64,000 nt of DNA from Planctomycetota bacterium (lineage in GTDB: Bacteria > Planctomycetota > UBA8108 > SXIK01). A program made the position numbers and the translations under genes. The notes under the pieces are model-generated. The model had not been told where the DNA came from and made no database searches. It saw only the letters and a list, made by a program, of their open reading frames with translations. Where the stretch lies: NCBI GenBank assembly GCA_965223265.1, contig OZ244999.1, positions 1,088,001 through 1,152,000 on the forward strand, read 5' to 3'. This document shows, in pieces, positions 1 through 64,000 of this stretch; the first letter of the stretch is position 1; every line of letters begins with the position of its first letter.

Positions 1-236
1 CGGATAAACCGGGTGGCAGTGAAACTGCCTACCGCGTTGTCACTGAAGCCTACGAATATCTCCGCAAAGGCCGCACCGCACACGACGAAAGGTACCGCGG
101 TGAGATTCTGCGCATTCACGCTCGCTACGAGAAGAGTCGCGCAGAGTACGACCGCAAAGAAAAAGAGGAGCGGCGCACGGCAAGCGGTGTGCTCGAGGCC
201 GCAGTAGACGAAACATTTTCCATGTTCGGATTTTAA
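1..236 (+). CDS. J-domain (DnaJ-like) protein, 3' part (5' end outside window)
   Basis: Not in the ORF track. Frame from nt 3 reads DKPGGSETAYRVVTEAYEYLRKG...FGF* (TAA 234-236), matching the (HP)DK-GG...V-EAY-L helix III/IV pattern of J-domains. Confidence 0.7.
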   Translation, partial: DKPGGSETAYRVVTEAYEYLRKGRTAHDERYRGEILRIHARYEKSRAEYDRKEKEERRTASGVLEAAVDETFSMFGF

Positions 237-239
237 GCT

Positions 240-734
240 GTGGCAAAAAAACGACCTGACCCGCTTCCACGATTCATTGCGATTCCAATCGCAGCTATTG
301 CGCAAGTCGCGTGGTTTCTCTGGGGAGGGCTGTTCTGTTGGGTACCGCTTGTCGCTCGCGTTCAGATTTGGGCGTGCTTAAAACTTGCTGACGCCCTTCG
401 AAGAGGAAAACACCGCGTTGCATCAGCCTCAATTCGGCGCGAGCTAAGACTGGCCGCAACTTTTTACGTGGACGGCGTTATCGCAATAAATTGGGCGCTC
501 TTTCCTATCTCAGTGTCTCCCGAAAGGGAGGCAGAGCTCACAGAGGAAGAAGAAAACGGCGCCGAACAAGACGAAGACCCGCGTCACCGGCGCGCTCGAG
601 CAGTCGTGCACGTCATGTGGAGTGCTGTGTTTTGGATTCTCGTTTTCTCTCCACTGTCTGGTTTCCGCTGGCTGCTTGAACTTGTCGGTGGGCTCATTCG
701 CGCAGTCCTTACACTTTTTGGGCTCTATTCATGA
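240..734 (+). CDS. Hypothetical membrane protein
   Basis: 164 aa with several hydrophobic segments; stop overlaps the next start (ATGA). Confidence 0.6.
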   Translation: MAKKRPDPLPRFIAIPIAAIAQVAWFLWGGLFCWVPLVARVQIWACLKLADALRRGKHRVASASIRRELRLAATFYVDGVIAINWALFPISVSPEREAELTEEEENGAEQDEDPRHRRARAVVHVMWSAVFWILVFSPLSGFRWLLELVGGLIRAVLTLFGLYS

Positions 735-2391
735 ACTACCTCTTTTTCCCGTTCGCTTTTGCGTGCCGCTTTGCTCTCTGGCTTGTCAGTGAGCTTCCGC
801 TTTTTTGCCTACGGCAATGTATCCCAGTGACGCTCGGGGAGTTCTTTGCGCTACCGCTTCTACCGCTCTTTCTTCCGTTTTATGTACTCTCTTTTTTTGG
901 TGCGTTCCTTCTTCGTGAGTGGCTTTTCTTTCTTTCACTTCGCTCAAAGCCGCTAAGGAGAAGGCTTCGGCCAGGAGAGCTTTATCTCGGCGAAGAACTT
1001 GTCACAACGCCTGACGGAATGCCCTACGAGACTCCAAGTGGTGAGACCCTGGTCACTGGCTTACCCCTTTCATTCTCGTGGGAGGAGGCTGTGTGCGTTT
1101 TTATTCTGGGTTCGCCGGGCACCGGGAAGAGTGCCTTAGCTGACCGAATTATGGCCGCAGAAATTAGGCAACAGAAATGAACACACTTTCCGTGTATATC
1201 GATTGTGGCGGTAAGGACGTTGAGCACAGCGCGCTAATGCGGGCAGAAGCCAAAGCAGCTGGCGTGCATTACCATCACGGCAGTTTCGACGCTGAGCTCT
1301 CTCATTCAATGCCGCTTTTACGTTTACTCGCTCCAACGGTTGCCGGGCGTACGGATTTCGCAGCGCAAGTGGTGCGAGTGCTGCGCGTCGGGGAGGGGGC
1401 CGCGACGTATTGGGAGGCTCGTGCACGGCAGAAGCTTGCGGAAATAATCGAGAGTCACCCGGACGCGGACACCTTTGCGCGGATACACGCTCACCTGCGA
1501 AACGATTCAGATAAGGACACGCAGGGTCTCGTCGATTCGATTGGCGAGTTTGCCGAGCTTCGGCAACTGAATGTGTCCGCCTTCGAAAGTTTTCCTCAGG
1601 AGGTTAGAGACTACGAATTCGACTTTTCGAAATGGCTGCGCGAAGGCAACCACTGTGCCTATGTCAAGGCTGCGCGAATGCACTCAGCTGTTCCACTGTT
1701 GTTGCTTTCGCTTGCAGAAGCAACGCGCGTCCACAATTCAAACCCAGACAACGAGCGGTGCAGAGTTGTCGTGGTCATTGACGAAGGACACCGAGTCATT
1801 CCTTATGCGCCAGACCTGTTCGCACGATTAATTGCGTTGGCTCGCGCCTTCTTCCTGCGTCTTGTTGTGGTGCAACAAGGTACGTCCCAGCTGGAAGCGG
1901 CGGGCGGAGAACAGCTCGTGCAACAATTTGCCGACTCTGCAATCACGACCTTGTTTGGAACGGCGGACGGAACGCACCGCGTGTATGGATTAGAGCATGA
2001 AGTTCAGGAGCAGCAGGTGCACCCGGATACGGGCATTGTCAGCATTGTGCGTAGGCCACTTTTAAACCCAGCGCTTTTCACGTGGCTGCAAAGTGCTCGC
2101 GCAGCGCGTGGCGTTTGCCTTGTCAGAACACCGACGCGAACTGACAGACTTTACACCATGGTGCGCTCTCCTTTTGCCACTGACTTTGAGACATTCAAGC
2201 GGCTTAAAAAACGCGGGTGGCCCAAGGAAGGCGAGCTAAAAGGCGCGCTTCCCGCGGTACCAGTTTCTGTGTTTGGCAAGCGAGAGGACGACCACGACCA
2301 GGGCGAAGCCGGTGACAGCAAGCCGCCACCCAAGGACGACTTTTACCGAAAGCGCAGCCAACGAAAGAAAAGAAGGAAGCAGACAGCATGA
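731..2391 (+). CDS. VirD4/TraD-like (type IV coupling/FtsK-HerA family) ATPase, split into two ORFs at ~1177
   Basis: ORF 731-1180 has N-terminal TM helices and Walker A GSPGTGKS. ORF 1177-2391 continues VYIDCGGKD and has Walker B VVVIDEGH plus a ARAFFLRLVVVQQGTSQL motif typical of TraD C-terminal domains. One extra A in CAGAAATG would fuse them. Confidence 0.65.
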
Positions 2392-3014
2392 CTGACGCTT
2401 TGACCCGAGCGGGAGACCAGGACTCCGCTCGCAAGCTCCCGCTTCCTGGAACCTTCGATTACATGCTGTTCATTCGTGAGCGCTTTTACGCTGCGCTTTC
2501 GAAGCAGAGTGGAGCGCTTTGCGACGGACCGTTCCGTAGGTGGCAGGACTTCGTCGTGTCACAAATCGAGTGGCTTGAACGTGCGCAGGCAGCGCTTCGA
2601 GAAGAATTCGAGCGCGAAAGAGGGCGTGCTCCAAGACCAAGCGGTCAGACGTGGTTAGACGAGATTGCGCTATCTGTCTACCGGTACAGACCTGGCACAC
2701 CAGGATTTCAGTGCGAAGTCGAAGCCGAATTCTACCGCGCTACAGAACTTCAGTGGCTTGCGTGCGCTGCAAATGGCGACGCGTTTTTGCTTCGGATAGC
2801 CCGGAAAGACCTTGAATGGCGCAAGAAGGTGTACGACACCGCGCCGCCCGATTTCCTCGAGCCTGACCCGAGTTACCGCTACGCAGAAACGGGTATTGAC
2901 CGTGCACTTCACGACCTTGGGAAACGAATCGAAGAGGCGAAGGACTTCCTTAAGTTCTGCGACGACAACGGCATTGACCCGAACAATCTCAGAAAGAAAG
3001 GAGACACAACGTGA
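2388..3014 (+). CDS. Hypothetical protein
   Basis: 208-aa ORF translationally coupled on both sides; no recognised motif. Confidence 0.6.
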   Translation: MTDALTRAGDQDSARKLPLPGTFDYMLFIRERFYAALSKQSGALCDGPFRRWQDFVVSQIEWLERAQAALREEFERERGRAPRPSGQTWLDEIALSVYRYRPGTPGFQCEVEAEFYRATELQWLACAANGDAFLLRIARKDLEWRKKVYDTAPPDFLEPDPSYRYAETGIDRALHDLGKRIEEAKDFLKFCDDNGIDPNNLRKKGDTT

Positions 3015-3298
3015 ACGACCAGATTGACCTCGAAAAAGTCGACGACCAGACCCGTGAACGACTCGAAGCGGTCGTTGCTGAAGGACGCGTCAAGAGGGAA
3101 GCAGCGAAGCTCATTGCCGACGGCCTTGAGCTCGAGCAGAAAGCGCACGAGAAGTACCGCAAAGCGCAAACGCTTCTGACAGGCAAGACGGAGAGGAAAA
3201 AGCGCGGCAGACCGAAGAAGGCAGACACCGTAGAGGACGTCTCAGACGTGCGCGACAGGCCGCGACCGACAGTCATTGCAGCGGGAAACGCCCAATGA
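3011..3298 (+). CDS. Small coiled-coil protein with basic AT-hook-like KKRGRPKK motif
   Basis: RBS AAGGAG upstream; GTGA overlap with the previous stop. Confidence 0.6.
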   Translation: MNDQIDLEKVDDQTRERLEAVVAEGRVKREAAKLIADGLELEQKAHEKYRKAQTLLTGKTERKKRGRPKKADTVEDVSDVRDRPRPTVIAAGNAQ

Positions 3299-3324
3299 AG
3301 TTGAACCACGCACCCTTAGTTGAA

Positions 3325-3563
3325 CGTACACCCAACCGTACAGGCTTCGCGGCCTTTGTACGGCTACGTGTACGGATTGAGATTTAGAAGGCACTACGTG
3401 CCAACCATTTGTGGCTGGTGACATTTCGTCGAAAGCACCCGCCACAAATGGTGGGCTTGAAACAGTTTCAACCCCTTTAGATAGAGAGGAAGACCGGCAA
3501 CATGCGAGTTCCAATCGCGTGGTGGTTCAATTCGAGTCCCACGCGCCGGTCTTCCGCTTTTTT
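3325..3563 (+). other. Highly structured non-coding block (candidate ncRNA, ssDNA origin/promoter or oriT region)
   Basis: Consecutive stems: 3325-3374, 3390-3402, 3404-3452, palindrome TTGAAACAGTTTCAA 3457-3471, and 11-bp stem GGAAGACCGGC/GCCGGTCTTCC 3488-3555 followed by a T-run. Confidence 0.6.
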
Positions 3564-3692
3564 AAGAATGAGTTTTTGTAGCCAGCCGACGGGTGAATTT
3601 GCGTCGGCAGCTGTGCGAATTTCCTCCAACGAGCGACCAGAGTCCGCCGGTTATTCGGACTGGCGAATTGTGGAAACCAAATGGAGGGAGAT

Positions 3693-3890
3693 ATGGAAAA
3701 GAGGGAATGGGCGGTGTGTTTCACAGTCGACACAACCGCAAGCGTTATCGTGGAGGTTCTTGCCGCATGCGAGGACGAAGCGCATGAGCTTGCGTGGAAG
3801 GTGTTCGACGATTCGCCCGAGCTCGCCTTTGAGCCTGACGATTATATGGGAGAGCCCTACGTGTCTTGGGCAGACCCCAATACTGATTGA
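3693..3890 (+). CDS. Small acidic protein (cassette 1), DpnD/PcfM-like pattern
   Basis: Strong RBS GGAGGGAG; VIVEVLAACEDEAHELA resembles the V-V-A-xxEEA motif of small mobile-element proteins. Confidence 0.65.
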   Translation: MEKREWAVCFTVDTTASVIVEVLAACEDEAHELAWKVFDDSPELAFEPDDYMGEPYVSWADPNTD

Positions 3891-4109
3891 GGCTCAGCAC
3901 AGCACACACACCCGGTCGGGGGTCTCATTTGCGAGAGCCCCGGCCTTTCAAATCGAATCCAAACGAATGACTTTCTGTAGCCAGCCGACGGGTGAATTTG
4001 CGTCGGCAATAGCTGTGCGTTCTTCCTCCCCACGTCCGACGTGGCCAGATTCCGAGGTGATTTTCTTAGCGCCTCGAATTGTGTTAAACGTCAACCAATG
4101 GAGGAAGAA

Positions 4110-4289
4110 ATGGAAGAAGAGACCCGCCGCAACTCCGACGCCATCAATGCTTTGCATGCTCGTATCACGGCACTCGAAGACACAGTCGCGTTTCTGCTCA
4201 CAGAACTGCGAGAACAGTCCCGAGGCCGTACCACTACGGAATACCTTGCGGAAGCCGTGGAAGAGTTCTTGCGAAAGATACGGCGATAG
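4110..4289 (+). CDS. Small coiled-coil protein (cassette 2)
   Basis: RBS GGAGGAAG; MEEETRRNSDAINALHARITALEDTVAFLL heptad pattern. Confidence 0.6.
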   Translation: MEEETRRNSDAINALHARITALEDTVAFLLTELREQSRGRTTTEYLAEAVEEFLRKIRR

Positions 4290-4383
4290 CGGCTCCAACG
4301 CGCGCAGCACCGTCGGTCGGGGTTCTCATTTACGAGGGCCTCGACCTTTCAAACTCAAAGAATTCTGACGAGTCATAGGACCA

Positions 4384-4824
4384 ATGCTCGACGAACCATT
4401 CTGCTACGCGTGCGGTGGCGAGATAGACGCAGAACAGAATCGTCTCTGCTACGTGTGTTATTTCCAGCAGATTGCTGAGGCGCACCAGGCTCTCTCGAGG
4501 CTTCTCGCTGTGATTCACCGAGCAATTACCTTGAAAGAATGCGGACAACGTGAGCTCTGGTCACATTTTCAGAAAGTGGACGTCGCGCTCGAGCGCTTTT
4601 CTGAATTTCGAGGAACTGACCTTTACCTTGAGGACGCGCTCTACAGTGAAACGCCTCCGAATTTCCCGAGGGCGTACTGTCTTCTTGCGGGCGCCATTTC
4701 CTCCGTGTTCAAGCTTCGAATTCCAGAAGACACTCCGCGTGTGCAGCGTATTCAACCACTGCTTTTCAAGGACGAGCCCGACGAAAAGTGCGAGCTCCCT
4801 TGGTCAAACCTTTACCCGTCTTAG
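4384..4824 (+). CDS. Hypothetical protein with N-terminal zinc ribbon
   Basis: CYAC...CYVC motif; RBS AGGA. Confidence 0.55.
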   Translation: MLDEPFCYACGGEIDAEQNRLCYVCYFQQIAEAHQALSRLLAVIHRAITLKECGQRELWSHFQKVDVALERFSEFRGTDLYLEDALYSETPPNFPRAYCLLAGAISSVFKLRIPEDTPRVQRIQPLLFKDEPDEKCELPWSNLYPS

Positions 4825-4887
4825 AAAGGAAACCCCATGGTTGCGTGCTTCGTTGAGTAAGAAACCGCCCTGTGGGAGAATCCAAAA

Positions 4888-5334
4888 ATGAGTGATAAAT
4901 ACCACCCAAAAGGACGAGTCTTCCGCCGCAAGGACGGGCCGTGGGAATTCCAAGTCGACCCTCACGACTTGCTCTGGATTCTGATTCACAACGAGAAGCC
5001 CCGTTACCGTGTAGTCTGGCAAGGAAACCCGCAGGGTGAGCTTGAGATAAAAGACGTCTCTTTCTTCAAGGAAGACGGCAAGCCGCAGCCAGAGCTCTTT
5101 CAAGCGGGACACGCAAAGTCACGCGACGGTTTCCTCGGCCTTTGGCAAGGTGCTTGCCGCGAAGCACTTGCCGTTTACCGCGGTGAGTCGCCAATTTCTC
5201 CCGAGAGCTACAAAGACGCTGTGTTGCTCCTGTCCAAAGTCGGCCTACCGCCAGACCTCACCCAGGTTGCGATACAGGCTGCTGAAGAGTTCGAGTTTCT
5301 TCAGTGGCTCAAAGACTCAGTAAGCCTGAATTAG
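4888..5334 (+). CDS. Hypothetical protein
   Basis: 148-aa ORF with RBS GGAG, co-oriented with neighbours. Confidence 0.55.
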   Translation: MSDKYHPKGRVFRRKDGPWEFQVDPHDLLWILIHNEKPRYRVVWQGNPQGELEIKDVSFFKEDGKPQPELFQAGHAKSRDGFLGLWQGACREALAVYRGESPISPESYKDAVLLLSKVGLPPDLTQVAIQAAEEFEFLQWLKDSVSLN

Positions 5335-5367
5335 TCCAACCCCGATTTCCAAGAAAGCCAAAGCCAA

Positions 5368-5541
5368 ATGAACACAGTACTGGAGCGAGCCGACCGGTGG
5401 CTCAAAGCGAAAGGCGGGGCGTTTGCCGTTGGGCTTGTCCTCGGCAAGGGTTTTTTGATTGTCACTTCGGCGTTCAAGCCGCGCGAATGCCCGCGGTGCG
5501 TCGAGCGGGAAAACCCGTCGGCAGAAAGGAGCAACGAGTAG
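5368..5541 (+). CDS. Small membrane protein with CPRC motif (57 aa)
   Basis: Below the ORF-track cutoff: MNTVLERADRWLKAKGGAFAVGLVLGKGFLIVTSAFKPRECPRC...*; stop overlaps the GTG of the next gene. Confidence 0.4.
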   Translation: MNTVLERADRWLKAKGGAFAVGLVLGKGFLIVTSAFKPRECPRCVERENPSAERSNE

Positions 5542-5828
5542 TGAACGTGCTGTCAAAGCTCGCCGAGTACCCGGCGGACGCACTACTTGACCAGGCCGCC
5601 CTCGCTGAAGCCCTTGGCGTAACCAAACGGGCTGTGCGCTACCTTGTTGCCCGTAACGAGCTACCGCCACCGTTTGCCCTCTGCGGAAAGCGATGGCTTG
5701 CGGGCAAGGTTCGCGAATTTCTCAACGCGAGACAGGACCAGGCGATACGCGAAGCAGAAGCGGCAGCCGAACACGAAGCCCGACTACTCGGTGAAATCCC
5801 CGCTGTTCCACGGCGCCGCGCCCGGTAG
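5541..5828 (+). CDS. Excisionase/AlpA-like HTH protein (element 1)
   Basis: LLDQAALAEALGVTKRAVRYLVARNELPPPFALCGKRW; RBS AAGGAG; directly upstream of the integrase. Confidence 0.8.
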   Translation: MNVLSKLAEYPADALLDQAALAEALGVTKRAVRYLVARNELPPPFALCGKRWLAGKVREFLNARQDQAIREAEAAAEHEARLLGEIPAVPRRRAR

Positions 5829-5859
5829 AATGACGCCGCAAAAACAAGGACAACTCGAA

Positions 5860-7242
5860 ATGGCCGAAAAGAAAAAGCGCGCCCGCAATGACGCGGGCCA
5901 CCTCTACCAAAGAACTCCCAGAGGATTCTGGTACGGACGCTGGTGGTCTGGCCCAGAGAATGCTCGTGTCCGGAAGAAGGCCCGCCTTCACCGTGATAAA
6001 CGCGAAGCACAGAAGCTACTCGACAAGCTTATCGCAAAGGAAAAAGCGATTGACGCTGGTATCATTGCGCGCCCGAAGACTGGACGGCAAGAGCACGCTC
6101 TTTCTACGGTCGTTGACGAATACCTTGAGTGGGGTGCGTCCGCTGGTGGTCTCCGCGGTAGACCCTGGTCAGCCGAAACGCTTCGCAAAAAGGAGCAGCG
6201 GCTTAGCTGGTGGCGCGAAGAGCTTGGCTTTGAGTTTGTCTCTGAGCTTGCCGGAAGTCTCTCTCTGGTTGAAGAAAGCCTGCGCGGCTTGTTCCGAGAG
6301 GAAAAAGACGACGGAACGGTTATCGAGCGCACCGGGAAGACTGTCCAGAACTACGCGGAGGCTCTGGCCTCGTTTTGCGACTGGTGCGCAAGGCGGGAGT
6401 TCCTTGAGACTGACCCCCTAAAAGACCTCGGTAAAATCGACACGACGCCTGCGGTTACGCGGCGAGCGCTGACCGTCGAAGAACTCCAGGCGCTTCTTGC
6501 CGTGGCACCACCGAAGCGACGCCTTACGTATCAGGTGGCCGTCTGCACTGGACTTCGTGCCGGTGAACTCGAGGAGCTGACAGTTGCGCACCTCGACAGC
6601 GAGCGCGGCGGCTTGAAGCTTGACGCTGCCTGGACAAAGAATCGAAAGCCAGGCTTTCAGCCGCTTCCGTCAGCTATCCTCGACTCGCTCAAGGAAAAAG
6701 CTCGTTCAAAGTCACCGACAGACCCGCTCCTCTACGTCGGTTCGAACATGAGCCGAGACATTGATTCAGACTGCGCAAAAGCCGGTATCGAAAAAACGAC
6801 GTCTGAGGGCAAAGTGGATTTCCATGCATTGCGTTCCGCCTTCACTACGCTGGTTATCGAATCGGGTGCAAACGTAAAGGAGACTCAGGAGCTCGTTCGC
6901 CATTCAACGCCACAGCTCACCATGGATATCTACGCAAGAGCACGCAACGAGCGGCTCGCGAACGTCGTGGAACAGGTTGGCGCAGTAGTGCTACAAACCG
7001 GAAGGAACACACCACCAAACGGAACGAGAGGGGAACCGAGCGGCATGCGCGTTGGGCCCCCTGTGGGCCCCAGCGAGACAAACGACGAAGACGACGGTGA
7101 CGTAAGTGACAGTGACGCAGACTGCTTAGCGCGAGTCACTACTCACCCTGCCAGGGGGTTCGATTCCCCCCGCCTCCACCATCTTATGATCGACGGAAGT
7201 CCCAGCCGCAGATTCGGTTGGGACTTTTTCGTTGGGGGGTGA
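5860..7242 (+). CDS. Tyrosine recombinase/integrase (element 1)
   Basis: Catalytic motifs TGLRAGEL, TKNRK, HALR, RHS, DIY; C-terminus reads through the att core. Confidence 0.93.
   Translation: MAEKKKRARNDAGHLYQRTPRGFWYGRWWSGPENARVRKKARLHRDKREAQKLLDKLIAKEKAIDAGIIARPKTGRQEHALSTVVDEYLEWGASAGGLRGRPWSAETLRKKEQRLSWWREELGFEFVSELAGSLSLVEESLRGLFREEKDDGTVIERTGKTVQNYAEALASFCDWCARREFLETDPLKDLGKIDTTPAVTRRALTVEELQALLAVAPPKRRLTYQVAVCTGLRAGELEELTVAHLDSERGGLKLDAAWTKNRKPGFQPLPSAILDSLKEKARSKSPTDPLLYVGSNMSRDIDSDCAKAGIEKTTSEGKVDFHALRSAFTTLVIESGANVKETQELVRHSTPQLTMDIYARARNERLANVVEQVGAVVLQTGRNTPPNGTRGEPSGMRVGPPVGPSETNDEDDGDVSDSDADCLARVTTHPARGFDSPRLHHLMIDGSPSRRFGWDFFVGG
7053..7071. repeat. Putative integrase arm-type sites (element 1 side)
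   Basis: Direct repeat TGGGCCCC at 7053-7060 and 7064-7071 (11-bp period), ~83 bp left of the att core. Confidence 0.45.
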
Positions 7243-8403
7243 GAAAGGCCGTGGGGGCAATATGGGGGCATCAGGTTGACCGGGATCGTCCTCATCCCGA
7301 CCGGAATCGTCCCCATCCCCGCCGAGGACCATCCGACCGACGCTCTCCGCGATTCGGGCGAGCCCGTCCTCTTGGGTCCTGGCGTAGGTCTTCATGGTGA
7401 TTCGTGGATCGGAGTGGCGGAGCAGCGACTGGGCCTCTTTGACGTTCGCCCCGGCGTTGACCACCAGCGTCGTGTAGGCGACCCGACAAGCGTGGAAATC
7501 GACCTTGCCCTTCCCGGAAACACGCTTTTCAATGCCCGCCCGGACGAGATCCACGTCGAGTTCGCGAGCGGGGTGGCTCGGAACGTAGAGCAGCGGGTCC
7601 TCGGGACCTTTGTCGGCGGACTCGACCCGAAGTCGTTCCACTAGCTTCTGGGGTAGTGGCTGAAATCCTTCCTTCCGGTTTTTCGTCCATGCAGGGTCGA
7701 GACTCAGCCCGGATCGTTCGGTGTCGAGGTGCTGCACTTGAAGCTGACGCAGTTCGTTTGCGCGGAGCCCGGTGCAGAACGCGACTTCCAAGAGTAGACG
7801 ACGCACTGGTGGCGCGACCGCCAACAGGCGCTGAATCTCCTCTTGGGTCAGCGCCCTGCGTTCCTCCTGTGGCGTTGTGTCGATCGGGGCAAGATTCTTC
7901 AGTGGATTTTCCGCGAGAATCTGTCTTTCGACACACCAGACGCAGAACGCAACGATCGTTTCGGCATAGTTCGATAGCGTCTTGCCGGTGGAGCCCGTTT
8001 CCATCAGCGCTTGGAGGGCTTCCTCTACCCGGCCGAGAGCACCCTCAAGATCCGAGACGCACCTCAGCTCCAGTCGGTCGTTCCACCATGAAAGCTGACT
8101 TCTTCTCTTGCGCGTGTGTTCGGACGCCCAGGGTCTACCATATCGTCCACCCTGGGTTTCACCCCACGCGAGATAAGCGGCGGACGCTTCGTCGAACGGG
8201 CGGTCTTTCGGCTTGGGTCGAGGAAGGTGTCCGCTTCGGATCGCGGCCTGTTTCGCTTCGATCTTCGCGGCGATTCTCTCGGTCTCTGTCTTTGACGTTG
8301 TGCCGGTTCCCTTGCGTTTTCGACCTTGCCAGTCGCGATACTGAAAACGCCAGCGGGGGTGAGGTTTGCCGTTCTTGTTGTGGGTTCGGTGCACGTAAGC
8401 CAT
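7126..8403 (-). CDS. Tyrosine recombinase/integrase (element 2)
   Basis: Start MAYVHRT with RBS AAGGAG; motifs TGLRANEL, TKNRK, HACR, RHS, KTY; ends MVEAGGIEPP..., the antisense reading of the ssrA 3' end. Confidence 0.93.
   Translation of the reverse strand: MAYVHRTHNKNGKPHPRWRFQYRDWQGRKRKGTGTTSKTETERIAAKIEAKQAAIRSGHLPRPKPKDRPFDEASAAYLAWGETQGGRYGRPWASEHTRKRRSQLSWWNDRLELRCVSDLEGALGRVEEALQALMETGSTGKTLSNYAETIVAFCVWCVERQILAENPLKNLAPIDTTPQEERRALTQEEIQRLLAVAPPVRRLLLEVAFCTGLRANELRQLQVQHLDTERSGLSLDPAWTKNRKEGFQPLPQKLVERLRVESADKGPEDPLLYVPSHPARELDVDLVRAGIEKRVSGKGKVDFHACRVAYTTLVVNAGANVKEAQSLLRHSDPRITMKTYARTQEDGLARIAESVGRMVLGGDGDDSGRDEDDPGQPDAPILPPRPFSPPNEKVPTESAAGTSVDHKMVEAGGIEPPGRVSSDSR
7154..7181 (+). 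mobile_element. ssrA: Attachment site: 3'-end fragment of tmRNA (T-arm, acceptor half, CCA)
   Basis: GGGGGTTCGATTCCCCCCGCCTCCACCA is the typical ssrA 3' end; the upstream sequence is integrase coding sequence rather than a tmRNA body, so this is a displaced fragment. Confidence 0.8.
7197..7229 (+). terminator. Rho-independent terminator after the ssrA 3' fragment
   Basis: AAGTCCCAGCCG-CAGATT-CGGTTGGGACTT followed by TTT. Confidence 0.75.
7252..7270. repeat. Putative integrase arm-type sites (element 2 side)
   Basis: Direct repeat TGGGGGCA at 7252-7259 and 7263-7270 (11-bp period), ~71 bp right of the att core. Confidence 0.5.
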
Positions 8404-8512
8404 TGGAATGATCTCCTTCTCAGATGATGTTACTCGAAGCAGGTAAGTGGAGACTGTTCTGACTGAAGGCAGGACGATGAGAGCGCTACGCGGATCGTGA
8501 AGGGGAACGCGA

Positions 8513-8779
8513 TCACAGGAGAGCATCGAGTTTCCCGGATAGATGTCCTGACTTCCGGGCAGCGTCTTTTGAACGGTCGTTCAGGTACTGGAGGACCGTG
8601 CCGGCGTTCCAGACTTTCTTACCGCCGAGCCTAATACCCGCTGGGATCTCGCAGCGACTGATCATTCGTCGGATCGTTCTCGGTGACACGCCAAGCGCGT
8701 TTGCGAGGGCTCTAAGATCGAGGAAGCGGTCCTCGGGCTGCTCGGCGAACTCCGTAATGACCAAGGGGGGCTTTTGCAT
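8513..8779 (-). CDS. Excisionase/AlpA-like HTH protein (element 2)
   Basis: FLDLRALANALGVSPRTIRRMISRCEIPAGIRLGGKKVW. Confidence 0.82.
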   Translation of the reverse strand: MQKPPLVITEFAEQPEDRFLDLRALANALGVSPRTIRRMISRCEIPAGIRLGGKKVWNAGTVLQYLNDRSKDAARKSGHLSGKLDALL

Positions 8780-8883
8780 GGGATTCCTCCGTGAGTTGAT
8801 GGTATCGATGCGTCTTGTGACGAGTCGATCGGAGCTTTCGTCGCTCGCGATCAGTACGAACCATTGTCACGGCGACTACGGAA

Positions 8884-8910
8884 CGGAATAATCCCGATAT
8901 GATTATTCCG
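8884..8910. promoter_or_regulatory. Perfect inverted repeat upstream of xis2-int2 (candidate operator)
   Basis: CGGAATAATC-N7-GATTATTCCG; half-site ATTATTCCG recurs at 9007-9015. Confidence 0.5.
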
Positions 8911-9007
8911 GCGTCTGAGTGGCGAACCTCACCAATCCGCAGACGTTGCAGAATGCCTCGGCACGGACGGAAAAAAGACAAGGGACTTGACAGCTCCCAG
9001 AATCGAA

Positions 9008-9808
9008 TTATTCCGACTGTTTCTTTCCGGCTTGACGGTGCCGATGTCGATCGAGAGCCTGCCTTACCTCGTCTTTCGTCATTCGCAAATCCCGCCCCAA
9101 CTCTTCGTACGTGGAGCCCCGTGGCCGCGCGATCCACGCTTTGTGGACTTGTTGGTCTTTCTTGGGATCGGTCTTTCGGGGACGGCCCCGTCGCGTGCGT
9201 CGTGGCTTCGAGAGAGGGCGGCCCTCCTCTCCGGCTTCGCTATAGCGCGGCGCGGCTGATGGAAAAGAAGGAGGGGTTGGCGCTGGCGGACTGCCGCTGC
9301 TTTTCGTCAGTCCCCGCTTTGCCTCGGCTTCAAGCTCGCTCTCATCGTCGCGTAGCCTCTCGCGCATTCGCTTTACTCCGACGGCGAATCGGCTCCACTC
9401 CTTTGGGCATTCGATTCTTTCGGCGACGAAGTGGCTGCGGAACTCCTCTGCGAAGGTCAACTCGTCACCGACGCTCAAGACGGAGTACGCCTTAGTCCCG
9501 ACCAGGCGCCTTGCAGTATCTTTCAATCGTTGGTTGAGATCGTCGAAGCCTGGTTCGTCGAAAAGCTCCGTTAGGTTGCACAAAGCCAACCGCAGTCGTT
9601 CGTAGGCTTCGATCGAGCGCGTCGAGCAGCAAACCTCGAATTCGTCCAGCACCCGCTGGCACCGAGATGCCAGTTGTTCCTGAGCGGAAAGAACGTCTAG
9701 CCGGACGTTGAAGGCGTCGAAGTCGAATGGATCGGACGGGTAATCCGATCTGCTGTGCTTTTCCTGGTTTTCGTCCGAGCTTGACGATTTGTGGGCAGGC
9801 TTCGACAT
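9008..9808 (-). CDS. Hypothetical protein with C-terminal AT-hook and HTH-like segment
   Basis: RRGRPRK followed by STYEELGRDLRMTKDEVRQALDR. Confidence 0.55.
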   Translation of the reverse strand: MSKPAHKSSSSDENQEKHSRSDYPSDPFDFDAFNVRLDVLSAQEQLASRCQRVLDEFEVCCSTRSIEAYERLRLALCNLTELFDEPGFDDLNQRLKDTARRLVGTKAYSVLSVGDELTFAEEFRSHFVAERIECPKEWSRFAVGVKRMRERLRDDESELEAEAKRGLTKSSGSPPAPTPPSFPSAAPRYSEAGEEGRPLSKPRRTRRGRPRKTDPKKDQQVHKAWIARPRGSTYEELGRDLRMTKDEVRQALDRHRHRQAGKKQSE

Positions 9809-10178
9809 CGGATGAGGTGACCTCGGCAAGGTTGAGAACGGACCCTTCTGTTTATCGGCAACCGCGAAAGCCTCTCTCCACTTGATTCCACAATCTGTTG
9901 ACGACAGTCTCGTAAACTTCTTTTCGGCTGCGTTGCTTCGGAGATTTCATTGACGGTCTGTTTCCGAGGTCACCGGAATTGTGTCCCTCGGTTGGAGCCT
10001 CCATTCGGGGGGGACCCGTTTCTACAAGCAGGACCGGATTTGCGGTGTGCCGCGGATCGATGGTCGGGTGTCTGACGTAATTCAGTCGCGCCGCGTCCCG
10101 CTTCGTTGTCGTCTCGTCCTTCCCATCAGAAGCGGTACAATACGCCCTCGGACCCAGGTTGGTTTCGGAGGATATGCA

Positions 10179-11147
10179 ATGCCCCTATCGCCGAAGGATT
10201 TCGGAGCGTCTTTCCAGCAGTTCATGGATCAGATGGCATCGCAGGCCGGACCACAGGAACCGGTCTTTGTGAGTCGGCTCCGAGAGCACTTCGGTACGGA
10301 ACCCACCAGCCTTCCAATCGTCTCGGAAACCTTCGCGGAACATGATCACCCAAATCTTCAGTTAGCAATCGACTCGCACCTAAAAGCCGATGGACGCACC
10401 TCGGAGGTCATCGGCATCATTTCCGAGCACGCCTTCTTCGGCGCAAGCCTCTCGGCGCTCGTCGCACCGACCGGATCTGGTATGTACCGTGGACCTGGCG
10501 CATCGATCGGTCCGGTCAAGTACACGAACATAGCACTCGACGGTGATCGCGTACTGACCTGTGTGCAATGCGGACTGTTTCTCATCGAGGAGGGGGAGAA
10601 GCGTCTGGCGGTGCTGTTGCAAGGGCCAGTCAGGGAACGACACTATCCAAAGGGCACCGTCGAGGTGATGGCGGCAGACAAGACGTTTGGCGAGGAATTC
10701 CTGGCCGAGCTACGAAACTCGATCAGAACGAACAACGTCTACCGGGGGAGAGTGCTCTCGGTCGGTCAGGACGAGCTGATGCGTACCCTGAAGATCGAGT
10801 TTCACCACCTTCCCGAGATACCCCGCGAAGGCATCATTCTCCCAGACGGACTCCTGGACCGGATCGAACGTCAGACAGTTCGGTTCTCAGTCCATAGCGA
10901 GCGCCTACTCCAGCAAGGCCGACACTTGAAGCGCGGGCTCCTTCTCCACGGACCGCCGGGAACGGGGAAGACACTGACTGCAATGTACCTGTGCGGCGCG
11001 ATGGAGGGCCGCACCGTCTTGCTCCTGACCGGACGTCGTGACTGGTCAAAGACGCCCGAAACCACAATTAGGGCAGAGAACGCCCATTTCGAAGCTGTCC
11101 GCGACGTTCCGAACAGCAGCGAACCAGCCGCGGGACTTCGCGAATAG
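10179..11147 (+). pseudogene. AAA+ ATPase, truncated shortly after Walker A
   Basis: KRGLLLHGPPGTGKT is present, but the sequence diverges at ~11035 with no Walker B and runs into the convergent ORF. Confidence 0.65.
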
Positions 11148-11342
11148 TCCGAAGCTGTCATAGGTACACTCGTCGCCTGTTTCGGTCCCGAAGTGTTCGT
11201 TATGAAGGGTCTGTCCGCACTTGTCACAAACGAATAAGTTCCCAGTCAAGAACGCCGCCCACTTGTACTCGTCGTCGCGATCGGAAATCTCCAGATTGAC
11301 CATGTTCGAGGCCTCAGCGGCTAGTTTTTTTCCCTGAGTCAA
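11046..11342 (-). CDS. Small zinc-binding hypothetical protein
   Basis: CDKC...CPNC; start overlaps the region just after the ferredoxin. Confidence 0.5.
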   Translation of the reverse strand: MTQGKKLAAEASNMVNLEISDRDDEYKWAAFLTGNLFVCDKCGQTLHNEHFGTETGDECTYDSFGLFAKSRGWFAAVRNVADSFEMGVLCPNCGFGRL

Positions 11343-11345
11343 CCC

Positions 11346-11612
11346 TCAGCGGGGCTTTTTCTCTGTGATGTTGGGGAAGTCGAGGGCTCGCTCCGCGTTG
11401 AGCGCGATGAATTTCTGTTGGTCGTCCGGCACATCCGCGTCAAAGAATATCGCCCCCTCGGGGCATTCAGCGACGCACAGGTCGCAATCCGTGCAAGTGT
11501 CAGGATCAATGTAGAGCATGTCCGCGCCCTCATGAAAGCAGTCCACAGGGCAGACGGTGACGCATTCGGTGTGTTTGCAGCCGATGCAGGCTCCGGTCAC
11601 AACGTGTGGCAT
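11346..11612 (-). CDS. Dicluster (FdxA-type) ferredoxin
   Basis: MPHVVTGACIGCKHTECVTVCPVDCFHEG...CTDCDLCVAECP. Confidence 0.92.
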   Translation of the reverse strand: MPHVVTGACIGCKHTECVTVCPVDCFHEGADMLYIDPDTCTDCDLCVAECPEGAIFFDADVPDDQQKFIALNAERALDFPNITEKKPR

Positions 11613-11720
11613 GAGCATCTCGCTTTAAGAGTAAAGTCGCGAACGAAATTAGTGCGGCTACATCCCTGAACAGGATCTACCGGCAAATCGGACAGCCTCT
11701 TGCTAAAATAGCTGGGAGGA

Positions 11721-12317
11721 TTGCCAGCCGTGTCCCCGGAAGAACAAACCGATTTTCAGCTCCTCATCCAGCGTGTTCGCGATGGGGATCAGGACGCGGC
11801 CGCGGAGCTCGTCTACCGGTTCGGGCCTCAGATTCGTCGAGTGGCCCGCTTCGAGCTGGCGGCCGCGCGACTGCGACGCATTTTCGACTCGGTCGACGTT
11901 TGGGACTCCGTACTGGCCGCTTTCTTCGTCCGAGCCGCGTCGGGTCAGTTCGAGATCGATACACCCGAGCAGCTCCTGGCTCTTTTGGGGACGATGGTTC
12001 GCAATCGTGTCCGTAACCACGTCGAGCACGAGCAGGCAGCCAAGCGTGACCGCCGCCGACTGGCCGACAGAGCCGTCGATGTCGCGGACCCCATGTCTCG
12101 CGATCCGACTCCCAGTCGCCTTGTCGCTAACCGCGAACTACTGGAAGAATTTTTCCGCCGCCTGCCGGAAGAAGAACGTACAGTTGCGCAGCGTCGAGCC
12201 ACGGGCGCCTCGTGGGAGCAGATTTCGAAAGAGCTCGGCTGCCCCGTAGATACTCTCCGCAAGCGATTGACCCGCGCGTCCGATCGCGTAGCACAGCAGC
12301 TTGGGCTTGCAGGATGA
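11721..12317 (+). CDS. ECF sigma factor (planctomycete kinase-associated type)
   Basis: LLIQRVRDGDQDAAAELV, FDSVDVWDSV, TPSRLVA and a region-4 HTH; coupled to the kinase gene. Confidence 0.85.
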   Translation: MPAVSPEEQTDFQLLIQRVRDGDQDAAAELVYRFGPQIRRVARFELAAARLRRIFDSVDVWDSVLAAFFVRAASGQFEIDTPEQLLALLGTMVRNRVRNHVEHEQAAKRDRRRLADRAVDVADPMSRDPTPSRLVANRELLEEFFRRLPEEERTVAQRRATGASWEQISKELGCPVDTLRKRLTRASDRVAQQLGLAG

Positions 12318-14857
12318 CAGACGATTCACGCAAAGCGTCGGAAGAACTGTTGACGCAATTGCTGGCCGTACAACGTCACAAGTGGTGCGCCGGTGAAAGG
12401 GTCAGCGTTGAGGAGTTGCTCGCACAAGACTCCAGTTTGCTTTCAGACCCAGACGCCGTCCTCGATTGCATCTACGGTGAGTTTCGTCTGCGAGTTGAGT
12501 TGGGTGAATCTCCTGCCTTAGAGGAGTACGTCTCGAGGTTTCCCAATCTTGAACCAGAGATTCGAGACCTCGCCGATGTCCACCGCGAGCTAGGGGGAGG
12601 GAAAGCGCTCGCACCCCTCGACATAGGTACCGTCGTAAACGAACCTTCGTTGCCGCAGCATCTCGATCGCTACGAGCTGCTTGAAGAAGTTGGGCGCGGT
12701 GGGATGGCTATCGTTTACCGGGCAAGCCACCGTGACCTAGGTAGTACTGTTGCCCTGAAGGTGTTCCACGGCCTGCAAGTCTCTGGCTCTGACGCCGCGC
12801 GGCGCATGCACCGCGAAATTGACGCGTTGGCTGCAATTGATCACGCTGGTGTCGTCTCGATCCGAGACGCGTGTTGCACGGGCAACACGCCGTACCTCGT
12901 GATGGATTACGTGGAAGGAAAGGACCTCCGAACTTTGTTGAGCGAGGAGGGACCTCTGTCACCCGAGGCTGCATGCGATTGCATCCGTCAAGCCGCCGTC
13001 GCGTTGGAGGCGATCCACCAAGCGGGTGTCGTTCACCGCGACATCAAGCCTTCCAATCTGATCATCGAAGAGCACGACGCGTCAGATCGTCGCACCGTGA
13101 AGATCCTGGATTTGGGGCTTGCTCGCGTTGTGGACGTTCTCGACGACGAACACCTGACCCGAGACGGTGTCATTCTCGGCACTATCGACTACATTGCCCC
13201 GGAGCAACTCAACGCTCCACACGAGGCAGGACCAGCCGCCGATGTCTTCGCGCTGGGCTGCACGTTGTTTGAGGCTCTGAGTGGGCGGTTGCCCTTCGGC
13301 GACGGCGGTTTCGTCGCCCGGTTGGTCGCCCGCACCACGATCGATGCACCTTCGGTAGCCGACGTCTGTCCGCAGATTCCGAGGTCCCTGGCCGCTGTCG
13401 TTGACCGTATGATTCGACGCGACCCAGTCGAACGATATGCAAGCGCGGGAGCCGTCGCCGCGGCGCTATCGCCGTTCTCAGAAGCCGGTCAAATCTACTC
13501 GCAATGCATTACAGAGCGTAGCGCGCAATCTGCAGTGCGAGTAGCTGACTTGCGAGCCAGCGAATTGAGCGGGATCGGCGACGATCCAAACAGCTTGATC
13601 GATTTGCTGAAGTGGGCGGAAGCCGCTGGCGAGATGGAGGTTGCCTGTCGAGTCGCAGTTCCTCTCGCGAGCTACTGGCACTGCCGAGGGCACGTCGTCG
13701 AAGCAGGCAAAGTCCTCGATCGACTCCTCGACTGCAACCTCGACAAGGTGCCTCCCTTGCTTCGAGCGGGGGTCCTGGTCGCAGTTGCCGCATTGGCCGT
13801 CGCCCGCGGCGAAACCGAAGCGGCGTTGAAAGCGTACGAAAGCGCTCTCTCGATTGCACGACGCTGCCGAAGTCCCGCGGCTACGGCTGCTGTCCTCGCG
13901 GACTTAGGAATTCTCTACAGGGCGCGTGGTAATCAAGATCTCGCGCAGACAGTTTGTCGTGGGAGCATGGTCCTGCAACGGGAGTTTGCGATCGAACGCC
14001 ACTTGGCAAGCGTGCTTAACACACTTGGAAACCTGTACTTCGATCGGGCAGAACTCGACAGGTCGAGGAGCTGCTTTGAGGAGGCCCGAGCTCTCAGCGC
14101 GCGACTCGGACGGCGGGAGTGGGAGGCGCATCACATCGTTAACCTCGGCCGTGTCGCACAGGAGCAAGGGAGGATCAGCGAAGCGGTGTCGCTGGTCGGC
14201 GAGGGTCTGAAGATTTACCGCGAGATTGGAAGCGCGGCGGGCGAGGCATTCGCCCAGACAAATCTTGGGTCTCTCGCGTGCGAACGCGGTGAAATTGACG
14301 ACGCACGGCGACAGTTCGAGTACGCGCACAAGCTGTTCAGTGATCTTGGAGACCGTCGTGGGTTGGCAATCACGCTCAACAACCTCGGGCATGTTTCGCA
14401 TGCCGCGGGCGAACTGATTCAAGCTCGCACATACTACGACGAGAGCGCGGCACTCCTCGATCCCGAACAACCTGTGTGGGGGACGATATCCCTCAACCGT
14501 GCGCGTTGGGCTCAAAATACCGGTCGTTCCGACGAGGCCCGAAGATTCGTAGCTAGCGCGCTGCAGAGTCTCATGAGCCCGATTCGACCCCTACGCCTGG
14601 TGGCGACACTAGAGTTTGTCGCTGAACTCTGGATGGAACGCGACCCGGCGAAGACCTGTGAGCTCCTCGGCACCGCAGTCGCCGTCCGAGAAAGAGCTGG
14701 CGCAGCGGTACTACCGTCGCGACGAGAAGGTCTCGACCGGATACACGAGTCTTGCAAGAAACAACTCGGTGCAGAGAAGTACCGAGAGCTTCTCGACAGC
14801 GGCCGTGCGTGCGAACTCCACGAAGTAGTGGCGCGTGTGACCGGCGTAGCCCCGTAA
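12314..14857 (+). CDS. Ser/Thr protein kinase with C-terminal TPR repeats
   Basis: GRGGMAIVY, VALK, HRDIKPSN, DLG, GTIDYIAPE; TPRs such as LASVLNTLGNLY and LAITLNNLGHV. Confidence 0.92.
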   Translation: MTDDSRKASEELLTQLLAVQRHKWCAGERVSVEELLAQDSSLLSDPDAVLDCIYGEFRLRVELGESPALEEYVSRFPNLEPEIRDLADVHRELGGGKALAPLDIGTVVNEPSLPQHLDRYELLEEVGRGGMAIVYRASHRDLGSTVALKVFHGLQVSGSDAARRMHREIDALAAIDHAGVVSIRDACCTGNTPYLVMDYVEGKDLRTLLSEEGPLSPEAACDCIRQAAVALEAIHQAGVVHRDIKPSNLIIEEHDASDRRTVKILDLGLARVVDVLDDEHLTRDGVILGTIDYIAPEQLNAPHEAGPAADVFALGCTLFEALSGRLPFGDGGFVARLVARTTIDAPSVADVCPQIPRSLAAVVDRMIRRDPVERYASAGAVAAALSPFSEAGQIYSQCITERSAQSAVRVADLRASELSGIGDDPNSLIDLLKWAEAAGEMEVACRVAVPLASYWHCRGHVVEAGKVLDRLLDCNLDKVPPLLRAGVLVAVAALAVARGETEAALKAYESALSIARRCRSPAATAAVLADLGILYRARGNQDLAQTVCRGSMVLQREFAIERHLASVLNTLGNLYFDRAELDRSRSCFEEARALSARLGRREWEAHHIVNLGRVAQEQGRISEAVSLVGEGLKIYREIGSAAGEAFAQTNLGSLACERGEIDDARRQFEYAHKLFSDLGDRRGLAITLNNLGHVSHAAGELIQARTYYDESAALLDPEQPVWGTISLNRARWAQNTGRSDEARRFVASALQSLMSPIRPLRLVATLEFVAELWMERDPAKTCELLGTAVAVRERAGAAVLPSRREGLDRIHESCKKQLGAEKYRELLDSGRACELHEVVARVTGVAP

Positions 14858-14890
14858 ACCGAAATCGCTAGCGAGACATTTGGTGCGCCA

Positions 14891-15337
14891 ATGAAGATCG
14901 ATGCAGCCGCCCGAATCTTCACGAGCCACTATCAGATCGTCATCTGCGACGATCCTGCCGCTTTCACCGAAGAGTCGAATTGGGGTGAGGGCGATGTCGC
15001 GCGAGGCTTCGCAGGAAACGACCACTTCCGGATGGTTGGAACCGAGGCCGACCTCAACGATCATTGGGTAGAAGTCCAGTTTTCCGCGGAGGCGCCGTCG
15101 GGCGGGCTCTCCGGCGAGTCAACACCATGTCCAGCTTCGACGAGGATGGCGATAGTGTTCGTAGGGTTGAATCGTGGTTCTGGGACAGTCGGCCCGCCCC
15201 TCGAGCTCACAGCCGATTTCAGTACTCTCCAACCACGAATACACAACTTCGAGCCGACAACTTGTCAACACGAACGCGCCCCCATAGGATGGCCGCTGCC
15301 GATAGTGAGCGGCCTCAGGACCTTCCGCGCAAACTGA
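14891..15337 (+). pseudogene. Hypothetical (ComJ/immunity-like) protein, probably truncated
   Basis: Protein-like N-terminal ~70 aa (TSHYQIVICD...NWGEGDVARGFA) followed by a low-quality tail. Confidence 0.3.
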
Positions 15338-15386
15338 ATCGAAAACCCATCGAGGCGTTGGCCACAAAGAAAGACAGGATTTCTCC

Positions 15387-16643
15387 ATGACGACCACGTT
15401 GTTTCCGAGAGTCGTCCCGATGGTACTGTTTCTCGGTTTCGCCGGCAGCGTCGTCCTGTCGAATGAGCGATACGACCATCGCGCCGAGGTGAGAATCGAC
15501 TCGCGAACGACGATCGTTTCGCCGGATTCCGGACTGATTCTGAAGCGGGCGATGCTCGGCATGCGAACACATCCGGACGGCTCGATTCTCCTCTGCGTGC
15601 AGACCCTGCCGGTCCTGCTTCGAAGCACTGACCAAGGGAAGACCTGGACACAGCTCGAGGTGAAACTGCCCGGCAACCCCGAGAAGGCTGTCTTCAACGG
15701 GTTAGGCATCAGTCGCGACGGCCGCGTCTGGCTCATGCACCAGACCGACTCCAGCGGCACGGACCTCTTTGTGTCCGTGTCCCGCGAAAAGCGGGGCGCC
15801 GAGCTCACCTGGACGACCACCCAAATCGACTATACAAAGTTCGCTCCGAAGCCGGACCAGCCTTACACTTCCTGTCCCAACGACTACAACACCTTCTTCG
15901 AGCGACCAGACGGCACCATGGCGCTGGCTATCGGCCTGCGTTACGACGACCACGGAGATTATCAGCAAGAGGACTCATCGCGTCCGGGCTTTCACGAGAC
16001 ACTTATCCGCTCAAGCGATGGCGGGAAGACATGGGGTGATCCGACGGAGGTTCACCAGCACGTCGCGGAGACCTGTTTCGCGGTTGATCCGGCGGACCCG
16101 GATCATGTTTTCGCCATGACTCGCAAGCAGCGAATGCTCTTGCGCGGCGAGGACCCGGCCACCGTGGCGAGGCAAGCGGGCGTGCCCGTCAACACCGGCT
16201 GGCCATGGAAGGGCGCCATTCTTCTCGAATCGCACAACGGTGGACGCACGTTTCACGAAGTACCCGCGAGCTACCTCGGCTACTACAGTCACCGCGGCAC
16301 GATGCTGTGGACGGAAGACAACGTGATCGTCGCGCCTCACACCGCCGCCGGCCCAACCGACTATCGGCTGGTGGTCAATATCAGCCTCGATGGCGGCGAG
16401 ACGTGGGTCGACGGGACCGAACACGGCGCCCCGGCGATGACTGACGCCAGGGATTTCGAACTGGTTCCCGATCCTCCTGGATTCTCCTTTATGACGCCCA
16501 CGGTCGAGCTCTCGCGGAATCATTTCCTGACCGTATATTGCCAGGGCCACCCGCAGAAGACGGTGATGGGCGTGTTCTGGCACGTCGAGGCTCCGAAAAA
16601 GAAGACCGTCCGCGGGACTCTTACCCCGCCGACGAACGGCTAG
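15387..16643 (+). CDS. Secreted sialidase-like BNR/Asp-box beta-propeller protein
   Basis: Signal peptide; Asp-boxes STDQGKTW, SSDGGKTW, SHNGGRTF, SLDGGETW. Confidence 0.85.
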   Translation: MTTTLFPRVVPMVLFLGFAGSVVLSNERYDHRAEVRIDSRTTIVSPDSGLILKRAMLGMRTHPDGSILLCVQTLPVLLRSTDQGKTWTQLEVKLPGNPEKAVFNGLGISRDGRVWLMHQTDSSGTDLFVSVSREKRGAELTWTTTQIDYTKFAPKPDQPYTSCPNDYNTFFERPDGTMALAIGLRYDDHGDYQQEDSSRPGFHETLIRSSDGGKTWGDPTEVHQHVAETCFAVDPADPDHVFAMTRKQRMLLRGEDPATVARQAGVPVNTGWPWKGAILLESHNGGRTFHEVPASYLGYYSHRGTMLWTEDNVIVAPHTAAGPTDYRLVVNISLDGGETWVDGTEHGAPAMTDARDFELVPDPPGFSFMTPTVELSRNHFLTVYCQGHPQKTVMGVFWHVEAPKKKTVRGTLTPPTNG

Positions 16644-16864
16644 TGCGCCGCGCGACTGAGGACATGACGAGGCGACCTCGAGTTCACACTCCTTCTCGCG
16701 TCTCCACGGTCGAAAGCGGGGTGGGGGAGTCGCGTATTTTGTTCGGTGATATAGAAGCCGACGACTGCTGCGAGAAACAGCGCGGACTTAGAGCGCGTCG
16801 CCGAACGGATGATCGCCGACCTCGGCCTTGCGTCGGTGTTCGGTGGCCTTAGGATCGGACTGTG

Positions 16865-17281
16865 CTACTGCAGGTTGTGCACCACGAGTCCGGGCACACG
16901 GTCGAAGTGTCGAGCGTTGCTCGTGGCGACATGGTCACCACGCGACAGTGCCGTACAAGCGATCAGCAAATCAGAGGTTGCGATCCTCTCACCTGCTGCG
17001 CTCAACCTGGCATCGATTTCCCCAAACACGCGCATCACCGCAAGTGAGATCGGTACCGTCGGTATCGCCGAAAGCACTGCCTCAACGAATTCCTCACGCT
17101 GGGCGCGACGGGCGGCGGTGTCGGCGCGCCAGCAACCGTGGAAGAGTTCTCCTGCGCTCATCACAGAGATCGCCAGTTCGATATCCCCGAATCGATCGAT
17201 GAGGTCCCGAACGAGCTGCTCGGGAGTCTGACGACGGCGTTCTGCATAAATGAACGCGGTGGAGTCGATCAGGAGTCCCAC
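16865..17281 (-). CDS. vapC: PIN-domain toxin (VapC)
   Basis: LLIDSTAFI, SAGEL, DLLIACTAL, TSNARHFDRVPGL. Confidence 0.9.
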   Translation of the reverse strand: MGLLIDSTAFIYAERRRQTPEQLVRDLIDRFGDIELAISVMSAGELFHGCWRADTAARRAQREEFVEAVLSAIPTVPISLAVMRVFGEIDARLSAAGERIATSDLLIACTALSRGDHVATSNARHFDRVPGLVVHNLQ

Positions 17282-17562
17282 GAGGGTCGGTCCTCCGCCG
17301 GCTCGCTTGAGAGCACATCTAGAAGGTCGTTGCCGAACTCATCGTCCAGTACGACCGGTGTGCGTCCGCGAAGCAAAGCAAGACACTCGGAGGCCCGTCG
17401 ACCATCCAGCCGTGGAGGGGTCATCATGCAGACATCTCGGCCGTGGCGATGCACGATGAAGTGTCGACCCGCCTCTATCTGATCCAGGATTTCGGAGAAC
17501 GACCGGCTGGCTTCCGTTGCGGAAACTCGATTCTCAGCTGGGATATCTGATTTTTCTTCCAT
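17269..17562 (-). CDS. Phd/YefM-family antitoxin
   Basis: VSATEASRSFSEILDQIEAGRHFIVHRHGRDV; overlaps the vapC start. Confidence 0.85.
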   Translation of the reverse strand: MEEKSDIPAENRVSATEASRSFSEILDQIEAGRHFIVHRHGRDVCMMTPPRLDGRRASECLALLRGRTPVVLDDEFGNDLLDVLSSEPAEDRPSWDS

Positions 17563-18207
17563 AAATCTGATATTATCGTTTCTCGGAGTCTATTCAAGGT
17601 ACTACCTGGGCGGAAATGGCTCCGCAAGAGTGCCAGCGTTGAAGTCGAGGATGATCACGCTGTGGTACCCCTTTTCCGGGCGTCGTCGCCGTTGCCCTCG
17701 AGCTACGCTCGAACCCATAGCAAGCAACCCAACACGCATCGCGTTTGGAACCCTCGGCCAACTCTCGACGAGTTCAGCGAGTTCTACATCGACTGTTTGT
17801 CCCCGGGTCACGAGAACGACAAGTAGGCGCAGGATAGCGAGCAGTCCGCGTTCTGTCGGTGGAGCGTGAGAAGTTCGTGCCGCAAGTCATCGGGCATCGA
17901 CAGACATCGAGGCTGATCACGTTAAACGTGGGGGACTCCGCCCAATCCCGTGCGGTCGAGCGGGGACGCCGTGGTTTTTCGCTAACTAGACGATTCCGGT
18001 GTCGTGGACGATTCGTTGCAGACGATGATCGTAGCTCCGACGAGTTCGTGTATTGGCCATACGCCAACGGTCGACTCGACGCCCTCAATTCCAAGTGGTT
18101 CACTGCGCAGAGATCGGCGTGCCGATTCAGATTTCGCAAACTCCTGCCACGGTGTACGACGGCGGAAGTCCGTGCGTCGGAGTCTCGAATGCTGTGAGAA
18201 ACGCTCG

Positions 18208-18285
18208 GTAATAGAGCGCGCTCTAAGTATGCAATTGACACGTCGAGCATGCATTATGAGACGTTCGAGTTTTTGGACATCACGG
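18208..18285. mobile_element. Orphan end of the integrase-core IS family seen at 21823-23185
   Basis: ~75 bp similar to 23108-23184, ending CGTTCGAGTTTTTGGACATCACGG; another short copy at 18443-18466. Confidence 0.7.
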
Positions 18286-18470
18286 CCGGCCCGCAGATGT
18301 CGAGTCCGATGCTGCGATCTGGGCAGTTGCTCTACGGACAGCGTCCGACGACGTTGCAGATTCAGAGAACCTGGTCGACTTTCGTTCGAAATTTGCGACC
18401 ATCGAGCGTGGTCAACTTCGCCAATTCGTTGGCTTCGCACGTCGTTCTAGTTCTTGGACAGCACGCCAAC

Positions 18471-19010
18471 ATGAAACCGGGAAAGGTCGTCATACTCAAC
18501 GGTCCCTCCAGCTCTGGGAAGACCACTGTCTCGCTGGCAACCCGGGACCTCCACGGACCCGCGTGTAGCGTCGTTTCAATTGACCAGTTCTATCAGTCGG
18601 TGAATCCAGCGAGAGACAACAATTGGGAACTGTTCTATACGCTGACCCAAGTACTCCTTGATTCCGCCAGCTCGTTTGCGAAGCATGGATTCGACGTCGT
18701 CGTTGACACCGTCTTTGAACGCCGAGATTGCTTTGAAGCATGCCTTCAGTCATTCACCGGCGTAGAAACTCGCCTCGTCGGATTAACGGCACCCTTGGAA
18801 ATCCTGAGCGCGCGCGAAAGGAGGAGAGGTAACCGTCGTCCGGGTCTCGCAAGAGAACAAAGCGTAAGAGTTCACGAAGGCTTCGTGTACGACCTCATGC
18901 TTGACACGTCCGAACTTCCAGTCGACGAGTGCGCAGCTGAAATCCTCCGGCTGTTTGGGCGGAGTCCATGCACCACGGTCACCAAGAAGGGCAAGGGCGC
19001 ACCCGATTAA
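18471..19010 (+). CDS. Chloramphenicol phosphotransferase-like P-loop kinase
   Basis: VVILNGPSSSGKTT, VVVDTV, RERRRGNRRPGLAREQ, YDLMLDTS. Confidence 0.85.
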   Translation: MKPGKVVILNGPSSSGKTTVSLATRDLHGPACSVVSIDQFYQSVNPARDNNWELFYTLTQVLLDSASSFAKHGFDVVVDTVFERRDCFEACLQSFTGVETRLVGLTAPLEILSARERRRGNRRPGLAREQSVRVHEGFVYDLMLDTSELPVDECAAEILRLFGRSPCTTVTKKGKGAPD

Positions 19011-19189
19011 CTCAACATAACGAGTATCCTCGGAAATTCTCTCGTTCTCTCGCAAGAGGTGATCGACAGTGTCCTTTATCGCGGATTAAAGCAGGGAACA
19101 GATGCTTTCGTTGGTCGAGACATGTTCGAATGAGTTGACCCGGCCCAACACAGAAGCTGAGCGCCCAACTTGCCCAAGGAGTAGGGAAC

Positions 19190-21235
19190 ATGAACACGTT
19201 TCGACTCGTGTCCTCCCGGCTCAGCATGGCGCTGGCCATGCCGGTTCTTTTCTGCTCCGCTGCCCTGGCTGACGACTGGCCCATGTTCGGCCGCGACGCG
19301 ACACGCAACGGCGTCAGCCCGGAGAAGGGAGCGCCGCTCCACTGGACGGTGGATCTCACGAGCGATGGGGGCGCCATCGGATCTGGGCAAAACATCAAGT
19401 GGTCGGTGAAGCTCGGGTCGATGACCGTCGGCGATCCGGTCGTGGCAGACGGGATCGTCTGGGTCGGAACCAATAACGACGAAAGACGAGACCCGCGCGG
19501 AACGTATAAGAGTGATGCCAGTGTCCTCCTCGCCCTTCGCGAGTCCGATGGCAAGCTGCTCTACCGCTACGAGTCTCCACGCCTGCGGGGTAGTAGATTC
19601 CAGGACTGGCCGGGGTCGAGCCTCGCTTGCTCTCCCTTGATCGAAGGTGACCGGGTCTGGTTCACGACCAACCGCTGTGAGACGGTCTGCCTCGACGTCG
19701 GAGCGCTTCGACGCGGCCACGGCAAGCCGCAGCTCCTCTGGAAAGTGGACATGGTGGAGGAGCTCGGCGTGTTCCCTCGGAGCGCCGCCATGCACTTCTC
19801 ACATCTTTGTTCCGTAGCGTCCTTTGAAGATTTCATCTACGTCATAACGAACAACGGAGTGAGTCGGGACTTCCGGACCGTTCCCGCCCCGGACGCGCCC
19901 AGTGTCGTCTGCTTCGCCAAGTACACGGGGAAGGTGGTGTGGATGGACGCGTCCCCGGGCGAGAATCTCCTCCTCAGCCAATGGTCCAGCGCTCTTGTCG
20001 CCAACATCGACGGCCGCCCGCAGGTGATCGCTCCACAGGGCGACGGCTGGTTGCGATCCTTTGACGCGCGAACCGGCAAGTTGATCTGGGAATTCGACTC
20101 GAATCCGAAAAGTGCAAAGTGGGCACCGAGTGGGCGTGGGACAAGGAACGACCTCCCTGCGACCCCCGTTTTCTACGAGAACCGCGTCTACATCGGCAAT
20201 GGTAGTCATCCGGAAGCCGGCGGTGGGCCGGCTTGGCTCTACTGCTTGGACCCGACGAAGCAAGGGGATATCAGCTTAGAACTGCCCGCTGGTCCTAGTC
20301 AGGGTAAGCCAAATCCGAACTCCGGTGTCGTGTGGAGGTATGGCGGGAAGGAAACCTTCAACCGAACCGTTGCCAACGTGACGATTCACGATGGACTCCT
20401 CATTGCGGCGGACCTCTACGGCTTGGTTCACTGTCTCGACGCCAAGACCGGACAGCCGTACTGGGTCCACGAGACTGAATCGGGACTGTTTGGATCTCCG
20501 CTCATCGTCGACGGCAAGGTCTATCTGGGCGATGAGGACGGTCAGGTGTGGATCTTCGCTCTCGCGAGGCAGAAGAAGGTGCTCGCGAAGATCGATATGG
20601 GCTCCACCATCTACTGCTCGCCGATCTTCGCCAACGGCGTTCTCTACGTTGCGACGCGCACGCGACTCTTCGCTATCGCTGGTGATGCGAAGAAGGAGAG
20701 GACAGATCCGATCGACGCGTCATCGGTGTCAATTAGACAGCCGCGAGGTCCACGAGCCGCGTACACCCCGACTCCGCGAGACGTCGTCGAGACGATGCTC
20801 AAGCTGGCGAAGGTCACCGAAGACGACGTCGTCTACGATCTGGGTTCGGGCGATGGCCGCATCGTGATCGCGGCGGCGCAAAAGTACGGCTGCAAGGCGG
20901 TCGGTTACGAGATCGATGCCGAGCTCGTCACTGATTCGAAGAAGAGCGTCGAAGCCAAGAAGCTCGAACACCTAGTCACGATCGAACGCCACGATCTCTT
21001 CGATGTCGATCTCGCTCCCGCCACTGTGGTCACATTGTATTTGTTACCGCGTATGAACGAAAAGTTGATCCCACAGCTTGCGAAGCTGAAGTCTGGATCA
21101 CGGATTGTCGCACATGAGTTTCCGATCCCAGGTGTGAAGCCGGTGAGGGTGCTCGAGGTGGAGTCGGTGGAGGATCTTACCAAGCGGAGTGTTTTCTTAT
21201 ATCGGACACCGCTGGAGAAACAGACAAAGCCGTGA
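19190..21235 (+). CDS. Secreted PQQ-like beta-propeller protein fused to a class I SAM methyltransferase
   Basis: DWPMFGRDATRNG and propeller repeats; C-terminal YTPTPRDVVETML...YDLGSGDGRIVI. Confidence 0.85.
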   Translation: MNTFRLVSSRLSMALAMPVLFCSAALADDWPMFGRDATRNGVSPEKGAPLHWTVDLTSDGGAIGSGQNIKWSVKLGSMTVGDPVVADGIVWVGTNNDERRDPRGTYKSDASVLLALRESDGKLLYRYESPRLRGSRFQDWPGSSLACSPLIEGDRVWFTTNRCETVCLDVGALRRGHGKPQLLWKVDMVEELGVFPRSAAMHFSHLCSVASFEDFIYVITNNGVSRDFRTVPAPDAPSVVCFAKYTGKVVWMDASPGENLLLSQWSSALVANIDGRPQVIAPQGDGWLRSFDARTGKLIWEFDSNPKSAKWAPSGRGTRNDLPATPVFYENRVYIGNGSHPEAGGGPAWLYCLDPTKQGDISLELPAGPSQGKPNPNSGVVWRYGGKETFNRTVANVTIHDGLLIAADLYGLVHCLDAKTGQPYWVHETESGLFGSPLIVDGKVYLGDEDGQVWIFALARQKKVLAKIDMGSTIYCSPIFANGVLYVATRTRLFAIAGDAKKERTDPIDASSVSIRQPRGPRAAYTPTPRDVVETMLKLAKVTEDDVVYDLGSGDGRIVIAAAQKYGCKAVGYEIDAELVTDSKKSVEAKKLEHLVTIERHDLFDVDLAPATVVTLYLLPRMNEKLIPQLAKLKSGSRIVAHEFPIPGVKPVRVLEVESVEDLTKRSVFLYRTPLEKQTKP

Positions 21236-21498
21236 TTCCGGAAGGCGTCGAGCGGAGGCGTGCATCGAATTCTTCTGTACATGACGCAGCTGAAGATCAA
21301 GAAGCCGGCGACGCAGTGAAGGAGTCCCAGAGAATGTCAGAGAAAAGTTCGAACCCGGCATCGCCCACCTCGTTCCGAGCCCCGTCTCAACCCAAGAACG
21401 ACCCGGGCTTCCTCCGTTTGTCACAGCTTTCGGAACTTTGGTGCACGGACTACTCACACGCAAACCGACTACACCCCAAGCTCGCCACCGGCGCCGGG

Positions 21499-21822
21499 TC
21501 AGCGCCGCAGGTGGGGTACGGCGCCGCTGGGGAGATCGCCGTTGCCGAAGAGAAAGTTGAAGACGTAGACCGGGTCGGCGATGTCGAGCTCCTGGTCGCC
21601 GTTGCAGTCGCCACGGAGGAACTGGGGTCTGAGGTCCTCCAGAGTCATGTCGCAGAGGGGCGCCACGCTCCAGAGACCAAGAGACGGCTGGCCAGAGGCA
21701 GCGATGCCGACGTGGACCTCAGCCGGAAGTCCCTCGACGGTGACCGTGTTTGCCTTGCCCCAGCTGGTTCCCTCTTCTGATGCGTAGGCCTGGATTGTGT
21801 CACCGATTCTGTCGATCCGGAG
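21499..21822 (-). pseudogene. 3' remnant of a secreted protein with a dockerin-like FLRGDCN motif, cut at the IS end
   Basis: FLRGDCNGDQELDIADPVYVFNFLF; the 5' part is replaced by the IS terminus at 21823. Confidence 0.55.
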
Positions 21823-23185
21823 CCCGTCGTGTCCAAAAACCGAAACGGCAAACAAATCCTCGTGTCCCTTTGACTTGCCCGCGGTGGACGTCGACGAATT
21901 ACGATCGAAAACGCGTGCGAACCAGAGTTGAGGGCTGGAAGGAACAGGAGCCCGAACAGCCGCGTTGTCGTCAGCGTCGGTTGCGACGGGTGATGACCGG
22001 AGAGAAAAAAACGCGAGATCTACGCTGCCTCCCGGTAGTAGTACCGAAGCATTCCGCCGAGCCGCTCACGACAGCAAACTTCTCCACTTGTGTCTCCGAC
22101 ACTGTCATCGCGTTCGATCAACTGGTTGCCGAGGCCTCGGTGACAGCGTTTCCGATGGTAATGATCGACAAACGAGCCGATCGCGCGCCTGAGGGATTGC
22201 TCCGTAAAGAAGATCATGCGATCGAGACACTCGCTCTTGATCGAGCGAACGAATCGCTCGGCGTGGGCATTCAAGTTTGACTCCGCACTGGCAGTCGCAC
22301 GATGTTCGTTCCGAAGTCGTCCAGGAACTTCTGAAACTCGGCGGTGTACTTTCCGCCGTGATCGAGGAGCAGGTACCGTTTCCCCAGGAGGAACCCGTCG
22401 AACGAATCGGTCAGGATTCGCGCGATCTGCAGCATGAACCGACTGTCTGGGTTTCGCGTGATGCCTGCGACATGAACCCGCCGCGAGGAGAGCTCTGTGA
22501 AGAAGTGCACGTAGTACGTGATCAAACCCGGGGCCGAGCGACTTCGACCGTGAAGAAGCCGGCGGCGGACAACGTCTCCCAGTGAGCGTTCAAGAATTTG
22601 CGCCATGGGGTTCGCTTACTACGCTCGTGAGAAGGCTCGATTCCGTTCTCCCGGAGGATGTTGGCAATCGTTCCGCGTGAGACCTCGTGGCCGAGATGAG
22701 CCAAAGCACCTCTAATCCTCGTGTATCCCCAGCGAGGATTTTCTCGAGCCATTCGGAGGACCAGGTCCGCGATGTCCGTCTTGATCCGTGGTCGTCCGAT
22801 TCTCTTTCGTCGGGAACTGTAGTCCCATTTCTTAGCGACGAGCTGCCGATACCAGCGCATGATTGTGTCTGGCGTGACGATCGTCGCGACAGCCTCGAGA
22901 ATGTTCCGGCCAAGTGCTTCCCCTTCACGGCAAGCCTTCGGCGTTCGTCATCAGTGAGACGCAGGCGTTTTCCGCGAAGCTGACCCGTGAGGACTCGGTT
23001 TTCCTCAACCAGATAGTCAATGACGTCTTGCTGATGCCGGTTGATCCAGCCGGCGAAGGTGATGACGAGTAATTGCCAAGGGTGAAACGCGTTCACTCAC
23101 ACGATGATAATCGAGCGCGCACCAAGCGTACAATTGACGGGGTGGACATGGGTCATGAAACGTTCGAGTTTTTGGACAGGACGGG
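21823..23185 (-). mobile_element. Decayed IS with an integrase-core (rve, IS3/IS481-like) transposase
   Basis: Inverted ends CCCGTC(G/C)TGTCCAAAAAC; transposase 23096-22020 in several frames ([42 protein letters not shown]). Confidence 0.85.
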
Positions 23186-24993
23186 CATGAGTTGTGATTC
23201 GTTTGAGCTTTTGGACATCACGAGCTTCCCGGCCCGGCATCGTCGCCGGCCAAGAGGTATTCAGCTCAGCCAGTCGGACGCCGACACGGTACCGGCGGTC
23301 TTCTCTGGAAAAACGACATAGCGTTCGGTCCCCAGTGCGAACTCGACGTCGCCGCGAAGCAGTGCGGCGGTCACGTCGGGTTCGTCTGCGATATCTGAGA
23401 CCTCGGTTACCGTTCCGGTTTCCCAGAACAGACGTCTCAAGAAGTCTGCGGTGGATTCGCCTTGCTCGCGCTCAAATCTCTGCGCCTGGTCGTCACGCAC
23501 GACTACGGCGTCTGCCCGCGCGGCCGCGTGAAACAACGCGAGCTCATACATCGACATCCGCACGCCACTGTCGAAGTAGGCAATCACTTCTGGGCAGATC
23601 TTCTGAATGGCCTTGGTGGAGGTCTCGACGTTATTCAAGGCAGGCATGCCCTTGGAATAGAGGTCCAGCCAGTGGAGCTTCTCATCGACGAGGTCGAACA
23701 CGACCGGAACATAGATTCCTCTTTCGCCTTGCAGGCTGAACTTCATCTCAACGGTTCGGGCGTCGAAGTGCTTTCCGTCGGTATCTTCGCGCACCATGTA
23801 GCCGGCAAATGCCCGGTCGAGCTGGCTAAAAGCCAGACCAGCGTAAGCGTTGACCACCATAACGGCATATCGGACGTCGCTCTCGAGTATCGCGTTGCAG
23901 TCGATATCTACGAACTCACTTGAACCATCAGGATAAGGAGCACTCGTGAGATCACCCGCGCTCCTGGCCAGCGTCTTGCCGTCGACCTGGCACTGGAGCT
24001 CGTAATATGAGCACACGCCGCGATACGCCCAGTTGCTGTCGTAAAAACCGACCGAGAGATCGATATCGGTGTCGGCGACGTTCCGGTTTGGCTCGCACCA
24101 GTGCAGGAATAGACGGATAAACTTCCCAGCCTGCGCTGGTGCTTCGATCGTTGAGCCGCGTGGCAGGGCGATGGCGCTCGGACTGGCCGTTCTTTCGTTA
24201 AACGGCACCATGATCTTCTTTAGGGAACGGTCCAAGAGCCACGTCGACGACCTTGGAAGCGTTCCGAAGCGGACGAGAAGCGCCATCTCTATCGATTCCG
24301 TGACTCGCCGAACGGTGTCGCTGTCGATCGTCGAGCGTTGGTCCGGCGCCGAAATGCCGCCAGCAGTACCACCCTTCGGCCAGTAGATCCGAACCGGCAC
24401 AGGCTTGGTGCGAGAGAGGAAGTGGTTCCGTAGCGTCACGAGCATCGGCGTGGGCAGCTGATTCACGATGGAGGTGAACGCTGCGACGGTATCGTCGATG
24501 ATCTCGGGGCGTCCACGAGCGACTCGCAGCAGGTGGTCAAGCCGTCTCGCCAGTTCGCCCGGTCGCTCATGCAACATCCGAATTGCCCCGACGACATTCC
24601 TCGCTGCAAGTGCTGCTTCCACTCTTCCATGGAACGACTGGAATGCCGCAGCCTTCTCGCCGCTTGGCGACTTCTTGCGAACCACTGCGAAGGCTCGCGC
24701 GAGCTTGGGATAGCGAGAGGCGTACTCGTGCGGGTGAAGAAGCTCTCCGACCTGCTGAGTCCCACAAACTCTGGCTCGTGAGCAGCGACGAGTCTCAGAT
24801 TCACTGACCCGGAAACGCCCCGGCATACCCCGCCGAACCGACCGTCCGATCATACCCCGCCTACCCCGCGCCCCCCGTTCGACGCTGCGCCCTGGACCTT
24901 CGCTCGACTCCTCGCCTCACCTCGAGTAAAGAGGGGAGCGGAGAGACCGGTGTTGGTGCACTTCTCTCCGCAAGTCCCCGTACGGAGAGAGCG

Positions 24994-25662
24994 ATGCTAC
25001 CCCATTTGGTCAACGCGATACAGAGCTATGGCGAAGCTGTTCGCCGCCGTGAGATCCAGCCGACCTGTAACCGCTGCCCGAATTGCAGCGGGGAGCCAGA
25101 TCGGTTCCGCTACCGCGGTCACCGAGAGCGCGTGTTCCTCGTTATCGTCAGGCGTCTGGTCGAACCTGTCCTGTCGCTTCTGAGTCGCTGGAAGTGTCCT
25201 CTGTGTAAGCGCTCCTTCACGCTCTACCCGCCCTTCGCGCTGCCGGGGAAACGCTACGTTCGCGACTGCGTTTTCGATCACGCTCGGCGCTACCTCCAGA
25301 TCGACGAGCTTTCGTATCGCGAAGCCGTCAAGGTCGAACACATGCCCGTCTTCCACGAGGGTGACGACAGGGGAGCGATCGACGAGCGCAGCCTCGCGCA
25401 CTCAACACTTCATCGTTGGCTTTCGTTCTTTCGCTCTCTCAACGCCACGCTCCTGGAGGCTCTCCGCCTCATCCGAGAGCGCTCGGCGAGGTCCGACATC
25501 TTCCGCAAGGTCTTCGCCGTCCGTCCAGCCAAGTACCGAAGCGAATCACGGCGGGACACTCTCGTCGCGGCACTTCGAGCTCTCTCGATCGACCAGGTGT
25601 TCCGTTCCCTCTTCGGCCGATCGATCTTCCCCGACTTGGCAACCTCCGCAGCCTGGGCGTGA
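24994..25662 (+). CDS. Zinc-ribbon/HTH transposon protein (DUF6431-like)
   Basis: CPNC...RWKCPLCKRSFTLYPPFALPGKRY, AHSTLHRW. Confidence 0.7.
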   Translation: MLPHLVNAIQSYGEAVRRREIQPTCNRCPNCSGEPDRFRYRGHRERVFLVIVRRLVEPVLSLLSRWKCPLCKRSFTLYPPFALPGKRYVRDCVFDHARRYLQIDELSYREAVKVEHMPVFHEGDDRGAIDERSLAHSTLHRWLSFFRSLNATLLEALRLIRERSARSDIFRKVFAVRPAKYRSESRRDTLVAALRALSIDQVFRSLFGRSIFPDLATSAAWA

Positions 25663-25702
25663 GCGAGAATCACGCCTCGCTCGCCCCATGCGAGGTGTGA
25701 TC

Positions 25703-27265
25703 ATGAAAGCGAAAGATCTCGATTGGGCTATCTTCTGGGCGGCTCTTCTCCAGCCCGTCGTCATCGGCGAGGTGCCGGAGGAGGAAGCCGCGCGATTTCT
25801 CCGCGAGCTCGCCAAAGAAGAGCGCATCTTTCCCGACGGATCGCGACGCAAGCCGGCTCTTTCGACCCTGAGGCGGAAGCTTCGCATCTATCGCGAGGAG
25901 GGCTTCGAGGGTCTTGCCCGCAGGCCGCGAAGCGATCGCGGGAAACCGCGTGCCCACGGCAAAGAGCTCGTCGAGAAAGCCGTCGAGCTGAAGCGTGATC
26001 AGCCACTGCGCTCCCACTTCGCCATCAACAAGTTCCTCCAGGCTCAGCACGGAAAGACCATTCCGCGTTCGACCCTCTTCCGCTACCTCAAGATCGCCGG
26101 CGCGACGCGGCTGAAGCTCGGTGTCGAGAGGAGGAAAGTCCGGAAACGCTGGACTCGTGACTCCACCCATGCCCTCTGGGTCGGCGACTTCGCCGATGGA
26201 CCCTACGTGCTGCACGACGGCGAAGTCGTCCCCACCTTCCTCTGTGTTCTCATCGACTGCTACAGCCGCTCGCTCGTCGAGGGGCGCTACTACCTTCGGC
26301 AAAATCTCGAGGTCTTGATCGACTGCTTGCTGCGGGCGTGGGCCAAGCACGGCGCTTCGGACGAGCTCTATGTCGATCAGGCGAAGGTCTATATCTCCAA
26401 AGCGCTCAAGGCGGCATGCCTTGCCGTTGTCACCCGGCTCATCCATCGCGGCAAGGGCGATCCGCCACCGGGTGGTCTCGTCGAACGACTCATCGAGACG
26501 ATACAGGGCCAGTTCGAGGCCGAGGTCAGAGCCGGCGAGATCCTCACTCTCGACTCGCTCAACGGAAGCTTCGATTCCTGGAAGACCGTGGCCTACCACC
26601 GCCAGGTCAACACCGAGACCGGCGAAACACCCGAGGCACGAGCCGAGGCCGGCCTCAAACGGCCTATCCGACACGTCGACATTCAGCGCGTCACCGAGTT
26701 CTTCATGTGCCGCGAGACGCGGCGCGTTCACCCGGACTTCTCCGACGTCCAGCTCGATCGCCGCTTCTATCGCGTCGACAAGAGTCTGCGCGGTGACAAG
26801 GTCGAAGTCCGCTACGATCCCTTCTCCGCGCCCGACACGGTTCTCATCTACTCCAGCAACGAAGAGTACCTCGGAAAGGGCGTCCTTCACGAGCGCGAAG
26901 AGGGCGAGGACGCCGGTGCTCCCGCCCCTCCCGCCAAAGCGAAGCACAACTATCTGGAGCTTCTTCGCCGTGAGCACGACGAGGAGCTCAAGAAGCGCGC
27001 CCAGGGGATCGACTACCGTCGTGTCATCGCCTCTCGCCAGTGGCCCTTCACCGACTTCGCATGCCTTCTCGGCCGGCTCATGGGGCGCAAGGGCGCCCTC
27101 TCGAGCTTCACCGCCGAGGAGCTCGAGGAACTCAAGAAGTTCTACAACCGTACTCCCAGCCTCACCGAAGTCCTCTTGCTGAGGGCCTTCGAGAAGGCTC
27201 CGGAGAAATCCATTCCCTACATCGCCTACGAGCTTCAACGACTCGCAGGCAGAAAGGAGGACTGA
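25703..27265 (+). CDS. DDE transposase (Mu/TnsB-like, IS481-related)
   Basis: GLARRPRSDRG, LWVGD, IDCYSR, LYVDQA, GLVER, and a Mu-type C-terminal VEVRYDP. Confidence 0.9.
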   Translation: MKAKDLDWAIFWAALLQPVVIGEVPEEEAARFLRELAKEERIFPDGSRRKPALSTLRRKLRIYREEGFEGLARRPRSDRGKPRAHGKELVEKAVELKRDQPLRSHFAINKFLQAQHGKTIPRSTLFRYLKIAGATRLKLGVERRKVRKRWTRDSTHALWVGDFADGPYVLHDGEVVPTFLCVLIDCYSRSLVEGRYYLRQNLEVLIDCLLRAWAKHGASDELYVDQAKVYISKALKAACLAVVTRLIHRGKGDPPPGGLVERLIETIQGQFEAEVRAGEILTLDSLNGSFDSWKTVAYHRQVNTETGETPEARAEAGLKRPIRHVDIQRVTEFFMCRETRRVHPDFSDVQLDRRFYRVDKSLRGDKVEVRYDPFSAPDTVLIYSSNEEYLGKGVLHEREEGEDAGAPAPPAKAKHNYLELLRREHDEELKKRAQGIDYRRVIASRQWPFTDFACLLGRLMGRKGALSSFTAEELEELKKFYNRTPSLTEVLLLRAFEKAPEKSIPYIAYELQRLAGRKED

Positions 27266-28056
27266 TGTTCACCACCCATTTCAAGATGACGACGCAGCCC
27301 TTTCTCGAGCGCGCGCCCGTCGAGCAGATTCTTTCCGACGAGCGCATCACCCAGGGACTCGCTCGACTGGAGTACCTCGCCAAGTCGGGCTCGATCGGCC
27401 TGGTGACCGGACTCACCGGGGTGGGGAAGTCGTCTCTGGTGAAGCTCTTCGTGCGCTCGCTGAGCCGCAACCTCTACGACCCGATCTATCTCTCGCTGAC
27501 CTACGTCGGGGCAAACGGCATTCTGAAGCTCCTGGTTTCCAGCCTCGGCGAGCAGCCCCGCCGTGGCAAGGAGCGGCTCTTCCTCCAGATCCTGGATCGC
27601 GTCGGGGCGAACGAGCACACGACAATCCTCGTCATCGATGAAGCGCACCTGCTTCCTTCGGAGTCGCTCACCGATCTGAGACTTCTGGTCAGCTCCGGAC
27701 TCGAGGACGGCCCGCCATTGAAGATCCTCCTCAGCGGACAAGAGACCCTGAGAAAGGAGCTTACCCGAGCGCGCCACGCCGATCTCACGCATCGGCTCAG
27801 CGTGCGCTACCACGTGCCGCCGCTCAGCAAGGAGCAGACGGTCGAGTACATCGACTTTCAGATGCGCGCAGCCGGCGCCTCGCAGAAAGTCTTCGAGCCT
27901 GAAGCGAAGTCGCTCATCCACGACTACTCAAGCGGCGTGCCGCGGCGCATCAACAACATCGCCACCGCCTGCCTCATTCAGGCCGCGAGCAAGAACGTCC
28001 AGAAGATCTCCGAGGCGCTCGTCAACGACACCGCCCCCGAGTTCCATCTGCCCTGA
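27265..28056 (+). CDS. ExeA-family AAA ATPase (transposition helper)
   Basis: GLTGVGKS, LVIDEAHLL, SGQ, SSGVPRRINN. Confidence 0.9.
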   Translation: MFTTHFKMTTQPFLERAPVEQILSDERITQGLARLEYLAKSGSIGLVTGLTGVGKSSLVKLFVRSLSRNLYDPIYLSLTYVGANGILKLLVSSLGEQPRRGKERLFLQILDRVGANEHTTILVIDEAHLLPSESLTDLRLLVSSGLEDGPPLKILLSGQETLRKELTRARHADLTHRLSVRYHVPPLSKEQTVEYIDFQMRAAGASQKVFEPEAKSLIHDYSSGVPRRINNIATACLIQAASKNVQKISEALVNDTAPEFHLP

Positions 28057-28075
28057 GAACGGAGACTGACGCGCC

Positions 28076-28369
28076 ATGTTCCACAAGACCCTGATGCCTC
28101 GAGTCAACGACTTCGCCGAGTATCCTGAGCTCGCCGTTTTGATGACCCTCGCGACGAACCTCGAGATCGCCCTGTTCGCTCTGAACGCCGCGTACCCCGA
28201 TCTCGACTTCGACTACACGCAACGCTCCTCCTACACCGAGCAAGACGCCTATCTCGCCGCCTTGGGCGCTCAGCTGCGAGCGCTCCAGATCGTCCTCGAA
28301 GAGTATCTCGAGAGCCTGCAACGAATCCGATATTTGAAGGCGCCGAGCGGTGGAGGTGGCGTCGCATGA
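28076..28369 (+). CDS. Small helical hypothetical transposon protein
   Basis: 97-aa ORF inside the element; RBS GGAG; ATGA-coupled to the next gene. Confidence 0.6.
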   Translation: MFHKTLMPRVNDFAEYPELAVLMTLATNLEIALFALNAAYPDLDFDYTQRSSYTEQDAYLAALGAQLRALQIVLEEYLESLQRIRYLKAPSGGGGVA

Positions 28370-28683
28370 CAGGACGATTCTCCGGCAAGCTCCTGCGGTC
28401 GTTGAGAAACGATATACCGATCGCGTGGCTCCTCGATCTGCTCGGCGTCCCCGCGAAAATCTCCGAGGGCTACGTGCGCTTCCTCTGTCCGCGGTGTCGC
28501 GAATTCAACACCGCGACGAAGGCGTCCACCAACCTCGCGCGTTGCTTTCGCTGCGAGACGAACTTCAACCCGATCGACCTGGTCATGATCGTCAAGCGGC
28601 TGAATTTCGTCGACGCCGTCGAGTTCCTCGCCGAGCTCCGCGATCGTCGCGGTGACGCTCGCGCCACGCCTCGCCCTTCGTGA
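28366..28683 (+). CDS. Stand-alone CHC2/primase-type zinc-finger protein
   Basis: FLCPRC...NLARCFRCETNFNPIDLVM...FVDAVEFL. Confidence 0.75.
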   Translation: MTGRFSGKLLRSLRNDIPIAWLLDLLGVPAKISEGYVRFLCPRCREFNTATKASTNLARCFRCETNFNPIDLVMIVKRLNFVDAVEFLAELRDRRGDARATPRPS

Positions 28684-28688
28684 TTCCC

Positions 28689-28722
28689 CGGGTCGTCGTG
28701 CCGTCCGGGACACGACGACCCG
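28689..28722 (+). terminator. Hairpin after the transposon operon
   Basis: 12-bp stem CGGGTCGTCGTG/CACGACGACCCG; no clear U-tract. Confidence 0.4.
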
Positions 28723-29939
28723 CGCCTTCTCGCCTCGCAAATCGCATCTCGCACCCGCGAATCAGCACCATGCCATTTAATCTGGGATTTCCGCGCCAGA
28801 TACTGTGGGACTTAGCACCGACCCACACCCAGTACGGGCGATAACGGAGCATATCCTCAATCAGCGTGTCGCCGTCAAAACTTTCGAGAAGAGAAAAAAG
28901 CGCTCGCCGGAGTGGCCGCCCTACGCGCGCGAGTTTGAACCGACGTACCTTGAGTGGCACCTGGGCGCGGTGGTAGGAGCGACTCACGGGTTGTCCCAGG
29001 AGCTTGGCGATCGGTCCCGACCAACGAGATCGTTCTTCGACGACCATGTCTCTGATGATCGTCTCGCCCTGCAAACCGGGATCCGCATCCGAGTAGGCCG
29101 CGAGTACCCGCAAAACGTCGGTGGCCGTTTTGAGATACGACCTGGCTACTTCGAGCACCGTCCCCGGAGAATAGATTTGAAACAGCGTGCCCACGACGAT
29201 CGCTACATTCTCCTTGACGGAGATCGTCTCCGGAAGCCAATCGAGAAGTTCGTTGGACCAATCTTTCACCAAAACCTGCAAGTGAGCGCGATCATCGGGA
29301 GGCATGGCCTGGCTGCGAACGCAGAAACTCAGGAAGAGGTCTCGGCTGGCTTCCTGCACGTCTTCCCCGAGGTCTAGTACCTTGAATCGCACATTCTCTG
29401 CAGGCAGGCCGCGTTCGACGGAAGGTTTGAAGAAAGGCGACGACTGGTCGACCTGTCGGTTGCATATGGGGCACGCCGAGTAGTTCTCGCCGTCGTAGCA
29501 ATGGTCACAAACGATATGCTCGCATGGATTGAGTACGTGCGTCGTTCCAACTCGTCGACAGTGAACGCACTCTTGGTCGCGTCGCTGGAAAAAGTATGTG
29601 AGCACCCTTCGGATCCACAACTCATGCGTATCCTCAGGAATAGCGTGCGGAAAGTGTCGAAAGAGCGGCTGGTGCTTTCGGTTTGCGCCAAGAGAGGACG
29701 CAATCGCGTCACATGCCCAGCGTTTGAAGTCGGCGGCACCTTCCGCGGGCAGCGTCTCCAGCCGCGCACGCAGACGAGTCGAAAGGACGTACCCGAACTC
29801 GGCGAGTTCGAGCTCCAGGGCGTCTACGATGAAAGGACCTACTCGGGCTTGACCGGTTGGAGGGAAGAGCAACCGGCTTCTCTGGAGCAAGACTGCTTCG
29901 CTTGCCTGCCTTGAAGTACTCACCGTGCCCTCATAGGTC

Positions 29940-29984
29940 AAAAACGATTGCGGATCGGAACCGATCGTTGTTCCGACCCGCAAT
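29940..29984 (-). terminator. Intrinsic terminator/attenuator just upstream of the RING-TerD start codon
   Basis: Minus strand ATTGCGGGTCGGAAC-N8-GTTCCGATCCGCAAT-CGTTTTT. Confidence 0.65.
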
Positions 29985-29988
29985 GAGC

Positions 29989-30058
29989 ATCCATGAAGGT
30001 AATCGTCCACGCTGTTTCGAAGATTTAGAAGGAAGCCTGGACTCAGCCTTCACTGGAT
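29989..30058 (-). ncRNA. Candidate structured RNA upstream of the RING-TerD gene
   Basis: Minus strand: outer stem ATCCAGTGAAGG/CCTTCATGGAT (single bulge), inner stem GTCCAGGCT/AGCGTGGAC, pyrimidine-rich loop TCCTTCTAAATCTTCGAAAC. Confidence 0.5.
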
Positions 30059-30587
30059 ACTTTAACACGACTTTGAATGAGCTTCGCAACTTTCTGTCGT
30101 GAATCGTTGATTGACTAGTCTGTGTCGCCGCGTGATTTGTACCAGCGCAGGTAGTCGACGAACTTGCTGGCGACAGGCTTCAACCTGTCCCGTTCGAGAG
30201 CTTCGAATTGACCAAACTCTACGTCGAGGACGTGTCGAGTGTTCTTGTCGTACAGAATCATCCCTTGCGAGTGGCGAGCGCTGAAGGGACCGGCAAAAGA
30301 AGTATTCTCTCCGCAGCAGCGGTCTCCCGGAGAGCAAGGTCAGTCGCACTTCACCGACATGCGGACTCTGGGCATCAGGGGGGGAGGTTTGGCGGGGAGG
30401 ATGTCTGAGGTCGTTGGAGGGAAGCGGACCTTTTGGAGGTTCCACGCTTGGGGGCGAGCCGAGGATTCCTATCAGTGTCGGGTTCTCCATCTCGCTGCGA
30501 ACGGCCAACTTCAGAAGGTCTCTGGTATTGAAGGTGGTCTGCCCACTCGTTACGGTACTGCCGTTTAGTTTTCAACGGAGAATCAAA

Positions 30588-31145
30588 ATGAGCGAACGAA
30601 TTGTCATGCGGACCGGCGAATCTCTGATTGCCGGTGGTCCCCCGTTCACGGCAGCCGAGCCCGAAGTGGTCATTGGCGAACTGGATGGCCCGGTGGGTAC
30701 CGCGCTGGCCACTCTGACCGGGAATCAGTCTGCCGGGCATTCCAAGGTCTTTGCCATCATGGATACGGACATTCAGGTTCGTCCAGTGACACTGATGGTC
30801 AGCAAAGTGACCGTCAAGAGTACGGCGTACACGAACATCCTGATGGGTACGGTTCAGGGAGCCATTGCAAACGGAGTGCTGGACGCCGTCCGGGCCGGTG
30901 ACATCCCGAAAGAAAAGGCCAACGAGCTTGGAATTATCTGCTCCGTGTGGCTGAACCCAGGTGCAGCGACTGACGAAAACCTCGATCACGAGGCACTGTT
31001 CGATATTCACCGCCGCGCGATGGCTCAGGCGATCAAAAAGGCAATGAGCAATGAGCCGTCGATTGACTGGCTTCTTGAGAACCAGGAACAGATCACGCAC
31101 AAGTACTATCAGCGGGCGCTCGACGCGAAAAATGCCTCGAAGTAG
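30588..31145 (+). CDS. fae: Formaldehyde-activating enzyme
   Basis: MRTGESLIAG, EPEVVIG, GHSKVFA, VRPVTLMVSKVTVK, GTVQGAIANGVLDAV, EPSIDWLL. Confidence 0.92.
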   Translation: MSERIVMRTGESLIAGGPPFTAAEPEVVIGELDGPVGTALATLTGNQSAGHSKVFAIMDTDIQVRPVTLMVSKVTVKSTAYTNILMGTVQGAIANGVLDAVRAGDIPKEKANELGIICSVWLNPGAATDENLDHEALFDIHRRAMAQAIKKAMSNEPSIDWLLENQEQITHKYYQRALDAKNASK

Positions 31146-31234
31146 TCACCAGGATAATGGGAGCTGGACTTCCGGTCAGGCGGACTTTGCTTGTGGTTGT
31201 CTGGTCAGGGCGTGGACCACGACGGCCTCGAGTG

Positions 31235-31371
31235 TTGGCGAGGGTGACGACGAGTAGTTGCCAAGGGTGAAGCGCGTTCATTCACGCGATGATAAACGAG
31301 CGTGCACCAAGCGCGTACGATTGATGAGGCGAACACGGGTTATGAAACGTTCGAGTCTTGGACAGCACGGG
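31235..31371. mobile_element. Orphan end of the integrase-core IS with the first codons of the transposase
   Basis: Similar to 23050-23185; minus-strand MNALHPWQLLVVTLA versus MNAFHPWQLLVITFA. Confidence 0.8.
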
Positions 31372-31453
31372 CGAAGTCATCATGTCGCCTACCCTGTTTA
31401 CGGTACTCCGTGCGATGAAGCCCGGAATGTCTGGGGCAGAGCACCGGTGATTG

Positions 31454-31748
31454 TCACAGATGACGACCTACATCCATGACTTCATGCAGGACTCTCCGGA
31501 TGCGAACCTCTTCGTCGGTGAAGGTGTAGAGGACGATGTGATGTTCGACTCTTTTCGACCAGCAACCTGCTCGCAGCTCGTCCCGTTGCTTTCCAACCTT
31601 AGGATCGGTCGCCAACGCATCGATTCCGCGTTCGAACGCATCGAGGTAACGGTCGGCTTGAGCTTCACTCCACGTCTCGAACGAGTAGATCCCAGATGCC
31701 GATCAGGTCTCCCTCGGCCGCCCGGTCCTTGACGAGCTTTCTACGCAT
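31454..31748 (-). pseudogene. parE: ParE/RelE toxin with a +1 frameshift
   Basis: MRRKLVKDRAAEGDLIGIW / IYSFETWSEAQADRYLDAF...HIVLYTFTDEEVRIRRVLHEVMDV; one extra base in the CCC run at 31691-31693. Confidence 0.8.
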
Positions 31749-32001
31749 CTTCAGCCGCTAGTCCCGCTCGCTTGCGGGCTTCGCGTCTGATCTCTCTGAA
31801 GTCGAGAGCGCCAGCATCTCCACTAGCCTCTCCTTCGATCAAGGCTTGACGCAGTGCTTCAACCTTTTGCTCGTGTTCTTCTAAGAGTCGCAGAGAAGCA
31901 CGAACGACTTCGCTCGCGTTCCCGTAGCGTCCAGATGCGATCTGGTCGCTGATGAAACTTTCGAAATGGTTCCCGAGGGAAACGCTTGTATTCTTGGCCA
32001 T
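31741..32001 (-). CDS. parD: ParD antitoxin (CC2985-type ribbon-helix-helix)
   Basis: MAKNTSVSLGNHFESFI...SGRYGNASEVVRASLRLLEE. Confidence 0.92.
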   Translation of the reverse strand: MAKNTSVSLGNHFESFISDQIASGRYGNASEVVRASLRLLEEHEQKVEALRQALIEGEASGDAGALDFREIRREARKRAGLAAEDA

Positions 32002-32499
32002 ATGAGACACCCTTAGATTGGATACCATGGAGTACTATTTGTTGGTAAATCTGTCGAACGGTCTTCTACTAATCTCTCTCCTAAGGAGTCATAACTCATT
32101 CCAGCCCAATACACTAAGGCATTAGAGTCTTCCCCCGAAAACAGCGAGAGCCCAACATCCCATTCACATCATAAAGCATTCTATAGTAACGACTTATGAT
32201 ATGGTGAGCTTGGAGTCCCCCAGCCCAAGCACTGTCCCGGTTCTCGTAAATCCGCCCCATAGCGGGCGTTCCGAGCAGTGTAAGCGCTCGGCCTCAGCGC
32301 TGGGGGGCGACAGCGGGGCAATTGCAGCAGCGACCGTACCTCTTGTCGCTTCCTCTCACAGAAGATCGAATTCGAAGCGAGGCACGAACGCCCACAGATG
32401 ATAGCGTCCGACCGGAAAGTAACATGAGGACGCGTGACTCACGACCCAATCACACGCTCAATCGAATGTCTTCGCCGTACAGTCGGAAGAAGTCACGAA

Positions 32500-32587
32500 A
32501 CTGAGACGGGTTTCCATTGAGGAGATCGCCGTCGCAGAACGTGAACTCGGCTTTTCGCCGCCTCAAACACTGGGGTCGACGCCGTGA
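32500..32587 (+). pseudogene. SMI1/KNR4-like fragment
   Basis: Short frame RVSIEEIAVAERELGFSPPQTL resembles the SUKH N-terminal motif; no intact ORF. Confidence 0.3.
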
Positions 32588-32769
32588 AACACCCGGTAGA
32601 GTTCGACTGCGGTGTCACCCTCGTCGGACTTGTGAACTGCCATGAAGAGAATTGCAGTCGGACAAGCCGTTCATTCGTTCATTTCGCATCGCGACGGACT
32701 GGACGAGTTCTCGATCGCGTGGTTGGACAGCATCGACCGCTAGGCCGAAGTCTACGGCGAGGTTGACTA

Positions 32770-33063
32770 ATGCATTACGATTGGCCGTTCGACCGCGCTC
32801 CTATCGTGGCGGCAATCACGACCCGTCAAGTGCTCGAGGACGGTCTACCCATTTTGCGAGTGGTTCATTACTCTGATGACCACTCCTGGGCGTTCACGTG
32901 CGGAACGATATCCGACACCGAAGATGGCCGCGTGATCGCAATGAAGGAGGCTGTTTCGATAGATCCTACTCTCTTGGAGATTGCGGATCTTCCCCCGGGC
33001 TGGGGCGCATCTCGCGCAGCCGTAGACGAGCAGTGGTCTCGATACAAAGACGAAGCCGTGTGA
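32770..33063 (+). CDS. Small hypothetical protein (DUF2185/Imm33-like)
   Basis: AAITTRQVLEDGLPILRVVHYSDDHSWAF...DPTLLEIADLPPGWGA. Confidence 0.65.
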   Translation: MHYDWPFDRAPIVAAITTRQVLEDGLPILRVVHYSDDHSWAFTCGTISDTEDGRVIAMKEAVSIDPTLLEIADLPPGWGASRAAVDEQWSRYKDEAV

Positions 33064-33175
33064 TGGCAGATCCCGAAAAACTGAAGCGACAAAACGAGGC
33101 ACGTCCCTCGACAAAAAGCGACAAAGACGCTGCCCACGAGCGAACCGGTTCCCACGACGAGCTGGGGGACTCCGT

Positions 33176-34720
33176 CTAACCCACCTGAACACCCGGCCGA
33201 CCATTCTCAACCACGAACGACGCCAGTGTGTCGATGGGAGCGTTTGGCGCCGTCACGAACTCGACGACGCGGAAGTCGCTACGCCATAGGTCCGGTGTGA
33301 CCTCGCAGCGAACGTAGCCGCGCTGCGCGTTGAAGAACTTGAAGAAGGGATTCTCGGAAAGAACAGCCGGCGTTTCAGGACGCACCGTGAATCCATCGCC
33401 GCTGGAGCTGAGCGACGTGCCGACGAACTCCGCCGCGACGGTCGGCGAACGCTCGTCGCCGAAATCTGCCTTCAAGTCTGCGACCCAATTCGAATGGATG
33501 TCTCCCGTCAGCACGATGGGATTGGAGCACTCCGTCGCCATCAGGTGGCCTAAGAGGCGAGCGCGCGACGCTTCGTACCCGTCCCACTTGTCCATGTCGA
33601 AGTTGACCTCGGGGCCGGGCTTTCGGTCTAGGTGCGCCATCATCACTTGCTGCGCGAGCACATTCCATCGTCCCTGCGAGGCGTCCAGGCCTTTGAACAG
33701 CCACTGTTCCTGGGTACCACCGAGCAGGCTACGACGCGGGTCGAACGCTTCCGCGCAGCGTGCGCCGCGGCCCCCGCACGGCAAGGGAGAGCGATACTGG
33801 CGAGTGTCGAGAACGAAGAATTCGGCCAGGTTGCCGAAGGGCACGCGACCGTAGAGCTGCATGTGCGGGCCCGCCGGGAGTGACGACAAGCGCAGCGGCA
33901 TGTGTTCGTAGTATGCCTGGTAGGCGGCCGCCCGACGACGCAGGAAGCCCTCAACCGGCGCGTTCTCCTCTGAAATCTCCGCCGCATAGTTGTTGTCCAC
34001 TTCGTGGTCGTCCCAGGTGACGAGCCAGGGACACGCAGCGTGCGCCAGCTGCAAATCCGGATCGGTGCGATAGAGGGCGTAGCGATTCCGGTAGTCGTCC
34101 AGCGACTCGGTCTCCGCACCGGTGTGCTTTCGGACTTGGCCGTCGCGTCCCGCCCCTTCATAGATGTAGTCGCCAAGGTGGATCACCAAATCGAGCCCCT
34201 CGGCCGCCATGTGGCGAAGCGAAGTGTAGTACCCGGCTTCGTAGCTCTGGCACGATGCAAACGCAAAGCGAAGCTTCTTGACCGGCGCGCCGAGGGCCGG
34301 CGTCGTGCGGGTACGGCCAACAGCACTCGCATGCCCCGCCACCCGAAAGCGGTACCAGTACCAACGTCCGGGTGACAGTCCGTCCACCTCCACGTGGACC
34401 GAGTGGGCAAGCTCCGGCGTCGCGAGCGTTCGTCCGGCGCGCACCACCTTGGTGAGCCGTTCGTCTTCGCCGATCTGCCAGTCAACGTCGACGCTCGCCG
34501 GCGGCATTCCACCTCCGCTCAACGGATCAGGAGCTAAACGGGTCCACAGGACGACGCTGTCGGGTCGCGGATCCCCCGAGGCCACACCGAGCGAAAAAGG
34601 ATTGCGACGAAAAGTCGGCGACGCTGCGTAGGTGATGAAGCGCGTCGGCCCCAGCAGCCCGAATCCCAAACACACGCCGGTCCGGCCCAGAAACGCCCGT
34701 CGATTCATCGTCCTGGTCAT
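33176..34720 (-). CDS. phoD: Alkaline phosphatase D, Tat-exported
   Basis: RRAFL Tat signal; FSLGVASGDP, HLGDYIYE, WDDHEVDNNY, LDTRQYR, TGDIH. Confidence 0.95.
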   Translation of the reverse strand: MTRTMNRRAFLGRTGVCLGFGLLGPTRFITYAASPTFRRNPFSLGVASGDPRPDSVVLWTRLAPDPLSGGGMPPASVDVDWQIGEDERLTKVVRAGRTLATPELAHSVHVEVDGLSPGRWYWYRFRVAGHASAVGRTRTTPALGAPVKKLRFAFASCQSYEAGYYTSLRHMAAEGLDLVIHLGDYIYEGAGRDGQVRKHTGAETESLDDYRNRYALYRTDPDLQLAHAACPWLVTWDDHEVDNNYAAEISEENAPVEGFLRRRAAAYQAYYEHMPLRLSSLPAGPHMQLYGRVPFGNLAEFFVLDTRQYRSPLPCGGRGARCAEAFDPRRSLLGGTQEQWLFKGLDASQGRWNVLAQQVMMAHLDRKPGPEVNFDMDKWDGYEASRARLLGHLMATECSNPIVLTGDIHSNWVADLKADFGDERSPTVAAEFVGTSLSSSGDGFTVRPETPAVLSENPFFKFFNAQRGYVRCEVTPDLWRSDFRVVEFVTAPNAPIDTLASFVVENGRPGVQVG

Positions 34721-35297
34721 GAGTACATCCGATCGTTCAGTGATCCTACACGGTCCTCGCGTCGCGCTCCGTTCTTTCGAGTCGCTTGCGACTCGCGCGA
34801 CTTTCTCGTTGCCTCTCAGACCCTACCAGGATAGCCGGCGAAAGCGCATGAAGCGACGATCGGGTGCAGCACACCCACCAGTTGCGGAATCCTGCAAGTA
34901 GAAGTTCCTCCATGGTGGGCCTTTGTCCGTTGACCGGAACGCGGGGCGGCGAGTCCATTCGGCACCGCTTGCTTCGGGCGACCTCGAGTGCTCCACGACT
35001 CGCCTATCGAAAAAGAGCGAGTGCTGTCGACCGATTTCGAATTGCGCGCACGGGTTGGCTGTGGCCTCAAGAAGCGCCCGTCCGAAGCAATCCTTGGCGC
35101 TCGAGAAACTCGCGCGTGATGCGCCCGGGAAACATCGTCGACCGCAGAGTGCTGGCCGTTATCGAGAGTTTTGGAGTCGTGGCTGATTGAGATCATCGGT
35201 CATCGATCCGGCAGGACGAGGACTCCTTCGTGACGACGTAGCTCGCCGCGAAGCGCCGCGCCAGAAGTCGTACCGGGTGCACGCATCCTTCACGTGA

Positions 35298-36218
35298 TCA
35301 GCGGCGAAGGTAGCAAGCCCCCTCGGTTTCGCTACTGCGCGTCAATCGCATCTCGCTCATGCATTCGAGCAGGCGTGAGAACTGCTCGGGAGGAGCGGCG
35401 ATGAACAGATCGGCATGGTGCTTGCCGCCATCTTCCCACTCGCCGGTGTCGATGCCACGATCGTGAAGGAGGGAGAGCACCTTGTGACGCTCCTCCTTGT
35501 TCGTGAACCGCCGCTGCGGGAGCCTGACGCCCGGAACGGTTCCGAATGTGAAGCCGCGCCTCTCGAAGGCGGTCTCAATCGGCGAGTGGTCAAACATTCG
35601 CAGGATCGTGACGACCGCGAATGGGCCGAAATCGCCGGGGTAGTCCTTGCCGAGATCGCGTAGGATCACGTCGAGTGTGCGCTCTGTCACGTAGCCAATC
35701 GCGCCTGTGCTGATCAGCAAGTTGCAGCTGCGGAACCAGGCGCTCTCTTCCTCGGTCGGAACAACGTTCGGCTGCTCGAAATCCCGCGCGATACCGCCGT
35801 CGAGGACCCCGGCGTCTAAGGCAAACTGGATCGCCGGCTCGGAGCTGTCGAGACCCACGGCACGCACGTCGATCGCCGGCGGCGCGATGTTGAGCCACGT
35901 TCGCATGGCCTCACATGCCGCATGGTATTCCCGCGGTGCACGCGACGAGAAGAACGCCACCATCTCGTCGAACGAGCATCCGTACTTCACGAACGCAGAA
36001 CCCATTCCATACGAGCAACCGACATCGAGCAGCTGGACCGGCCAAGTATCCCCGTTCCCTTCTCGCAGGAGTTCTGCTGCTGCAGTGCAGTAGGGGCGGG
36101 CACGCTCCCCGATCTCGTAACCGTTCGCCGCCATCGACGCGATGTACGCGTGCGGCGTCGGCTCGGTGTAAACGCTGTCGAAACTCGACTTGGATTCGTT
36201 CGTCTTGCTATAGCTCAT
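35298..36218 (-). CDS. SAM-dependent methyltransferase-like protein
   Basis: LLDVGCSYG, GLDSSEPAI, STGAIGYVT, FPQRRF-like LPQRRF. Confidence 0.75.
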   Translation of the reverse strand: MSYSKTNESKSSFDSVYTEPTPHAYIASMAANGYEIGERARPYCTAAAELLREGNGDTWPVQLLDVGCSYGMGSAFVKYGCSFDEMVAFFSSRAPREYHAACEAMRTWLNIAPPAIDVRAVGLDSSEPAIQFALDAGVLDGGIARDFEQPNVVPTEEESAWFRSCNLLISTGAIGYVTERTLDVILRDLGKDYPGDFGPFAVVTILRMFDHSPIETAFERRGFTFGTVPGVRLPQRRFTNKEERHKVLSLLHDRGIDTGEWEDGGKHHADLFIAAPPEQFSRLLECMSEMRLTRSSETEGACYLRR

Positions 36219-36225
36219 AATTACC

Positions 36226-36906
36226 TTAGGAGTCCTGCGAAGACTGACCCGGGCCGTTCCCTTCGCCGTTAGCTGCCGGGCTCCCACCGCCCGGACGATC
36301 GACGATCATGACGTCCGCGGGAGTCGGGTCGATCGGTCCAGTCTCCAGGATCGGTGCGGCGTCGATGTGCCGCACTTCCATCATCTCAACGATTCGATCG
36401 AGGGACTCGGCGATCGCCGAGCGCTCCGCCTCGGGGAGCTGGTTCATCGCTGCCGCGAGCGTGTCCTGTAGCGGCGAAGGAGCGCTTGCGACGAGGGCGT
36501 TGCCTTCCTCTGTGAGCGATACCTGCACGAGACGGCGGTCCGTCAGATCTCGCTCCCGAGTGACCAGGCCCTTGGCGTCAAGCCGATCAAGGATCCCGAT
36601 CACTGTGCTGGGACTGAGGTGAACATGGCGCGCGATGGCGCTTGGCGTCACCGGCTCACGCTCGGCGACCGACAGCAGGCAGACCAGCTGCGGTCCCGTG
36701 ATCTTGTGCTTGGCCGCGAGTTTGCGGGAATGCAGATCGACCGCCCGGATGATCCGTCGCAGGGCCTGAAACACTCGCAGATCGAAGCGACCGGCGGCAG
36801 GTTGGTCCAACGCTGTGGAGGCCAGTGCCGCGCTCTCTATCGCAGCGGCGTCCGACGGGTCCGCCGCGCTGAGCCCTGCAGCTGTTTCTTCTGGCTGATT
36901 TCCCAT
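36226..36906 (-). CDS. MarR-family (EctR-like) regulator
   Basis: ALRRIIRAVDLHSRKL...ITGPQLVCL...LSPSTVIGILDRL...DAAPILETG. Confidence 0.88.
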   Translation of the reverse strand: MGNQPEETAAGLSAADPSDAAAIESAALASTALDQPAAGRFDLRVFQALRRIIRAVDLHSRKLAAKHKITGPQLVCLLSVAEREPVTPSAIARHVHLSPSTVIGILDRLDAKGLVTRERDLTDRRLVQVSLTEEGNALVASAPSPLQDTLAAAMNQLPEAERSAIAESLDRIVEMMEVRHIDAAPILETGPIDPTPADVMIVDRPGGGSPAANGEGNGPGQSSQDS

Positions 36907-36938
36907 CTACCTGGGGCACCTGATCGATTCGACCGCAA

Positions 36939-36956
36939 TCATTCGTACTCAAATGA
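36939..36956. promoter_or_regulatory. Imperfect palindrome upstream of marR (candidate operator)
   Basis: TCATTCGTACTCAAATGA in an AT-rich patch. Confidence 0.35.
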
Positions 36957-37909
36957 ATGGGATAGAATAGAAGTTTTTCCTCCGGAGTAAAGCCAAAAGA
37001 ACCGCCCACTGTAGCTCGCCTCGTTTGGTCGCGGATTTGTTCAGTTTTGGGCGCCCAGCGCGATGCCCTAACCGGCGGGTTTCTCCCGAAGCGGGCGGTG
37101 TTCCGCCGCCAAAAGAACGTCACGACGACCTGAATCTAGCGCAGGCACTCTCGTCTACGGGAATCTTGGTCCCGAGGAGTCCACGGAGACTCCGATGACT
37201 CCCACGCGGAATTCGGTTGGAAGTTGAGGCCAACGCGAGCGGAGTTTCCAAGGAGAATCCGCTTGCTTCTCTCCACGCGAGAGTTCGTAGCCGACGTGGG
37301 TCATGGCGCCCAGGTTCCGGGTGTAGCCCCATCTGTGATTCTTACGAGCCTGCAGAGTTCGAGGTCGGATATCGGTCTTCGTTTGTCGACGCTCCCTCCG
37401 CCCCCAGTCGTCCCACGGGAGGATGGTCGGAGTTTGAGATTGAACGAGAACCGCCTGTCCGCACCTGGGTCGGAAGTGCATCCGCAGGCGCGCTCGAATC
37501 GTCGGAGCCGGGCCCCTGACCGGCCGTCCCGCGAACTCAGGACCGGGATGCTGACACTGTCTCGCCCCGGGCTTAGGATGACGGTTTCCGTGCGATGAAC
37601 TCCGGGACGCCCGTGACGTGAAGCAGCGTCAACGAGATTTCCTGTGCTATAGACAGACACTCCAATCAAGGACGAACGAACCAAGCAAGATGCACTTCTC
37701 GGCCCAGAACCGGCGAAGTTGTCACCAGGAACCAGCTGCCACCTTCACCACCAGACGGTCGTACTCGGGCGGCGTTGCCGACCGGCGCGGCAGCTACGGG
37801 TACGTCATTTACGTATGACCGCACAATTACGATCGAGCGGTGGCGGCGCTGCACACGTGTCAGGACAAAAGTAGGCGATCGCGGATCGTTTGAGTGGAGG
37901 AAGAGTTGA

Positions 37910-38203
37910 ATGCAGACTGGTAATACTACGCTTTCGTCTAACGAGGGGCGATCCTCCGACCTTCGCTGGTGCCATCCGCTCGCGGACTTTCTGGGTGGCA
38001 CCGGCTTGTGGATCTCTCACGTTGCCGTCGCCATTGGCGTCATTGGAATGGTGCTATTGACCTGGTTTGACGTGCAGACCGATGGAGTCTGGGGAATCGT
38101 GGCGGCACCGGCGACGATGGTGTTTGGAGTCGCAGTGTTATTCGCCTTCGCTGGCTGGATTGCTCGCAGCAGCCGCTATAGTTCGAAAAAGGACGGGCAG
38201 TGA
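37910..38203 (+). CDS. Small two-helix membrane protein
   Basis: Two hydrophobic stretches; GTGA overlap with the ATPase. Confidence 0.55.
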   Translation: MQTGNTTLSSNEGRSSDLRWCHPLADFLGGTGLWISHVAVAIGVIGMVLLTWFDVQTDGVWGIVAAPATMVFGVAVLFAFAGWIARSSRYSSKKDGQ

Positions 38204-41013
38204 CAGATTGGCATCAAAGGGCGGTTTCAGACAGCCTAGTCCAGCTTGACTCAGACGCGGCAAGCGGATTGGCTGAAGACCAAGCGAAGGCGCGCCGTGC
38301 TCGATACGGCCCCAACGAATTAGTGGAAACCGGCGGCCGCGGACCGTGGCGAATTCTATGGGAGCAGCTCAGCGGGGCGATGGTCGTCCTGCTCATCGTG
38401 GCGGCAGGCGTATCGGCTTTCTTGCATGAATACACCGATTCGGCGGTGATCCTGGTCATCGTGGTGCTGAACGCAGCGCTCGGGTTTGCCCAAGACTATC
38501 GAGCGGAGAAGGCGCTGGCGGCACTAAAGAGACTGGCTGTGCCCGTCGTGCGACTTCGTCGCGATGGCGTGGTGCGGGAGATGCCTGCTTGCGAGCTGGT
38601 GCCTGGCGACATCGTGCTTCTGGAAGTCGGCAACTACGTGCCGGCCGATTGTCGCTTGTGGGAATCTGCCAATCTGAGAATTCAAGAGGCGGCACTGACT
38701 GGAGAGTCGGAGCCAGTCGACAAACAGATCGAGGCGCTCGCGGGCGACAGCTTGCCGCTAGGCGACCGAACAAACATGGCCTACATGGGCACCGTCGTGA
38801 CGTATGGCCACGGACAGGCTGTCGTGACGGAAACTGGGATGAACACCGAGCTGGGACACATCGCTCGGTCGCTGCAAACTGTCGAAAGCGAACCAACGCC
38901 GCTGCAAAAACGGCTCGCCCAGCTTGGTCGCACACTCGCGCTGGTCGCGCTCGGGATTGTGGCGTTGGTGTTCGCGATGGGGCTACTGCGGGGCGAAGAC
39001 CTACGGTTGATGTTGATGACAGCGCTCAGCCTGGCTGTCGCGGTCGTGCCAGAAGGCTTGCCGGCCGTGGCAACGGTTACGCTGGCGATCGGAGCGCGGC
39101 GGATGTTCAAGCGGCGCGCCTTGATTCGCAAGTTGCCTGCCGTCGAAACGCTCGGATCGGTCACGGTGATCTGCGCGGACAAGACCGGCACGCTGACAGA
39201 GAACCTCATGACGGTCACCGTGCTCGACGTGGCCGGCGACCGGCTGGATCTATCTGAGGTATTGCAGAAGGGCCAGCCGTTCACCGAATCTGATGTTTCG
39301 GACGAAGTCGCCGCGCTGCGAAATATGGTAGCTGACGACTCATCGCTGGCGCTACTCCTGGCGGGAGCTGGTCTTTGCAACGACGCAGAACTCGAATCGG
39401 ACGAGGAGCACCACGGGCTCCGAGCTGTCGGCGACCCTACCGAAGGCGCACTGGCGGTCGCGGCTGCTCGTCTGGGGCTTCGAAAAGACCGCTTGTTGGC
39501 GTTACTGCCTCGCGAAGCCGAAGTGCCCTTTGATTCGGATCGCAAACGGATGACGACGGTTCATCGCGTCACACCCTCGACCTGTGAAGCTACCGACGGG
39601 CCAGTCAAGGCTGCGCTGCGTCCAATCGTTCGACTGACCGGGAACCACTTTGCGTTCACCAAGGGCGCTGTTGACGCCATCCTCGATGCCTGTCAGTACG
39701 TCTGGGACGAAGACGAACTGAAACCGATCGACGACACTTGGCAGAGCCGCATCGCAGCAGCCAACGAAAAGCTGGCCGCCAGCGGCATGCGCGTGTTGGG
39801 CGTGGCGTGTCGTCCGCTCGACACGGCAACCGCTGCAGCGGCCGACGACCCAACAGGCAGGTCGGCCACCAGCCCAACGGAGGACATCGAGCAGGACCTG
39901 ATCTTCGTAGGGATGCTCGGCATGGTCGACCCGCCGCGACCGGAAGTTGCCGACTCGGTCGCGCGGTGCCGCTCGGCGGGTATTCGTCCCATGATGATCA
40001 CCGGTGATCATCCACTGACCGCCATCCACATTGCCCGGCAATTGAGAATCGCTGACGACGACCAGGTGCTGACAGGGCAAGAGTTGGAACGGATCAGCGG
40101 TGACGAGCTGAGAGCGGCTGTCGAGAAAACTTCGGTGTACGCGCGCGTTGCCCCCAAGCACAAACTGCAACTGGTCCAGGCTCTCCAAGACAATGGCCAC
40201 GTGGTCGCGATGACGGGTGACGGTGTGAACGACGCACCGGCCCTCAAGCAAGCTCACATCGGCGTGGCTATGGGGATCACCGGTACCGACGTTTCCAAGG
40301 AAGCCTCGCAGATGGTCCTGCTGGACGACAACTTTTCCACGATCGTCAATGCAGTCGAAGAAGGGCGCATTGTCTACGACAATATTCGTAAATTCGTCAA
40401 GTACACGATGACGAGCAACGCCGGCGAAGTCTGGGTCATGGTGCTCGGCCCGCTGATGGGTATGCCGCTACCGTTGTTGCCGCTGCAGATTCTGTGGATC
40501 AATCTGGTGACTGACGGACTACCTGGGTTGGCCCTGGCCTTTGAACCGGCCGAACGCGATACGATGCGACGTGCGCCTCATCCGCCCCAGGAACACATCT
40601 TCGGTCGCGGCATGGGTCGTGACATCGCCTGGATTGGCGTGCTGATGGGCGCGGTCTCCCTGGCAACGGGCTACTGGTGGTGGGCCTTCGGTTCGACGGC
40701 GGAGGCCCACTGGCGGACGATCGTTTTCACGGTGTTGACGCTAGCCCAGATGGGCAACGCCCTGGCCATCCGCTCAGCTCACGATTCGCTATTTCAAATC
40801 GGCATCTTTTCAAACCGGGCACTCATCAGCGCCGTGGCGCTTACCTTCGGCTTACAACTATGCGTGATCTATTGGCAGCCGCTGCAGAGGATCTTCAAAA
40901 CGACGGCTTTGACCGCTTTCGAACTTCTTTCGTGCGTTGCGTTGAGCACGATCGTGTTCTGGGCTGTTGAGGCACAGAAGTTCTTGTTACGCTCGAGGCG
41001 TCGGGCACGTTGA
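38200..41013 (+). CDS. P-type ATPase, type IIA (Ca2+/cation-transporting)
   Basis: TGES, VPEGLP, DKTGTLT, GDPTE, MITGDH, TGDGVNDAP, NLVTDG. Confidence 0.95.
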   Translation: MTDWHQRAVSDSLVQLDSDAASGLAEDQAKARRARYGPNELVETGGRGPWRILWEQLSGAMVVLLIVAAGVSAFLHEYTDSAVILVIVVLNAALGFAQDYRAEKALAALKRLAVPVVRLRRDGVVREMPACELVPGDIVLLEVGNYVPADCRLWESANLRIQEAALTGESEPVDKQIEALAGDSLPLGDRTNMAYMGTVVTYGHGQAVVTETGMNTELGHIARSLQTVESEPTPLQKRLAQLGRTLALVALGIVALVFAMGLLRGEDLRLMLMTALSLAVAVVPEGLPAVATVTLAIGARRMFKRRALIRKLPAVETLGSVTVICADKTGTLTENLMTVTVLDVAGDRLDLSEVLQKGQPFTESDVSDEVAALRNMVADDSSLALLLAGAGLCNDAELESDEEHHGLRAVGDPTEGALAVAAARLGLRKDRLLALLPREAEVPFDSDRKRMTTVHRVTPSTCEATDGPVKAALRPIVRLTGNHFAFTKGAVDAILDACQYVWDEDELKPIDDTWQSRIAAANEKLAASGMRVLGVACRPLDTATAAAADDPTGRSATSPTEDIEQDLIFVGMLGMVDPPRPEVADSVARCRSAGIRPMMITGDHPLTAIHIARQLRIADDDQVLTGQELERISGDELRAAVEKTSVYARVAPKHKLQLVQALQDNGHVVAMTGDGVNDAPALKQAHIGVAMGITGTDVSKEASQMVLLDDNFSTIVNAVEEGRIVYDNIRKFVKYTMTSNAGEVWVMVLGPLMGMPLPLLPLQILWINLVTDGLPGLALAFEPAERDTMRRAPHPPQEHIFGRGMGRDIAWIGVLMGAVSLATGYWWWAFGSTAEAHWRTIVFTVLTLAQMGNALAIRSAHDSLFQIGIFSNRALISAVALTFGLQLCVIYWQPLQRIFKTTALTAFELLSCVALSTIVFWAVEAQKFLLRSRRRAR

Positions 41014-41256
41014 GATCTGCCCGACTACGATGCTGAATCTCGCGGTCATCAGTGAGCAAGGCACAGGCGGCCGTCGAAGAACTCGGAAGACTCGGTCCAA
41101 GAGCAGCAGCACCGAACGGAGTGGGAGGACGCTGCGGGATCGGTCTACGATTGTCTGATCTTCCTTCCACAGATCTGATTTGTATTCTCCCGGAATGCGG
41201 CTAGGGTTGCGTGACAACCCTGAGCTAAGGCGCGTCACGTCCTCGTTAACTCCGCG

Positions 41257-42690
41257 TCAGATCCCTTCGAGCTCTCCGGTGCTGTCGGAAAACGAATCGG
41301 TCTCGACTCCGAGACGTTGAAGCATGGAGACGAAGAGATTGGAAAGGGAGAGATCCTCGTGGGTCGCTTTCTTGGTCCACGGTTCAGCGTCTCCGGGCGC
41401 CCAGCCTCCTCGGTACGCGTGGGCTCCAGCATAGTTGAGATACCGACCGTGCTGCAGGCCCATGTTCTTTCCTCCGGCCAGGAGCAGCGGGTAATTTCGG
41501 GAGAGATGGAAGGCACTCGATGCCGAACCAAACAGCAGCAGCGTGTTGTCGAGGAGTGATCCCTGACCCGACGGTTCGGGCGTCTGTTTGAGCCGCATGA
41601 CAAAGCGGCCAAACTCCTCGTGAAGGAAACGGCAGTAGATCCCGAAATTCTTCCAACCATTCGGCTCTTTTGTTTCGTGCGACAACTGATGGGCCTGCGG
41701 AAACCCGACGGCACGCGCCAGATGGTCGCTGATTCCAACGCCATTCTCTCGGCCGATTTGATAGCTGGCCACTCGGGTGACGTCCGTTTTGAAGGACAAA
41801 TAGATCAACTCGAACATTGTCCGCAGATACTCGCGGGGTTCCTCCGGAGTGATTTCCAGGTTGAGATGATCTACGTTCACGGACGGAAGAGGCGTGTTGA
41901 CCCAGTCCTTCGACTTTTGCACGCGGCGTTCCGCTTCGCGGACGGACTGCAGGTATTCGTCCAGGCTTCTCTGATCGTGCGAGGAGAGTCGCCTTCGCAA
42001 TCGTCGCGCATCGGCTAACAAGTCGTCCAAAGCGCTTTGGCTAAGCGCGAGCCGGCGGGCGGCATCGGCATCGCTTTTGACGAACAACATGTCAAAGATC
42101 CGTTTCGGACGGTTCTCCGCGGGGATTGGCCTTCCATGACGATTGAAGGAAATCGTGTGAGCGCCGCGAGCCGTTCCTGTGCCCCCATCGGTTGACATGA
42201 CCAGTGATGCATAACGCGTCCGGTCACCTACGTGGCGCGCATATTCTTGGTCGAGAGAAATCGAGTTTTGGTAATCGGTATCCCCGGTTCCGGTTGCGGC
42301 CCCAGTCAGGAACTGGTCGGCGTTGTTGTGACCATGAACGTTGCGCCCGGCTGGGTGAGAGAGGCCTGACAACACAGTCAGCTCATTCCGCAACGGCTCG
42401 AGCGGTTCAAAGCACTTTGTGAAGGTGAACTCTTTCCCGCCTCCGTGCGGAAACCAGGCCCAATCCTTGTGCGCCGGATCTTCGGGGAGGGGCATGGGAA
42501 CGCCATCCGGAAAATAGAAACATCCCAGGCGTCTGCGCCCACTTTTTGCACGATCATCGGAACCCGCGGCCGCTCTCGCCGTGGGGAGCAGCGATCCAAA
42601 CACAGGCAGAGTCAAGGCCCAGCCCGCTCCACAAAGAAAGCTGCGGCGATCAAGCGACTTCAATGGCTTATTTCCTTCTGAATAGTTCAC
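41257..42690 (-). CDS. DUF1552 protein (Tat-like signal)
   Basis: LDRRSFL, ISLDQ, LDEYLQSVREAERR, LLDNTLLLFGS, NYPLLLAGG, FSDSTG. Confidence 0.85.
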   Translation of the reverse strand: MNYSEGNKPLKSLDRRSFLCGAGWALTLPVFGSLLPTARAAAGSDDRAKSGRRRLGCFYFPDGVPMPLPEDPAHKDWAWFPHGGGKEFTFTKCFEPLEPLRNELTVLSGLSHPAGRNVHGHNNADQFLTGAATGTGDTDYQNSISLDQEYARHVGDRTRYASLVMSTDGGTGTARGAHTISFNRHGRPIPAENRPKRIFDMLFVKSDADAARRLALSQSALDDLLADARRLRRRLSSHDQRSLDEYLQSVREAERRVQKSKDWVNTPLPSVNVDHLNLEITPEEPREYLRTMFELIYLSFKTDVTRVASYQIGRENGVGISDHLARAVGFPQAHQLSHETKEPNGWKNFGIYCRFLHEEFGRFVMRLKQTPEPSGQGSLLDNTLLLFGSASSAFHLSRNYPLLLAGGKNMGLQHGRYLNYAGAHAYRGGWAPGDAEPWTKKATHEDLSLSNLFVSMLQRLGVETDSFSDSTGELEGI

Positions 42691-45394
42691 TCGTAGCCAC
42701 CTCTTCGATCAATGTCGCCAATCCATCCCCCCGCTGACGAACTCGCGCGGTGATTTCTTCAACACCAGCTCGGTCGGCAAAGGTCAAGGGGCGGCCCAGG
42801 GAATACACTGCCATCTTATGCACCATGGCTTGAACGAACTGATCTTGGCGATTCTTCAGTAGGAAGCGTTTTAACCCGTCCATACCGTTCAAGGGTTCAT
42901 CGTTAAACAAACGACTCGTCGCGTCTACAGGTTTTCCGTTGATCGTGTCGCGCCAGCGCCCCAGCGCGTCAAAGTTCTCAAAGGCGATTCCCCAAGGATC
43001 GATCTTAACATGACAGGACATGCACGCAGGGTGGTCTCGGTGATCCTCGATGCGCTCCTTGAGCGTCATCTTCGCAATCTCCGGGTCGGCGAGATCGATT
43101 TCTGGGACGGCCGGAGGTGGTGGCGGGGGCGGATCATTGAGCAGGCTTTCCAGCATCCAGATGCCGCGTTTGAGCGGATTAGAATCCTCGCCACTTGAAT
43201 TCATGGCCAGTAGACCCGCCTGAGTCAGCAATCCTCCACGTTTCTGGCTTGGATCGAGGTTGACGCGTCGAAAGTGATTCCCGAAAACGTTTGGCAAACC
43301 GTAGTGCTGCGCGAGACGCTCGTTGGCCATCGTGTAGTCGGCGTGGATGAAATTCAGGACGCTTTCGTTGCGCAGCAGCACTTCTTGGAACAGCTCGACG
43401 GGTTCCTCCTGCATAGCTTCTTTAAGGAGCGGCTCCAGTTCTTCACTGGGTTTCAGGAAATCCAGCAGTTGCATGTCGAGCCACTGCCGGACGAAGTGGA
43501 TTGAGAACCGCTTCGAGCGCGAATCTGCCAGCATGCGTCGGACCTCGCCGACCAGGACGTCGGGCCGACTCAATCGTCTTTGGGCAGCCAACTCAAGTAG
43601 TTCGTTGTCGGGTACACTGCACCAAAGAAACATGGAGAGACGCGTTGCCAGTTCCTGGTCGGACAGCCACGCCGGCTCGGTCGGTTTGTCGGAATCCCGG
43701 ACGAGGTAAAGAAACTCGGGAGCAGAAAGAACGGTGGCCAGCACTTCAACCACGGCTTCCTCGAAAGTGTCACAGAGTTTTCGCACCTCATGAAAGAGAC
43801 GAACTTTCTGCTGGACCTCTTCGCTGCTCACCTTGCGTCGCCAGGCGCGTGACATGAAATCGGTGAGGATTTCTTTCGCATAGACGGGTTCGTCGCCGCT
43901 GTTCGTGCTCTCGGAAAAGATCCGCTTGTGTGACTCCGGCGGCCACTGGTCGTAGACGGGGCCCGAGACCTCCACGTAATAGATTTGAACGTCCCCTTGC
44001 GATGCAGAGCTGTTGACGAGCCGGATGTACTCGGATGGGCTGGGCAGGGAACCCAACGTTGACGTCTTCCTTACCGAGTTGCGGGGATAGATGTCGTCCA
44101 GTGGTATCTTCCATTGATAGAACTCAGGCTTCTCCGCAGCTGCGGTGATCGGAGTGTCCTCGGTGCTGACTCGGAGTCGCGCGCGGCCCTCGTTGCTGGC
44201 TTGCCAGCCGAATTCCAGCTGAAGGCTGGGGATCCGGTCCTCCTCCACGGAGGTTCGCGATGCCATAACGCGGACTCGAAGGATGCCTTCATCGGGAACT
44301 TTCTCTCCCAACTCGACAATCAGCGTCTTCTCCCGTCCCTGAGGAATCATCGCCACCTGATCGAATGACTCTGGGAGTTCCGGGCGGGAGTTTGTTGGCT
44401 TGAACGCGTACTTGGCCCCTCCGTAGTGCCACGTGTGGGGTGCGGTTCGACCTGTGGACAAATCTTTGAAATACGTTTCCGAGTGGGGCTTCGTGTAGCT
44501 GGCCAGGAGCTGATCAACTTCCTGCGCTTGCTTCTCAGAATCGTCTTTGAGTTTTTCCCTGAGCTCGGCGATCGCTGCCTCTTGTTTCGTCCATTCGATC
44601 TTGGCCGCTTGTTTCATCGAGACGCCCCAATAGAGAATGGGGGGGCGCGAACCGAGCGGCGTCGTCTGGGATGGCGTCCGGAATACCGTCGCCTGCGACA
44701 ACGCCTTCCTCGCCAGGCGTCGATACGTTTCCAGCTGCACCACAGACATCTGCAGCGTTTCCGAACTGTTTTGAAAGCCGTCCTCGGAGTGAGCTTCCGG
44801 CGGCAGGTCCCGGGCGAATTCCCGATGAAGCCCGAGGAGATCCTGCAGCGCATAGTTGTATTCATAACGCGTCATGCGTCGAAACGAAGAGTGCCCTCCT
44901 GTTGCCCGCCGAACGATCGAGGCTAGCTGGATTTCTTGGGACAACAACTCGATCGCTTGGGTCCGTTCCTCGCCCGACAGTTTGGACTTTTTCGGGGGCG
45001 GCATTTCGCCGTTTCCCAGGACCGCCATCACCTCGAGCCACCAGTCGACGTCCCCACCCTTCAACAGGTCGGGGTTGAGCTTGTCGATGCGAAGATCCGC
45101 CTTCGTCTTTTCCGGCCCGTGACACGAGACACAGTGTTTCGTAAGGATCGGCATAATCTTCTTGCGAAACTGGTCAGGCGAAAGCTTCGGTGTCTCGGGG
45201 GCATCAGCATATGCCGGCTGATTCTTGTAGCGGGATTGCCGAGCGCCGGACGCTTTCAGTTCCTCCAGCGTGGGCACCTCTGCCCCTGTCAATCCAGCCC
45301 ATCCAGTCAAACCAGGCAGCACGGGTGCAAGAGTCGCCCCGAGTATGAGTCCGAGCAGTTGCCGTCGTAGATCGATCCGTTCACGTTGAAACAT
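42668..45394 (-). CDS. Planctomycete cytochrome c + DUF1587/1592/1588/1585 protein
   Basis: CVSCH, RRMTRYEYNYALQDLLG, ELATRLSMFLW, RGGLLTQA, CMSCH, FENFDALGRWR. Confidence 0.88.
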   Translation of the reverse strand: MFQRERIDLRRQLLGLILGATLAPVLPGLTGWAGLTGAEVPTLEELKASGARQSRYKNQPAYADAPETPKLSPDQFRKKIMPILTKHCVSCHGPEKTKADLRIDKLNPDLLKGGDVDWWLEVMAVLGNGEMPPPKKSKLSGEERTQAIELLSQEIQLASIVRRATGGHSSFRRMTRYEYNYALQDLLGLHREFARDLPPEAHSEDGFQNSSETLQMSVVQLETYRRLARKALSQATVFRTPSQTTPLGSRPPILYWGVSMKQAAKIEWTKQEAAIAELREKLKDDSEKQAQEVDQLLASYTKPHSETYFKDLSTGRTAPHTWHYGGAKYAFKPTNSRPELPESFDQVAMIPQGREKTLIVELGEKVPDEGILRVRVMASRTSVEEDRIPSLQLEFGWQASNEGRARLRVSTEDTPITAAAEKPEFYQWKIPLDDIYPRNSVRKTSTLGSLPSPSEYIRLVNSSASQGDVQIYYVEVSGPVYDQWPPESHKRIFSESTNSGDEPVYAKEILTDFMSRAWRRKVSSEEVQQKVRLFHEVRKLCDTFEEAVVEVLATVLSAPEFLYLVRDSDKPTEPAWLSDQELATRLSMFLWCSVPDNELLELAAQRRLSRPDVLVGEVRRMLADSRSKRFSIHFVRQWLDMQLLDFLKPSEELEPLLKEAMQEEPVELFQEVLLRNESVLNFIHADYTMANERLAQHYGLPNVFGNHFRRVNLDPSQKRGGLLTQAGLLAMNSSGEDSNPLKRGIWMLESLLNDPPPPPPPAVPEIDLADPEIAKMTLKERIEDHRDHPACMSCHVKIDPWGIAFENFDALGRWRDTINGKPVDATSRLFNDEPLNGMDGLKRFLLKNRQDQFVQAMVHKMAVYSLGRPLTFADRAGVEEITARVRQRGDGLATLIEEVATSELFRRK

Positions 45395-45609
45395 ATCGCT
45401 ACTTAGCCTACCAGGGCGCCAATTCAAAGTCACCCGAACGCGAGCGATCAGTGGGCGAGTTGATTTGGGGGCACTCTGCCGTTGCCGCGGCGACTTCTTC
45501 CGGGTTGCGGTGTGTGCTTCAAGAACGTCGAGATCCGCGAGCTGCCGCGAGAGGTCCAACCGGACCGTGTCCAACAGTTTACCGGTGGAACGTGGATACG
45601 ATTCGACCG

Positions 45610-46002
45610 TCACGCTTCGACGACGTCGAAGCCGACATCGTCCGTTGCGTCCGGATGGCCCGCATAGTTGAACGTGATTTCTTCATCCCGCTCGATCGTT
45701 CGGATCGCGGTGAGTCGTTTGGTCTGGGGAGCGAGGTCCTCGCACGCTGCGTTGGGTGTGTAGGAATGGTTGTAAAGTGCACCGAATCCGAGCGCCATCG
45801 CTACGTAGCCCTCGCGCCAGTGAAATACGTAGTTGGCCAGGATCGAGGTGCCTGACGGTGCATAGAGGTCAGTCACGGGAATGACGATCACTGGTACTTC
45901 TTCGATCACTTGACCCGCTTCAATCCGACACCGCGCAAAGACTCCTCGCCCACGAGTCTTGGTACGTTTGCAGTAAATCAGTTGGGAAGGAGTCAACGAC
46001 AT
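45610..46002 (-). CDS. SET-domain protein
   Basis: RGRGVFA, LYNHSYTPN, EEITFNY. Confidence 0.88.
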   Translation of the reverse strand: MSLTPSQLIYCKRTKTRGRGVFARCRIEAGQVIEEVPVIVIPVTDLYAPSGTSILANYVFHWREGYVAMALGFGALYNHSYTPNAACEDLAPQTKRLTAIRTIERDEEITFNYAGHPDATDDVGFDVVEA

Positions 46003-46148
46003 TGACGGTCGGTGAAGAGGATCAAACGGTTCGGGTCCACGCCGCCGAGTTTTCAGGAGCCGATGTCCTGCGAGTCGTCTCGGCTCCCGCTGAGCGCGAT
46101 CGCTCGCCGAGTAGAGTACCTCAACTCGGTTCGTGGCGCGCCACTAAC

Positions 46149-48671
46149 CTACTCGAAACCGATCGCTTCGGTAACGCGAAGTCGAGCGGCTCGCCGCGCG
46201 GGGACGTAGGCCGTTCCGAGCGCGAGCAGCGCAGTGAGAGTCGTGCATATCGTAAGGAACGGAACGTCGACGCTGAACAGGACGGGAATGCCACTGGCCG
46301 CTTCTCCTGAGACGTGCATCGCGTAACTCATCAGAGTCCCGGCGAGCGCCCCTGGTAGCAAGCTGATGACGGCGAGTGTTCCAGCCTGAGAGAGCACCAG
46401 TCGGAACACCTGGCCTCGCTGCATACCTACGGCACGCAGAAGCCCTATCTCACGAGTCTGCTCGAGGACGTTCATCGTCAGAGTGTTGATCACACCGAGG
46501 GATGCGACGAGAAACGCGAGCACGATCACTCCCCACACGAGACCGGTCACAGCGTCGATCATCGTATCGACGATCGCTTTGAACTCCTCCGACGAGTGTA
46601 CGACTAGCTCGCGACTTGAGCAGAACGCAGAGAGACGTGCTCCGCCTACAGGATCGCTGGCAGCGACGTTGACACGAAAGACGTGTACTCCGCGAAAATC
46701 GAATAGTCGCCTCGCTACAGCCCAGTCTACGTATGCGGCGAAGCCAGCTGAGGTGTATTCAGTCGCCGTGCCCGCGACTTCGAACTCATGAATTCCTTGC
46801 GTCGTCTCGATAGGGACGGCCGTTCCGAGATGGGCACCCAGCTGCTGTGCCACGGTCGTACCGAGCACGATCTGGCCTTCCTTGAGTGAGGCCGCCATCG
46901 TTTGTGGATCGCCTTGTTCCACGTCGAGCGGCAGGGGGGCGTCGGACTCGTTGGATACTGCCGCGATCGTCAAAGATTGGTCGCCGACTCTAGACGTTAT
47001 CCACGTGACGGTGTCGACACTTGAGACGCCCTCGATGGCGCGTAGCTCGTCGCCGAGTGTCTCGGGCATTGGGGCGGGGAGGAGCAACGTCGTCTTCGGC
47101 CACGCACTGCGAACGAAGTAGTCACCCGCCGCGATACGGTGCAGGTTGTCCCGGATGTCGTTTGTGTGTGTCACTAAAGTAGCCCCCGTAGCGACGGCTA
47201 CGGTGACCGCGACGAAAAGTACCGCGACCGTCAAGTTCGTCCGACCCAGACTTGCGCCTAGTTGACGCAGCGCGAGTCTTGTCTCGACGCCCAAGACTCT
47301 TGAGAGTGTCACGTTCAGAAATCCGATCATGGGCCGCACGGTGAGCTGCATTAGCAGGACGAGGCCGATCAGGCCGAGAGCCATCGCGGCTCCCACAAGC
47401 CTCGGGATCAACTCAGGCCCAACCCACTCGAACACGATTCCGAACGTCAACGAGGTCGGAAGAAGAACGAGGAGAAGCCCAACCACGACTGGAGCCACGC
47501 GGACGCCGGAACACTTCGGCGTTCGATGACCGAATAGAGCTCCGAGTATCGAACCCGCTGCCACGCGTCGTGCCGGGATGAAGGTAGCAAGAACCGGGAG
47601 GCCTGGACCGAAGATAGCAGCGAAGGCGATGGGGCCAAACGGTACGAAAAAGTCCATCGATCGGGCGCCGAAGCTCTCTCCAAAGACCTCGACGAATCCC
47701 GCCGCGATGAAGAGTCCAAGAGGGATGCCGACCAGGGTGGCAGCGACGCCCAGGACGAACGATTCTCTCAGGAGTAGCTGCGTCAGGCCGGTTCGTGTCA
47801 ATCCTAGTGACCGAAGGATGGCGAATTGGTGTCGCCGTTCGGTGAGATTCATCAGGAAAGTGTTGAGGATGACGAAGGTTGCCGCGACGAGCGACACGGT
47901 ACTGAGAGCGGAGAGAAGCTGCCGTGTACTGAGGAAAGTCGCGCGAGCAAGGGTGCCACGAGTCGAAGGACTCTGGATGTGGAAGCCGGCTGGGAGGGCA
48001 GCCTGGATCGCATTTTTGACTTGTGCTCGTTCCGCACTACCATCGAGCACGACTTGCACGCTATTGACCTCTCCGGGAAGACCAAACAGACCCTGCGCTG
48101 TCTTCAGCGGAAGGATCACAACAGCTCCGCGGTTTGCCATGGCAGCGCCGACAAGGTTCAGCGTTCCAACGATCCGCAGCTCCTTCAGTCCAGTCGGCGT
48201 CCAGATTTTTCCGACCCCATCGTGTGAGAGTCCTTGATCCGCCGCGAATCGAGCCTCCAAGAGACACGCCGATTCTCCTGCGGTCGGCAGCCGTCCTTCG
48301 GAGAGCTCGAGCCCGTAAACTTTGTTTTCCGTATCTTCCGAGAGACCGAGTGCGATCACTGGTAACGGTCCGTTCGAGCCCATAAGAGCTGCCGGAGACT
48401 GGATCGTCCCGACCGCGCTCTCGACCCCCGCTACGCCTCGCGCCAAGTCGGCGATGTACGCATCGAAGCCAGCATTTCCCCGGCGCACGACTTCGAGAGA
48501 GGCTCGCCCAGACGCCGCCTCAAAGACGTCACCGAAGGCGGCTTCAGTGTTCTCAATACTGATGGGAATGGCGACGATCGTTGCGACTCCGATCGCGACG
48601 CCGAGGAAAGTCAATGCGGCCCTTCCCGGGCGTCGCTTCGTTTCCATGATACTGATTCGCTTCAGTGTCAT
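46149..48671 (-). CDS. MacB/FtsX-type ABC permease (duplicated domains)
   Basis: ERRHQFAILRSLG and EQTREIGLLRAVG motifs; multiple TM helices. Confidence 0.9.
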   Translation of the reverse strand: MTLKRISIMETKRRPGRAALTFLGVAIGVATIVAIPISIENTEAAFGDVFEAASGRASLEVVRRGNAGFDAYIADLARGVAGVESAVGTIQSPAALMGSNGPLPVIALGLSEDTENKVYGLELSEGRLPTAGESACLLEARFAADQGLSHDGVGKIWTPTGLKELRIVGTLNLVGAAMANRGAVVILPLKTAQGLFGLPGEVNSVQVVLDGSAERAQVKNAIQAALPAGFHIQSPSTRGTLARATFLSTRQLLSALSTVSLVAATFVILNTFLMNLTERRHQFAILRSLGLTRTGLTQLLLRESFVLGVAATLVGIPLGLFIAAGFVEVFGESFGARSMDFFVPFGPIAFAAIFGPGLPVLATFIPARRVAAGSILGALFGHRTPKCSGVRVAPVVVGLLLVLLPTSLTFGIVFEWVGPELIPRLVGAAMALGLIGLVLLMQLTVRPMIGFLNVTLSRVLGVETRLALRQLGASLGRTNLTVAVLFVAVTVAVATGATLVTHTNDIRDNLHRIAAGDYFVRSAWPKTTLLLPAPMPETLGDELRAIEGVSSVDTVTWITSRVGDQSLTIAAVSNESDAPLPLDVEQGDPQTMAASLKEGQIVLGTTVAQQLGAHLGTAVPIETTQGIHEFEVAGTATEYTSAGFAAYVDWAVARRLFDFRGVHVFRVNVAASDPVGGARLSAFCSSRELVVHSSEEFKAIVDTMIDAVTGLVWGVIVLAFLVASLGVINTLTMNVLEQTREIGLLRAVGMQRGQVFRLVLSQAGTLAVISLLPGALAGTLMSYAMHVSGEAASGIPVLFSVDVPFLTICTTLTALLALGTAYVPARRAARLRVTEAIGFE

Positions 48672-49430
48672 GGAAACGCCTCCCCACCTTCCGCTTCGCC
48701 GTACTCTTCTGCGATGATGCTCGAAATGCTTCCTGCTTCGGGTAGGGCTTGATCGTCGACGATCCGGCCGTCGCGAAGTCGGATGATCCGGTCGGCGGCT
48801 GCAGCAACGCGCGAGTCATGTGTGACGATGACGATCGTCTGACCGCGGTCTGCGAGCTTGCGGAGGATCGCAACGATTTGGTCGCCGTGATCGGTATCGA
48901 GGTTTCCGGTGGGCTCATCTGCGAGAAGAACTGTTGGTTCGATGGCGAGCGCTCGTGCGATCGCCACCCTCTGCTGCTCACCTCCGGACAGTTCGACAGG
49001 GGCGTGACTATGTCGATCCGGTAGCTCGACCAGTTCGAGCTGTGCCTGCGCGCGCTGATTTGCCTCTCGTTCGGAGATCCCAGCCACGATCAGCGGAAGC
49101 GCGACGTTTTCTCGGGCAGTAAGGATGTCGAGCAAATTGAACCTCTGAAACACGAAACCGATCTTCTCGCGACGGAGTAACGTCAGCTGGTCGTCGGTCA
49201 GCGAGCGCAGGTTGAGGCCTTCGAAGATGGCGGCCCCGCTGGTCGGCGGTTCCAGACCAGCAAGACAGTGAAGTAGCGTGCTCTTGCCGGAACCCGAAGG
49301 ACCCATGATGGCTACGAATTCGCCGGAGTGAATCGTCAGGTCGACGTCGCGCAGCGCCTCGACCCGAGTCGCGTTCGATCCAAAGGCCTTCGAAAGTCGA
49401 CGTGCCTCGGATTTCTGGATGACGGGTCAT
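48668..49430 (-). CDS. ABC transporter ATP-binding subunit (LolD-like), apparent frameshift near the 5' end
   Basis: [27 protein letters not shown]. The ATG at 49430 overlapping the padR stop is out of frame with [10 protein letters not shown]...ALRDVDL. Confidence 0.85.
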
Positions 49431-49954
49431 TTCTGCCTCCGCAGTGCCTCTTCGCAGTTGTTGAGCCACTTGATGCGCGCTTCCAATTTGAGAGCGGCCA
49501 GGTCGAGGAGCATCACGGACCTGAGCTCGGAGGAGCCATTCGACGCTCGTGCTTTCGCGCTGACAATCTCGTGAAGTCGAGTCATGCATTCGCGCCGTTC
49601 GATCTCAATCACAGCCAACGGATCCACGGCTTCTAGACGACGAGCAAGGATGAGCTTAAGGAAAATTTCGTCCCGGCGGTCGATGGGCGCTCTCGACGGC
49701 TCTTCGATCCAGCGTCGCAGTTCGTCTCGTCCGGGGTCCGTTAAGTCATACACTTTCTTGTCCGGCCGAACGTCTTGTCGCACGACATCGTGCGAAACGA
49801 ATCCCTCGTGACTGAGTCGCTCGAGGCTCTTGTACACTTGGCCGACGTTGAGTTGTGCACCAGGAACGAGTTCCTCCTCATAGGCGGACTTGAGTTCGTA
49901 GCCGTGGAGAGGACCTTGCGACAGGAGACCGAGGATGGCGTATTTGATTGACAC
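49427..49954 (-). CDS. PadR-family regulator
   Basis: IKYAILGLLSQGPLHGYELK, GQVYKSLERL, PDKKVYDLT. Confidence 0.9.
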   Translation of the reverse strand: MSIKYAILGLLSQGPLHGYELKSAYEEELVPGAQLNVGQVYKSLERLSHEGFVSHDVVRQDVRPDKKVYDLTDPGRDELRRWIEEPSRAPIDRRDEIFLKLILARRLEAVDPLAVIEIERRECMTRLHEIVSAKARASNGSSELRSVMLLDLAALKLEARIKWLNNCEEALRRQK

Positions 49955-49970
49955 GTTTCGCTCAGGTTTT

Positions 49971-51290
49971 TCAGAGGCTTTTGAGGTACTCGACGACTGC
50001 CGCGCGCTCCGCTCGATCGAAATCGTCTCCGAAGTTGTGTCCCATGTTGCCACGGCCATCGAGTGTCGTGTCGTAGATGGACCGTTTCGCCTCCGCATCA
50101 GCCGGTGGATCTCCATCGATCACGGTGATCTTCCACCCCAGCCGCGCTTTGTCGTAGTCATCCTTGTCGGTACGGTAAGTCCGTGTCCACACGCGCGGCC
50201 GCGAATCTGAGTCGAGCACATGGGCAACAGTCGGCACTGACCCGTTGTGGAAGTAGGGCGCTGTCGCCCACACTCCATCGAGAGGAGGTGCTTGGTATCC
50301 AGGGACCGTGTGGTCACGCTCGATTGCGTCGGCCCATGTTTCGCGAGCGAACCACGAGCTCAGGAAGTGTCGGTGTGCAGGAGTTTCGCGCATCGATGCC
50401 TCCGCGAGAACTGGATCCGTGCCGACTTCCTCGAGCGGAATGCGTCGGCTAGGATAGCTCTCCTCGTCGCCATACGTGCCGTGGCAGCGCGAACAGTGTT
50501 TGCGAAAAAGTTCTTCGCCGTCATCCGCAAGTTTGCGGTCGATTTCAAACGGAAATCTTGGCGCCTCAATCGATCTCACGTAAGCGAGGACGTCAGCGTA
50601 GATACTCTCGGCCTTCTTGATGTCCTCGCCCGGAATGATGGGGGAGAGCATGAACGTCAAGAACGGCCGAACCGCTCGAGAGTCAAGGAGACCGGTATGC
50701 AGCATCCGCTTCTTCTTCTTCTTGAGAAGCCACCATGCGGGAATGTCGACCAAAAGAGGCGGTCCAAGGTCGTATGTCCTTGGAATCCGCCGGTTGAGTT
50801 CTGCGTCGCGGAATTGCATGAGGTATGTGATCGACGCGTCGACTTCGATCGTCCCGCGTTGGTAGGACAAAGAGAGTGCGCTGTCGAGACGAACGCCGGA
50901 GACACCCCAAAGCTCTTCCATGAGCAGTTGCATATCCAGTGAACTGTTGCCGAGTCCGATGATGCTCTCCCCAGCGATCGATCCGGCATGACACAGGAGA
51001 CAGTCGTTTGCGATCCCGTCGCCGAGAAGTGATTTCGCGGCGCGAAGACCCATGGGCAGCCCGTCGTTTTCAAAGGGCGCCGTATGGAGACCGTAGCGCT
51101 CCCGGAAGGCCGAGTCGTAGTTCGCGGGACGCGTCTTGACGCCCCAGCGCTTCCAAACCTCGTCATAGGCACTCCGCGGCCAAGAAGCGGGAACTACCGG
51201 CGTGGTCAGGAGGGCAATCTTGCCCCTATCGGCGTCGGGGGCAGCCAAGAGAAGGAGAACGGACGTGGCGGTGACAAGTGGGGCGCTCAT
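49971..51290 (-). CDS. Secreted diheme cytochrome c (RoxA/MauG-motif family)
   Basis: CLLCH, CSRCH, LDGVWATAPYFHNGSVPT, GNMGHNFG. Confidence 0.82.
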   Translation of the reverse strand: MSAPLVTATSVLLLLAAPDADRGKIALLTTPVVPASWPRSAYDEVWKRWGVKTRPANYDSAFRERYGLHTAPFENDGLPMGLRAAKSLLGDGIANDCLLCHAGSIAGESIIGLGNSSLDMQLLMEELWGVSGVRLDSALSLSYQRGTIEVDASITYLMQFRDAELNRRIPRTYDLGPPLLVDIPAWWLLKKKKKRMLHTGLLDSRAVRPFLTFMLSPIIPGEDIKKAESIYADVLAYVRSIEAPRFPFEIDRKLADDGEELFRKHCSRCHGTYGDEESYPSRRIPLEEVGTDPVLAEASMRETPAHRHFLSSWFARETWADAIERDHTVPGYQAPPLDGVWATAPYFHNGSVPTVAHVLDSDSRPRVWTRTYRTDKDDYDKARLGWKITVIDGDPPADAEAKRSIYDTTLDGRGNMGHNFGDDFDRAERAAVVEYLKSL

Positions 51291-51331
51291 CGGAAGCCTT
51301 TGCGCTCGTTGCGCTTGTAGAGGTTTGGGCC

Positions 51332-51354
51332 ATATAGATACTATGTATCTATAT
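51332..51354. promoter_or_regulatory. Perfect palindrome upstream of the cytochrome-padR-ABC operon (candidate PadR operator)
   Basis: ATATAGATAC-TAT-GTATCTATAT. Confidence 0.6.
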
Positions 51355-51749
51355 ACAGGGTATAGTCAGATTCCAAGAGAAAACCTCGGTGCGCTTTTAC
51401 CGCGTTTACGGTGCGCTCTTACGGCGGCCTGTGGAGGGGGACGGAATCCTTTGACTTGGGAAGGCCAAAACAGAAGCTCGACTCTGCGGTTGCCATCCAG
51501 TCACGCCGCCACGATCAACCCGCGATACGGGAATTCCGTCGGGAGGGAGACGGATGGGTGACGCTCTCTCACCTGCTGCGCTCAGCTTGCATCGATTTCT
51601 CCAAACACGCGCATTACGGCAGGTGAGATCGCTACTGTCGGTGTCGCTGAGAGCACGGCTTCAACGAGCTCCTTGCACTGGGTTCGACGCGGCGGCAGTG
51701 TTTGCGGTCGGTTCGAGCAGACGCGAGTCCTGACGTTAGCGGCAGACTG

Positions 51750-52526
51750 TCAGCTATCGCTGTCGAGAACTCTACGCAGAATTCCGCGAACGAACGCACT
51801 GTACTCGTCGCGCATGGGCAGATCGAGCTCTGCCGCTACCCGACGTCGCCGAGCAACCGAGCGTTCGCCAGTCAATGGGTTTTCTCCCGCTCTTTCAAAC
51901 GTCGCCCAAATGAGGCCGATTCCTCGCTTCTGCCAGTTGGGGACGTCATTGAAGTTGGTGCCGCATTGAAACAGGAACTCATTTTTGTCGGCGACGGACA
52001 AGCCAAGCAGCGCTGAAGTTGCCGCTTTCGCACTGAGCCCATTCTCACGGTGCCTCCAATAACAGTATGCGTTCAGAGCATTTCTGTGCGCGTCTTCGTT
52101 GCGCCAACGGAAGTAATCCACCACGAGCTGCTCGGTTGGCAAGAGAGACAGGCGGCAATCAAAACACGCGAGATCGCCGAGCAGCAACGAGAACTTACTG
52201 CTAGCTTCTCCTGAGAGAATCGAGTTCAGCTTGCGGCTCTTCCGGCCGTACGATTTTTCCTCAGGATGTAACAAGAGCGAAATCTCATCGCTCTCGGTGT
52301 ATCCGTAGATCACGTTGAACCCGCAGGTCATCAAGTGGCGAGTCGTTTCGACCATGTGATCGCGGAACCGCTCGTCGAATGGCGCCTGGAATCTGTGGGT
52401 TTCCTTCGTTAATCGTGTGAAGTTTCGTCCGTCGAGACGTGCCACTACGAAAAGCCCTGGTAGAACGCAGTGGTCGTGGGCAGTCTCGTAGACTCGCATC
52501 TTCCTATCTAACTCATCGAATTTCAC
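51750..52526 (-). CDS. thg1: tRNA(His) guanylyltransferase Thg1-like protein
   Basis: VARLDGRNF, YTESDEISLL, FDCR, YFRWRNEDAHRNALN, NFNDVPNWQKRG. Confidence 0.92.
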   Translation of the reverse strand: MKFDELDRKMRVYETAHDHCVLPGLFVVARLDGRNFTRLTKETHRFQAPFDERFRDHMVETTRHLMTCGFNVIYGYTESDEISLLLHPEEKSYGRKSRKLNSILSGEASSKFSLLLGDLACFDCRLSLLPTEQLVVDYFRWRNEDAHRNALNAYCYWRHRENGLSAKAATSALLGLSVADKNEFLFQCGTNFNDVPNWQKRGIGLIWATFERAGENPLTGERSVARRRRVAAELDLPMRDEYSAFVRGILRRVLDSDS

Positions 52527-52965
52527 TGCGCCAGCCCTCGACGAGAAAACCGCCGCCGTCCTCTATTCTCACGTAGTACAGTTCGTCAAATCCCTCCTCT
52601 ATCGTCGGAAGGACCAGACGCGCATGAGTTCCTCGGACCGCGAGTCCCGAGACAGCTCGTGGTTGCGGACGGGAGTCATTTCGCTGAAGTAGGTCGGCGA
52701 TCTTGGACTCAAAGTAGAAACCCTTGATCAAAAAGCCAAATTCCTTTGCGGAAGCCAGATACTTCGCCCTCTCCTCCACAGTCACGTTGGTGTTGTCGAC
52801 AACGAAACGCTGCTTCATCTCAAGACAGGCTCTCAGCAGGATATCCTCCCGGTGCCGTGTCCTGAGCATGTCGAGATTGATCCGCACGTGGCTATCAGCG
52901 AACCTCTGTGCGAAGAACTTAGATTTCCCAGATGCCTGGCACCCGATCAGAACGATGGCTTCCAT
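52513..52965 (-). CDS. P-loop kinase (AAA_33/polynucleotide kinase-like)
   Basis: IGCQASGKS, RINLDML, VVDNTN, PTIEEGFDELYYV. Confidence 0.85.
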   Translation of the reverse strand: MEAIVLIGCQASGKSKFFAQRFADSHVRINLDMLRTRHREDILLRACLEMKQRFVVDNTNVTVEERAKYLASAKEFGFLIKGFYFESKIADLLQRNDSRPQPRAVSGLAVRGTHARLVLPTIEEGFDELYYVRIEDGGGFLVEGWRSEIR

Positions 52966-53292
52966 GACAGATGTTTTACGTGCCCGAGGGTCAAATTCAA
53001 TCGACGATGACCTGCCTCCCGTTGGAAGTATGATCAGCGATTTGGGGCACTACGGGAGATGATCGGGAGTCTTCGTCACCGCGCATTTGCGGCGTCCTCT
53101 CGCGGGCTCGCGACGCCCGACGCGCGCGGGAGTCGGTGTGGTGAGGAGCGAGGAAAACGAGACTTTCGGTCTGGGGCGATCTCCAACTCGAGGGTCACTT
53201 GCGTCACTTTTCGCCGCTGCTCCGTGGGAAGCCCACTGTTTATCCAGTAGAGTGGTTCGCATGCGCCGAGTGGTCCTTCGGCAAACTAGTCA

Positions 53293-55569
53293 ATGGCGCG
53301 AAGGCTCCTAGGATTCTCTGCGACTGTCATGCGCGACCCGCTTTTCTGGCTACCGATCAAGTACAAGCTGCCGCTTACGATCGCGTTGGTCTCCCTCGTG
53401 GCCTTCGGCATCGGTGGCTTTTTGGTGACCTCGATCACCAAAGAAGTGTTCACGAAGCAGATCCACAAGGGGCTCGAGAGTAAGGCCCTCTGGGTGACGA
53501 ACATCGTTGATCGCCACTTCGAACTGGCCGCGCGCCGCGTGGAAGATTTCGCGTCCGACGGTTTCATCCGCATGGCGGTCGCTGAGATCCTCGACGGTGG
53601 GGGGGCGGATATTGGGCAGGAGAACTCCTCGGCTCGCGAGCGCCTGCTCCGCCACCTTTCAAAGAACAAGCTTCCTCTCGTGCCCTGGTTCGTCGGCGCC
53701 GGGGTTCTCGACCCAAAGGGTGAGGTGATGCTCACCGTCCCGGACCCTTTCGAAGTCCTGGCGGCGGCCCACTTGCCGCCCGCGACAGAGATTGGCCCAT
53801 TGATGACTCCCTCGACCCGATATCCCTTCCGTGCGTTCGTGATTTCGTCGCCGCTCGTGAGCCTCGACGGTCAACACCAGCTCGGGTTTCTCCAACTGCT
53901 GATCGACGTAGACTCCTGGATCGAGGGGATCCCCGAGTTAGCGCAGCTGGGCGACACTGGGCTCGCTCGCCTCCGCATGGTCGATCGCGCTGGAGTCCAT
54001 GTCTCTCTCCTGTCCGGTAACTCCACGTCCGACGACGGTGAGCCTCCCGAAAACTCAAGGATGCTCGAGTACGGCGCCGAACTGAGTCAGAGCGACGGCT
54101 GGAGACTGGAGCTGGCGGTCGACCGGGACGAGCTCCTGTCTCCGGTAGCTACCGTTTTCGGGCGCTTCCTCTTCGTCGGAGGGACGCTCTTAGTATTGAA
54201 TCTCGCACTGCTGTTCTTCCCTACTCGGTTCCTGGTGCGTCCGCTTCTCCAGCTTCGCAACGCAGCGCAGAGGATCGCGAAGGGCGACTTTTCGGCTCGT
54301 GTCCCCCAGCCTGCATCCCACGACGAGATCGGCGACCTCGCCAAGGCCTTCAACATCATGTCACGTGCGATCGAGGAGCGAACTGTCCGACTCGAGGATG
54401 CAGCTCAGCAACTCGCGAAGCGAGAAAGCCAGATCCGCTTTGAGCGAGATCGCCTGGAAACGACTATCCGTTCGATGCAGGACGGCCTCTTCATTCTGAA
54501 CGCCGAAGGTAAAGTGACACTGGCTAACGCTGCCGCGCGCAACCTCATTGAGAAGCTCGGGAGTGACGTCAACGGTGACCATCGCCTGGACTGCACACGA
54601 AGAAACGTGTCCGATCACGGCTGTCTCCACTGCCTCTCCAGCTCGACTCGGATTCCTACCTCCTGCATGGTGAACGTCGACGACCACATCTACGAAATCC
54701 ACGTGACCCCTCTGCCGCTACGGGAAGACTCACAGGCTGAGGGGCTCTACGTCAGTCGTGATATCACCGAGCGACTCGCCCAGGCAGAGCGTCAGGGCCA
54801 CCACGAGCGCATGCACGTCGTGGGCGAGATGGCCGCCGTCGTTGCCCACGAGCTCAACAACCCGCTGGCGGCGATCGTGATGTTCAGCCAAATGCTCCTC
54901 GACAGCCTGGAGGAAAACTCACCGCTACGCGAGCACGCTGAGGTGATCCTGCGCAATGCGAAGACCTGCAAAGGCACCATCGGCGGCCTGCTGGACATGG
55001 CGGCGTTCCCCAAGCCTGAGGTGTGCGAGGTCGATCTCCAGGAACTTCTTGCTGACGTCAGCTCTGTGCTCCGTCCGCTGGCCGGCAAGACGAACCGCGA
55101 GTTCAAGCTGGAGAACAACGCAGACGTCTCGGTCATTGCCGTCGAGCTCCAGCTCCGGCAAGTTCTCGTCAACCTCGTGATGAACGCCATTCAGGCCGGC
55201 GGCGACAAGAGGGGCCGTGTGACGATACGCACCGCGGTTCAAGGGCACGACATCACCATCGACGTCGAGGACGACGGTCCGGGGATCCCCGAAGGCATCC
55301 GCGACAATATCTTCAAGCCGTTCTTCTCGACCAAGCCGCCAGGAGTCGGCACGGGCCTGGGCCTTCCGACCTCCCGGCGCATCGTCGAAGCGCACGGCGG
55401 AACTCTCGAGCTACTCTCTTCTGCTGAGGGCAGAACCATCTTTAGAATTGTCCTGCCTCGCAAGGGAACGGCTTCCTCCGGACACCGACGAGGTCCCGTG
55501 TTCGGCGAGTTCATGAACTTCGACGAAACATTTTCCGATATGAGACCGCTGCATGGGAAACACCCCTGA
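53293..55569 (+). CDS. Sensor histidine kinase (periplasmic domain, HAMP, Cys-rich PAS, HisKA, HATPase)
   Basis: Two TM helices, DEIGDLAKAFN, AHELNNPL, NLVMNA, DDGPGI, GTGLGL. Confidence 0.93.
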   Translation: MARRLLGFSATVMRDPLFWLPIKYKLPLTIALVSLVAFGIGGFLVTSITKEVFTKQIHKGLESKALWVTNIVDRHFELAARRVEDFASDGFIRMAVAEILDGGGADIGQENSSARERLLRHLSKNKLPLVPWFVGAGVLDPKGEVMLTVPDPFEVLAAAHLPPATEIGPLMTPSTRYPFRAFVISSPLVSLDGQHQLGFLQLLIDVDSWIEGIPELAQLGDTGLARLRMVDRAGVHVSLLSGNSTSDDGEPPENSRMLEYGAELSQSDGWRLELAVDRDELLSPVATVFGRFLFVGGTLLVLNLALLFFPTRFLVRPLLQLRNAAQRIAKGDFSARVPQPASHDEIGDLAKAFNIMSRAIEERTVRLEDAAQQLAKRESQIRFERDRLETTIRSMQDGLFILNAEGKVTLANAAARNLIEKLGSDVNGDHRLDCTRRNVSDHGCLHCLSSSTRIPTSCMVNVDDHIYEIHVTPLPLREDSQAEGLYVSRDITERLAQAERQGHHERMHVVGEMAAVVAHELNNPLAAIVMFSQMLLDSLEENSPLREHAEVILRNAKTCKGTIGGLLDMAAFPKPEVCEVDLQELLADVSSVLRPLAGKTNREFKLENNADVSVIAVELQLRQVLVNLVMNAIQAGGDKRGRVTIRTAVQGHDITIDVEDDGPGIPEGIRDNIFKPFFSTKPPGVGTGLGLPTSRRIVEAHGGTLELLSSAEGRTIFRIVLPRKGTASSGHRRGPVFGEFMNFDETFSDMRPLHGKHP

Positions 55570-56974
55570 ACTAGACATCCCCTGGAAGCCCGGCGAGCTC
55601 CGCGTGCTCGTCGTCGACGACGAGCACGACGTGCGCCTTGGCCTACGCATGCTGGCCGAATCGCTCAAGACCGATGTCACCGCCGCCGCGAGCGCGGAGG
55701 AGGCTCTGACCCTGATGGACGAGACAGTCGCCCACGTCATCATTTCAGACATCAGTATGCCTGGGCGATCCGGGCTCGATCTTCTCGATTCTGTGATGCG
55801 GGCTCACCCGGCAACTCAGGTGATTCTGATCACTGGGTTCGGGACCATCGACATGGCCGTTTCGGCGCTGCAAAGGGGTGCCGCACATTTTATCACGAAG
55901 CCCTTTAACAATGCGGACATCCTCTCGGCTCTACGCCGCTACGGAAGGGAGGCGCTCGTCAACGAACAGGTGCAGCGTCTAAAGAAGGGAGCTGCGTCCG
56001 AGAACGATCTGTGCCTCGTCGCGGAGGACCCGAAGACGAGGGCTATGCTGGAGCTCGTGCGACGCGTCGCTCCGACTCCGACTACGGTGTTGATTGAGGG
56101 GGAGAGTGGCTCGGGTAAGGAGCAGGTGGCGAGAGAGATCCATGCTGCGAGCGGCAATCGCGACCGCCGCTTCCTAGCGCTCAACGCCTCGGCGCTGCCA
56201 GATACGCTGTTGGAATCGGAGCTCTTCGGCCACCGGCGCGGCGCCTTCACCGGAGCAGACTCGGATCGCCAGGGCATTTTCGAGCAGGCCGCGGGAGGCA
56301 CCGTGTTCCTCGACGAGATCGCACTCATGTCCCGAGCGTTCCAAGACAAGTTGCTTCGAGTCATCCAGGAGCGAACTGTCGTCCCTCTCGGCACATCTTT
56401 GCCAGTCGATGTAGATTTTCGATTGGTGACCGCTACGAGCCGCGATCTGCGCGATCGCGTCCGTCAGGGCGAGTTCCACGAGGACCTCTACTACCGCCTC
56501 GACGTCGTCAAGATCGAAGTACCCCCTTTGAGGGAGCGGCCGGGAGACATCTTGCCGATTGCCGCTCACTTCCTCTCGCGATACTCCGCGCGGCTCCGAC
56601 CCGAAATGAATTCTCCCCAACTCTCCGACAACGCCATCGAAGCGCTTCACGAACACTCGTGGCCGGGAAACATCCGAGAGCTCGAGAACTGCATCCAGCG
56701 GGCACTCGTGCTTTCGCAGGGTCACATCATCCACGCCCGTCATTTGGGAATCGACGGCAGCGCGGCTGACAGCGAGGCCGACAAAGTCCTCTCTTACGGT
56801 GAAGGAAAGCAGCAAGCCGTACGGATGTTCCAGCGGCGCTATGTCGACACCGCCCTCCGGCGCTCCGGCGGTAATGTCACTCAGGCGGCCGAGCAGTGTG
56901 GCCTGACACGGGCTGCCTTGCAGCGGATCATGCGTTCACTCGATCTTGACCGCGGTCCCTTCCTAAAACCCTGA
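55553..56974 (+). CDS. Sigma54-dependent NtrC-family response regulator
   Basis: Receiver VVDDE/SDISMP, GESGSGKE, ESELFGH, GAFTGA, WPGNIREL, Fis-type HTH. Confidence 0.95.
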   Translation: MGNTPELDIPWKPGELRVLVVDDEHDVRLGLRMLAESLKTDVTAAASAEEALTLMDETVAHVIISDISMPGRSGLDLLDSVMRAHPATQVILITGFGTIDMAVSALQRGAAHFITKPFNNADILSALRRYGREALVNEQVQRLKKGAASENDLCLVAEDPKTRAMLELVRRVAPTPTTVLIEGESGSGKEQVAREIHAASGNRDRRFLALNASALPDTLLESELFGHRRGAFTGADSDRQGIFEQAAGGTVFLDEIALMSRAFQDKLLRVIQERTVVPLGTSLPVDVDFRLVTATSRDLRDRVRQGEFHEDLYYRLDVVKIEVPPLRERPGDILPIAAHFLSRYSARLRPEMNSPQLSDNAIEALHEHSWPGNIRELENCIQRALVLSQGHIIHARHLGIDGSAADSEADKVLSYGEGKQQAVRMFQRRYVDTALRRSGGNVTQAAEQCGLTRAALQRIMRSLDLDRGPFLKP

Positions 56975-57209
56975 CGCGGCCGACGCGCGAAAGTACGCAG
57001 GCGCATACTCCAGTATGCAACGGCAAGTCTTCGCCAGGCTGTTGGTTGCGAACGGTGGTGGCATTGCGCCGCCGCGCGCAGTACGCGTCTCGGCCGTTCT
57101 CATCGCGCTGCGGCCCGTCTGGATCCACGCCTCGCTATCTTCCGTAACCGTCTTCCCGCGAAGAGGTTGAGAGCTCTCTCCGCATTGATCCTCTGTCTGC
57201 CGCGGCAGT

Positions 57210-57226
57210 TTGGCCACGTATTCGCT
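57210..57226 (+). promoter_or_regulatory. Sigma54 (-24/-12) promoter candidate
   Basis: TTGGCCACGTATTCGCT has GG-N10-GC spacing, ~40 bp before the cytochrome c start. Confidence 0.6.
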
Positions 57227-57266
57227 AACTGGACCCAGTGGTTACGCTTTCTGAGGAGAGAGCTGC

Positions 57267-58142
57267 ATGGAGAGACTGGAATATTCTCGTCGACGCGCTG
57301 TCGCGATGCCTCTGGCGTTCACGTTGTCGCTTCTGGCTTTTGGCAACAGCGTCACCCAGGGCCAGGATGCGGTGATCGCCGACTACAAGCAGAACTGTTT
57401 GAGTTGCCACACGATCGGAGGCGGCCGCATCACCGGGCCGGACCTTCAAAACGTTGACGAGCGTAAGGATCGAGAATGGCTGGTCGGCTTCGTCATGGAT
57501 CCGCTGGGTGTTCTCAACTCTGGCGACGAATACGCGCTCAAGATTAAGCAAGAGGCGCAGAACGTAGTCATGCCGAATGTCCCCGGCATGACTCGCGAGC
57601 GCGCCGAAGCTCTACTCGATCTCATCGCGGCCGAGTCCAAGCTGGAGAAGTCTCAATTCGTCGGTGTCCAGATCAGCGACCGACCGCTCACCGCCGCCGA
57701 TGTTCAGCGCGGGCGGGGCATGTTCATGGGAACAGTCCCGTTTGCAGGCGAAGGCGCCGCGTGTGTTTCGTGTCACGTCGTCACCGGCCTCGGAGGACTT
57801 GGTGGCGGCAAGCTCGGTCCGGATCTCACAAAGATCTTCGAGCGTCGCCAAGGGCGCAAAGGCCTGGTGGCGTGGCTCTCCGCGCCAGCGACCCCTGTCA
57901 TGCAGGCCACGTTCCGCGATCACCCCTTGGAAGGGGAAGAGATTCTCGGACTGGTAGCGTTTTTTCGGGAAACAGCGCAGCTGGACGAAACGTCACACGC
58001 CAATGCGACCCTCATGTTCATCATTCTCGGGGTCGCCGGCACCGTCGGCGTGCTGATCGTCTTCGGCTGGATCTGGGGCTATCGCTTCAGATCCGTTCGC
58101 CGAACTCTACTTCAGAAACGACCGGTGGGAGAACCCGTATGA
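57267..58142 (+). CDS. Membrane-anchored diheme cytochrome c (NarC-like)
   Basis: Signal peptide, CLSCH and CVSCH, C-terminal TM; stop overlaps the narG start. Confidence 0.85.
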
Positions 58143-61100
58143 GCACGAACGGTAAGAATTCGTGGATTCACGACGAAGTCGCCCCCAAGTCTCGCGGCTG
58201 GGAAGAATTCTACCGCAACCGTTGGCAGTTCGACAAAGTTGTGCGCTCCACGCATGGCGTGAACTGCACAGGGGGGTGCACTTGGCAGATCCACGTGAAA
58301 GACGGCATCGTCACGTGGGAGATGCAAGGCCTTGACTATCCCTCGTTGGAGGCCGGCCTGCCGCCGTACGAGCCCCGCGGCTGTCAACGCGGCATCTCCT
58401 ACTCGTGGTACCTCTACAGCCCGCTCCGAGTGAAGTATCCCTACATTCGAGGCGCTCTACTCGACGCCTGGAAAAAGGCGCGCAGTAGCCACGAGGACCC
58501 CGTCGACGCCTGGACGGAGATGGTGGAGGACGAAACGATCCGGAGCCGCTGGCAGCGTGCCCGAGGCAAAGGCGGTTTTCGGCGGACGAGTTGGGACACG
58601 GTGCTCGAGATCATGGCGAGCGCCAACATCCATACGATCAAAAAGCACGGCCCCGACCGCATCGCAGGCTTCTCCCCTATTCCAGCTATGTCGATGGTCA
58701 GCTACGCGGCCGGTGCGAGGCTCATGCAGTTGATGGGCGGCATTTCACTCTCGTTCTACGACTGGTACTGCGACCTGCCCAACGCTTCGCCCGAATGCTG
58801 GGGCGAGCAGACGGACGTTCAGGAATCGGCTGACTGGTACAACGCGAAGCTGCTCGCTGTCATGGGGTCCAACCTCAACATGACGCGGACGCCCGACTGT
58901 CATTTCGCCGCCGAAGCGCGCCACAACGGCACGAAGATGTACGTCTTCTCACCAGACTTCAATCAGGTGGCGAAGTACGCCGATCACTGGGTGTCCCTCA
59001 ACGCGGGCCAGGACGGCGCCTGGTGGATGGCGACCAATCACGTGTTGCTCAAGGAGTTCCATTATGAGCAACAAGTGCCGTACTTCATCGACTACGCCAA
59101 GCGTTACACCGATTCTCCCTACCTCGTAGAGCTCACCGAGCGCGAGGGTGTTTTCAAGCCCGGCCAGCTTTTGCGCGCCAACCGTCTGTCTCCCTACGAG
59201 GACGTCGAGAACGGGGAGTGGAAGTTTCTGTTTTGGGACAAAGGGGAGGGCAAACCCAAGATGCCGATGGGTAGCGTCGGTTTCCGATGGGGAGAGGAGA
59301 AGGGCAAGTGGAACCTCGAGTTGAAGGACGGTGTGGATGGAAGTGAGATCGACCCAACACTCACCTTTCTCGACTCCAGCGATGAGGTCGCCCAAGTTCG
59401 ATTGGACGACTTTGCCGAGGGTTGCGTCCTGACACGCGGCGTTCCTGCGAAACGCCTCAAGACGTCGGACGGCTCCGAGGTTCTCGTCGCCACCGTATAC
59501 GACCTTCTGATGGCTCAGTACGGAGTGCCGAGAGGGCTCGAAGGAGAGTACCCCGAAGACTACGACGACGGCGACAAACCGTATACGCCCGCGTGGTCGG
59601 AGAAGTTCACCGGAATCGACCGTAAGGACCTCATCAAATTCGCTCGCGAATGGGGAACGACCGCGAAGTACACCAACGGGAGTTGCACGATCATCATCGG
59701 AGCTGGTATCAACCACTGGTACCACGCCAACCTGATGTACCGGGCAGGCATTCACGCACTCATGTTTTGCGGTTGCATTGGCGTCAATGGAGGCGGACTG
59801 GCGCACTACGTGGGTCAGGAAAAGTTGGCACCCGCTGAGCCTTGGGGAGCCATCGCCCTCGCCAAGGACTGGTACCCGCCATCGCGTGTCCAAAACGCGC
59901 CGAGCTGGCACTACGTCCACACCGACCAATGGCGATACGAGAAGGAATTCACCGACTATCATACGGTTCCCGCCGACCAGGAAGACGGCTCGCTCACGAA
60001 GGGGCATACGATGGACGTGCAGGTCCGTGCCGTGCGCAACGGCTGGCTCCCGTTCTATCCGCAGTTTCCGGAGAGCAGCCTCGAGCTAGTCAAGAAAGCC
60101 GAGGCCGCGGGCGCGAAGTCAGAGTCAGAGGTCGCTGAGTATATCGTCGACCGTCTCAAGGATCGTTCGCTGAAATTCTCTGTCGAGGATCCGGACGCTG
60201 CGGAGAACTGGCCTCGTGTCTGGTACATCTGGCGCGGCAACGCGCTGATGTCCTCTAGCAAGGGCCACGAGTATTTCCTCAAACACTACCTGGGGACCCA
60301 CCACAACGAGGTGGCAACCGACATCGCCGAAGAGGCGGTGAAGGAGGTCGTGTGGCACGAGAACGCGCCGCAGGGAAAGATGGACCTGGTGGTCGACCTG
60401 AACTTCCGCATGGACACGTCCGCCCTCTACTCCGACATCGTCCTCCCCGCCGCGACGTGGTACGAAAAGGCGGACCTCAATTCCACCGACATGCACAGCT
60501 TCATCCATCCGCTTTCCCAGGCGGTACCCCCCTGTTGGGAGTCGAAGAGCGATTGGGACATCTTTAAGAACCTTGCGCGAAAGTTTTCCGAGCTTGCGCC
60601 GCGTCACTTCCCCGAGCCGGTTAAAGATCTGTTGGCCGTGCCCCTCGCCCACGACACTCCAGCCGAGATCGCCCAGCCGAAGATTGTAGATTGGATCGAC
60701 GGGGACGTGGAACCGATTCCCGGCAAGACGATGCCGGGGCTGAAGGTCGTCACGCGCGATTACCAAAACCTCTACAACCAGTTCATCTCTCTCGGTCCGG
60801 TGGTGCGCAAAAACGGGCTCGGCGCTCACGGTACGGGTTACGCGATCGACGACTTCTACGATGAAATGCTCGCCACCCGTAGAGTCCAGGAGTGGGATGG
60901 AAACCGATTTCCATCAATCGAGAAAGACGTCGAGGTGTGTGACGCGATTCTCAACCTCGCCACTGTCACCAATGGCGAGCTTGCGTACCGCTCATACAAG
61001 AACATGGAGGAGAAGGTCGGGCTTCCGCTCGCCCACCTCGCCGAAAAAGATCGTAGCCGCCGGGTCGACTACGCCGGGCTGCAAGGCGCCCCCTTCCGGT

Positions 61101-61783
61101 TCAACAACAGCCCTATGTGGTCGGCCTTGATCGAGAACGGTCGAGCCTACTCGCCGTTCACTTACAACAAGGAGGCGCTCGTGCCCTGGAGGACACTGAC
61201 AGGGCGCCAACACTTCTACCTCGATCACCCCGGCTACCTGCAGTTCGGCGAGCACCTCCCGACTTACAAGCCGAAGCCTCTGCCCACCGAGTACGCTGAT
61301 CTCCGGATCAGTGAGCAAAGTGGACCGACACTGATGCTCAACTACCTGACACCCCACGGTAAGTGGCACATCCACTCGACCTACGGGGACAACGAGCGTA
61401 TGTCGACGCTGTCGCGAGGTGTCGAGCCGTTCTGGATCAACGACAAAGACGCGGCCGAAATCGATGTCGAGGACAACGATTGGGTCGAGGTCCACAACGA
61501 CCATGGTGTCGTGGTCACTCGCGCTGCGGTGAGCGCCCGGATCCCGCGCGGCGTTTGCATCATCTATCACTCGCCGGAGCGAACCTACTCGGTACCAAAG
61601 TCACCGCTTAGGAAGAATCGGCGGGCCGGCGGGCACAACAGCCTGACGCGCACTCGCCTGAAACCGAACTTGATGGTCGGTGGGTACGGTCAGTTCACGT
61701 ATCACTTTAACTACTGGGGACCCACGGGCTGCAATCGAGATACGCACATCTACGTGCGGAAGCTTCCGAAGCTCGTCTGGTAA
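58139..61783 (+). CDS. narG: Nitrate reductase/nitrite oxidoreductase alpha subunit
   Basis: [53 protein letters not shown]. Confidence 0.95.
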
Positions 61784-61798
61784 GAAAAGGAGACGCAA

Positions 61799-63292
61799 GT
61801 GGACGTTCGCTCGCAGATTTCGATGGTTTTTCACCTGGATAAATGCATCGGCTGCCACACCTGCAGCATCGCCTGCAAGAACGTGTGGACCGACCGCAAG
61901 GGTACTGAGTACATGTGGTGGAACAACGTCGAAACGAAGCCAGGTACGGGCTACCCCACCAAGTGGGAGGACCAGAAGGAGTACCGCGGCGGCTGGAAGA
62001 AGAAGGACGACGACAATCTCGAGCTGCGCTCCACAGACAAGAAGCGGATCGTTCCCAACATTTTCCACAACCCGTCCATGCCGAGTATGGACGAGTATTA
62101 CGAGCCCTGGACGTACAAGTACGAGGATCTCTTCAACGCACCCGAGGGAGACGATCAACCAACTGCACGACCGATCTCCAAAGTAACGGGCGAGTATATC
62201 AACGTCGAGTCGGGGCCGAACTGGGACGACGATCTCGGCGGTTCGCCGAACTACGCTGAGAACGACCCTAACCTCGAGGCTTTGACTCCGCAGGAGCGAG
62301 GTCAGCTCTTCGCTATTGAACGCCTGGTGTTCTTCTACTTCCCGCGGATTTGCAATCACTGCCTCAATCCGTCGTGCGTCGCTTCCTGCCCATCGGGAGC
62401 GCTCTACAAACGCGGCGAGGACGGCATCGTTCTGATCGATCAGAAAGTGTGCCGCGCCTGGCGCTCCTGCGTCGCCGCGTGTCCGTACAAAAAGACGTAC
62501 TACAACTGGTTCACCGGCAAGTCGGAGAAGTGCATCCTCTGCTTTCCGCGGATCGAGACGGGCCAGGCTCCCGCCTGCTTCCATTCGTGTGTGGGTCGCA
62601 TCCGCTATCTAGGAGTGCTGCTCTACGACGCGGACCAAATCGAAGAAGTCGCCAAAAAGCCCGACGATGAGCTGGTCGAAGCTCAGCGCGCGATGATTCT
62701 CGATCCTCACGACCCGGCTGTGATCAAGGCCGCCCAGAAAAACGGAATCCACGACGCCGTCATCGAAGCTGCGCAGCAGTCACCGGTCTACGAGTTCGTG
62801 AAGAAGTGGAAGATTGCGCTGCCACCGCATATCGAGTACCGAACCCTGCCGATGTTGTTTTACGTCCCGCCGCTTCTACCGGTCATGGCAAAACAAGGAG
62901 ACAAGACAGTCTCCAGTGTGTCGGACGATTTCTTCCACGAGATCGAGGAGGCGCGCATCCCCCTTGCCTTCCTCGGCAAGCTCTTCGGCGGTGGTAACGT
63001 CGGCAAGGTGTCTTATGCGCTGCGCAAGCAGATGGCCGTCCGTGCGTACCGCCGAGCCGTGACCGTCGGCGACATGGACCAGGAAATCGCGCGCCGCATG
63101 CTGCAGGAGGCCGATTGCTCCGAGCAGGAAGCTGAGGCGATCTACAAGCTCACGTCTCTGTGTACGTTCGAAGAACGATTTGTGATCCCTGCTGCCCAGC
63201 GCGAAGAGGCTATTGAGATGATGAAGGATCCGCTCGAGCACAAGCAGAACGCCGGTTTTGGTTTTCTGTCCGGCCCCCGGAGAGGACTCTGA
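61799..63292 (+). CDS. narH: Nitrate reductase/nitrite oxidoreductase beta subunit
   Basis: DKCIGCHTCSIACKN, ICNHCLNPSCVASCP, CRAWRSCVAACP, CILCFPRIE. Confidence 0.95.
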   Translation: MDVRSQISMVFHLDKCIGCHTCSIACKNVWTDRKGTEYMWWNNVETKPGTGYPTKWEDQKEYRGGWKKKDDDNLELRSTDKKRIVPNIFHNPSMPSMDEYYEPWTYKYEDLFNAPEGDDQPTARPISKVTGEYINVESGPNWDDDLGGSPNYAENDPNLEALTPQERGQLFAIERLVFFYFPRICNHCLNPSCVASCPSGALYKRGEDGIVLIDQKVCRAWRSCVAACPYKKTYYNWFTGKSEKCILCFPRIETGQAPACFHSCVGRIRYLGVLLYDADQIEEVAKKPDDELVEAQRAMILDPHDPAVIKAAQKNGIHDAVIEAAQQSPVYEFVKKWKIALPPHIEYRTLPMLFYVPPLLPVMAKQGDKTVSSVSDDFFHEIEEARIPLAFLGKLFGGGNVGKVSYALRKQMAVRAYRRAVTVGDMDQEIARRMLQEADCSEQEAEAIYKLTSLCTFEERFVIPAAQREEAIEMMKDPLEHKQNAGFGFLSGPRRGL

Positions 63293-63295
63293 CCT

Positions 63296-63907
63296 ATGGA
63301 CGGCGACCGTTCCTTCTACAAGGATCTGGCAGTGCTCTTAAGCTATCCGGGCGATGCCGGTTACAAGGAGGCTGTCGATTACGCCATCAAGGGTTTGCAC
63401 AGGCTCAAGCCGGAGTTAGGAAAACTCCTGGCGCCGTTTGGCGAGTTCGTCGCTGCACACTCCGTCGAAGATCTCGAGGAGACTTACACACGCACCTTCG
63501 ATATCAATCCCGACTGCACGCTGGAGATCGGGTGGCAGCTCTACGGCGAAAACTACTCGCGCGGGAAGCTGCTGGTCACCATGCGTGGCCTCATGCGTGA
63601 GCTCGGTCTGGAGGAGTCTCCCGAGCTACCGGATCACCTGACTCACGTCTTGTCCATCATGGGTCAGCAGGAGACGCCGGCGGCCAAAGAGTTGGCCGCG
63701 AGCTACGTGCTTCCCGCGCTGGCAAAGATGCGCCTCGGGTTGCCGTCGGAAAACAAGGAGAAACCCCATGGGCTCGTTCTGGAGGCGATCGAAACCGTGC
63801 TCCGGGAGATCCACTCCATTCCAGCGGCTGATTCAGGCCTCGTGGAGTTGACCGTCCTTCCATCAGCGATCGACGAGGCATCCGAACCGTACAACGAGAT
63901 GACATGA
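63296..63907 (+). CDS. narJ: Molybdenum cofactor assembly chaperone
   Basis: LLSYP, LEETYTRTFD, GENYSRG, ELPDHL. Confidence 0.88.
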   Translation: MDGDRSFYKDLAVLLSYPGDAGYKEAVDYAIKGLHRLKPELGKLLAPFGEFVAAHSVEDLEETYTRTFDINPDCTLEIGWQLYGENYSRGKLLVTMRGLMRELGLEESPELPDHLTHVLSIMGQQETPAAKELAASYVLPALAKMRLGLPSENKEKPHGLVLEAIETVLREIHSIPAADSGLVELTVLPSAIDEASEPYNEMT

Positions 63908-64000
63908 TCGGAGGTCCCGTGCGAATTCTGGGATTTCTCGGCTTTGAAAAGCTTCAGTATCTCGACCAAATCCTCTTCGCGGTCTTTCCGTACCTGGCGT
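63904..64000 (+). CDS. narI: Nitrate reductase gamma subunit, 5' part
   Basis: Reads ...LDQILFAVFPYLA, the typical NarI N-terminus; follows narJ. Confidence 0.7.
   Translation, partial: MIGGPVRILGFLGFEKLQYLDQILFAVFPYLA

Follow-up and report, generated by a model that had tools for sequence, protein, structure and literature searches.

Two tandem mini-genes of about 400 bases lie on an integrated mobile element in the stretch of Planctomycetota DNA analyzed here (contig OZ244999.1; 64,000 nucleotides, hereafter the window). They have a near-identical folded leader and terminator, yet encode unrelated small proteins. This raises the question of what a conserved non-coding frame does around differing cargo. 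The reading that we consider rather likely is that these are two self-contained, moron-like genes with a common leader that occludes the Shine-Dalgarno (SD) sequence, located on an integrated mobilisable island.

Anatomy and cargo of the twin units

Unit 1 (3566-3964, plus strand) consists of a 5' block, a leader, ORF1, a terminator, and a spacer, and unit 2 (3965 to approximately 4372, plus strand) has the same frame with ORF2, both being delimited by repeats (families D1-D3 for unit 1) and alignments. Similarity between the units begins at 3566, upstream of which the sequence is unrelated, and at the far end of unit 2 similarity to the sequence around the unit 1/unit 2 junction is gradually lost at about 4365-4372. 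The repeat search recovered direct repeats of 44 nt (3566-3609 and 3965-4008; 95% identical, spacing of 399), 19 nt (3609-3627 and 4011-4029; 84%), and 40 nt (3913-3952 and 4314-4353; 88%, spacing of 401). The identical stretch between the units is 33 nt long (3577-3609 and 3976-4008) and carries GCCGACG-N10-CGTCGGC, so repeat search and sequence both agree with the original prediction of units 399 bp apart that share such a 33-mer. Allowing up to three mismatches, a 32-mer matched twice in the window and not once in 100 dinucleotide shuffles. Conservation is highest in a 53-nt block including the hairpin loop (51 of 53 positions identical), and ahead of the leader no other sequence is conserved in both units. 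The leaders (approximately 135-150 nt) align end to end up to ATGGAA with a mean column identity of 83% (alignment A2); the likeness first described for the CGAATTGTG...CCAA(A)TGGAGG regions is real and covers the whole leaders. Similarity stops about 8 nt past each start codon and returns about 8 nt ahead of each stop codon, and both units have strong GGAGG-N5-ATG starts. Contigs from two DNA runs match the window exactly and break at the repeats. Both units descend from one ~400-bp frame, and the picture of a conserved non-coding frame with differing cargo holds, with leader and terminator conserved around unrelated small ORFs.

ORF1 (3693-3890, plus strand) encodes a very acidic protein of 65 aa (17 acidic and three basic residues, counted from the sequence) that belongs to a rare small-protein family. 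ORF2 (4110-4289, plus strand) encodes an orphan protein of 59 aa with a predicted two-helix hairpin. Both proteins are hydrophilic and acidic. The codon log-likelihood is +0.425 per codon for ORF1 (-0.357 and -0.203 in the other frames) and +0.257 for ORF2 (-0.212 and -0.442), which is within the range of four neighbouring island genes (0.25-0.43). The GC content by codon position (0.62/0.41/0.62 for ORF1) matches that of neighbouring genes for both ORFs. Judging from these signatures, ORF1 and ORF2 appear to be real coding genes. Alternatively, a single 288-aa protein with an internal repeat may replace the two mini-genes (3502-4368, read in the +1 frame with respect to both ORFs). This frame is open across the whole array, and none of 2,000 first-order Markov simulations reached 288 codons (mean of 115, maximum of 275). 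However, its codon log-likelihood is -0.357 in the ORF1 segment, -0.212 in the ORF2 segment, and about 0 over the leaders, and it has no Pfam match. In addition, its ATG lies within a terminator hairpin and is not preceded by a ribosome site, the frame would cross two terminator hairpins, and the homologues of ORF1 confirm ORF1's own frame. The chance that this single protein is the true product is practically negligible.

The two ORFs were originally described as unrelated, and three tests indeed show no similarity between them. BLASTP gave no alignment at E ≤ 100, the local DNA score was 9 compared with a shuffle mean of 9.07, and all nine frame pairs tested were matched or beaten by at least 25 of 200 shuffles. 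ORF1 has two distant homologues, both metagenomic, namely P0003 (contig of 1,394 nt; 38% identity; E = 2.2e-4 in a search of 1.84 billion proteins) and P0004 (contig of 1,849 nt). The ORF1 profile had no match in 400 other genomes of the phylum or in viral contigs, and its best E-value against PDB sequences was 0.68. For ORF2, the sole match among 5.8 billion proteins was ORF2 itself, and no match was found in 400 other genomes of the phylum. Neither ORF reaches a family cut-off in Pfam, PHROGs, or NCBIfam. A DpnD/PcfM-like assignment (PF14207) for ORF1 was considered and rejected, as ORF1 and P0004 gave no match and P0003, one of the three members of the ORF1 family, scored 19 bits (E = 0.0014) against a gathering cut-off of 25 bits. 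Neighbours in the Atlas are unnamed small proteins (phage ones in the case of ORF1) or coiled-coil families scoring below 0.9. One Atlas cluster near ORF1, at 0.89, has PF14207 in 11% of its members, which is a lead only. The AF2 model of ORF2 has a mean pLDDT of 81.5, with helices at residues 2-36 and 41-58. The structure search proposed with the original prediction returned for this model no PDB match at E ≤ 0.001 (Foldseek), just generic helical hairpins; the ORF1 model (pLDDT of 50.7) is unusable and too poor for comparison with ORF2.

The repeat structure may also be explained by a plain ~400-bp tandem duplication that has no special function, with conserved blocks that are undiverged or were homogenised by gene conversion. 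As expected of a tandem duplication, the start and end of the array correspond to one position within the unit (GAATGA... at 3566 and at 3965, with similarity fading at about 4372), and there are just two copies, with no relatives found in the searched genomes. However, the divergence is very uneven, with 96% identity in the 53-nt block, 88% in the terminator, and coding parts at chance level. Moreover, stem substitutions preserve pairing (see below), and both ORFs keep their coding signatures and strong starts. This pattern is unlike neutral decay, and we regard plain duplication as distinctly unlikely. Since the cargo differs, either duplication of the frame was followed by replacement of one ORF through recombination in the conserved flanks, or the frame captured a second ORF. 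A GARTSAY-like short sequence is present at all three unit boundaries (3566, 3965, and approximately 4366).

Folding of the leader, terminator, and invariant block

In both leaders, the MFE and centroid folds pair a CCUCC strand with GGAGG. The anti-SD strand of unit 1 (3618-3627, plus strand; AAUUUCCUCC) pairs in the MFE fold with the SD strand (3683-3692, plus strand; GGAGGGAGAU), which abuts the ATG at 3693. In unit 2, the anti-SD strand (4020-4029, plus strand; UUCUUCCUCC) forms 10 of 10 pairs with the SD strand (4100-4109, plus strand; GGAGGAAGAA), which abuts the ATG at 4110. The two copies have the same predicted architecture, with z-scores of -2.60 and -2.80 (for each leader, two of 200 shuffles were as stable). 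Within one series of folds, the probability of SD/anti-SD pairing is 0.92-0.97 for unit 1 (four of four folds) and 0.997-0.999 for unit 2, such that all eight folds lie between 0.92 and 0.999. Models of the full-length mRNAs gave 0.97-0.999 at 28 and 37°C. In a unit 1 construct with 32 nt of coding sequence, the probability of an unpaired GGAGG rose on cooling, from 0.26 at 37°C to 0.67 at 28°C and 0.91 at 20°C; as modelled, SD occlusion in unit 1 is construct-dependent. An RNA thermometer was rejected as a candidate, as the corresponding probability for unit 2 was 0.001-0.005 over 20 to 45°C and the modelled helix, at least in that unit, is too stable to melt.

Substitutions between the copies are in line with these folds. 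Standard pairs occupy 50 of 52 pair cells (96.2%), compared with 33-57% when the partners are slid by one to three columns, a control with a built-in bias, since these two sequences also supplied the structure. A column-shuffle control was uninformative (245 of 500 shuffles as high). In the anti-SD/SD helix, four of 10 pairs differ between the copies, comprising one A-U to U-A double change, two U.G pairs that become C-G or U-A, and one mismatch replaced by U-A. When substitutions are placed at random, as much pairing is kept in 0.2% (copy 1 to copy 2) or 2.9% (copy 2 to copy 1) of cases, with n = 2 copies; two copies from one genome only do not permit a statistical test of covariation. The units resemble SD-sequestering leaders (RNA thermometers, riboswitch platforms, and type I toxin mRNAs) in that CCUCC pairs with GGAGG in both copies, and an anti-SD/SD helix is predicted in every copy. 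Unlike those leaders, the present ones show neither an evident ligand pocket nor a conserved antisense promoter, and they have no Rfam match. An E-value search of 1-12000 against Rfam gave only tmRNA-like matches, at 7096-7247, and places the leaders in no described family. A type I toxin-antitoxin system was rejected because both proteins are hydrophilic and acidic and a minus-strand promoter-like site is found in unit 2 only.

Each unit has a terminator hairpin followed by UUUCAAA, and the originally described 13-bp hairpin plus TTTCAAA was found in both units. In unit 1 (3914-3952, plus strand), the 13-nt arms (3914-3926 and 3933-3945) form 12 of 13 pairs around a 6-nt loop. In unit 2 (4315-4353, plus strand; arms at 4315-4327 and 4334-4346), all 13 pairs form, three of which are G.U or U.G. 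The first description held that substitutions in this hairpin mostly keep pairing; all four arm substitutions do so (T.G to T-A, G-C to G.T, G/G mismatch to T.G, and T-A to T.G). Under random substitution, 0.3% or 6.7% of trials reach the same degree of pairing. The stems are 7-8 kcal/mol more stable on the plus strand than on the minus strand (-25.4 vs. -18.3 kcal/mol in unit 1, -23.7 vs. -15.7 kcal/mol in unit 2), and their G.U pairs work only in plus-strand RNA. Both terminators fail the T-run rule of the promoter/terminator scan, with a tail of just UUUCAAA. A strong hairpin with T6 precedes unit 1, and the unit 1 terminator precedes unit 2. With a terminator-like hairpin ahead of each unit, each plausibly needs its own start.

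The 5' hairpin P1 of unit 1 (3579-3613, plus strand; MFE and centroid folds, pair table) has an outer helix UAGC/GCUG (3579-3582 with 3610-3613) and a 7-bp inner helix GCCGACG/CGUCGGC (3585-3591 with 3602-3608) with a 10-nt loop (GGUGAAUUUG). The inner part of P1 in unit 2 (3978-4015, plus strand) is the same as in unit 1, and a 3-nt AAU insertion (4008-4010) separates the inner and outer helices, both of which are intact. The invariant hairpin shows no variation between the copies and is thus uninformative on whether its role is in RNA or DNA. One possibility, although we lean against it, is that GCCGACG-N10-CGTCGGC and its flanks constitute a promoter/operator through which a dimeric island regulator co-represses both units, with the hairpin being irrelevant as RNA. 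The high conservation of the 53-nt block including its loop is what sequence-specific recognition would predict, and this block alone is conserved upstream of the leader. A candidate regulator is the HTH_17/MerR-like helix-turn-helix protein encoded 1.3 kb downstream of the units (5304-5828), which has sub-threshold Pfam matches and matches to PHROG excisionases/regulators (E of 4e-6 to 7e-8). However, a sigma-70 scan of 2800-5400 found no -35/-10-like boxes on the plus strand, with a consensus that may not be the host's, and the half-site centres in the sequence are 17 bp apart, which is no whole number of helical turns. Furthermore, the outer helix contains a U.G pair and tolerates a 3-nt insertion, for which RNA is the better fit. 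The lone promoter-like site in the scan lies on the minus strand inside leader 2 and is absent from unit 1. In a comparison by eye, the spacings of the sigma-54, ECF, and Bacteroidetes-type promoter consensus motifs do not fit the 53-nt block. A search of the island for a trans-encoded antisense RNA against the block found no complementary stretch of at least 11 nt. Control by an operator can coexist with the SD-occluding leader that we favour.

The host island and known mobile systems

An island of ~71 kb, inserted at the tmRNA gene, carries the units at a distance of approximately 3 kb from its integrase end. The element was originally described as VirD4-bearing. The island is mobilisable and encodes both a coupling protein and a TrwC relaxase; this part of the description stands, whereas the early or anti-defence role is not supported. 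The TrwC operon is located at 3557-7692 of locus L034 (minus strand), near an iteron-rich intergenic region at approximately 8250-9040 of the same locus. The units are ~15 kb to the right and are on the plus strand, opposite to the relaxase operon. A palindrome cluster (3299-3565, 268 bp) adjoins the array. For the coupling-protein-like gene, the sole relative (G002; 32% identity) is followed by unrelated sequence with no comparable repeats. A neighbouring gene for a 146-aa protein had no match in 58 genomes of the class.

The original prediction interpreted the hairpins as single-stranded DNA promoters of the Frpo/ssi type in a conjugative element's leading region, where they would drive early expression of anti-defence proteins. 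Samuel et al. report that the first 30 ORFs of leading regions are enriched for anti-defence genes (PMC11541004). An oriT upstream of the relaxase operon would be ~15 kb from the units, making these roughly the 18th and 19th mechanical leading-side ORFs, which is within those 30. The relaxase and coupling protein of the island and the small, very acidic ORF1 product also fit, and, as with Frpo/ssi elements, small ORFs of a transferable element are preceded by repeated non-coding elements that contain hairpins. However, the Frpo fold is described as a mimic of double-stranded DNA in which -35, -10, and UP elements are present together with the sequences complementary to them (PMC11541004). The single-stranded DNA folds of four stretches here (one on the plus strand, three on the minus strand) are branched sets of 5-13-bp hairpins that lack a long -35/-10 stem, and promoter-like boxes are absent from the plus strand of 2800-5400. 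The G.U-dependent stems are specific to the plus strand, which is the sense strand, whereas in Frpo the template strand must fold. Transcription also leads away from where oriT is presumed to lie and runs counter to the relaxase operon. In the usual transfer polarity the relaxase enters last (PMC11541004), and with the units opposite to the relaxase operon the transferred strand is probably not the template. In that study, Frpo/ssi elements were recognised by BLAST similarity (E of 1e-6) to the five sequences known (PMC11541004). Our blastn search (word size 11) of 3560-4365 against 72,556 plasmid records, among which Frpo-bearing plasmids are expected, found no match at E ≤ 0.01, an indirect comparison made through plasmid records. 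For anti-defence cargo, neither ORF has the family match in Pfam, PHROGs, or NCBIfam that might identify it. We consider the single-stranded promoter reading highly improbable.

The tandem arrangement of ~400-bp units, in which unrelated small ORFs are combined with a linker that is both conserved and structured, is reminiscent of integron cassettes. Unlike the attC site, which is one imperfect palindrome, the linker here consists of two separate hairpins and a leader, and unlike in those cassettes each unit has its own ribosome site and terminator. Read from the sequence, 3880-4020 contains no GTTRRRY/RYYYAAC core and no GTT at all. In addition, the neighbouring tyrosine recombinases score 33.1 and 41.3 bits against the integron-integrase model TIGR02249, for which the cut-off is 265. 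The lack of an attC palindrome or core and the low recombinase scores led us to reject an integron cassette. A further idea is that the ~400-bp frame, made up of the invariant hairpin block, the SD-occluding leader, and the terminator, is a portable expression cassette exchanging unrelated small ORFs by recombination in the flanks or at the GARTSAY-like sequences, with co-regulated early effectors (e.g., anti-defence proteins) as cargo and 3299-3565 as a transfer or priming site that could bring the array to the front of the DNA being transferred; we hold this to be quite improbable.

Close parallels to the two self-contained genes that we favour are the morons of temperate phages, autonomous units of promoter, ORF, and terminator that lie between backbone genes. 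By the criteria given in PMC2920897, the units are like morons in being small accessory ORFs with their own predicted terminator and apparently their own start. Their place on the mobile element is between its integration module and genes of the mobilisation type. Three features differ. The host is an integrative mobilisable island and not a phage, the GC content of ORF1 and ORF2 (both 0.55) does not depart from that of the backbone (0.53-0.59 in six neighbouring genes), and the two units combine unrelated ORFs with the same leader and terminator, a trait foreign to the moron concept.

Distribution, proposed mechanism, and implications

The twin-unit motif was seen in one genome only among those searched. 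Within this genome (9.18 Mb), a 28-mer allowing up to three mismatches matched just the two known sites, blastn-short found nothing further below E of 0.8, and the next-best E-values from nhmmer --max were 0.044 (leader) and 0.17 (terminator). Searches of Planctomycetota genomes with the 33-mer/hairpin pattern and a covariance model had been proposed at the outset, and they revealed no further units. The pattern was found in none of 20 other genomes of the order and in no viral contig, and covariance model R1 had no match in 58 other genomes of the class or in a sample of 150 other genomes of the phylum. The blastn search of 841 bp in 400 other phylum genomes gave only matches of 19-50 nt (best E of 6.4e-4 per genome), which were taken as chance. 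Among genome contigs, two pattern matches in Nocardioides and Binatia records were rejected as chance, because they lie in GC-rich sequence and have no leader features. The original prediction named as signs against itself a repeat occurring nowhere else together with a lack of covariation; of these, only the first agrees with the results, since no further copy was found in the collections searched and pairing-preserving substitutions are present in the two sequences.

In the proposed mechanism of the two moron-like genes, each unit has four parts. The first is the invariant block of 33-53 nt, with its GC-rich hairpin at or around the transcript start, which may work either at the DNA level, as promoter/operator, or as a stem-loop at the 5' end of the RNA. 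The second is a leader of ~100 nt, in which the CCUCC strand is predicted to pair with GGAGG across a variable inner hairpin in both copies. The third is the small ORF, which differs between the units, and the fourth is the GC-rich terminator hairpin, whose G.U pairs are functional just in plus-strand RNA. Both mRNAs would be made with the ribosome site occluded, such that translation may be off by default. Because a common leader occludes this site, the two units are probably co-regulated at translation. They may be switched on jointly, either by a common trans-acting factor (protein or RNA) that reads the invariant hairpin block or through the kinetics of co-transcriptional folding.

The evidence comes from one locus in one genome of a poorly studied lineage. 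If the frame were indeed a portable cassette, mobile elements of this lineage would hold modular arrays of co-regulated early small effectors. If the leader truly controls translation, it would represent a new cis-regulatory RNA motif that couples two unrelated small proteins. Such a leader motif, if real, would provide a handle on small accessory genes that are overlooked by gene callers and homology searches.

A tandem pair with a common frame and different cargo

A repeat search in the window recovered three families of direct repeats with a common spacing of ~400 nt, namely a 44-mer (3566–3609 and 3965–4008; 95% identical), a 19-mer (3609–3627 and 4011–4029; 84% identical), and a 40-mer (3913–3952 and 4314–4353; 88% identical). 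Unit 1 spans 3566–3964 and unit 2 spans 3965 to ~4372, and both ends of the array fall at the same position within the unit. The original observation of a tandem repeat with a hairpin-bearing 33-mer was borne out: 33 nt that contain the hairpin GCCGACG-N10-CGTCGGC are fully identical between the units, and a 32-mer with up to three mismatches allowed matched twice in the window, compared with none in 100 shuffles. The leaders can be aligned from GAATGA to ATGGAA (mean column identity of 83% with gaps tolerated), and similarity returns ~8 nt 5' of each stop codon and extends across the terminator hairpin and about 20 nt of spacer. The paired mini-genes are real and non-random.

Each unit encloses one short ORF preceded by GGAGG-N5-ATG (ORF1, 3693–3890, 65 aa; ORF2, 4110–4289, 59 aa). 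When scored with codon statistics learned from 446 long ORFs in this genome, ORF1 and ORF2 reached +0.425 and +0.257 bits per codon in their own frames and were negative in the other two; four neighboring genes scored 0.25–0.43. GC contents by codon position (0.62/0.41/0.62 and 0.63/0.43/0.58, respectively) also resemble those of the neighbors. As judged from sequence, both are real genes and mutually unrelated. BLASTP gave no alignment between them at E ≤ 100, their local DNA score equals the shuffle mean, and in each of nine frame pairs at least 25 of 200 shuffles equaled the real score. The proposal of a conserved frame around differing cargo therefore stands, with leader and terminator alignable and the ORFs dissimilar.

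ORF1 has two distant homologs (62 and 67 aa), each on a short metagenome contig, that share the motifs VC.T, AH..A, and YVSW..P. ORF2 has no relatives but itself among 5.8 billion proteins and none in 400 other genomes of the phylum; its model predicts a two-helix hairpin (pLDDT 81.5), whereas that of ORF1 is unreliable (pLDDT 50.7). Neither protein passed the curated thresholds of Pfam or NCBIfam. Against PHROGs, the matches of ORF1 are all weak (E 0.011 and 0.028) and to families of unknown function, and ORF2 has no match. A DpnD/PcfM-like match of one ORF1 relative (19 bits, cut-off 25) is a mere lead. A 288-codon open frame (3502–4368, +1 frame) also spans both units. Its length was reached in none of 2,000 Markov simulations, and it lacks a coding signal and a Pfam match; a gene caller may report it instead of both mini-genes.

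Predicted leader, terminator, and upstream structures

As RNA, both leaders adopt the same architecture in minimum-energy and centroid folds. The predicted 5' hairpin has a 7-bp inner helix and a 4-bp outer helix (UAGC/GCUG), which still forms despite a 3-nt insertion in unit 2. Next, AAUUUCCUCC in unit 1 and UUCUUCCUCC in unit 2 are predicted to pair over a long range with the ribosome-binding strand immediately 5' of the start codon, and this helix closes a variable inner hairpin. In the alignment of both leaders, standard pairs fill 50 of 52 pair cells, compared with 33–57% for slid partners. Four of the 10 pairs in this anti-SD/SD helix changed between copies, one of them by a double change from A-U to U-A, and pairing was kept or gained in all four; random substitutions matched this in 0.2% of trials in one direction and 2.9% in the other. 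A shuffle control of the pairing did not discriminate with two sequences, as 245 of 500 shuffles scored no lower. Full-mRNA models gave probabilities of 0.97–0.999 for pairing of the ribosome site with the anti-SD block, and in a unit 1 construct cut 32 nt into the ORF the site was mostly open at 20–28°C. The shared leader is thus predicted to occlude the ribosome site in both units.

Substitutions in the terminator stem mostly keep pairing, as had been proposed: despite four changes between copies, 12 of 13 and 13 of 13 pairs form (by chance, 0.3% or 6.7%). The stem is 7–8 kcal/mol more stable on the + strand than on the – strand because three pairs are G.U, and the structural constraint therefore acts on the + strand RNA. 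The tail is only UUUCAAA. No promoter was identified for the units, with no promoter-like boxes on the + strand in 2800–5400. The sole sigma-70-like site there (4087–4060, – strand, TTAACA-16-GAAAAT) lies antisense within leader 2 and has no counterpart in leader 1.

Directly 5' of unit 1, a 268-nt non-coding stretch (3299–3565) holds a cluster of five near-perfect palindromes and finishes with a T6 run. It folds as RNA to –113.1 kcal/mol (shuffles –75.3 ± 5.0; z –7.6), and the fold of the – strand is just as stable (–116; z –7.25), which places the symmetry at the DNA level. It has no second copy in the genome and no Rfam match, and could serve in transfer or priming, terminate transcription in both directions, or encode an ncRNA. 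One contig of run X3 (570 nt; from a second sample in the same study) departs from the window at position 3537, within the last palindrome, where 30 of its letters differ. The palindrome may have caused an assembly artifact, or the contig may cross a variant junction.

A tmRNA-site island and the ssDNA-promoter hypothesis

The last 28 nt (G000:C1:1023847–1023874) of the only tmRNA gene in the genome (G000:C1:1023522–1023874) are repeated directly at window 7154–7181, where Rfam likewise reports a tmRNA fragment. This repeat delimits an island of ~71.3 kb, with both units located 3.2 kb from its right end and flanked by orphan genes. The island encodes a TrwC relaxase and a TrwB-type coupling protein, in agreement with the coupling-protein-bearing mobile host originally envisaged, as well as ParA, a RepA-like protein, an excisionase-like HTH protein (5304–5828), an integrase (5644–7242, +), and a weakly scoring second coupling-protein-like gene pair (731–2391). 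VirB4 has no match anywhere in the genome, so the island looks mobilizable rather than self-transmissible from its gene content.

The integrase gene and another tyrosine-recombinase gene (7126–8526, –) converge on the 28-nt repeat and overlap it; this arrangement points to two tandem islands at the tmRNA site. Next to the units, the coupling-protein-like gene is broken up into two ORFs (149 aa and 404 aa) that overlap at ATGA. A single-frame relative (open over 610 aa, with an ORF of 601 aa) occurs in genome G002 (L042, contig C145, 12068–13873), the only one in 58 other genomes of the class. A frameshift may have turned the split copy into a pseudogene, or it may represent a two-gene version. 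An intergenic, iteron-like run of GGTGG/CCACC words upstream of the TrwC operon (L034 8360–8440; G000:C1:1076360–1076440) is a candidate for the island's oriT or origin of replication.

The units had been proposed to be Frpo/ssi-type ssDNA promoters with anti-defense cargo. As described by Samuel et al. (PMC11541004), Frpo folds so as to imitate duplex DNA and carries –35, –10, and UP elements; it is located in the leading region, where the orientation of the genes makes the transferred strand their template. The ssDNA folds of the unit region are branched small hairpins, the strand-specific stems sit on the sense strand, + strand boxes are lacking, and none of 72,556 plasmid records shows similarity. 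If oriT lies in the iteron-rich region, the units would be ~15 kb into the leading side and would point away from oriT. They run opposite to the relaxase operon, and given this presumed oriT and the usual polarity, the transferred strand could not serve as template. Neither the ssDNA-promoter reading nor the anti-defense reading is supported. The comparison with integron cassettes likewise breaks down, as the locus lacks an attC-type palindrome or core and an IntI-type integrase.

Distribution and overall interpretation

The genome contains two copies and no more. Wider searches of Planctomycetota, which had been suggested as a check, found no additional copy: the motif was not found in 20 other genomes of the order, the covariance model had no hits in 58 other genomes of the class or 150 of the phylum, and blastn of the unit region found nothing in 400 other genomes of the phylum. 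Searches of plasmids and viral contigs found no copy either. Two exact pattern matches in species-representative genomes were attributed to chance, having GC-rich surroundings and no leader feature. So far, the paired-unit locus is confined to one genome.

Taken together, we favor, with moderate confidence, an interpretation as moron-like mini-genes that share an SD-occluding leader and a terminator and carry unrelated cargo. The locus would be a further instance of autonomous accessory units and, from the predicted folds, its leaders a further instance of the known SD-sequestering kind.
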